Below are positions 1 to 64,000 of a stretch of 64,000 nucleotides of DNA, in pieces. Under the pieces are notes generated by a model. It had not been told where the DNA came from. It did no database searches and saw only the letters and a program-made list of their open reading frames with translations. The DNA is from Sphaerodactylus townsendi. Its lineage: Eukaryota. The stretch lies in contig NC_059428.1 in NCBI RefSeq assembly GCF_021028975.2, forward strand, positions 26,412,001 through 26,476,000. The letters run 5' to 3'. A program made the position numbers and the translations under genes. How positions within the stretch are numbered: the first letter of the stretch is position 1; the number at the start of each line of letters is the position of its first letter.

Positions 1-1197
1 TGCTCTCACCAAGGGTTGTCACCTGAGCCCAATTCTCCCCTACCCAACGTACATATTGCCATTTTTTGTCCCTAAAGACACTTCTTGGCTTGCTGGATAT
101 TGTATTTATTTTACCCTACAGCAGCTGGTTCTGCATTAGCTACCAAAACAAGGGTAGGTTAATCAGTTGATCATAAGTTTTCTTTCTAAATTTTTTTTTT
201 TAAAGAATACTGTTAAAACTAATGTTTGTAATATACAGGACAGAATAGCTGCATCAAACACATTAAGCATCGTTCATTTGTACAGGGACTTGTGGAAGGT
301 ATAAAGAAAAACCTAGTGAGCTGGATGCAGGCTTTCATGATCATTGCTGGATGGAGACATGTAGCAGGAAAGGTAGAAATTATTGTCTTGCTAGAGGACC
401 TCTTTCTCCTTTTGCACAAAAAGGTTGGGCATGACAACAGGTTGCGACAATAAATTGCATTCAGCAACCTGCAGTAAAAGCAAAGATGATACCTACAATA
501 ATAATTGCAATGGACTACAACCCTGTTCTATTGTAAATGTGCCCTCGTGGATCCTTCTCAATCCATATTTTCATGGAGAACAGCAGCAACTGTGGACACA
601 CTCCCTTGGGAATGAATCCTGCTGGCCTCCACGGGCTTTCTAGGAAAGGATGCTTAGAACAGGGATGAAAAAGTACATTTGTGCCTAAAACAGGGTTTGA
701 ATTTCCTAAATCCTTTTCACACACACCCATTTTCAAAACTGAGAATCTGCTTTACCCTTTGCATATTTGTGATAAAGGGAGCAGAATGTTTCCTTTTCCC
801 GAACTTGATATTTGTGTGAGAAAACATCTCCTTCCCCAGGTTGCAGCCCCTTCCTCCCAGTCTCTCACAATCCCACAAACTCACACAACTCCATAAAATC
901 CCACACAGGCAACGGCTAAGTAACCACCTCGGCCCCTGCCTTCCCTTCTCTAGTTGCCACGCCCCCGTCCCTTGCGCGGCCCAATAGAATGAGTCTCTGA
1001 TTGACACGCCCCCCGTCCCTCACCTCTGTGGGGCTACGGACTGAGCGGCGCGTGCGTCGCTCCTAAAATCCTATTGGTCGAGAAGAGGGGCGGGGTCCAT
1101 TGGCGGCTTGTGCGGCTGAAGGTTACGGAGGCGCTTAGACGGCCCGGCAGTCGGTCTGAGACCATCGGAGGGTGCAGAGGTCGGCTAGGGAGCGAAG

Positions 1198-15237
<14,040 letters not shown>

Positions 15238-15422
15238 GCTCTTTAAAAGGCGTACACTTAAACGGCTGTTACAGATATTTATGGAATTGCCCCCCCCCCC
15301 CATATGTTAAAACTCGGTTCACCATCGTTTGAAAAAATTCATGTTTTTACTACATCATGCTGCAAAGCAAATGTGATTTTATACTATGGAATTACAAAAC
15401 ATGTTAGACTTCTAATCAAGAG

Positions 15423-15428
15423 AATAAA
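15423..15428 (+). terminator. ACAT1 polyadenylation signal AATAAA
   Basis: First AATAAA ~185 nt after the stop codon, followed by a GT-containing downstream stretch. Confidence 0.7.
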
Positions 15429-15961
15429 GATTGTAAACAATCCTGATTTACTAGTAGCTGTGTTCAAATAATTCAACACAAATGGCAGGATCTGCACATT
15501 GTTCATTTGGGCCAGAACATTTTAGTATTTTCATGGGGTAGGCAAAGCTGCCCACTGTTGTTTCTCAAGTCAAGAAAGAATGGTGGTGTGTAGTTTCCCT
15601 TTACAGCATAAAAAGATACGCAGCAGCTACAGTGAGTTTCGGTTTTTCTGCTAGATAGGTACAGATGTAGCATAGCATACATTGGGCACTGCATCAGCTG
15701 AGGAAAAAGACCAGATAATTTGGCCTACGCCTTGTATAGATACAGACCTTTATATAGGTGTAAGTTTATTTTTTGCTTGCTGTAGGTATTTAATGAAAGG
15801 CTTAAGGTAATAAAGAGGGCTATGGCTTAGGAGTTGCACATGAACTTTACATGTAGAAGTTCCTAGCTTCAATCTGTGCCCTTGTCTAGTAAAAGCATCA
15901 GGGGAAAGTCTTCCAAATCACCTATTCCATTAGACCCTGGAAAACTGTTGTCTGAAAAGAC

Positions 15962-16275
15962 CAGAGGTTCCTACCTTTTTGAGCCTGAGGGCACCTTTGG
16001 AATGCTGCCGCTAAGGTACCAGGGAGAGACGTACTTAATGGTTCAATATTTCAGGCAGAAACTGTTTAACAGAATGCCTTTTAAAAATGAACATATTGTT
16101 GAAAAATATTTGTACGAATATGTAAAAGTTCACTGCATGCCTGAAGATCCTACTGCTGTGGAGACAGCCATAGAAGCAAGTTTTTAAAATTAAAATCTCC
16201 ACAGCTAATCAGAAGCCCTGGTGGGAAAAAGCCACACACATTTTGTGAAAACAGGTGCCATGTTGAAAATCCCTA
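15962..16275. mobile_element. Degenerate hAT-like non-autonomous element between ACAT1 and NPAT 3' ends
   Basis: CAGAGGTTCCTACCTTTTTGAG start and GGTGCCATGTTGAAAATCCC end resemble Charlie-type termini; no clean TSD. Confidence 0.45.
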
Positions 16276-16518
16276 GGCTTATGACAACTCCATAAGCTTT
16301 CCAAGGCAAAGTGATTTGCCATCATAGACCTCTGATTAGCAGCCCTGAACCTTCCTGGTGATCTGCTGTACAGTTTCTGAGATCAAGCTAGCCTGGGGCA
16401 TTATCTCCTTCAGGACAAAACCAACCAAGCCCAAAAGTTGCATTTTTACAAACTTTAAACACAATAAAAATAAAATGGCTGTTTAAGATCGACAGATGTT
16501 ATCAGAAAGTTGAAAGTT

Positions 16519-16524
16519 TTTATT
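16519..16524 (-). terminator. Candidate NPAT polyadenylation signal (AATAAA on minus strand)
   Basis: TTTATT on plus strand ~570 nt past the NPAT stop codon. Confidence 0.5.
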
Positions 16525-17093
16525 GTAACATTTGTAACTAGATATGTAGAACAGAAAAAATAAACTCCCTACAAAGGTAGTTGAATTTTCATTTCTGTAG
16601 TTTAGTTATCCATTGAAGACTGGAGGCAACCACTGACTTTCCCCCAACTAAATCCACAGATTCTGTGATCTCAAGTATTAACACCTTGGAAGCAAATGGC
16701 ATTGAGTTCAGTGGCATCAACTTTAAAGCAAGTTTAAGAGCAGGAACGCTCATCCCTATGGGACCAGTTTAAACAGATAAATATGTATGTAGATCTAGCA
16801 GAACATGGCCACTGTCTGCTGCTAATAAAATAATTTTTTTTAATGTCAACATCTGTACAATATTTACAGTAACCAAATACACCTGTGCAAACTTAGAAGA
16901 GGGTCTCCGTGTTAAGTGCTGTCTCCAAAGAATGTTTACCAGGTTGAAATTCCATTGAAAAATAGCAACTTCCTTCAGAACCAGTGGATTTTCTTTTATC
17001 AAGTGAAAACTTCAGTTTTCCAAGGGTGCAGCACACAATTTGCTCTCCTTAAGCTCACCAGAGAGCAACATGATCTGAAATCCAGACAGTTCT

Positions 17094-17168
17094 TTATTCA
17101 TCATAATGCAACGATAATAAGAATTTGTCCACATCCATTCCAGCGGGAAAGGAAATTGGCAGCTTTTT
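17094..17168 (-). CDS. NPAT: NPAT exon 18 coding part (KKLPISFPAGMDVDKFLLSLHYDE*)
   Basis: Conserved NPAT C-terminus; CAGCAG acceptor (alternative start 17171); TAA stop. Confidence 0.95.
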   Translation of the reverse strand, partial: KKLPISFPAGMDVDKFLLSLHYDE

Positions 17169-20100
17169 CTGCTGAAAGGAAAATATATATCTGGGTGATT
17201 AAATATCTAATACATCGAATATCTGATACATATATACACAGTACACTGGTCATAAAAAGACTATATATATTAAAAAACTAATATTGTAACCAAATAAAGA
17301 TGTCTAGGGTTATGGAGCTATCCGGCTGAGAGCTAGAACAGATGGCCTCTTGTATGCCCTATGTCATCACTGCACTGGTACACAATCCACTTTGTACTAT
17401 TACACATATAATTGTACTATTACTCATACAATCGTACTATTACACATATAAGCTTTGTTACCCAGCATTCTTGAGGAATGGGTGTTACTGGTTAAATGAA
17501 TGAGCTGGATACTTGATCTTATACTTCTGCCTCACCTGCAACCTTGAGAATGTCAAGCTGACAGGTCCTAAGCCTGGCAGGACCCTTGCAATTCCTCTGG
17601 GGGCCACAGAACTGTCCTGCCAGCGGAAGAATGAGCAGGCCAGTTGAGGAAATCAGCTGGCCTCAATTGCAGCTGTAGGCATCAAGCCAGACAGCTAGAG
17701 AGGAGGCCATGGAACATCACCTGAAGACGTGGTGCCAATTAACTGGTTAATTGGGTCTGCCAGATCACAAAGCTTTTACTATATGCTTAAAATGAGTGGA
17801 GTCTATTTACCTTTACTTTCTTCTTTTTTATCGGCACTGTGAAGTTCTGAAGGTCCTTTTTGCTGGCAGTCCAGGAATTTCTCTCACACTCTACGGTGTC
17901 TTCCTGTTTCCTTTTTTTGGCTGAGCTTCTCAGAGGCCTAAACTGTTGGGAATTGTCTTTGAGGGGTGTATTTGTACTCGTCCTGGCAATAGCTGCTCGA
18001 GAAAGTATCATTAAAGTGTGAGCAGCCATGCTAACACTGTTTTCGCTGCTGGTCTCGCTAGCTGGGCTACAGGCGGGCAGGTCAGGGGTAGCTGGAGGGA
18101 CCATGATCCTGGGTGTTGTACTATCCTCACTGTACCGTTTACACGTGGGTGTCTTTATTATATCAAAGGTGTCCTCGGAGTGTCTATCTCCAGTCCCGGA
18201 GGGGGTACGGGGTACTGGCAAATCCCCATTTTCCGGTAGTTTAGCAGCAGGACTCTGCCTCTGAATGTCATGAAGCATCTCCACAGCCTGTTTGGTTAAC
18301 GGGCTGGTCAAGCAGTGGGTTTGGCCATGAGATTTTGTCTGGTCCTTCTTAGCCTCCTTGGAAGTCAGAACTCCGGAATTTTTGCTGTTTGCGTTCAGCT
18401 GGAGCCCTTGCTTTTTATTCGGTTCTTGTGCTGGGGAGCAGTTCTTCTCGATATGAAGGCTGATGCTTGGAGGGCCGTTTGACAGAGAAGTCCCTTCGTG
18501 ATTAGGACTTATTTCGTCAACTCCTCTTTCCAGCTCGTTTTCTTTGTTTGCCGTCTGCTTTCTCAGCACGTCGGACGCCAGCCCCGGCCCTAAAGCCTTC
18601 CGCTCCAACTGGGCTTCTCTCACGGTCGCGTTTCTGTTCGTGATGTCCGGCTTACACAAAATCCTAGGCAACATCCTCTCGCGCTCCCTTTTGCTGGGCT
18701 GAGTTTTGGTGGAGGGAGGCACCCCGCTGAGAGAATCCCCAGAGAGGGAAGCGTTTTCGTTCCTTTCTTTCTGTGGAGCTGGCAGGCTTCCTCCTGCACC
18801 ACCCGGACTGCTGTCGAAGCAAAGCACTCTTCTGTGGCTTTCGCTTTGCTTGGGGTTGCAGCTGGTTGTGTCAACAGCAACAGCCTCTAGCTTCTTTCTT
18901 AAGTTGGCACAGTTCCCAATCCTGAAAGAAAACACAGTGTGGGATATGAGGGAGATCATGCAACTTTCTCTAGGGGTTTTTTTTTTTGGGGGGGGGGGGG
19001 TTGGCGCTGTTTTTGAAGGTATTGCTGAGGGTCAAACAAGACATATTTTCATCTTCAAGATATCTGAAGCTTTTTTTCTGTCCAGAGGTCAAATCAGCCA
19101 CTAGAAAAACAGGATTAACCCTTTCTGCCCTTGCACAATTCTGCCCCTTCCTGAAGCTGCTATTTGTTCCATAGTGAGAGTACCTGTGATTTTCACCTAT
19201 TGTGCAAAAAAGAATGCTGAGAAGGTGGTGAAGGGATGAAGTTGGAAAAATCGGACTAAGACCCCCCCTCCCTGCAGCCACTTGGCTTGCCTCCCCCCCA
19301 AACTAAAATAAACATGGGCGATTTGCATCACAGATCTTCTCATAAATGGTCAAAATTGGTCCTGGGCTACTGAGCATATTAGTAAACTATATTAACAGAT
19401 ATGGTGATTTAGGAAGGAAATTCCACTCTTCATCTAGAGCCCTGTTGAACGGTCCAGCTTGGTTTCACCTTCTTGCCATTTCAAGAAAGCATAAATGGCA
19501 ATTTATTATATATGTATTACCTAGACTTATGCCTAAGTGGGAAAACTTATTCATAAGAACATAAGAACGAGCCTGTTGGATCATATCAGAGTGCATCTAG
19601 TCCAGCTCTCTGCTACTTGCAGTGGCCCACCAGGTGCCTTTGGAAGCTAACATGCAGGATGTGAAAGCAATGGCCTTCTGCTGTTGCTGCTCCTGAGCAC
19701 CTGGTCTGCTAAGGCATTTGCAATCTCAGGTCAAGGAGGATCAAGATTGGTAGACAATTCAAACAATTCTGCTTTTTACTTTGACCAACACTAATGCTGG
19801 AAGTACACTTGTCACTATTTTTAAAATCTGAAGTTCTCTGAACGATGTTACAGATGGAAGAACGTTACAGATGCAGGAAAGATGCTACTCACTGCCATAC
19901 ATCAGACACTGCAGCCGAAAACTTAACAGGCCACCAGGGGCGATGAAGACAACAGGTGTGGTGTGGACAAAGAAAGAAGTAGGGCTCAGTACAAGAACTG
20001 TCCAAACTAACCCTGATCACATTCACAAGAAATCTAATCCACGAACTAAGTGATCACATGGTCACCAGCAACTCCTGCAATCATAATGGCTGCAAAAGTA

Positions 20101-23100
20101 TCATTGCAAATGTTAGAAACAGCTGCCAGCCACATCTGTGATTGGCTACCTCATATGGTTGAGGAAAACCTTCCTGGGGACTCTGGGAGTCAAGGAAGAT
20201 ATTGCATAAAATTGTTCCTTGTTTAAAAAAAGAAGAAAAGAAAAACCAACTGCTGACCTTTGCACACGACGATTTACAGGATCTGACCCATTCTGATCCA
20301 TCTTTAGCTTTCCTTTAAAAAAAAGGAGAAAGACAGAGAATGAGAAAACGTTTGAAAAAACTCAAACCAGCTGTTTCCATGATGGCACCCAACTGTGCAG
20401 TAAGAGTTAAGTGTTCTATTCGCGATCTCCTGAGTTTCGGAGTTAAGGCTATCCAGGGCAGAAAAAGATAAGTTCTCCCACGAGTGCTGTAGAGTGGTAC
20501 AGAATTACACAACTTTGCTTGGCATGTTCCTAGCTTACCAGCATTTAACTTGCTTCTTGGGAGCTTCTGAGATTTGGGAGGGAGAGGTAATTTCGGAACT
20601 CCACCACCGCATAGAGAAGTCTGTACGGGCATGTGCAGGACCTTGGGAAAATGACAGTCGCACAGTGAAAAACTCTTATCATTTTGAGCTGGAAAGTCTT
20701 ATACTGCGCAGGCGGTATCATTTTACCTGTCGGGAAGGATCCGAGAATGCATTTCCACTCTGTCCCATTATAGATACAGGAATCATTCCCACCATTCCTT
20801 GCAACACAGGCTGTACCGGAGAGGCGATTATAATGGCAGAACCTAAAAATTAATGCAGGTCAGTGACAGCTTTTGGTATTTTGTTTAAGGAGATCTCAGA
20901 GACAACCTTGCACCTCACTAATTAGGGAAGGCGGGAGAAGGGTCCAAATGCACATTAAAACTTCCCTCCTGAAACTGCACACATCTGGTCTAGTCAGCTG
21001 CCCGGACGGAATGTGATCCAGGAAATGAGTGTAAGCAACTTTAATCTTTTAAAAATGCAAATGTTGCAAATGGATCTCCAGACAGCCACATATTTAGCTA
21101 CCCGGCTGAGAGATGCAACAAAAGGCATCACTCTCACTGTACAGTATAAGAACAGAAAGATACAGAACTATCTCTAAAGTCTGACTCAGACATGAATAAG
21201 CTCTTCCATGTGGACTGGCATAGCCTATCCAACAGCCTATCCAAAACCTTCCAGGTTTTGATGGTCCTTGGGCAGACAGTGCCCAAAATCCCTCTTCCCC
21301 CCCACCAACTGTCACTTCTACCAGACTATGCATCCTTTTCTTGCTTACAAGAAGCCCTCTCCCACTGCCTGCACTTTCAACTGCCTGAACATTTCCACAT
21401 TAGCACTGGAAAATGTGTGTGCTTGGTACTGTTGCTTCTGTAGAGTACAACAGGAACTACTAGAACTAGAGTACAACAGGAACTAGAGTACAACAGGAAC
21501 TAGAGTACAACAGGAACTACCGTTATCAAGGCTGCTTACACACATATACAAGATAACAGTGTAAACGTTTCAACAAATAAAGTGCAAACAGCAATCAAAA
21601 ATGCAGACTGCGATAGCATATATCGCAGGTGTACTCTAATCTGGGGGAACCAGGTTTGATTCCCTGCTGTGCTGCTTGAGCTGTGGAGGCTTATCTGGGG
21701 AATTCAGACTAGCCTGTGTTCTCCCAACACACGCCAGCTGGGTGACCTTGGGCTAGTCACAGTTTTTCGGAGCTCTCTCAGCCCCACCTACCTCACAGGG
21801 TGGTTGTTGTGGGGGGGGGAGGAAAAGGAGTTTATAAGCCCTTCTGAGTATCCTTGCAGGAGAGAAAGGGGGGATATAAATCCAACTCTTCTTCTATGTA
21901 AGCAACAAGCTGTCAACCAGTAATTTACAGGTAAGCAGCCTTGATACGGTGGTTCCTGTGGCGCTCTGCTGTTTGAACACTGCATCTGCTAGTGTCTGTC
22001 ATTTTGTAGCTCAACTGCTGCTTCTGTAGAGCTACAAAATGCCGCTGATGTGCACCATCCACGTGTACTTCCTTATCGTTGTTGGGAAGATGAAAGCATG
22101 AATGATGGCTCGCTTGCAAGCGACTGGGCTGAGGCACACGTGGGGGATCAGCAGCTCTAGACCCCACCAGAATCCCTGGGCCTCGCAGCTGCCCGACCTC
22201 AGGGAATGTTGACACCAGGCCTGTTTTCCAAGATGTGCAGGAAGCAGCATCTGAGCTGGTGCCTCCCCGGATGAAGTCGCTATTTCCTAGTTGTGACTGA
22301 TGGCAGCTGAAAAGCATCAGGGGGAGTTCTGCGTAGGAAACAGAGAGACTTGCAGAACTGCCACAGACATTGAAGGGGATGCAGAAGACCTTGTTTGTGA
22401 GGGGCTTTCTATATACCCTGGAGTTCCTGAGTAAAAGGCCTCACTGCTTAGTGCATTTTCAGGCAGACCTCCTTTGCCTCTCTGCCTACCTGACCAACCA
22501 TTTATTGCTGAAGTCTACAGCCTCAAAGGGAAATCTTAATAGTGTAAAGTCTATCTCAAGAAAGCAAATGGAGGCTATCCGGCAGCTCTACAGCCCAATT
22601 ACCATTTTTTTCCTAATTATCTAGAACAGGGGTCTGCAACCTGCGGCTCTCCAGATGTTCATGGACTACAATTCCCATCAGCTCCTGCCAGCATGGCCAA
22701 TTGGCCATACTGGCAGGGGCTTATGGGATTTGTAGTCCATGAACATCTGGAGAGCCGCAGGTTGCAGACCCCTGATTTAGAAGCAGCAGGTGCAGCCAAC
22801 CCATTCCCAGGGCAATCCATGCTAGCTAGAATGGGTGTCTCAGTCCAAAACAATTAGGAGGCTCCAGTGAGGAGATTCAGAAAGAAAAGCCGCAGCCTCC
22901 AGTGTTTCCTGGCTGGATTTCCACTACTGTTTGGAGCACCCACACATTGCCCATCATATCTGATCTCAGTTTGGTCAATAAGCCTTGTCAGTTGCCAAAT
23001 GAAGTTCAGCAATCAGCTGAACTCTGCTTTCTACTGCACAACCCTGGGGTGAAATCAAGCATCAAAGAACAGCAATTAAAAACAAGTGGACAACAGCAAA

Positions 23101-26100
23101 GGAATCCATCACTGAGTCCTCTGTTATTATCCCCTCTCTCACACACATCTAGAATTCCTAGCTCTCAGGTCTTATCAGTTGCTATAATTTTTCATCCAGC
23201 CATCAGCCACAGTTACCTTCAAGTGAAGAGCGCAGTAACCGGTGCACTAGCTTACTTTATGACTAAAGCAAACAGCTATTAGCTCAGACCAGATGAAGGC
23301 AGAGTTATAACCACTAGTTACCCTGTGAAAAATTTGGAGACAATGGCGGGTTCATGGCAAACAAGCTGTTCGTTCTGGGAGGCGTCCGTAACTGCTGCAC
23401 CGCTGGGACTTGCGACGTGAGGGATGTCGAACCTCCTGGCAACATGACTAAATTCGACGGAGTAACATTTGAACTCAATGCTGTTGGCTCAGTCACACAG
23501 GTGGTGATGTAGACGTTGCCGCAGTTGCCGAAAGATGTGGTTGTGCCTGGCATGAGCTGTATAAATCCCCCCTCCTTTGCAACGCTGCATGTCCCAGCGA
23601 CGGAAAACACTGCACACTCTTCGTTCTGCACATTGAGCGTGCTCACAACAGAATCTTGGCCTCTTACGATGAGAAGATTCTGTTCTACCAAACCCGAATC
23701 CCCCGTCCTTTCAATCTCTTCCGAAGTTACTAAGCACCTGGCTGGTCCCACCCCACTGGTCGGTGACTTGGCCGGAGAGGACAATATGATAGTTGGCAAA
23801 TTCTCCCCAGTGATGCTGGAAACGGCATTGCTCAGCTCAGCGTCTGATGAAATGAAGGGGTCGTCGCTGATGATGATTTTTAGGGAAACGATACTGGAGG
23901 GGTCTTCGTCAGTGGCTTGACTACCAGACGAAAGGCTGCCTGCCGCTTTGGTCCCCGGACTGGATTCTCCAGCTGGCTCTGGAGGAGGAGAGCAGCAAGC
24001 GGCGGATGTGGCGGGATTGCTTTCCACAGGTGTCTCTGTCTGCCTCTCATTGTCAGAAGGCAGAAATAAGCTATCAGCACCTGGTTTTGTAGGAGACGAC
24101 GGCTCCTGCACTTCTGCCAGCATCGTCTCAGAATCCGCTGATTCCTGGTTTGGGTGTTTTGAACAAGACTCTTCAAGCACAAGCTGATCCTCGGAATGTA
24201 AACTGTCGGAAGTGGCGACAACTTCAAGTTGGAGCTCTGCTGCAGCTGGATCTGGTGAACTGACCGAAGGCACTGTGGTGGAATCTAACGTCAATTTATT
24301 CTGATCTTGCAAGTTAGAAAGAGTGGGACTGGTAGGATTTTGTTGGCTGGCAGCAGAAAACAAGGGAGATTCTTGGGCTACCTGCTTCACAGTTTTATCT
24401 GACTCTTCCAGAGGGTGAGAGTCAGCTACATTTCTTCCGTCCAGCATCTCACTGTGACCAGAATTTAGAGGAGAGAGTGGTTTTGCGTTTGCCTTCTCAG
24501 ATAATATATTATCAGGAAAGGAACAACACTCAGCTCTTTCTGAGAGGGACTTCTGTTGAGCATCCAACTGATCATACTGCAACTCAAGAAAGTTTTGGCC
24601 ACCCGGAGGCAACAGACTGGTTTCAGATTCTGGATCTAGTCCGCATACTGTTGTTTCTGGGTTTGGGTAAGAACTTGAATTGTTTCCATTTAACTCCGAA
24701 GCACAAACATGGTCTGGTTCAGATTCAAAGGCCATTTTATGCTGGAGCTGTTGGCTGTGCAACCTGGTTTCATCTGAATGCGTTTCGGTCCCAACTTCAG
24801 AGACTCCTTGAAATTCTCCACCTATTATGCTTTGCATCTTCAAATGTTCTTCCAAGATTACATCACTGCCACCCTCCTTCAGGGTACAAGTTGCTTCTTT
24901 GGGTAGATCTCCTGTGTAGGACAATCTCTCTTGAGGATCATCACCTGCAACAGAGTTTCAGCAAGTTCATTACTGAGTTAAGCTACCGGCCTGCTTGCAT
25001 CTCTCAGAGGAACCATACAGGATCAGACCTTAACACCACAGCCTGAAAAAATCTGCTTTCTATCTTTAAACCTTTTTAAATTTTGTAACATGTAGCCTGA
25101 TGAAGAGTTCAGGTGTGCTCAAAAGCCTGTACAATGTTGTGTGTCAATTTGTCTTAATGTTACTTGGACTTTTCCCCCTAGCTTGACAGGAGACCATAGC
25201 TCTGCCCTCTGGGGTTTTCAATGTTTTATTTATTTTAAAAGTGTTCTTATCATTAAAAAATAGATTCCCCAGAGAAACAGTTAACACAGGAAACAACAAC
25301 AAAAACATACAGGAAAAACTAATATGGCCTCTTACACAAATTAAGATCATTCCTGTCTCGGCCTCAAGGTAAATCGATCCAGAAACAAAGATACCATTTC
25401 CTCCCACTGGTATACAAATCTATAAAACTCTCTGCTGGCTGAGATTAAGGAATTAACTAAACCCATTCACTTGAATTTTGTGCTGTCTGGCAATCAATAT
25501 GTCATTTATGCTCCGTGGTCAACAGCTGGCAGTAGCAACCGTGCCAGGCTTGTGACTTCTGGGAAGAGGGAGCAGGTCACCTTGGTTAGAGGACAAACAG
25601 CACCAGCCACACAACATTTTTTTAAAAAACCCTGCTATTTAGAAGACATAGACTTAAAACTCATCTATTAATTGACAATCATAGTCCAGTCCTGTGTATG
25701 CTTAGTCAGATTCTACTGACTCCACTGATTTCAGTGGAAATACCCTCCAAACTGCAGCCTCAACTTTTCTGCGTGACAGTTCACCCATGTTTAGGGTTGT
25801 CATCTCTGGGTTGCATCCCCTTCCCAATAAAAAAACCCTGTTGTACAAACACGGGCAGACAATGTGCTTACCTTTTCTTCACAGCTGGCAGTGCTGGCAC
25901 CCAGGAGCCTCTCTGGGCCTGGCCATGCAGGTGTCTATGAGCTTCTTCAGACCTGAAGCAGCTCCCAGATGCCGTTGCTGCTGCAGCTGAGCCTGGCACC
26001 ATGCCTGGTTCCTTATAACAGGGGAGCCACTCCAGGCCTGGAGAAACTTCCAGACACTGCAGCTGCCATAGCTGGTAAGATACAGTGGGGGGGGAGGGGG

Positions 26101-29100
26101 GAGAGGGATAGGAAATATTGACAACAAGAGGAGGGGGAATAAAGAGGGGTTATTGGAGAAGGGGGTAGACACCAGGTAGACTGACAGAAGGGGGGGGGAG
26201 AAGGTTATCAGAGAAAGAAAGGGGAAGATTGACAGATAAGATGTGGGGCAAAAGGGAGAGGGGATAGGTTAGCAGATAAGGAGAAGGGGCAGAAAGAGAG
26301 GTAGGGAAGACTGACAGAATGGGAGGAAGGAGGAAGAGAACAAAGATTGTTAGAGAAGCGGGGAGAGGGAAGGAAGAAAAGTTGGGGAGGGATACACTCT
26401 CCCTGCAAATTTCTTGCGGGTCCCTGTTTGTAGAAGAATAATATGCAAATATTCTCTTGACAGCACGGTATGTCTTTTCACCAGAGGAAGCCCCTGATGT
26501 TAGGAGGAGGAGCACAAGATCCAACCCAGGTACATTTAAGAAGCAAGTTCTTACTAATTGCTTTGGTTCCAATATAACTTTCTAGTGCTTGGAGGTTTTC
26601 TTCGTCCACCAACATGGCATTCTCTTCCCCTCCACCCTGAACAAAAACACCAGCAGAAGCATTTTTGCTACCTTTGGTTTTACCTATTAAAAAACAGAAA
26701 AGTAAACGTTAGTGGAGGGACAATAAAATAACGAAAGCGATGCAAGCTTTAGATGTTAAACCAAAAGAATCTGAGAATCAGGGTCATTTCCATTTTCATT
26801 AGCATAATTCTTAAAGCCATTCTGGCCAGTGGCATTCCACACATTCTAAATTAAATAGGAATCATGCCCCTCAGCTGTTGGGCTGCCCTTTCTGGGTGGG
26901 AGAAAGGTTTCTACTAGAATTCACTACAAATACTTCATAGTTATCAGACAAAAATCCATAAACACCAACTAGTGCAAGATCTGATACACTTCTACAGAAC
27001 TGCTGATTGGTAATAAACGATGACCAAAAAAAATCTTGTCAGCTAACAGAAGAAACCAAACAGACTACTGTGCTGAAATGTCCTTCCTTCATCAAAATCT
27101 CCTTGAGGGAATGATTTCAATCATCATAACGTTCCACTGATTCAAATACAAGAGAAAAGCACATTATCCAAAGCTCAGTTCAGATATAACACAAAAACAA
27201 GATATATTTGAACAAAATCTATTAAATCCTGGTCACCACAACAAGAATTGTCTTCTTTCAATTGTGTGTGTGTGTGGGGGGGGGGGGGTGTCACCAAAGA
27301 AGCAGGCAGGATCAAACCCCATAAAGCCCCAGTTCTCTCCTCAGTTGAGACAGCCCAGATCTTCCTGGGAACTTGGATAGAGCAGGGGTCAGACATATGA
27401 AATGCATATCCTTTTAAAATGACAGCATCCTCATAGGGTATGTGTTTAATGGGAAAGAGAGGATGGTTTTACTTGTGGTTGTACTTGTTTTTTAAAGGCC
27501 GCAATTTTGGTCTACTTCTAGTTGTGCGCCTGAGTGCTAATAAAAAAACATTCATTTAGATTGACTTGGTTGATCTCTGTTACTCTTCCTCCTGGAAATA
27601 TTGCATGGGAATAAAAACTTCATTCACACAGATAAAGGATCCTTTGTTCATCTGGCTGGAGACCCCGTAACAAACTAATTTCCTCCTCTCCGGCCTAGTT
27701 CAGGTAATAATCCTACTTTCAGATATCACACTAAACCAAGTTAAGGCCAGCTATAATTAGTAACCTAACATTTGATACTGTTAGTGAAGTTATTTTAATT
27801 CGTCCACGGTTTCACACAATGTCTTAACTGAGTCACGGACTCTTCCTGAAACAAATGGTTAAGCTTCAAAGCTACCCACCATTAATGGTTTATGTTATTT
27901 TTCGATATACAGAGTGTAAAATCATACCAAAATCGAACATATCAAAGAGTCCATGAAATGCTGGATCCGACTCTGTTTGCTCCAGAATTTCCTGGATGGC
28001 TTCCTCAGTCATGTGAATCTCACCCTGCTGTTTTAAAACAATGAAGTTGTTGGTTTTAAATTTATAACCAGTTTTCTCTAAAAGTAGGCTGCATTCAGAC
28101 GTCACAGCAAAACAACAATAAGTTTTTTTTAAAAAAAACCAAGCTTACTTGTCAGGTTTGCGTGCATACCTTGTCCTCTGTTCCCCACCCCCAGACATAA
28201 TTGAAGCTAATTAAGGTTCTCCATTAAGGAGGAAAGGATGCACGCAAACACGTGCTAGATGCACGTGCTGGATTCATGAACACTCTCAGCATCAGCTTAT
28301 TGGGAGATCTCAATGCAGTGTTAGAAACGCACTCCTGGAAGCTAAGATATTTGCCTTCTGCTAAAAAGCAGGAGTTCCTCAGACGTAGCAAATACCGGAG
28401 CCCTTCCCTACTGCCCACAAACCTAGGAACGAGGCACATCACCATTGCATAAACGTCAATATGCCCCCCAAAAAGGCATCTTCCGAGGCTGAATTCCAGT
28501 GTCAGGAGGAAATGTCAGGGAAAGCCCTTGGCCTCTATGCCCTATGATTGGACCTCCAGATGAACTGGTTGGCCATTGTGTGAGACAGGACGCTGGACTA
28601 GCACCACCCAAAACGGCATTCATGTACAATTCACTGAAAGTAGTAACACTGGAGCAAATCTGTCCTGGTCAGTCCTCCGTCCTAGTTCCCACCGGCGAGG
28701 GGACATCTGATGTCCGGCGAGGGGAAAACAAATGCTACAACCTGCCTCCTTGGCTTTCCTGGCAGCCAGCCCATGACAAAATTAGCATCATCATACATTT
28801 TATGCAATGCATAGTAAACCTCAAGGCCTTACTTGGAGAGCAAGGAACTCATCAATTGAAGACTCCTGTATTGTAAGGCTGCTCTCTGGTTGCTTCGGAG
28901 CCTGAGAAACAGTGCCATCGCTGAAAAGGGAAAACACACCCAGTTATAAAATAATTAATACAGACTTCAGAAATAATGGTGATTTGGAAAAGATTTCAAA
29001 TGAAATCTGTTACCTGCCCAAGAATTTGTTAATGTTTTCAGCCAGCTTCTCCTGAAGACATTTGTTTCTCAGAATTTTCTCCCTGGCATTTTGAATAACC

Positions 29101-32100
29101 ATTTGCTACAAGAAAAAAATGTGAAGTTCAAGTCATTTTTGGTGCTGTTAGTAAGAAAACAATTGTTTTATCAGTGTCAGGGATCCATTTATTTTCAACC
29201 TCTAAACTGTAATTACAAAAAAACAACAACCAGGGGGACTTGGAAACATTTATGCTGTGGCTGATTAATGCGCAAGGACTCCCCACATTCCATACATACC
29301 ACTCCTAAGGACACTCCCACACAATTAAATGAGGCTATGTACGTTTCAGTATAACACAGAACCATCGAAACTGGATGGTGAAGTCAGTGCTACAAAATCC
29401 TGCAGTAAATTATGCTATCTAATCACAAAGGCACACAGCTCACAGTTACTCCATTCTGACATGAGTCCAGCTACTTAAATTCTAAAGCACTGAATTGGAT
29501 AGTCTTTCCAAAGAAGAAGAAGAGTTTGGATTTATATCCCCCCTTTCTCTCCTGCAGGAGACTCAAAGGGGCCTACAATCTCCTTGCCCTTCCCCCCTCA
29601 CAACAAACACCCTGTGAGGTGGGTGGGGCTGAGAGAGCGCCGAAAAGCTGTGACTAGCCCAAGGTCACCCAGCTGGCGTGTGTGGGAGTGCACAGGCTAA
29701 TGTGAATTCCCCAGATAAGCCTCCACAGCTCAAGCGGCAGAGCAGGGAATCAAACCCGGTTCCTCCAGATCAGAATTTAGGGGTCATTAAACGTTATACA
29801 GAAAAGGATCTGATAGTGAAGCTCCTGTACCCCTTTTCCTTTTACAAGTAGTCATTTTCCATTCTGCTTACAGGAAAATTGCCCTCTATAAGTCCTTCAA
29901 GTGGCTCACTTTCTTCTTCCATGGGTGAACTTTCTTCTTCCACTGTGGGAGAATCCTCTGAGCTACTGTTCGACGACTGTGATCCAGAGGACACGGCTTT
30001 TTTCTTTTGGGAGTCACTGAAATATTTGAGAAGTTCGTAAGAAGTGGGGACCGAACGAACACAAAGTGACACGGACAGCACGAAGACAAGAGCTTAGCAA
30101 TTCATGCTAAAGACCCCCCAACATATTATTTTCCTGTTCACTGAGATCCACATGCATCATGATGTTTATGATTATGATTTGGCTCAACAGTTTGCATTCT
30201 AGAGACACACGATTAAATGGGGAACTTAAAACTGAGGGGAAGCGACTCGGCACAGGTTTGCACACAAAGTAGCATGAAAGCAGAGAAGGATCAAGTGGGA
30301 GGTGTAAGCAGGGGATCATGTGCCCCCTCCATGTGATCAGTTTGGGGACTTTGTTGTTCGGCAGATGTTGCTTAACTTCGAATGTATAAGGGGGACATAA
30401 AACAATAACCTAAGCTGGAAACTAGCACCCACTTTTTCCGTTTTCCTGGAGACATCGTACTTGAGTGAAGCTTCCGCTCTTGAACTGCTGCAGAAACTAA
30501 GCTGAGAGAATCTCCTGCTTTAAAAGATACCAAGTAATAATTATCAACAACAATGATAACAAATGCCTGCATTCTGGAGGATACCCCCCATCCCAAATTC
30601 TCATTCTCCTTTAAAGCAACTGACTGCATGATTTTAAGTCCTTGTGAGGATTCACACCCTCTCTTGTTTTTAAAGACAATGGAATCTGAAGTAGCCATTG
30701 AAGTCCCTGCTGGAAATCCATGCTCATTATGAACACGTGACTTATTCTGAATCAAACCATTGGTCCATTAATGCCAATATAGTCTACTCAAACTAGCAGG
30801 AGCACCTCAAGGTCTTAGAAGAAGAATTGGATTTTTATATCCCCCCCTTTCTCTCCTGTAAGGAGACTCAAGGGGGCTTACAAAATCCTTTCCCTTCTCT
30901 CCTCACAACAAACAGGGTGAGGTAGGTGGGGCTGAGAGAGCTCTGAGAAGCTGTGACTAGCCCAAGGTCACCCAGCTGGCGTGTGTGGGAGTGCACAGGC
31001 TATTCTGAATTCTCCAGATAAGCCTCCACAGTTCAAACGGCAGAGCCGGGAATCAAACCTGGTTCAGCAGATTAGAGTGCACCTGCTCTTAACCACTACA
31101 CCATGCTGGCTGTAAGGCGGTAGGCATTTCACCGTGTCTACTACCCGATCCATTAAACTGGCCAGGCTGGGAATTCACTTCATTTTGCATGCCAAGCAGG
31201 TGTTCTATCACCATGGTCCTTCCCCACTGGTTGTAATTCAGATGAGGATTTTAAAGCAATCTCATCAGCAAATAAAAAAATCCATATCAAAATTTCCTCA
31301 CTGTTAATACAGATTCCTTGGGCTTGGGGCTGGTGTGCAGATGCAGGGCCTGAACTGGTCTCAGCCTGATTTGGAGTTGCCACTGGCTTAAGAATAACTT
31401 GCGTGGCTGTCATTGGAATGGAGCTCAGCTGTCCTGGTTGAAGCACAAGACATGGCGGCCCCAAACTGGAAGAGGCTGATGACTGGAGACACTTCTGCTT
31501 CTTCAGATCTGCAATTGCGCTTCTTGTGCGGCCTAAGAGAAGAGTTAAAATTAAATTATTTGTTTACTATGTTTAAACTAGCAAAGCATCCATACTAATA
31601 CGTAAACTGTGGAGTAGTATACACTGAGAATAATACCAATTGGCAAGAAATATACTACAGCGACCCTGAGCCTAAAGCTCCAAAAAAGAAGGCTGCTGAT
31701 GTCACAAAATTAGCAAACCAGCCATACTGTTACTATTCTGAAGACCTTACTGCAGAGCTGAAGCAAAACCAGTTGCTCATTTACCTGTGCAGCAATTTTC
31801 CAGCCAAATCAGGTACGCAATTACAGTCCTGTTGCCAAAGACCAAGTGGAGCAGTTGTAGATGATGTTGTGGAATTACTCACAAACTTCAGCGGCACTGA
31901 GAGACCTTATTGCCTGGGTCCCTTCCAGATCAAGGTAGCAGTTGCAGCTTCAGGGAAGCTCAACCTTTCTCAACTGGAGCTCTGAAAAGTTTACCTTGCC
32001 TACCTGCTTGGTAAGGGGATGTGGACATATGCACAATAAATGTTCTAAAAGATGCTTGTGGGTAGGGGAGTCTTCACCAGTGCAGTCCCTGCTACAACAT

Positions 32101-33706
32101 TCAGCTCTATCTCTATTAAGCTATATATATTAGTATTAAAAATAACACTGGAAATGTTTTGGGGGAAGGATCTTATAAGAAGAAGAGTTTGAATTTATAT
32201 CCCCCCTTTCTCTCTTGTAAGGAGACTCAATCTCCTTTCCCCTCCTCGCCCACAACAAACACCCTGTGATGAGGGTAAGGCTGAGAGAGCGCCGAAGAAC
32301 TGTGACTTGCCCAAGGTCACCCAGTTGGCATGTGTTGGAGTGCACAAGCTAATCTGGTTCACCAGATAAGCCTCCACAGCTCAAATGACAGAGCAGGAAA
32401 TCAAACCCGGTTCTCCAAATTAGAGTGCATCTGCTCTTAACCACTATACCACACTGACTTGTTAAGACTGAAATACTAAGCTTCCATACTTAGAAGTAAG
32501 TCTCCCTGAAATCTCTGGGACTTTACTTCCAAATAAATGTAGTTCAGAGCAGGCAAAGGCTTACAAAGATTAACTTCACAGCACGTAAAATCTATCACAA
32601 CTTTCTGAGACGTACCCCTTTGGTGAGCAGAAAATGCACTAGAATTCTGCATGCTCCTAAAAAAAAAAGATTGACAAACTACATTAGAATACTCTATGTC
32701 ATGAATGCCAAAAGTACTATACAGTTTGATATGTATTAGACAGAAAACAGCCACATAATATTGTTTATGTAAGATGTGAAACAAATGCATAAGCAAATGC
32801 AGCATAAAAGCAATGTCATATTTTCCATGAACTTCATGTCCCTTTGATGAGGGCCATGAGTTTCAATATGCTATATTTCCCAGACAAAGCTTTGGAATAT
32901 TTGAAGCCATTTTCAAAATAAAATAACTGCGACATATATCATCATTATGCTTAATTCTGAACGTGCCCCAAAGTGCTGGTAAAAAATAAGCAGAACATAG
33001 TAATGTACAGAGAAGGGAGATTTTCCTACAAATGTAGGTGAGGGAGATTAGTTGCTGTCTTCGGAGTTGCCTAGCAACTCCCAAAGTGCATTGGCAGAGG
33101 GGAAGTCTGCATGAAGGGTCAGCAGGCTGAATGCCCAATAGGCACTTGCTTTGGAGGAGCAACAGGTGGTAAACTCTAGCAATGCATGGGGGGCAGGGAG
33201 CCAATGGCCAGTCTGGTGCTCGTCAGCCCAGTTGGTAAGGGCGAAGAGAGAAGGTTGCAGCTGAAAGCTCCCTCCCAACCCACGCACAGCCAGCACACAG
33301 AACCCACTTTCTTTGGCTGCCACTGTCTTTCCCTCCTGGTGGCAAGGAGGGGGTAGATCCAGAAAAGAGGGTGCAGTGGGGAAGGGGGGCAAAAGGGACT
33401 AGTGTTGGGAAAAAATTGTAGTAGGGAAGAGACTAGAGTAGGCAGCAGTGGGATGAGGAGCATGGCGAAAGCTGGCAGGGGTGGAAGATCAAAATCTGGA
33501 GGAGACCAGAGACAAAATTTCCATGCAAGTTTTTCATGCGTCCCACTTGTACATACCATGTATTTGTACATGTACAATTTATGGAAAGCTGTAGAAATAA
33601 CTGCAACTAAAATGGTACCAATTGCCTATTTATATCTCACAAAGACTTTAATCATGAACAGGTTTTTTATTGTGTTATGATTATTGTTATGCCAAATAAA
33701 GGCTTA

Positions 33707-33740
<34 letters not shown>

Positions 33741-33784
33741 TAATAATAATTAAAATTAATATTTTAATTATAATTAAAAATAAT

Positions 33785-33843
<59 letters not shown>

Positions 33844-36800
33844 ACAAGTTGACTCGCTATTCCTCCTGTATTTGGTTGTCCTGATTTGACCCAAATGCTT
33901 CAGAATCATTTCTGCAAAAGCTAATAATTCAAAGCTATCAAGGAGATGACATCAGTCAAGCAATCATCACAACACCACCAAGTTAGCCCACAGGGAGGAG
34001 ACCTTTCACTCCTTTAATTAGAAAGTGTAGGCAAACTCCCTCAGAAATATGGGCTAGCATTTCCATTCCAAACAGATTACCTGATCTGAGACAGGGTATA
34101 GTCTAACTTCTTCCACAAGGATGACATCATTGCAGGAACGTCATGCGCAGTTTCTTTTAAAAAAGAAATCAAAACAAAAAACATGCACCTGAGAATGGCT
34201 GAAATTGAGGCTGGAAAGGCAGCGAGCCATAGGGAGAGACCGTACAGTTGACAAGGCTATGGGGGGCTGAATTCACAGAAATTCCAACAGAGGTCACAAA
34301 ATGAATGCAATTTTACCACCTCCCCCTTTTCACTGCAGCCCCCGGGGGGGTCTGTGAAAAGCTGCTCCTGAGTGGTAGACAACTCTCAGGAACAGGGTGG
34401 GAGACTGCAGCAGGAAGGAGAAATGGGAGGAAATCAGTCTTCAATGTGTATTAGTAGAAGGGTTTGGCAAACTAACAAATGGGATAATGTTTACTATCAT
34501 TAAACACTGCTCCTTTTAGTATACAGTGGAACCTCGGTTTTCGTTGGTAATCCGTCCGAAAAGAATCGATGAAAACCGAAACCGATGAAAACTGAGGCAA
34601 ACTTTTCCATAGAAATCAATGTAAATCCAATTAATCCGTTCTAGGCACTCCAAAAAAGTACCAAAAACACATTTTTTGGTGAATAAACATAGTGTTTAAT
34701 GCTGAAAACAGTAACAAACAATAACACTAGGACCAGCTTCAGAGCCAGTGGACCAATATCGCACCAGAAAGCTGTCCAAAGAGGTCTGTTTCTTATGCCT
34801 CTTTAAGATTTGTCTGAAATGGGGCATGACATTGTCATTAGTTGCAGACATGGCTGCAACAGCTTTTTCTGGGTGATTTTTCTCCACAAACCCCTGCACC
34901 TTACTGCAAATCGATGAAAACCGAGGCAAATCGATGAAAACCGAGACAAATTTTTCACTGAAAAAAATCAATGAAAACCGAAACCGATGAAAACTGAAGG
35001 CAATGAAAACCGAGGGTCCACTGTATATAATTTGAGAGGGAGAGGTGAAAATCTGAGGAACATATTCACTAAACAAAGAAATCTTTACTTGGAAATGGGT
35101 CTCGTTAGCTTCAGCTGAGCTCACTTCCTAATAAGTATGATAGGTTTTGCATTCCTGGAGATTAATGTGTGTACAACATGCCCTCTCAAATTTTATTTAA
35201 GATCTCTATTTAAGATCTACTCTGTTAATGAATGTCATTATAGTGCTATGTGGCCTGGTGCTACCATATTTATGGAAGACCAAATCACAAAAAAGCTATT
35301 TAAACAAACAGATTTCATGAAATTTCTTAAATCTGGCAATTCACTTAGCAAGAAGTTATGCATGCTAAATGGATTTTAGAATTTGAAATTTGGATTTTCA
35401 CACACAAAAAACCCACCCCGCTAGAGGGGAAAATTTGTTCAGACTCAAAATAGCCAAATTCTAGCATTGCCCAAACCCTGCTCTCTCGCTACGTACCTTT
35501 TGTTTTCATTGCTATGTACTCATTCAGGATAGTGGTCAAGTTTTTCCCAAACAGAGACTGCAGAAGAAAGAATAGTATTAAAGCTGAAGAACCTCTGGTA
35601 CCAGCAGACTGCAAAACATTAGCTCCGTAAAAGTGCTCTGACCACACAGATGCCATGGATGAAAAATCCATTAATCAAACAACTTTCATAGGGAATTCGT
35701 TTTCATGGTAGAGAACACAGCTCTTGAAATGGGCTCAGGTTTAATAGAGCAGATTCACCTGGAAAATGTCATTGTGGCATGCGAGAGTTATACAAGTGGG
35801 GCAAATGAGGACTCACCAATAAACAAGCTGGAACGAAGCCATCCCCTGTACAGTGTTCTGCATATTCTTTTAAATCTGAGCTTTCCAATATAAATGTTCG
35901 GCATGTGCTTAAAAGTTTTTCCTGCTGTAAATACCCTGCAAACAGACAAATCAAAAGTTTCTGCTGCATTATGTGTCACTATGACTAAGCAAAAAGCCAA
36001 AGGACTGATATACCAAACATCATTTATTGGCTCAGTTCAGACACTGCATAAAACCTTTGTTTAAATATATTAAATATAGTTAGTGTGACCTGAAGCTAGA
36101 ATTCGAGGTTTAGTAACGAAAGTTAGTCTTTACTGTGATGTTGCATGATCAATGAGTGCAGGAATGCGAGTCTTATATTGACTTGTTTCTCAGTATGCCC
36201 TCCTACACAACAGAGAAGAGCTAATGAAACTAGCACACATCGCGGCAAACTAGGATTTGAATGATCAGGTAAGTGGGGAAATGAGTCCTGAGTTCATAGA
36301 CTAACCATAGTTAAAACAAATCTTAGTTTGGTGCGATGTTTGTATTGAGCCATATATTTTTAGAAGTGCAATTCCATGAAAGGTGATCAGCAGTTTTTAT
36401 TGCTGAAGGAAATACACTGAAAAGCTGACTGTGCCATGTGAAATGGAGCCACATTCTCTTAAGATATCTATTACTGGCCTTGCTATTCAATAGGACCTTC
36501 TGCTTCATTTTAGTCTAATAAACTTGTGAGACAGGTAAAACGGCAGAACAGGGATCCAAGCCTAGGTCTCCCAGATTCAAGACCAACACCTTAACTTCCA
36601 CATCACACTTTTGAGTCAATGCTAAGAATCATATTCTAACTGAGAATTTTAAGTTAAACAATGACAGAACCTCCCACAGCAAGAAGTTAGTCAGAATGTG
36701 AGTCTTATTTCTGTATTCCAAATGTACTGTGTCTCCAACAAAAAACTACCTCAGACCTTTTTTCCGGTCTTTTCCCAATGTACAATGGAGAAGTGAGATC

Positions 36801-39800
36801 TCACCGTGACTGCCCTGAAAGATAATGGGAACTGCATGCATGCAGAACCTAACCCACCGTCTTATTGCCAGTGTATAATCTGGCAAACAATTACAGAATT
36901 GGATTCTATTAACTTTGGGTTTACATGGGAACAGTCTATTTCAGTGTTCTGACCACATAACATCTAGCAGTTTCGCTTTTGGAACACGTCAGCGTCTACC
37001 GGATGGAGAGGCACACCCACCAAATCCAGGTTAGGGCGAATGATCCATGCAAAGAAGGGAATGAAACTAGCTACCAATAACCAAGGCTGAAAATAATCTC
37101 TACATTTATACTCCAATTAAAAATAAACAACAAGCTTGTATGCGGAATTGGTAGCACAAGCAGCTTTGGCTTTCTTGTGTGCCAGTACTATTGGCAGATT
37201 CATCCCCAGGAGATGGCATCATGAGAGAAATAGAAAAGGAGTCACAGTTCTTCTTGTAGGTTTTTTGCCCTCTGAAAAGGAAATGATTTGAATTATCTAG
37301 TCCCAGACCATTAGTGTATATACCACTGTATCCAGTCACATTTTCTCATTCTGAATCTAGCTCTGACCTGGATAAAACAACATTCTCTTTTCTCATTAGA
37401 CACTGAACTTACACCATTTTCTTTTCCACATTTTGTTTTCACGAAGCCTGAGGATGGCTTTGTGCAACTGCATAAAAAGAAGCAAATCAGGTGGGATGGG
37501 CGATACCCTGTTTTCCCGAAAATAAGCCCCAGTATGATTTTTCAGGATGCTTGGATTTTGGAGGATGCTTGAAATATAAGCCCTACTTCAAAAATAAGCC
37601 CTAGTTACAGATTCCCCGGCACAACTGATCTGGTCATGTGGGTGGTGCAAAATCATGGAAAAAAATAAGACATCCCCTGAAAATAAGCCCTAACACATCT
37701 TTTGGAGCAAAAATTAATATAGGACCCTGTCTTATTTTCGGTGAAACACTGTAGCTGTGATATCTAGTTTTTATTAGCATGACATTGTGCAGAAAATAAA
37801 CATTAAACAGCTGTTTAACCAGGTATTATTTATGTTAGGAATTTCTATATCACCTCTTCGTCCCCAAGGAAATAAATCCACACATTAAAAAGAAATGAAA
37901 ACACAAATATATATAAAACTATTTATTTGCAGGACAGCTCTAAATGTTCAGAACAAAACCCTGATTCCACCAACCCAAAAATGGTCAAATTAAGCCAAGC
38001 AACTAACTCAATTCGGTCTTTGCCTCAACTGAATAATTGTCAGAACTGCCAATTCATTGGCCATCATCCAGCCTATTACTGTCTCAAAGCAGTGATTCAG
38101 AACATGTCCTGCCTGACTATCAAAACAGAGTGAAGTGCCATCTGCATACCAACTATGCTGTACTTCAAACCCCAAATGGCATCGCTTGTCAATGTCACAT
38201 GAGATGTTAAACAGTACAGCTGGACAAGACGAAACCTTATGGAACATCAAAGAACAAATGCCACATGGGTCAAGCAATGGTTTCTCAGAATTACATCCTG
38301 GTAATGGTGTGAGAAGTAGCAGCAGAACTTCTGAAGCTCAGTGCCTCTCCATCTCAGTTCATCATCCTAGAAGGGAACTATGGTGGAGGAGAAGAGTTTG
38401 GATTTTATACCCCACTTTTCCCAACTGTAAGGAGTCTCCAAGTGGCTTACAAACTCTTTCCTTTCCTCTTCCTCACAATAAATACCTAGTAAGTTAGGTG
38501 AGCTTGAGAGATTTCTGAGAGAACTGTGACTAGCCCAGGGTCACCCAGCAGATCTTATGTGGAAAAGCAGGGAAACAAACCTGGTTCACCAAATTAGATC
38601 CCCGGCCCCAAGGATCCCTGTCTCCCACCAGAGCCAAGGTTTTTACGGCCCTGGCTCCTGCATAGTGGAAAGTACTGTTCGCAGATGCTAGAGCTCTGCA
38701 GGATATTGCAAAATTTCGCAGAGCTTGGAAGACCAAACTATTCTGTCAGGCATACAATTGAAGCCGAGATAAAATGCTGTGAAATCTGTAGGCCCCAACA
38801 TCTACATTCCTCCTATACCCAAATGACAGCTATGAGACTGGACAGTTGGGATCTACATGGGCAAATGATTCAGATTAAAAATGACAACAGGGTTTTCATT
38901 ATATGTTTAATTGTTATTTATGTTAAGTATTTTTATGTGACTATTTACAGCTTCATCCAAACTCCCCAGCAGCAGGCCTACAGCGCTAATGCAGCATGGT
39001 CCTGCCACTTCCAAAAGAGCTTTCCAGAGGCATGGAAAGAGGGAAAAGCTCTGAAATCCATTGCCGCTCAAAAGATAGGATTGAAAGGACATATGCCATT
39101 AAAAGAATGGCATATGTCCAAGAGCTGGTGTGCCATGTAACCAGCCCTCAACCTTGGGAGGGACCTGACTAACATACATCCCGTATGCTGATGTCTGAGA
39201 AGGGCCAGACTTCCATGTTTTGTGATGATGAGGTTGCACGATGCACGGTTTCCCCCTCCGCCAGGACAGGTGCCCAGAGGAGGGTGAATGCACCAGCATG
39301 ACTGCATGTCATGTCCACATGCCTTTCACACGCACCTTTGGGCCCATGTCCACATGCCTTTCACACGCACCTTTAGGCCCATGAGCCTACATTTCACCTG
39401 TTAATGGCTGGCAAATGACACAGCATCCAACTGTAAGTCAGAACTGACTCCCAAATCCAGTGTGTAATCTGCCACACAGGCGAGTGACTACATATACAGG
39501 GACAGAAATACACCTTTCAAGGAAACCACCAGTTACAACGTACTCATCTGCGGGCAAAAAAAAAAGCATACATGATTTTGAATCACACAGAACTTTTTAT
39601 CTGCCTGGGCTACCCTGTTTAACCCTACTTAGTATTATGCATATTTTCAGAGGTAAAACCACTTCTCATGAACTGACACAACTTGCAAATGACAAGAAAG
39701 CCAATGGGATTCTGGGATGCATCAATAAGAGTATAGTATCTCGACCGAGGGAAGTAATTGTACCACTCTACTCTGCATTGGTCAGACCTCACCTAGAGTA

Positions 39801-41066
39801 CTGTGTTCAGTTCTGGGCACCACAATTGAAGAAGGGTATTGATAAGCTGGAACATGTCCAGAGGAGGGCAACCAATATGGTAAAAGGTCTGGAATCCATT
39901 TTCTATGAAGAGAGGTTTAGGGAGCTGGGGATGTTTCGTCTAGAGACGCCAAGGTTAAGGGGGGACATGACAGCTATGTTTAAATATTTGAAGGGATGCC
40001 ATGTCAAAGAGGGAGCAAGCTTGTTTTCTGCTGCCTCAGAGACTAGAACACGGAGTAATGGACTCAAGATGCAGGAAAAGAGATTCCACCTAAACATTAG
40101 GAAGAACTTTCTGACTGTCAGGGCAGTTCGACAGTGGAATTCATTGCCTCAGAGAGTGGTGGAGTCTCCTTCTTTGGAGATTTTTAAACAAAGGCTGGAT
40201 GAACAGATGTCGGGAGTGCTTTGAATGTGTGTTCCTGCATGGCAGGGGGTTGGTCTTGATGGCCCTTGTGGTCTCTTCCAACTCTATGTTTCTACAAAAA
40301 CAGAAAGGAGTGATAGTGACTTGTTTAAAGTTGCGTATTAAATTTATGGCAGCCACGAGATTTGAGCAGGGAACTTTACGTATTAGCCACTGGTTAAACA
40401 CCATCTCCCATCATGGCTGGCTGCATTTCCACAAGGGTGTGGTCAACGTCCAGCAGTTACTGCTGTCAGATAAGATATCACACTGTTGCACATTACTCAT
40501 GGGTATTGATTGTCCACACAAGAGATAACGTGGGAGTGTATGAAAGCAGAGGCGTCGGGAAAAACAGGGATGAAATTCAGCACCCAACCCTCTCACTCTC
40601 CTTCACGTTTCTTCCAAGAAGAAAAAGAGCAAAAATGACAATGCAGCCTGGGTGCCCAGCAGCTCTCCTCCCCAACACGCTCTGAGAGCCAGCGTGGTGA
40701 AGTGGTTAAGAGCGGCAGACTCTAATTTGGAGAACTGGGTTTGTTTCCCCACTCCTACACATGAAGCCTACAGGGTGACCTTGGGCTAGTCACAGTTCTT
40801 TGGAACTCTCTCAGCACCACCTAGCTCACAAGGTGTCTGCTGTGGGGAGAGGAAGGGAAGGAGTTTGTAAGCCACCTTGACTCTTACAGGAGAGAAAGGT
40901 GGGGTATAAATCCAAACTCTTCTTCCTGGAGGTCCCAAGAGGCAAGAAGACACGGACGGGAAGGAGCCCCAAGGGCCGTTTTCCCAGCAGTCCCCCTGAA
41001 AAAGACGGAAGGTTTCCCCGCCTGCTTACCTAGCACCAGGCGAGCCACGTCGGAGGGCAGCAACAT
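17094..41066 (-). CDS. NPAT: Protein NPAT (nuclear protein, coactivator of histone transcription); 18 coding exons, ~1425 aa
   Basis: complement join(41030..41066,35817..35935,35497..35557,34081..34153,32616..32656,31302..31532,30433..30514,29872..30016,29014..29105,28833..28920,27928..28024,26555..26683,23322..24944,20727..20842,20539..20641,20258..20312,17811..18921,17094..17168); phases continuous; N-terminal LisH (MLLPSDVARLVLGYLQQE), RRVLCFD, C-terminal MDVDKFLLSLHYDE*. Confidence 0.96.
17811..18921 (-). CDS. NPAT: NPAT exon 17 (RRVLCFD...SENSVSMAAHTLMILSRAA...KKKKVK)
   Basis: 390-aa ORF with conserved NPAT motifs and basic NLS; AG/GT. Confidence 0.96.
19552..19752 (-). mobile_element. 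CR1 3'-end fragment (second CR1 family)
   Basis: (CATAAGAA)2 terminal octamer repeat then GCCTG.TGGATCA...CATCTAGTCCAGC. Confidence 0.8.
20258..20312 (-). CDS. NPAT: NPAT exon 16 (KLKMDQNGSDPVNRRVQ)
   Basis: 55 nt; supplies the phase 1-2 bridge needed between exons 15 and 17. Confidence 0.78.
20539..20641 (-). CDS. NPAT: NPAT exon 15 (VLHMPVQTS...KLPLPPKSQK)
   Basis: AG/GT; phase 0-1. Confidence 0.9.
20727..20842 (-). CDS. NPAT: NPAT exon 14 (SAIIIASPVQPVLQGMVGMIPVS...)
   Basis: Conserved sequence; AG/GT. Confidence 0.95.
21441..21520. repeat. 17-bp tandem repeat TAGAGTACAACAGGAAC (about 4 units)
   Basis: Direct reading. Confidence 0.88.
21628..21894 (+). mobile_element. CORE SINE, long-head subfamily (5'-truncated)
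   Basis: Same body as other copies; CTT tail. Confidence 0.85.
22627..22774. mobile_element. Palindromic hAT MITE family A
   Basis: 148-bp palindrome; TSD ATCTAGAA/ATTTAGAA. Confidence 0.9.
23322..24944 (-). CDS. NPAT: NPAT exon 13 (large Ser/Thr-rich exon, 1623 nt)
   Basis: 536-aa ORF incl. conserved IVSLKIIISDDPF..ELSNAVSSITGENLPTIILSSP; AG/GT. Confidence 0.95.
26555..26683 (-). CDS. NPAT: NPAT exon 12 (KTKGSKN...)
   Basis: 129 nt; AG/GT; phase 1-1. Confidence 0.88.
27928..28024 (-). CDS. NPAT: NPAT exon 11 (GEIHMTEEAIQEILEQTESDPAFHGLFDMFDF)
   Basis: Conserved LFD-containing segment; CAGCAG acceptor. Confidence 0.95.
28833..28920 (-). CDS. NPAT: NPAT exon 10 (...ESSIDEFLALQ)
   Basis: AG/GT; phase fits. 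Confidence 0.92.
29014..29105 (-). CDS. NPAT: NPAT exon 9 (QMVIQNAREKILRNKCLQEKLAENINKFL)
   Basis: Highly conserved NPAT segment; AG/GT. Confidence 0.96.
29512..29770 (-). mobile_element. CORE SINE, long-head subfamily (young)
   Basis: (GAA)n tail on plus strand; ~95% similar to copy at 62268. Confidence 0.88.
29872..30016 (-). CDS. NPAT: NPAT exon 8 (DSQKKK...EGNFP)
   Basis: AG/GT; phase 2-0. Confidence 0.88.
30433..30514 (-). CDS. NPAT: NPAT exon 7 (...HSSTMSPGKRK)
   Basis: AAGCAG tandem acceptor (alternative start 30517); GT donor. Confidence 0.88.
30818..31110 (-). mobile_element. CORE SINE, long-head subfamily (near full length)
   Basis: Ends in CTCTTAACCACTACACCA (A box, reverse complement). 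Confidence 0.88.
31302..31532 (-). CDS. NPAT: NPAT exon 6 (RTRSAIADLKKQK...)
   Basis: Open 231-nt exon; AG/GT; phase 1-1. Confidence 0.9.
32177..32455 (-). mobile_element. CORE SINE, long-head subfamily
   Basis: Same family signature. Confidence 0.87.
32616..32656 (-). CDS. NPAT: NPAT exon 5 (SMQNSSAFSAHQR)
   Basis: 41-nt exon; AG/GT; phase fits. Confidence 0.92.
33706..33841. repeat. (TTA)n...(TAA)n microsatellite in an AT-only tract
   Basis: Direct reading. Confidence 0.9.
34081..34153 (-). CDS. NPAT: NPAT exon 4 (TAHDVPAMMSSLWKKLDYTLSQIR)
   Basis: Conserved sequence; AG/GT. Confidence 0.95.
34524..35023 (-). mobile_element. Tigger/pogo-type non-autonomous DNA transposon (500 bp)
   Basis: 23-bp TIR CAGTGGA(A/C)CCTCGGTTTTC(G/A)TTG, TA TSD, repeated GATGAAAACCGA subterminal motifs, transposase C-terminal remnant ...KRHKKQTSLDSFL. 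Confidence 0.88.
35497..35557 (-). CDS. NPAT: NPAT exon 3 (SLFGKNLTTILNEYIAMKTK)
   Basis: Conserved sequence; AG/GT. Confidence 0.96.
35817..35935 (-). CDS. NPAT: NPAT exon 2 (YLQQEKLLSTCRTFILES...)
   Basis: LisH domain continuation; AG/GT. Confidence 0.96.
37506..37751. mobile_element. Tc1/mariner (Tc2-like) MITE
   Basis: TA-flanked TIR CCCTGTTTTCCCCGAAAATAAG / CTTATTTTCGGTGAAACACTG; internal AAAATAAG repeats. Confidence 0.8.
38387..38600 (-). mobile_element. CORE SINE, short-head subfamily (truncated)
   Basis: Family body plus tail. Confidence 0.8.
39310..39379. repeat. 35-bp tandem duplication
   Basis: CATGTCCACATGCCTTTCACACGCACCTTT(G/A)GGCC x2. Confidence 0.88.
39690..40294 (+). mobile_element. 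CR1 LINE 3' fragment (ORF2 C-terminus still open, plus 3' UTR)
   Basis: ANGILGCI...LYSALVRPHLEYCVQFWAP...WNSLP typical of CR1 ORF2; ends in TTCCAACTCTATGTTTCTA. Confidence 0.93.
40684..40925 (+). mobile_element. CORE SINE, short-head subfamily (full length), ~100 bp from NPAT exon 1
   Basis: GAGAGCCAGCGTGGTG 5' end, A/B boxes, CTT tail. Confidence 0.88.
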
Positions 41067-41830
41067 GGCGAGCACCGGGGGTGTCCCCCCAGAGAAGCCG
41101 ACTCTCCCGCCTGTCCCAGCCTCCCGGTCGCAGAAACCCGCCTAAAGCTCCCGACAACTCCCACTCTCCGCCCCGCCCACCAACTTCCGGTATCAGAAGT
41201 CACAACAAACTTTTTTTTTTCCGCTTCCTGCGAGGACGGTGGTTCAGGCGGGAGGAGAGTGAGCACAGAGACAGAGGCGGGAGAAAAGTCTAGAGCGGTG
41301 TATAGCGTGAACTTCCGGTAAAACTGAAAGGGACTGTGGGCCGCTGAGTCGTGCCGCCTCTGGCCCTTGGTGTCTCTATGGTAAAAAAGCCTCTGCTTGG
41401 AGCCGATAGCGGGGAAGCCGGTTCGGTTTCAGACCGGAACTGTTTTTCTGCCCCGCCTCCCTTCTCTATCATTGAGGGAATTCTCGCCTCGGTTTGCTGT
41501 TCTTGGGAAAACGGTGAGGCGACGTGAGTGGGCGCGTGGCTGTGGTCAAGTGGGCGGGGGGAGGGGGAACCGCGCAGGTGCCTTTCGGGTCCGCCAGCCC
41601 TCCCTTGCGCGAGCCAGCGCTCCTCCGCCTAACGGTCTCCTCCTCCCCGCCTCGCTTGGCTGCTCCTCTCTCGTGCCTCTGCATGGACTGCCTCCTTTCC
41701 TTTGCATTTTGCATAATGCCGCCGTCTCTAGGCTGAGGTGGCATTTCGTGGCCCCTTGACTGGTATTTATTTTTCCTTCCTGTTCTCTTCCACGTGCGTG
41801 TATATGCGCGCCTGGGCAGATCCACCACGT
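40950..41830. promoter_or_regulatory. Bidirectional NPAT/ATM CpG-island promoter and ATM non-coding exon 1
   Basis: CpG-rich; identical ETS/GABPA-type AACTTCCGGTA at 41182-41192 and 41310-41320; GC boxes at 41171 and 41551; E2F-like GGCGGGA at 41247 and 41277; plus-strand donors at 41514 and 41524. Confidence 0.88.
41030..41066 (-). CDS. NPAT: NPAT exon 1 (MLLPSDVARLVL)
   Basis: GCCATG Kozak context; G|GTAAGC donor. Confidence 0.96.
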
Positions 41831-44809
41831 GCATCTGAGAAAGCAGGCTGTAATCCCCCAAACTTCATCGTGCAATAAAAACATGCAAGCATTTAAAATG
41901 TCGCACGACTCCCTTATCAGTTCTTTGCAGCAGCAGACTAATGCAGAGTCTGTCCTTCTGGAATGGTCGCGGTTCTCCTGTTTCCCTCCTTATATAATGT
42001 AGGATGCCAAGCTGCTTCTGGTCATAGCCTCTTCCCTGACAGGGTTGGGTTCCCGTCCCCCGCAGGACTAAACTACTAACATGCAGCATTGGTTAGGTGG
42101 AGGGGTTTGTCAGATTCAGCATTGTCAGATGCAGCATTGGTTTGGTGGAGGGGTCTCATTTTGTGTATATGTACAGCTAAATGGGATTGATACATCTCAG
42201 CTTCAAAACCGAAAGAACAAAAATGTACTGTGTCTGAAGCAAGTAAATCCAGGGGAAAATCCCCCCCAAAACACTACACTACATGGTTGTATGTACGTCA
42301 ACTCATGTGAATGTATTGTCAAACAAGTGTACACCTCTCCACAGATGCAAAAGAAAAACACAAAAACCTTTAACAGGAATTATGAATGCCAGCTGGGCTC
42401 ACTTAAATATGTGGCAACAGTAAATGTCCTGAAAGTCTACAATGAAGGTGGTTACATTCAGCAAATCTTTCATGCAAATACAGCAGTTGTCCCAGTGTAC
42501 TCCTGTATTGTGGAATTTAATCCACTTCTCTGCAGCGTACTTCTGTCTTGCCCCCAGTTTGTTTTGGGATCACTATCTTCCAGAATTTTTCCAAAGTCTG
42601 TGCTGTCACTACCAGATGTTGGGCTGTGAACCACAGAATGCTGAAATTGCATTACAGTTGAATTCCACAAAACAGACGTACACCTCCCCAGACAACCCTG
42701 TTCCCACCCACCCTTCCACCACCCAATCAGCCCTCTTTCCCCTGCTTCCACCAAACTTCCGCACTTACCAAACTCCTGGGACCAGACGATCATTGACCGG
42801 TAGGCAGGAAGCAGCTGGACCAGATTGGGAAAGGAGTGTGTAAGGCACCAGTAAAGCTCATTGTGGGGGGAAATGCTGACCCACCCTTTCCTAGAGCTCA
42901 TTACCCACCCACCCCACAATTGCCTTTGCGACTGGTTAATAAATAAAAGCTATTGATTATAATTAAAATATATTGATCTCTTGAGTGCCTTGCTGTTCAG
43001 TGACTAACAACTTGACAAGCAATATTTGCAATGAAAAATATTCTGTTGTAAAATAAGTAAGCTTTCATTGTACTGGTTGCTCTACTGTCCATTTCATTCT
43101 TGCAACCCTGAATCACTGCTTGATGTAACAGCAAACAAAATTAAATGCCAACCATGCACAACTCTTGACTTTTTTGTGTGTAGCTTTATTGTAGGGATTA
43201 TGTTTAAAAGAAAGTTACCTGAAATACTGGCACACAGTTTATCCAAAATATTGGGACTTTGAGCAGGACTGTGTCAACTATAGCCTAACATTGGAGCTGT
43301 TTTTGGAGCTCAGTTGTGAAATATTTAAAGAAACAAATACCATGGAACATGTGAAAAGCGCATTTTCCCCTTTCACTAACTAAGTTCACATCACACATTT
43401 GACTTGGCTCCCACGGCTTAGTCTGGTTGAAGATATTATCCACTATGTTTTATATTGCTCTTTCTATCTACCCATCCACCATAAATTGCTGAATCAATTA
43501 CTGGCAATTTTTTCTGGCTCTGATGAGGAATGCGTTAGCTTTTTATTGGCTGATGCCTCCTGCTGGTAACTTTTAAAGTGACTACCGTACTTTCTACTTC
43601 TTAGCAATTAATATAAGGAAGAAATCAGTACCTATTAAGTATGTAAGAATTCTAGCCCAATTGTTATGTGTTAGTATTTCTGGATCGCTGATTTATTTTA
43701 TTTGTTTTATTTGCTTTGTTACATATTTGTAATATGTTCATAATAACTGCTTGTAATATGCATTGTGTAATATATTTGTTTAATGACGTTATGGCCTATG
43801 GCTACAACAGTAAGTCAATGACTGACTGAGAGCCCCATCCAAAGGGGTGGGGTGAAAAGTGCTTGAGGGAGTGGTGTGCCCTTGCGCTGACACATTTGAT
43901 GCTAGCATGGGAGGGGTGAGCCGGGGCATTCCTGGAGTGTAGCTCCCTCACAGGATTGAGGGCCAGTAGCATGGTGCACTGGCTTTTGGGCGTATGCCTG
44001 CTTTTGGGCCACTTCCAATTTCCAAAACAAATTTTTGTACTTAAAAACACGTTTTTCTAGTCAATTTTACTTTTAATTAAACACAATTAAGCACAACTTT
44101 TTCAGATCAATAATTAACAAATGTACAAATGAATGAATACTGTATGCGTGAGTGCTTTTAAACATAAAAGCACTTGCATATACATACTTCCTGAAACACG
44201 TAAAAATAGTCAGGTCTGACAGCTGAATCAGCACTCAGTTTGCAGGCTTTGAAATTTTAGTTGTAAGGCTTGGTCCCTCTTTTTTAAAACAAAGAAACAA
44301 TAAAGCTTTAAGGCCAGAAATGCTGAATTGGAAAACCAACAATTGGAAACCAACAAAATACCAACACAGAAACATTGATCAAAAACTAAATTATGTCTGT
44401 CTTACAGTTTAAGATTAGGGTTTTTGTTGGAGACCTGGGCCTATGGATTGTTTCACTAATTATCTGTGACAACTCAATGGAACATCTTTGTACAGAAATA
44501 GCAGCTTGAATTCAGCAACCTGTGCACAGAACACGGAATTTCCCAGCATTCATCTTGGTTCCTGCAGCCCCTTCTGACCCTGAACGGAGGATCATTCCTG
44601 TGGTCATGAGACCCGTGCATTAAAATAGCCAGATGACTGAGGAAGGCTGGAAGGAAGAGGGAAAAATGAAGAAATTGTTCCTCCTCAATTTTCTGCAGCG
44701 GTAAAGGGCAATATTGCATATGCCCTTTCACACCTAATTCCCATCACACACAGCTGTTCCTCAAAATGGGTCTATTTTGGGATTGGTAAGGACTGCAGGA
44801 ACTGACAAG

Positions 44810-44975
44810 AATGCAAAAAACCTGGTGTGTAACAGACTTCTCTCTGTGATACACCTCTGAAGATTCCAGCCACAGATGCAGGCGAAACATTAGGAACAAG
44901 ATCCACCAGCCACACAGCCCGGAAAAACCATCGCAACCCATTTAATCTGGCCGTGAAAGCCTTCAACAATACATT
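44810..44975 (+). mobile_element. Penelope-like terminal-repeat fragment (same family as 9481)
   Basis: CTCTGAAGATTCCAGCCACAGATGCAGGCGAAAC ... GGCCGTGAAAGCCTTCAACAATACATT. Confidence 0.78.
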
Positions 44976-45206
44976 GAACCTCAGTGTGCCTTCTGTGTAC
45001 CACTGAATGCCACGTAAGGGGTGGTGTTGATAAACAACAGGATCAAATTGCTTTGTGGGTATCTGGAAGCAATTGCTTGACCCCTATTGAGAATGCTGAG
45101 TTAGATTGACCTTGGTCTGGTCTGACCAGGCAGTTGTGTTCTGACTTGAAACGTGATTGTATTTCTGTTCACAGGTCCACACTGCATATGCATCCACAAC
45201 TGAGCC

Positions 45207-45278
45207 ATGAGCCTGGCACTCCATGACTTGCTCAATTGCTGCTGTCAGCTTGACAATGACAAAGCTACTGAGCGGAAG
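45207..45278 (+). CDS. ATM: ATM exon 2 coding part ([24 protein letters not shown]); exon starts 45175
   Basis: GCCATGA start; AAG|GTAAAT donor. Confidence 0.95.
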
Positions 45279-48200
45279 GTAAATTAACACAGGCCCCTTT
45301 TTCATGCACAATGGTGAAAGAATACTAACACTCTCTCCCCCTCTCCCTTTGCTGTGTTTTTAGAAAGAGATTGAAAAATTCAAGCGGCTCATCTGTGATC
45401 CTGAAATAGTTCGGCAGCTAGACAGTAATTCTGATTCCCGAGATGCAAAACAGATCAACTGGGATGCTACATTTAGGTAGAGTATTTATCCTGTTAGGTG
45501 ACGAGAAGCCAAAATAAATGTTATTTTAGAATTGCTGTTCAGCTGAAAGGTTATTCCAAACCAGAAGATTCATTAGAGGATCTATGGGGATTTGTACACA
45601 GACAGGGTACATGTACATATGCACATTCTACAGAGCGCATGGATGAAGGAAACTTCACCTTCTCTCTTTCTACATTACCAGCCCAGTTGTATTTTTAGGT
45701 GAAAGAAAAGTTCAGCATCATGCAGTAAGAAAGCAGTTCAGCATCATGCAGTAAGCTTGGCGAAGGCATCAGAGCTACTTTGCCTCACCTTTATTTTTAA
45801 AATACACAGGGGGAGAGAGAGACCTTCCCTTTCTCTTCTTCAAATGTAAACATTTGCAAAGATATTATGGATGGATCCCCCATCCCAATTGTTCTCTGTG
45901 AGAAAAAGAATTTGAAAATGTAATGTCTGTTTAGCTGGAATAATCCTTAGCATTTATGTAAAGTTTCGGAATGTTCAGAGTTTTTAATGTACGTTGGTAA
46001 TCTGTACACAAACTCTGTGAGGAGATCATCCCCACACCAAATATTGTAGATGGGAGGCAGACAGTGAGCATTTGCAGCTTGCCTAAGTTCCTGGTAATAG
46101 TTCACATTGTTTTTGTGACAGTGATGAGGTTTGGGCCAGAAGCTTTCCACTTCACAGTGTTACAGCAGGGTAACGGGTTCAAAATATTTAAGCCAAGATT
46201 TTCAGCACGTTCTGCGCCTACAATAGCTCCTTTTCTAAGCTGCTGGCTCTTTGGAGCGGTGATGCCAGACAGGAAGCATTCCAAAGCAAAGTAAGAATGA
46301 CTCATTATTGCAGCCTTGCAAATAGATATCCAGAGAGGCCTGGCCTGTTCTGCTGACTATTTCTCTCTTCTGACTGTTGCTTCTCCCCTCACTGAATGAT
46401 CCCAGCAATCCTAGAGCTGCCCTTTTCTTTTCCAGCTTGAGAAATGTAGTTCAGTGCTTTTCTTGGCTCACTCTGCTATTTGCCCAGAGTCAATTTCTGC
46501 CTGGCATTCCTAAAAGGCAAAGGATATGGCTGTTTTTATTTTTATGTGACTGTGGAGGAGCAGGAGGGTCACAGTATCCTTTGTGAGATCTTGGTGATCT
46601 GAACGATGACCGTTCTTGTCAATTTATTAACTTGTGTTCTTATGGAGGATGTTTGCATTTTTGTTTTTGAAGGTTCCTGCAGAAATACATCCAGAAAGAA
46701 ACAGAGAGTGTCAGATCAGCGAAGCCCAATGTCTCTGCCTCTACACAAGCAGCAAGGCAGAAAAAGATGCAAGAGCTCAGCAGTCTGGTGAAGTATTTCA
46801 TCAGATGTGCCAACAAAAGTTAGTGGTGTTCATGTAAACATCATTAGGAATGTTGAGTGAACTTTTTAATTAATTTTAATTAATTAATTTTAATTAATCA
46901 GTTTTCTAATTGATTTTCTGAGAGCTTCCGGCTCTTGACAAGAGTTGAGCAACATCTGCCCCATCTATAAAAAGTCTGCGTGTGATCCTAGACTCAGGTC
47001 ACATTTATAGCCAAACTGGCGTTTTTTTTTCACTTTGCCAGGTTAGGCAGCTGGTTCCCTGCCGGTCTCACTCTGACCTTGCCATAGTGATCTATGCAAG
47101 GTCACCTCCAGATTACACTACTGTAACTCGCTGTAGGGAGGACGACCCTTAAGACTGCTGCAAAATCTCCAGCTGGTTCATAATACAGCTGCATGAGTCC
47201 TAGGCCCCTTCCACACATGTAGAATAATGCCCTTTCAATCCACTTTCAGTGTACTTTGCAGCTGGATTTTACTGAGCTGAATAGCAAAACCCACTTGCAA
47301 ACCACCTCGCGCAGTATACTCCCCAAGAGAGTGCTTTGCTTTGCTAATAACAACTTCGTAGAGATCCCTGGCCTGAAAACTGTCCGGCTATCCTTGACCA
47401 GGGCCAGAGCCTTTTTGGCTCTGGCCCCAGCCTGGTGAAACATTCTGTCTGATGAGACCACGGCCCTGTGGGATTTGTCACAGTTCCACAGGGCCAGGAA
47501 GATGCCCTGCCGGGCAAAAGGTTGAGGGCAGCAACTGCATTCCATTTTAACTAACTTCATGTTACTTATTGATGTTAGTTATTGGTGGAATGCTCTGCCT
47601 GGTGAAATCCGAGCCCTGTGGATTCTGTTTCCGTTCCGCAGGGCCTGCAAAACAGAGCTGTTCCACCGAGCCTCTTCTGTCGAGCCAGCCGGACATCCCC
47701 TCCCCTGCTAAAATCGTCTCTGGTCCTCAATGGGCTACGATGTTTGCACTTGTTCCTTAATGCTCCCATGTTGGACTATTATGCCATCTATTGTATCTGT
47801 TTTATTTAGATTTTATGATGTTTTAATGTCTCTGTTTATTGTATTACTGCATTTATTGTGTATTTTTAATTGTAAGCTGCCTTGAGTCGCTAGAGATAAG
47901 GCGGGAAACAAACAAACAAATACATAAAATACACCCTCATTGGTATTTATGGGAAAGATGCCATTTTTATGAGAATCAGTTTTTTGTCTAATATCATTGA
48001 ATATTGTATTGTTGGTTTTAACTGTATAATCTATCTTGTTCACCGCTCTGAGCCAGTTTTTCGGGGAGAGTGGTTTAGAAATAACATTAATCCAATAACG
48101 GTATGTGTCCTGCCACTTCCATTTAGCAAAGTTAAGAGCTTTTCTCATGTTTATGTTCTGCTTTTGCACAGGAGCACCCAGGTTAAAATGTCAAGAGCTT

Positions 48201-51200
48201 CTGATTTACGTGATGAGCACAGTGAGCAATCCATCAAGTTGTGCCGTTTATGGAACTGATTGTAGCAGCATATTGCTAAAGGATATTCTTGCCGTGAGGA
48301 AATACTGGTGTGAGATCTCTTCACAGCAGTGGTCAGGTTAGTAGGCATATCCTTCATCATTAAGACTGCTGTGGTGTATACATCTCCAGGGAGAATTAAC
48401 CCCAAGAGTACATTTCAGAATAAAGATACGCAGGGACAGGCTTTATAAATGCCTAACTTATTTCCGTGAATAGATAATACATTGTGATGTCTGACTCATT
48501 TATCAATAATACAAGACCTTCTTGATTTGTTCTTGTGTCATGGAACGTCATTGAATATCAAAGCTGTTCAGATTTTCTGACAGTTTTATCACTTTGCAAA
48601 CAGGAGCTGGTTTTGAAAAACTTTTAGAAATAAGGAGAAATAATGAGAATGGTTTAGTCATGTTGTCTGAGCATGAGCATCAAATAATTTGAACTTGATA
48701 TGGCTCTAGATCTTCAAAACCTGTACTGCAAATTGTTTCTCAAGTCATCCAGAGAGATTAACAAAGTTTTGGTGGCGAGAATAATTTACACACTGACTAG
48801 AGGACTCTGCTTCCAAGCTGATGAGTTAACTCCTAATCTTTTTAACTTCTTTTCCGAAGCTCTGCAAGCTGCGAGGTAAGTTTAATCTTGCTTTATCTCT
48901 TGACTCTGAACTTAAGAGACATGGTTAGTTTTTTAAGCTCAGTTAGTCTCCCTGTCAATTGCCTGTGTGTTATCCAGACACGCTGAAATATTTTAAATAT
49001 ATTCTGCATGTTGATCAGTAGCGCTAAGATATTTGAATTGTTTATGTATCAAAACTTTTTAAGAATAAAAATAGGTATGTCAGAACCAATATCCTGTTTC
49101 CTTCTTTTCCTGATAAAAAGTTGATTGTGGCTGGTTTTTTGTTATTCTCATTCTGAACATTTGAATCTCGTATCATTTATCATTTCTGTCTTCGATTGTT
49201 GTTTTTTCAGTTGTACTGTTAGTTTTGTAACTTCTGTACTGAACAGGTGATATCATCTTTACGCCCATGTAATCCTTTCCAGATTGTTGAATAACATAGA
49301 CTTCTTACTTGATCTACTTTCCTGAAGTTGTGTCCTGCACATGGCAGCACTTTTCCCTTGCACAATAGGCTCTTTTGCCAATGAGAGGCTCTTTGTGTTT
49401 GAGCAAAGGAGGACTGTTAGGGGAACTCTGCAAATTCCAACTCCTGATCTCTGAGTAGTGGTAGTTGTAGTAACTACAGTATAACTGAATAAGAACATCA
49501 GTTGTTTTACATATATGTAGTGATAATTTCTAAAGGATTCAGCTCCCAACATCTTGACCTACCATGTTTCTCCGAAAATAAGACAGTGTCTTATATTAAT
49601 TTTTGCCCCCAATGATGCACTATGCTTTATTTTCAGGGGATGTCTTATTTTTCCGCTCCACAGCTGCATGCTCTGGTGTTCTGTTCCACGGGCATGCTTC
49701 CAAACAAAAACTTTGCTACATCTTACCTTCGGGGGATGTTTAGCCCTTCAGCAAAACCTCTACTATGTCTTATTCTCAGGGGATGTCTTATTTTCAGAGA
49801 AACAGTGTAGTTGATCGCAGAGCTTTATTTAAGCTGGGTGGTTAAGAGTTTGATACAAACTATTTATTTTGCAGACGAGAAAGAAACCCTGCAGGCCTGG
49901 AACACATTTTTGAAGCAATGAACATATTTTTGAGTATCTGTGCAATAAACTACCGAATGCGGGTTTGTAAACTAGGGGAGCAAATTCTTCCAACAGTTCT
50001 TTATATATGGGCACAGCATAAACCAAACGATTCTTTGAAAGAGCAGATCGTTCAGCTAGTTCAACTGCAGGTTCATGTACATCATCCAAATGGAGCTAAA
50101 ACTCAGGAAAAAGGTAGGTCTTTTGTGCTCATATGTGACAGAGAGTCTGTGTACAGATGTCTGTCTCCTTGGTAATCTGACTTTGGGTTGCTTAAGATGA
50201 AGGTGTTGGAAGTTTTTAGGGCTTCCTAGGTTTCTTTATATGATTGCTATAGCATAATTTTCCTACTTATTATCAGAATGTTTCAATCTTTTCTTTATAT
50301 AATAATCAAATAATTAGTTTAGACATATGGGAGACCCCCAGGACTTCCCATATCCATCCACTTGTGCCATCCACTTGCTGGTTAGCTCACCTGCCTGAAG
50401 CACTGCCACCTCAACCTGCCTGGCTTATACAGAGGCTCCTTCCGCCCACAACCCTACGTGTAGGTAGCTCCTGATATTCTCAGCTGGTAAAGGTGAGGAG
50501 GCTCCCACACTTACCCCTCCCCCCAGCACCACCTTCCTGGATCATGTGGTGGCTTCCTTAAAAAGGGCAGGTGACGCCTCTCAACATAGCATCACAAGAT
50601 CTTGGTATTTCCACTTGTAATTTTGTTTTTGGATTTTTGTGCAAATCTTAGAACTGACTTAAGTTTGTACAAACATCCCCCTACCCTGTGCCTGATCCCA
50701 GTGTGCAGATTTAACAATCCACACACTTTGGTCCCTGTTCAGAATTAGAAACATGGGAAACATATATCAATAATTGCTGGTAAACCTCTGCAATCTTGAG
50801 AAGTCACTTGTTGTGTAGATGGTATGTAAGACTGGATGAGAATTAAATTGTTTTATTGTTGTGTAAACAGGAGCATACGACTCAGCAAAATGGCAAAGTA
50901 TTTTGTACAACCTGTACGATCTGTTAACGAATGAGATAAGTCTCATAGGCAGCAGAGGAAGGTATTCTTCAGGCTCTCGCAATATCGCTTTGAAGGAAAA
51001 CCTGGTTGATTTAATGGCTGATATTTGTCATCAGGTAAACTTGTTACCTCTTTTGTATATTGTTCATGTATAGGACAAGATTCTTTTCTTATGGATGTGG
51101 CAGAGTGATGCCCACAGGGTGTAACAACTGTGTGCAGGCTCAAGTACCCTCTCGAGGCTTTTCTAGAACTGAGAAGTGTGTGTTTATTTCCAGTGTTCCC

Positions 51201-54200
51201 AACCTGTCTATCCACTCCATCAAAAAACAGGGTTCAGAATTCATGTTCCTTGAATGAGTAGAGGGGGAAGGGCTAGTCACAGGTCTCTTGTCTTAATACC
51301 AGCCTGTGCATTGACTGCATGCATGCAGGCGTGGAGGTCTTAAGGTTTTTATGTCCCATTAGAGGTATGTCCATTGGCCAACCCTTCAGTTAAGAAGAAG
51401 AAGAAGAGTTTGGATTTATATCCCCTCTTTCTCTCCTGTAAGGAGACTCAAAGGGGCTTACAATCTCCTTTCCCTCCCCCCCCCCAACAAACACCCTGTG
51501 AGGTGTGTGGGGCTGAGAGAGTTCAAAAGAACCGTGACTCGCTCAAGGTCACCCAGCTGGCGTGTGTTGGAGTGCACAGGCTAATCTGGTTCCCCAGATA
51601 AACCTCCACAGCTCAAATGGCAGAGTGGGGAATCAAACCCGGTTCTCCAGATTAGAGGGCACCTGCTCTTAACCACTACGGCACTTCTGCTTCAGTGTCC
51701 TTACAGTATTTAGGGGTGATTTAAATACTGAATTAGCAACTGTGCCTCTTACCAAAAGAGCTGCGGCAGACCTGTACAAAGCAACACAAGAGTGATCATT
51801 CTTCTTTGTGAACTATGGCCAAAATAAGATTGATAAGAAGCATCATATCCTGCCATTGTTCCGAACGGCGACCCAAAGTGGCTTACATTGTTCTCGTCTC
51901 CTTCGTTTTATCCTCACAGTAACCCAATGAGGTATGTCTGGCTGAACGTGTAGGACTGGTCCAAAGTCACTCGGTAACCCTCAGTGGCAGACAGCAGAAT
52001 TCACACCTGGATCTCTTTAATCCCAGCATGATATTCTAACCACTACATCACGTTGGCTGTGGAGTCTCAACTCACTTTATAAAAAAGGAGGGAATATTTT
52101 CCACCCTCCCTGACTGTGGTGCTTTTTTCCCCCCAACGTGGAGCCAAAATAGCTCACACTGTCCTCCTGTCCTCTGTTTTATCCTCACAACAGTAACCCT
52201 GTGAGGGTTAAGAGGGTGTGACAGGTTAAGAGGCTGAAAGTCTGAAACCAGCTGAAAGTCTGTTGCAGAGTGGAGATCAAAACCTGGGTGTCCTTCATTC
52301 TAGGCCACAGGTGTCAAACTTGCGGCCCTCCAGATGTTATGAACTACAGCTCCCATCATCCCCTGCCAGCATGATGCTGGCAGGCGATGCTGGGAGGTGT
52401 AGTCCATAACATCTGGAGGGCCGCAAGTTTGACACCTATGTTCTAGGCAAATCCTCTAGCCATCATACCAAACAGCCAAAAAGCAGGGGTGGGGGGGGGG
52501 ATAGACTGGAGATTATATGGGCCAGAATATTCCAGTTCCCTTTATGCTTGCCACTGCAGCTCCCATAATCATTCTGAAGGTAGTGGCCACTTTTGAAACC
52601 CCTGTCTTTGTTTACCGATGAATTATATGTGGTACAGATGGAACAACCTTTCGTTATAGATGTAGGGATTTCTCTATGCCCCCAAAATGTGTCTGCATAG
52701 GGGAGGAATATAACAGTCATCATTTTCTGTCATTGCAACATAAATCTTTGGTTTCTTTTGTGTGTTTTGTACGCTTACATTCTGAAGAAAATTAATTCAA
52801 GTGAAATGCGGGGGATTAGCCAAGCTTGCTCTGATATCAGCAGCTATTTCTTGAGCCTCCATTACACTGATTGAGCCTCAGTACTTTCAGGGCATTCATG
52901 TTTTAGTATAAGCTTGTCTAATTATATTTGTTACTTTACTTTTTGTTGTTTCAGGTCTTTACTGAAGATACCAAAGTCCTAGAGATAACTCAGTCATATG
53001 CTGTTACCCAGAGAGAGTGTGGAGATGGAGAAGGACCCTTCAAACGCAGGAGAATTGAATTGGGTTGGGAAGTGATTCGGGACAGTCTGCAAAAATCACT
53101 GAACGATTTTGATGTCATACCTTGGTAAAAAAAAAAGCACTTATTCTAGGTCCGTGGTGGCGAACCTATGGCACTCCAGATGTACAATTCCCATCAGCCC
53201 CTGCCAGCATGGCCAATTGGCCATGAACAAGTCCATGAGCATCTGGAGTGCCATAGGTTCGCCGCCACTGTTCTAGTTTTTCACTCGAAAGTGCTGATTT
53301 TGCGCTGTTTTAACTGATTTTTGCTTGTTTTTCAAGGTTGCAGATCACCATCCAGTTAGTTTCAAAGTACCCCACGAGTCTTCCTCATCATGAGCTGCAT
53401 CATTTACTCAACATACTGTATCAATTACTACCTCACCAGCGTCGGGGGAAACGAACACCTTACGTGCTAAGGTGCTTTAAAGAAATTGCTTTGTGTCAGA
53501 GCCAACAATTAGATCTGAAAGCTACGCAGAAGTTAGAGCTGCAGCGAACCTGGTCAAAAATTTGGTCTCTTGTTGTTTGTAGTCTCAATTTTCAGCAAAC
53601 CGAAATGGAAAGTTTTGGGTTACTTGGAGTCATAATTCAGGAGCACTTAGTAACAATGGACAGAGAAATCTGGAAGATATTTTCTGGAGCTGCATGCAAG
53701 CCCTCAAGGTAAGACGGGAATTTTCTTTTTATAGTTTGCATAGTCCAGATAACAATGACTTCAAACTTTTGTGCTTTTTAGCATGATGACAACTGTGTTG
53801 TCATTATCTTCTGTAATTAATATGAGCGCATTTGTTTGTTGGAATCTTGGATTGTTCAGGTTCTGGAATATTCTATAATCTACTTACATAAATTCAACTG
53901 TACCGCATCTGATGTGGTATCTCTGTTAAAAAGCTATAAATATTTTTATTAAGAGTTGTTTTCGACCCCCTGTAATAGTTAAACCAGAGACTAATAAAAA
54001 CAAATCGTCTTGTCCCCCTCAAAGGGACAAGTGTAGCATTAGTATAGCATTAGGCGCAGTGTAGCATTAGACGCAGTGAAGTGTAGCATTAGGCGCAGGG
54101 GTCTGCAACCTGTGGCTCTCCAGTTGTTCATGGACTACAAATCCCATCAACCTGATGGGAATTGTAGTCCATGAACATTTGGAGAGCCGCAGGTTGCAGA

Positions 54201-57200
54201 CTCCTGCCGGCTAGGGATATAATTTCTGGTATCTTGTATACAAGAATATCACATTAGTAACACTGCTAATCTCTGAATTATGGGTAAGAAAAGGATGTAG
54301 AAAGATGTACTACTTCTTGTTGTCTCTTCCCTATCATGAAGAAATAGCCAAGCCAGCGATTCCCAACGGGTGCTGTGAGCATATCCCAGGGGTACCGCGG
54401 CAATGCTACTGGCCCCCCTCACTTTTGTGGGGTCTCCCGCCAGCACCAGCAAGGATATGGAGCTGGCCCAGGGGGCAGGGCCTGCTGCAAGGTCAGCAGC
54501 AACTTCCTACCCCCACCCCCACCCCCGTGCTTCCCTTCACCCTAGGAGGGGAAGGTGGGGGGTGGCAAGCAGGGAAACTGGGAGGGGAAGGTGGGGGGAG
54601 GTTGGCAGGGGTACCGTGAGGTCAAGAGTGAGGTCAAGGGTACCATGACATCGAAAAGGTTGGAAAACACTGAGCCAAGCCCTTCCTTCTGCCATTGGAT
54701 TTAACCATGATTAAAGGGTACATCTGCAATGATTTTAACCATGGTTAATAACAGCCGAGTTTTGAAATCCCATTTCAGACTGTTGTTTGAATGTTGATCC
54801 TTGTTAATTTAGCCATAGAATGCTGGGGCAGACATTATCCTTGGGAAAGGATAGAATGAAATTACTTCCAGATCCTTCTGACAAGCTGATCTCTGAACCA
54901 TGGTTAAGAGATTGACAGTGTCATCGTAAGATAACTTTCCTGGGAGTAAGCCTCATTGGCTGCAGCTGCGTCGGCCTTCCTTAGGATTCCTTAGTTCCTG
55001 AAAGCTATGACATTGCACACAACCTGTTATATTGATTATAATCTGGAGGGAATTATCTTGATTAGTTCTGCAGCTCAGTTCTTGGCGGTAGCAATGAGAA
55101 GTTTGGGAGTGCCAGAAACGTCGAATGTCAAAACAGCCCAGAATTACGGGGAAGGAAATGCAGGGTATACATTGAAAGAAACAATCATGAAATGGCTTTT
55201 GTTCTGCCATCTGGAGGAAGACATGGAAGACAGTGTGGAGCTGCCTCCTATTCTCTGCAGGTAAATAATTTGAGAAAAGTCAACCTGCACAATAAAATCT
55301 TTCTGATGGACATGTTCATGGACATGTTTATTTTAATTTTACAGGTTATTTTAACTACCTTGATTTTATATATGGATAACAAGGTGTTGCTTGAAAAGTA
55401 GATGTAGCGTGAGGAAGCTGGACTGAAGGTGTATCTGCAGCCATGAAACATTCTGTGCTCAGGACTTTAATTTAGAATTGTGATTTCTAGAGTGGGGTTG
55501 AAGGGATTGCTTCAACTGACTTTTCCAAAATTTCTTCCAGTGACTTTCCTAATCTGGTGTTGCAGAAAATTCTTGTAAGCCTGACAATGAAGAACTGTAG
55601 AGCTGCACTAGAATTTTTCCACAAAGCTTCAGAATGGTATGTTTCCAAAATCAGTGTGTGTGTTTCTGTAAATTAGAGGAAATATTTTTAAATTTAAACT
55701 TTTTGATTTTAGATATCTGGGTACCATTTAGCTTGGGAAATTCATGAAAAGTTCTATCTATGCAATCCAGAGGGCAAGCTTCCTAAGAACCACTCAGTTC
55801 ATGCTGCATCCAATACTTTATTTTAATTTGAGTCCCGATCAGAAACTTTTCATGCAACACAGCAGATAGTTTTTGAAGTGGAGGGAACTTAACATAACTT
55901 TTAAACTAATACAACCAGACAAAATTCCATGCTTCCAGAATACTTCATTTTGTTGCAAACTGTTAGAAGCTGAAATTTTCTCCAGTGTGAAATAACAAAA
56001 TCTGGGATATATGACCAACTGAGATACTGACATCACAATCCTAAACAGAATCATGCCTTTCTTAGCCCATGGATGTCTGTGGGTTTAGAAGGATATAACT
56101 CTGTTTAGGATTGCACTGCGGCTTACCAAAAAGCATAACAACAGAGCACCAAAAAGCCTGCATATTCCCTGTGAAAACTTTCTAGATTAAAACATACTAC
56201 AAAGGTGGTGGTGGTTGTCAGAAAAAAACATTTACCACTGTATTTAAAAACATAAGAACATAAGAACTAGCCTGCTGGATCAGACCAGAGTCCATCTAGC
56301 CCAGCATTCTGCTACTCACAGTGGCCCACCAGGTGCTTTTGGGAGCTGTCATGCTGTCATCTGAGCCTCCCTTTCTACTCCTACATAGCCTTCCACCAAA
56401 ATGCTGTCCTTGTTAATGGGGAAAAGGTTTTTATTTCGCTTGCAAGCTGCAAATACTGAAAATCTGTTGTAAATCTGTAGTAAATCCTTTTGTAAATAAT
56501 CTATTTACATTTTTATCCCCTTAAAATGATATAACATACACCAGTAGTCCTGTTTTACAAATCCCTGATTTGTGTGGGGTTTTTGTTTTAAAAATTAACA
56601 TAGAAATATTTATTAATACCCCTCTCCCCAAATCTTTCAAAGAGGAATTTTCTTTACAGCACAGAGGTCTGCTGTTGTACAACAACTCCCCCTGGCCAAA
56701 AAAACCCCCTTTCTTGTTCCATCTTTGGCAACAATTATTGTAGTAAAATATCACAGATAATCTTTCTTCTATTTTTAAAGTATGGAACATTCACAAAAGA
56801 AAGAAGCCAGTCTTCCAGAAACAGAACCATATTTCATGCAGACAACTTTTGATGAAATTATTTCTTTCACAAATGCGACTGATAAGACATCAACTAACAA
56901 AGTGCCTGGTTCCAGACTGGTTGTCAGTCAGAAATTGAAAGATGCCCTGGAGCATGATCTGTTACTGATGTCAGAACAGCTTCTTAATAACATCTCCCTT
57001 GATGTAAGTTAAAAAATTAAAGTCTGTACTGTTGTCTTTTATTTACAAGGTGATTTGGAAGTTGCTGTGTTCTGTAGTAGTACAGAATTTAAGACCAGTT
57101 GCATTTAAATGCAAACAAAAATGTTCAGCGTATAAGCTTTTGTGACCCAGGCTGACTTGGTCAGATGAATATATGTTTTCTTGTGATTAATGGTCAGTGG

Positions 57201-60200
57201 CTGTCAAGATTTTCACAATTAGAGTAACATTAGCATAGCATATTTCAAAATGAGTACACCACATCTAGTATCAGTGTTTAACATTAATGAAATTATCCTG
57301 AAATTTAGTGAATAATAAAAAAAGGCCCTTGTGCTCATTTTGTGATAGTGTGGTGTAATGGTCAAGACTAATCTGGTGAACCAGGTTTACTTCCCTACTC
57401 CTACACATGAAACCAGCTGGGCAACCTCGGGTTAGTTTACAGAAGGGAAAAGAACCTGTCTGGCTCTAGTGCGAACTTTAAAACTCTATTTTTAATGAAA
57501 ATAATTAAAACGTTTATATAACAGAACCATAACTCTTAATCAACAACAAAAGTATACATATTATAAATAACAACAACAATAAAACAATGAATAATTGTTC
57601 TTGGATTGAATTCCACTGAATTCCACAGGGGATCCCAAATACAATAATATCAAGTCTCTGTAAAAAAGTTATTACTTTGAAAGAGATCCACTAATGGTGT
57701 AGAAGTGAAGGATGCCAATGTCTGATGCCTTTACATACTCAACTTCCATAGATGAGTTTCATGTGTTCATAGATGAACGTACACACATCATGATGTTGGT
57801 AGAGAAATCTTTGGCTGGTAGTCAATAGACCTTGGGTTAGTCACAGTTCTCTCAGAACTCTCTAGCCCCACCTACCTCACAAGGTGCCCATTGTGGGGAG
57901 GGGAAGGAAGGTGATTGTAAGCCACTTTGAAACTCCTTACAATGGAGAAAAGTGAGGTATGAAAACCAACTCTAATAATAATGATAGTATTCGGTGCTAA
58001 ATAAATTTACCATCTCTGATTTAGTTTGGATACTGAAAAGAAACTATTGAACTTGGATTTTGACAGTGTGTAACTGTAGACAATGTAATAAAAACACTTT
58101 TGATTCATTTTTGTTGTTCATATAATTTACTTTAAGGCTATGCCTGCAGAAAACCTTGTGCGTTGTATTGGTCTCTTGATTGGTGTTCTGGGTTGTTATT
58201 GCTATGCTGGGATACAGACAGAAGAGGAAGCATGCAGATCTGAGCTTTTTCATAAAGCCAAGGTAGGACTTTTGGTTATTATTTGGCTGAAAAATATGCT
58301 AAAAGGTGAAAGGTACAGCTGTGATGTACTTATAATATATGTAAGGAAAATCTTGAAGTAGTGATTTCCCCTCGCAATTGATCTTTAGACAGTCCCAAAG
58401 GATTTCATGACAGAATGCATCTAATTGTGCTCTTCCAACCATTGGAAGAAGAGGGACATGATTATACTATAGGCCAAAGGTTTGCATTCCAAATATAGTT
58501 GACAGGAGCTGTATAAATAAGAATCAGGGATTTGTAAAACAGGACTACTGGTGTATGTTATATCATTTTAAGGGGATGAGAATGTAAATAGATTATTTAC
58601 AGAAGGATTCACTACAGATTTACAACAGATTTTCAGTATTTGCAGATTGCAATCAAAATAAAAACCTTTTCCCCATTAACAGCATTTTGGTGGAAGGTTA
58701 TGTAGGGGTAGAAAGGGAGGCTCAGATGACAGCATGGGATCCATACTGTGTTTTAATCTCTATTTAAGGTTTTTTCTATTTAATCTCTATTTTTAAGGTT
58801 TTAAGGTTGCCTGTCTGTAGACATTAACCAGACTCTGATATTGAATATAATAGTCATTGGAAGTCTGTCCAAGGTGAGGTACCATACTTTTCATAGCCAG
58901 ATCTGCAGAGCATGGGAAAGACAAAGGGAGCGAGCGGGAGTTAGTAATGTTTACGTAAAGTGAGGTGAGAGCCATTATCTGGTTGCTTGGCACTACTAAG
59001 CGAAGGAATGCAGGGGAATGAAGCTAGGATAGTCTGCAAAGCAAGGCAGGTGAAGATTGGAGCAGCTGCAGCTGTGTGAGAACGCTCTGATGTAATGGAG
59101 CTATCAGTTCCCAGCTCCTACCAGGAGACAATGATAGCCTGCAACCAAGCTCATAGCAGCTGAAACTGTGAAACAGATTAAAGGGCTGTTAGTAAGAGCC
59201 ATTAAAAGCATTTAGGCTGCCATGAAACACTTGAGCAAAAGGTGATTACCCAGAATTCTGACCCCCGTTTAATAATGGAGAATCTGAGAAGCAACAAGTT
59301 CATTCATATGGGGCGGTGCCTTCTGTCCAGGGTTCCCTGGAGCCCTGTGTTCTGAGCACATCTCCTTGTAGATTCTACATCGTTTTTCAGTCTCATTTTA
59401 GCTGCTACCCTTTTTCTTACATCTGACAGTTGATGGTTAGATAAATGGCTTATTACAAGTGTTTGCTCTTTTTGAAAATGTGGAGTGGGCCAGGACGAGG
59501 AAGTTAGAATTCTTCATCCAAACATAGGATTGAAAATCTCAGGAAACAACTCACAGATTTGGTAGTCCCCATGAAGTTAGAGGCTAGGTGTTCTCTCCAT
59601 AAAGAAAGTTCCACTTGAGGTTCTTGGATTGAATTCCACTTTATGGCAGATTTCCTTTTAACTTCCCCAAGCTACTTGTGGGGTCTCCCCTCTCCCAAGA
59701 ATGTCCTTTTGGGCTGCAGCTAGTGGGAGAGGCAGGAAAGTCCATGGAAGGTCTAGGTAGGATCTAAGTCTACATCTTCCTCCAGCTGAAGCATCTTTGT
59801 TTGACATGTAACTTTAGTAATTCACAAAATAAAGACTAGAATTAGCTGTGTTTTGAAAGCAAAGGCTCTGTAATGCCTATTGTTGAGATCAAGCCAAACT
59901 ATCACAAAACATTCAAGTGTTTAAGTTCTCCAAAGCTCTTCATTGGGCTGGACGTTCAGTATATAAAAAAATTTCTTTTCAATATACCGTAACAGTCTGT
60001 TTGGACATAATTCCATTGAATTCAGTTAATTCTGCAGTATATCCTGGGTCCTGTGTTTCTACAATCTGCTTTCTGTCATGCCCGTGAAACATCTTGAAGC
60101 ACTTCTCCCCTTTCTTTTGTTTTTGGTACTCAACATCCAGCCTGATGAAAATTTTTAGAGAAACTGAAAACTTGCTCATTGTTTTTTAATATATTGATGA

Positions 60201-63200
60201 CCTAACAAAAGTTATTGCACAACCACTTAACATGGTTAATCACAACTAAATTTCAAATTTGATTTGTTTGGCATACATCTAGATCAGGGGTCTGCAACCT
60301 GCGGCTCTCCAGATGTTCATGGACTACAAATCCCATCAGCCCCTGCCAGCATGGCCAATTAGTCATGCTGGCAGGGGCTGCTGGGAATTGTAGTCCATGA
60401 ACATCTGGAGAGTCACAGGTTGCAGACCCCTGATCTAGATGAAAAAACTTATGCAGGTAACAGTTTCTTAACGTTTTGTTTTCTTTGTCTTTGAATAGTC
60501 TCTTATGCATTATGTTGGAGAGAGTGTTTCTCAGTCCAAAAGCAAACTAAACGAAGATGCTAGGACAATCTCTCTGAAGGCTTTAATCATACAATGTACT
60601 AGTTGCTTATGTAACTGTACCCAGGTAAGACATTTGCTGGTTTTTTTACTCAAATCCATAAATTAGTGAAGCTGAACGTTTTTGGGGTTTTTTGGCCATT
60701 TTAAAATTTACCTTGATCAAGATTACATAGTAAACTAAGGATATTTGAAATAATGTTCCACTGAAATCTTTGAATCCCACTTAATTATATCAGTAGAACA
60801 ACTATTGAAAATAAAATGTGCCCAGATGCATTCAGTTGAGAAGCTGAAACTCTTTCCTATTAGGGTCCCATCTGAAAACACATATTATACCAAGCAGTTT
60901 GTTGGTATCTAATCATACATGTGGATATACATGAACGTACATTCTTTGCAGAACAATGCGGTGGCCCAAATGAATGTTGCAAATTGCTGTAATCTTTTGC
61001 AAATGGTTTCTGCGCGGACTAAGGGAAAAATAAAATATTAGAGTGAAATTCTGAGCTTCAGTTAAGTTGCTTAAGTGCCATTTAAACGAATAGGATATAA
61101 GCAGCCTACCCATGTACAGAACTGAAAAAGTTCAATGAGGAACTTAGTCTTCGCTTATAAAGCAATAATTCATTTTGTGACCATTTAAAAATATTATAGT
61201 ATTTGATTTTGTGACCCACCTTTCTCCCCAACGGGGAACCAAAGCAGCTTACATAATTCTCCTGTCCTCCGTTTTCTGCTCACAACAACCTTGCAAGGTT
61301 GATTTGTCTGTGAGAGACTGATTGACTCAAGGTCACCCGTCAGGCTTCCATGACAAAGTGCAGGGGGTAGGGGTGAACCTGGTTTTCCGACAACCTATAC
61401 CAGTGGTGGCGAACCTTTGGCACTCCAGATGTTATGTACTACAATTCCCATCAGCCCTTGCCAGTATGGACAATTGGCCATGCGGGCAGGGGCTGATGGG
61501 AATTGTAGTCCATAGCATCTGGAGTGCCAAAGGTTCGCCACCACGGACCTATACCAACCACTACACCACATGAGCTCTAATTAGTAGAATATAAAAGAAG
61601 TTTTAAATTTGGTAACATCTGCGGTCTCTATCCATTTCTACTTTTACTTGGTCCTTTGGCGTTTTATTTAGGAGAAAGTGAATTAAAAATTGACTGTTTA
61701 CAAACTACAAACCTAAGCATGATTGATCTATGTATCAGTATGTCTGGGGAAAACCTCCTTGCTGATCTAGTAAACAGTGCTGTTTACAGTATGATTGCAG
61801 TATGATTGCAGTATGTTTGCAGTATGATTTCAAACTTAGTCATTTGGTATTCGCTGCCTGCCTCACAAAGCAAGATAAACAGATTATTTAATTGGTATTT
61901 CCTTTGGATTTTTGACAGAACAGCCCCAGAAAGAGCCTGTCTGCTTTTTTCTTGCATTTGTTAACATCAAAGCTGATGAACGATCTTGCGGATATTTGCA
62001 AACATCTGGTGAGCTGTCGCTATGTATAGTGTTTTCCTTCTCCTCATAGATTGTGTATCGATTTAGTGTATCCCAAAGATGTGGTAAAGGAAATATAATT
62101 ACCCACATAAGAGAACTATATTGTAATTGAAAGGCTGGGTTTAGTCTTCCCTGTACTGGCTAAGAATGATTGTGTACAGGCGGAGTCCTGGATGGCGGTG
62201 CCCACTTCGGAGCCAGGGCTGCTTGCCGTTCTGGAAAATACAGTGACTTTATTTTTTGGTTTCTGGTAGAAGAAGAAGAAGAGTTTGGATTTATATCCCC
62301 CTTTCTCTCCTGTAGGAGACTCAAAGGGGCTTACAATCTCCTTGCCCTTCCCCCCTCACAACAAACACCCTGTGAGGTAGATGGGGCTGAGAGAGCTCCG
62401 AGAAGCTGTGACTAGCCCAAGGTCACCCAGCTGGCGTGTGTGGGAGTGTACAGGCTAATCTGAATTCCCCAGATAAGCCTCCACAGCTCAGGCGGCAGAG
62501 CTGGGAATCAAACCGGTTCCTCCAGATTAGATACATGATCTCTTAACTTCCTAGGCCACTGCTGCTCCTGAAAATGAGATGATCTCTCTCAATCAAGTAC
62601 TAAAGCAACTTACTGGTGTGGACTGGTAAAGCTGTGAATTATTTGTGACTTACTTGATTGAGAGAGATCATCTCATCTTCAGTTGAGATCAGGTGGGAAT
62701 ATCTAGGGCCTTTTTAAAAAATTAAACTTTGAACTACAAAACTATGTCATAAAATTAATATAATCTTTACAGTAGACTTGGGACTTTTAGTTGCATGATT
62801 TTGCTTGAATTACAAGGGCAAGAGAAAGGGCTTTCTCAGCAAAAGTCTAGTTTGGTGGTACCCACATGATCCTGCCAATATGAGACACACAGGAATATGT
62901 TTGTTCACACATGCTTTTGGTGACCAGGGATAATGTTTTCGTGGTTTGTGTATAGTTTGATGAGGGGTGTGTGTATAAGTGCCATCCCATAGGAGCTGGG
63001 AGAGTGGGCTGCAGGGATCGTATGATTTTATTGTTAAGAAAAGGATGTAAGAATTCTAAACAAGTCGATCATATTTCTGTTTAGATGGCTTTTATGGGAA
63101 AGCCAAGTGAAGCTGCAGAAGTCGATTTAATGGAAGATGATGGTGAAGGGAGTGGGAAAAATGGAGAGAATACGGTATTGGATTTATTTGATGACCATTC

Positions 63201-63250
63201 TGCTGACCCTGGTGATACCAGCGAGGTTGGGGAGATGCAGATTTTGACGG
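45207..63250 (+). CDS. ATM: Serine-protein kinase ATM, 5' part (16 coding exons, 876 codons; continues beyond window)
   Basis: join(45207..45278,45364..45476,46673..46818,48172..48336,48710..48875,49875..50113,50871..51034,52955..53124,53337..53708,55066..55260,55541..55636,56781..57003,58137..58262,60499..60624,61919..62008,63085..63250); continuous phase; N-terminus MSLALHDLL..., TAN motif KATERKKE; head-to-head with NPAT. Confidence 0.96.
45364..45476 (+). CDS. ATM: ATM exon 3 ([10 protein letters not shown]...INWDATF)
   Basis: AG/GT; conserved. Confidence 0.95.
46673..46818 (+). CDS. ATM: ATM exon 4 ([11 protein letters not shown]...YFIRCANK)
   Basis: AG/GT; conserved. Confidence 0.95.
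47040..47530 (+). mobile_element. L2 LINE ORF2 3' fragment (with a nested MITE fragment)
   Basis: [13 protein letters not shown]-type C-terminal L2 motif (AGAGCCTTTTTGGCTCTGGCCCCAGCCTGGTG). Confidence 0.65.
48172..48336 (+). CDS. ATM: ATM exon 5 ([10 protein letters not shown]...[13 protein letters not shown])
   Basis: AG/GT; conserved. Confidence 0.96.
48710..48875 (+). CDS. ATM: ATM exon 6 ([11 protein letters not shown]...VLVARII)
   Basis: AG/GT; open in expected phase. Confidence 0.93.
49562..49807. mobile_element. Tc1/mariner (Tc2-like) MITE, same family as 37506
   Basis: TA-flanked TIR CCATGTTTCTCCGAAAATAAGAC / GTCTTATTTTCAGAGAAACAGTG. Confidence 0.8.
49875..50113 (+). CDS. ATM: ATM exon 7 (...[12 protein letters not shown]...[11 protein letters not shown])
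   Basis: AG/GT; conserved. Confidence 0.96.
50871..51034 (+). CDS. ATM: ATM exon 8 ([18 protein letters not shown]...MADICHQ)
   Basis: AG/GT; conserved. Confidence 0.96.
51392..51685 (-). mobile_element. CORE SINE, long-head subfamily
   Basis: Family signature with (GAA)n tail. Confidence 0.88.
51845..52470 (-). mobile_element. Two adjacent older CORE SINE copies, the second interrupted by a hAT MITE
   Basis: Repeated TTTTATCCTCACA segments (51906, 52177) and A-box remnants (52037, ~52457). Confidence 0.7.
52306..52440. mobile_element. Palindromic hAT MITE family B
   Basis: TIR CA(C/T)AGGTGTCAAACTTGCGGCCC; perfect TSD TTCTAGGC. Confidence 0.9.
52955..53124 (+). CDS. ATM: ATM exon 9 ([15 protein letters not shown]...KRRRIELGW)
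   Basis: AG/GT; basic NLS KRRR. Confidence 0.96.
53152..53270. mobile_element. Palindromic hAT MITE family C
   Basis: TIR C(C/A)GTGG(T/C)GGCGAACCTATGGCAC; TSD TTCTAGGT/TTCTAGTT. Confidence 0.88.
53337..53708 (+). CDS. ATM: ATM exon 10 ([12 protein letters not shown]...)
   Basis: 124-aa ORF; AG/GT. Confidence 0.96.
54096..54206. mobile_element. Palindromic hAT MITE family A (centre deleted)
   Basis: Same TIRs and core. Confidence 0.83.
54354..54672. mobile_element. Non-autonomous hAT (Charlie-like) element
   Basis: Imperfect TIR CAGCGATTCCCAAC / GTTGGAAAACACTG; perfect TSD AGCCAAGC. Confidence 0.82.
55066..55260 (+). CDS. ATM: ATM exon 11 (...[11 protein letters not shown]...LPPILC)
   Basis: AG/GT; conserved. 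Confidence 0.92.
55541..55636 (+). CDS. ATM: ATM exon 12 ([19 protein letters not shown])
   Basis: AG/GT; conserved. Confidence 0.95.
56251..56349 (-). mobile_element. CR1 3'-end fragment (same family as 19552)
   Basis: (CATAAGAA)2 tail; matches 19552-19645. Confidence 0.82.
56781..57003 (+). CDS. ATM: ATM exon 13 (...FMQTTFDE...SEQLLNN)
   Basis: AG/GT; phase 2-0. Confidence 0.93.
57345..57975 (+). mobile_element. CORE SINE split by a ~390-bp insertion
   Basis: Head 57345-57436, body resumes at 57829; 13-bp duplication ACCT(C/T)GGGTTAGT. Confidence 0.82.
58137..58262 (+). CDS. ATM: ATM exon 14 ([17 protein letters not shown]...SELFHKAK)
   Basis: AG/GT; conserved. Confidence 0.95.
60285..60432. 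mobile_element. Palindromic hAT MITE family A
   Basis: 148-bp palindrome; perfect 8-bp TSD ATCTAGAT. Confidence 0.92.
60499..60624 (+). CDS. ATM: ATM exon 15 (SLMHYVGES...CLCNCTQ)
   Basis: AG/GT; 126 nt. Confidence 0.93.
61200..61572 (-). mobile_element. Older CORE SINE interrupted by a hAT MITE
   Basis: SINE body flanks the MITE; A-box remnant AACCACTACACCA at 61556. Confidence 0.75.
61401..61546. mobile_element. Palindromic hAT MITE family C
   Basis: TIR C(A/C)GTGGTGGCGAACCTTTGGCAC; perfect TSD ACCTATAC. Confidence 0.9.
61919..62008 (+). CDS. ATM: ATM exon 16 (NSPRK...[17 protein letters not shown])
   Basis: AG/GT; conserved. Confidence 0.94.
62268..62570 (-). mobile_element. CORE SINE, long-head subfamily (young)
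   Basis: Family signature with (GAA)n tail. Confidence 0.88.
63085..63250 (+). CDS. ATM: ATM exon 17 (MAFMGKP...MEDDG...LDLFDD)
   Basis: AG/GT; acidic segment in expected position and phase. Confidence 0.88.
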
Positions 63251-64000
63251 GTATTTTAATCTGACCTACGTATACGTTTATATGATTTTATAAAATAATG
63301 TATGTATTTATGTTAAGCATTTATATCTCACTTTGCAGCATAAATGCGGGGAAATGATAGAAGGTCTATCCATAAACAGTAGAATTAAAGAGATACTAAC
63401 TTTATTCTTGAGACCTTGTGGTCTGAGAAAATCTTGACCTGGTACCTAAATTATGATAATTAGTGTGCTCTCAGGTGGTCTGAGGGAAGGTGCCAGTACT
63501 GAAAAGGCCCTTTTTCAGACATCCTAAACTTATTCCTGAAGATGGGCGTACCCATAGAAGCCCCTCTTTGAAATATATCCTTTAAAAGTCAGGTTTATGT
63601 GGGAGAAGAGGATACTTCAGATGCTCACTAGTACTGCATACTTAGTTTTGTGAGTCACAGCCAACAGTCTGAGTCCTTGAATGGAATTAAAAGTGCTATG
63701 AAAAGCAGCATTAAAAACGGGATTAAATTATCTGTCATGTGAAAAGTTTCCAGCATATGTTGATGACCAATTCTTCAAAAGGTTAAATTGCTGAAAGAAG
63801 ATCATTATGTAACTTTTTAAAATAAAGTTGAATTTCTGAAGGCACACAGTCCCTAGCATGCCTGGCATTAGACATGGATTTTCTCTTGACCCGGTATTAT
63901 GTCTCTCCTGCGTTGTTGTTTTTTGCTATGTGTGACAGCTGCAGTGTGGAGCAGGCACAGGTCTCAAGAAACTTATTGATGTGCTTACCAGCTAAAATTT

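Follow-up and report, generated by a model that had tools for sequence, protein, structure and literature searches.

An inverted repeat of intron-14 sequence, fused on one side to a CR1-type LINE fragment, brackets exons 13-14 of ATM in Sphaerodactylus townsendi

Intron 12 of ATM in the window, a stretch of 64,000 nt of S. townsendi DNA (NC_059428.1, positions 26,412,001 to 26,476,000), carried a 221-nt inverted copy of intron-14 sequence fused to the fragment of a CR1-type LINE. We consider it quite likely that this copy (the left arm) was written as the LINE was inserted, and that its pairing with the intron-14 original (the right arm) yields at most a minor, unselected circle or skip product of exons 13-14. 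The sequence comparisons show the repeat, its fusion to the LINE, the microhomology at the junction, that the right arm sits in its ancestral place, and that each arm has changed independently. The bracketed exons are the 12th and 13th coding exons of a map to which the exon at 55541-55636 was added by hand; we take them to be ATM exons 13-14, assuming one non-coding first exon as in the numbering of the human transcript. The LINE is presumably of the CR1 type, as judged by its tail and C-terminal motifs. The features are as follows.

55541-55636, plus strand: ATM exon 12, 96 nt, with AG/GT ends and a frame open with exons 13-15; upstream partner in a predicted skip product
56243-56250, plus strand: candidate target-site duplication, an 8-nt stretch repeated at 56587-56594
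56251-56347, minus strand: 5'-truncated copy of a young CR1-type LINE, of which the last 97 nt are present, with a tail of 8-nt units
56345-56360, plus strand: LINE-to-arm junction, showing microhomology of 3-5 nt together with a tandem repeat of 8 nt
56350-56570, minus strand: left arm, the derived one: intron-14 sequence copied in inverted orientation into intron 12
56781-57003, plus strand: ATM exon 13, 223 nt, matching human ATM residues 634-706
58137-58262, plus strand: ATM exon 14, 126 nt, matching human ATM residues 712-750
58522-58736, plus strand: right arm, ancestral single-copy intron-14 sequence and donor
60499-60624, plus strand: ATM exon 15, 126 nt; an exon 12-15 join would reach a TAA at 60548-60550

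BLAST of the window against itself showed that 56350-56570 is the reverse complement of 58736-58522, with 206 of 221 columns identical (93.2%, one 6-nt gap; E 2e-91). Over ungapped columns the identity between the two arms was 206/215, or 95.8%, and a repeat search of the window returned an ungapped core at 56411-56570/58522-58681 with 96% identity. The inverted repeat of about 215 bp and about 96% identity described in the original prediction was thus real. The left arm lay 210 nt 5' of the exon 13 acceptor and the right arm 259 nt 3' of the exon 14 donor.

The arms might be independent mobile-element copies paired by coincidence, as the region is repeat-rich and the genome-wide search for the arm skips very common words. 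That search nevertheless gave only 2 matches in the 1.81-Gb genome of the animal itself, in agreement with the single-copy depth found in organisms C, D and E (see below), and the edges of the right arm were without repeat, with 2 matches only. No match to the arm was present in 39 other 10-kb LINE loci or in the 164-kb ATM region, no Rfam match was found in 55400-60700, and the arm alone folded no better than shuffled sequence (z 0.68). We therefore regard coincidence of mobile elements, including a dispersed SINE/MITE pair, as extremely unlikely and largely refuted; the arm sequence did not prove multi-copy. The prediction's description of the arms as unique sequence needs one amendment: the left arm does not stand by itself but adjoins a high-copy LINE fragment at 56251-56347.

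Related organisms were compared through contigs and depth from 4 of 9 sequencing runs, where contigs derived from repeats dominated the joints and loose ends. A single unbroken contig in each of organisms C, D and E (892, 899 and 1063 nt) ran from the neighbourhood of exon 14 through the right arm, and mid-arm depth matched that of the contig itself (23.5, 31.8 and 7.4). The presence of the arm at the intron-14 site in all three indicates, as far as assembled contigs go, that the right arm is the ancestral copy and that the left arm probably arose by templated insertion. The left arm itself appears to be missing in C, D and E, in contigs that show presence better than absence. Among the contigs listed for organism C, one of 283 nt tracked the left flank as far as 56241 and did not continue into the LINE over its remaining 130 nt, which hints at an empty site. 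One copy in C, D and E fits the lineage specificity that had been proposed. Organism B shared the 6-nt deletion of the right arm; at a depth of about 4 and with no cover at 56664-56760 it was uninformative on the left arm.

The left arm retained 6 nt that have been lost from the right arm, and organisms C and D have those 6 nt (0 gaps). An arm produced by faulty assembly would repeat the right arm as it now stands, so the 9 sites at which the arms differ and the retained 6 nt argue against the left arm being an assembly artefact. The window is also without any N, and we give this explanation hardly any credence.

The LINE fragment also matched 19552-19655 within the window. A first look at the genome gave 1540 candidates for the family, of which 40 were scored. 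The fragment agreed with the majority of the 29 best-matching copies at 95 of 97 positions, both odd letters occurring in other copies, and longer copies of the same LINE carried a reverse transcriptase frame (Pfam RVT_1, E 8e-34). The fusion was located exactly at the truncation point: the family majority was followed to 56347, where donor sequence took its place. The left arm is thus extra sequence that begins where the LINE, whose 3' tail is intact, is truncated on its 5' side. Microhomology and the tandem repeat at the junction fit two rounds of priming on the donor, a reading that we infer from the junction. The second copy of the candidate target-site duplication (56587-56594) lay 16 nt beyond the left arm. 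As matches between the ends of the 39 other LINE copies were at most 2-8 nt and mostly chance-like, the duplication, short or unclear in these sister copies, was not used as a hallmark.

The following series of steps is proposed. Target-primed reverse transcription would first have placed the last 97 nt of the LINE in intron 12. The growing strand would then have left the LINE RNA and paired, over 3-5 nt, with sense-strand sequence 2 kb downstream; orientation allows that template to have been nascent pre-mRNA of ATM as well as sense-strand DNA. It may have primed twice, copied about 220 nt and been joined back. Insertion would date from about the time at which the lineages of organisms C, D and E branched off, or later, but would precede the loss of 6 nt from the right arm; both arms would have drifted since.

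Alternatively, the LINE may have come first and been broken later. Host repair, by polymerase-theta-type end joining or break-induced copying, would then have filled the break with 221 nt templated 2 kb downstream, with loss of the remaining LINE sequence. For the RNA this would make no difference. Microhomology with a short iterated repeat, as at this junction, is a signature of host templated repair too. A local single-copy template at the 5' end was found in 0 of the 39 other copies (within 10 kb around each), so the capture event is uncommon, which also suits a separate repair. None of the 39 others, measured at 114-3553 nt, was as short as the 97-nt fragment, although very short copies arise without capture too (114 and 115 nt). 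Against later repair, a second event would be needed at exactly the same element within a short time, because the LINE fragment (2/97 off the majority) and the left arm (4/215 off organism C) are of similar ages. We consider later repair unlikely and favor copying at the time of LINE insertion.

Copying at insertion has parallels, and the left arm likely belongs to LINE-associated templated insertions, a known kind of event. The extra 5' sequence of LINE inserts often comes from flanking DNA, according to PMC4245944. In 10.1101/2024.08.27.596794, 22 templated L1 insertions are described, typically under 250 bp and with templates typically within 15 bp of the insertion site; PMC11702581 describes L1 inserts templated by genomic sequence close by and others that arose by template switches between two RNAs. 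As in these L1 cases and in the 5' extra nucleotides of ZfL2 (PMC4245944), a 5'-truncated LINE with an intact tail was joined through microhomology to duplicated local sequence of less than 250 bp. The present case differs in that the element is of the CR1 type and in a reptile germ line, and in that the template was about 2 kb away, rather than within 15 bp, and is inverted against its source. Unlike in the L1 insertions, the captured piece also has the sense of the host transcript, which makes an RNA template possible. In a stronger version, the CR1 reverse transcriptase would have jumped to nascent ATM pre-mRNA and written the intron-14 piece back reversed, creating a lineage-specific exon 13-14 circATM and a decay-bound skip isoform that trims the ATM dose. 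We hold this full chain to be improbable; if true, it would be a route for LINEs to seed new circles from host sequence.

Changes in the two arms were independent. Compared with organism C, the left arm had 4 private changes and the right arm 5 plus the 6-nt deletion. All 4 sites differing between C and the left arm were among the 9 arm-arm differences, and 0 of the 9 changes were shared; polarity was ambiguous at 2 of the 9 sites, 56437 (B and D with the right-arm letter) and 56482 (E with the left-arm letter). Divergence between the arms (9/215) was similar to that of the flanks between this genome and organism C (56/1944; Fisher p 0.29), with 9 differences making this a weak test. Transitions that retain a G-U pair numbered 5 of 7 (p 0.23 at one half), and 4 mismatches and a 6-nt bulge have accumulated in the duplex. 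Neither compensatory changes nor cross-species conservation, both expected of a conserved regulatory duplex or poison-splicing switch, were found at these 9 sites or in C, D and E, each with one copy. From sequence comparison, both arms appear to decay without compensation, i.e. by drift.

The inverted match is present in both flanking introns near splice sites, and is predicted to be able to pair. The predicted arm-arm duplex had -353.8 kcal/mol vs a mean of -62 for 20 shuffles. The geometry and the capacity to pair had been rightly predicted. In the mapped part of ATM, 21 inverted pairs enclose exons, and among them the arm pair was both the strongest and the closest; of the 14 such pairs spanning at most 10 kb, it scored 333 bits and the runner-up 159. 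The pair might be a functional, lineage-specific switch that sets the ATM dose by diverting pre-mRNA to a 349-nt circle or a decay-sensitive skip product. Repeats of 30-40 nt were enough in minigenes (PMC4201285), reverse complementary matches promote back-splicing and skipping according to PMC8330042, and a human circATM from other exons exists (PMC12869237). On the other side, PMC4201285 reports that some repeats fail to support circularisation, and PMC8516420 mostly interprets circles associated with young repeats as by-products. All four splice junctions here were canonical AG/GT, and the arms evolve at flank-like rates with 0 of 9 compensatory or shared changes. We regard such a switch as very unlikely. 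ATM dosage control, as first proposed, is unsupported as a selected trait: the left arm is a recent LINE-linked copy with flank-like divergence, and of the 32 ATM exon blocks mapped, 20 are already enclosed by an inverted pair within 10 kb. A minor exon 13-14 circle or skip product from pairing of the arms is plausible. A real splicing effect is conceivable, since the pair is the strongest and closest one enclosing exons and the selection test, with its 9 differences, is weak.

The arrangement resembles the circRNA-promoting reverse complementary matches of PMC4201285 and PMC8330042, with inverted intronic sequence on both sides of an exon pair, near splice sites and able to pair. The ATM arms, however, are single-copy intron sequence rather than two SINE copies, and any RNA product of theirs is a prediction. 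The pair also lacks the conservation of the 13-nt match in zip-2, which five nematodes retain. Human hsa_circ_0003641 is also an ATM circle, but of 526 nt and from exons 3-6 in the numbering of PMC12869237. No literature on this locus or on reptile circATM was found among the entries listed.

As a germ-line case of host sequence captured by a LINE over a distance of 2 kb, the locus is clean and datable, and relatives separate the ancestral from the derived arm. It is also a natural experiment, as close relatives appear one-armed: a comparison of RNA would ask whether a new near-perfect intronic duplex is enough for a circle or for skipping in an essential DNA-damage gene. A large and regulated effect on ATM mRNA would amount to a new route to lineage-specific gene dosage; nothing here points there.

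Exons 13 and 14 together comprise 349 nt (223+126), and skipping of both shifts the frame to the TAA at 60548-60550, which bore out the frameshift that had been expected of the linear product. An endless frame encoded by the exon 13-14 circle was rejected, since 349 nt is not a multiple of three; the ATM frame on the circle meets a stop 23 codons past the back-splice point.

As shown by self-comparison of the window, 56350-56570 in ATM intron 12 is the reverse complement of 58522-58736 in intron 14, as originally noted. The arms were identical in 206 of 221 columns, with one 6-nt gap (E 2e-91). Used as a query against the 1.81-Gb S. townsendi genome, the right arm returned two matches, the two arms themselves. 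The features of the left arm and the bracketed exons are as follows.

Features adjoining or enclosed by the arms
56251-56347, minus strand: 3' end of a truncated LINE, directly 5' of the left arm
56781-57003: ATM exon 13, matching human ATM residues 634-706
58137-58262: ATM exon 14, matching human ATM residues 712-750

A snake ATM protein model (P0001) was mapped as 30 blocks to the window plus 100 kb downstream. The bracketed exons were coding exons 12 and 13 in a count to which two exons without counterpart in the snake protein were added by hand; they are presumably exons 13 and 14, if there is one non-coding first exon. Distances between the arms and the splice sites were 210 and 259 nt, and AG/GT was present at every junction. 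Joining exon 12 to exon 15 led to a TAA at 60548; skipping is predicted to shift the frame, as had been proposed. P0001 had no segments for exons 12 and 15 (55541-55636 and 60499-60624), just outside the bracketed pair, which are probably gaps in that gene model.

Contigs of four of the nine listed sequencing runs, from relatives (organisms B, C, D and E) were compared with 55500-58400. Organisms C, D and E each had one contig (892, 899 and 1063 nt, respectively) that mapped to the exon 14 region and, reversed, to the left arm. In the organism C contig, 57912-58400 corresponded to record 1-488 and the arm to record 610-830, which matches the right-arm spacing. Mid-arm depth equalled contig depth (23.5, 31.8 and 7.4, respectively). 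These unbroken contigs, their spacing and their equal depth indicate that the right arm is the ancestral intron 14 sequence, and from the unbroken contigs we infer that C, D and E would lack a second copy. A 283-nt contig of organism C tracked the left flank up to 56241 and, in the rows listed, its other 130 nt did not enter the LINE, hinting at an empty site. Compared with the left arm, the copies of C and D had 4 and 6 differing sites and no gap, so the 6-nt gap represents a later deletion in the right arm. The organism B copy had 8 differences and 6 gaps, and shares the 6-nt deletion. The evidence argues against a mis-assembled left arm: such an error would duplicate the present right arm, whereas the left arm keeps the 6 nt lost there.

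A genome-wide first look gave 1540 candidates for the LINE, which we take to be CR1-type from its tail and C-terminal motifs; 40 of them were scored. At 95 of its 97 nt the fragment carried the majority letter of the 29 other copies that matched it best, a comparison biased toward close match because these were picked by likeness to the query; both deviating letters occurred in other copies. Longer copies were often 95-98% alike and had a frame for reverse transcriptase (RVT_1 in Pfam, E 8e-34). At 56347 the family sequence ended and donor sequence began, with 3-5 nt common to both sides and an 8-nt tandem repeat. Two priming rounds on the donor would account for this junction without later mutation. 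We consider it likely that the left arm arose when a LINE strand left its own RNA, copied the downstream donor and rejoined. The nascent strand would have dissociated from the LINE RNA once 97 nt were made, paired with the sense strand 2 kb downstream and been extended there by about 220 nt before it was joined back. Later host repair inside the LINE, the main alternative, would place the copying after insertion and seems unlikely. The strand read has the same sense as the ATM transcript, which fits nascent RNA and the sense DNA strand alike; a single case cannot decide between them. Of 39 other copies of the LINE, each retrieved with 10 kb of sequence, 0 carried a nearby single-copy template at their 5' end. 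Such capture is uncommon, yet this LINE family numbers at least 1540 candidates.

Sequence of templated origin has been described before at the 5' junctions of LINEs: 5' extras frequently come from flanking sequence (PMC4245944), 22 templated insertions were typically <250 bp and within 15 bp (10.1101/2024.08.27.596794), and nearby DNA templated three inserts and two RNAs nine (PMC11702581). The left arm and LINE are best filed among LINE-associated templated insertions; an origin in one event and a target-site duplication are candidate features. Elsewhere in the genome (L008, G000:C3 near 150,763,735), a 115-nt 3' end of the LINE was joined head to tail with a second 3' end, likely a template jump between two LINE RNAs within the family. 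Long tandem arrays lay near LINE copies at two other fetched loci (L053 6204-10000 and L033 7734-9554, oriented coordinates), the former showing a 64-nt step and about 99% homogeneity across 3.8 kb. A stop-free frame of 258 codons, with the LINE-type motifs again present at its C terminus, occupied 39448-40224, upstream of the coding exons of ATM.

Nine substitutions separate the arms. Polarised against organism C, four fell in the left arm (56388, 56482, 56512 and 56514) and five in the right, with no change common to both arms at the nine sites; two sites polarised otherwise with other outgroups. Within the predicted RNA duplex, five gave G-U pairs and four mismatches, and wobble was retained at 5 of 7 transitions (p 0.23). 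Arm divergence (9/215) was not below flank divergence between S. townsendi and C (56/1944 over four flanking contig pieces, exon bases included; Fisher p 0.29). These nine substitutions, a weak test, gave no sign of conversion, compensation or constraint.

The arm-arm duplex was predicted at -353.8 kcal/mol (mean of 20 shuffles, -62), and the arms would pair in ATM pre-mRNA. Such pairing makes it plausible that exons 13-14 are circularised or skipped to some degree, or that editing occurs. Pairing-driven back-splicing and skipping (PMC4201285, PMC8330042) and circles as by-products of young repeats (PMC8516420) are described; the known human circATM derives from exons other than those bracketed here (PMC12869237). 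Our literature search found nothing on this ATM locus. The interpretation originally proposed stood in part: the arm pair resembles a reverse complementary match in geometry but, unlike regulatory duplexes, failed the conservation and compensation tests, and a selected ATM dosage switch is very improbable.

Between 45,000 and 82,000, in window coordinates continued downstream, exons were enclosed by 21 inverted pairs of at least 60 nt, 14 of them within 10 kb, and 20 of 32 ATM exon blocks fell inside one of these 14. The arm pair had the top score there (333 bits, against 159 for the runner-up within 10 kb) and ranked 11th of 118 over 41,600-164,000. Further along ATM, 16-19 kb downstream of the LINE fragment, lie partners of opposite orientation (72988-73091 and 75148-75252 in extended coordinates, 89-91%), with which this fragment can itself form long-range pairs. 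A second strong local inverted pair (L078, G000:C4 about 26,537,005-26,537,832) comprised 235 nt at 92% with arms 367 nt apart; because its ends are matched by other repeats in this region, we regard it as a probable palindromic mobile element. Two palindromic MITE-like repeats (60276-60441 and 61389-61551) lie either side of the in-frame exon 15 (126 nt); they can pair (86% over 126 nt), and each also self-folds.
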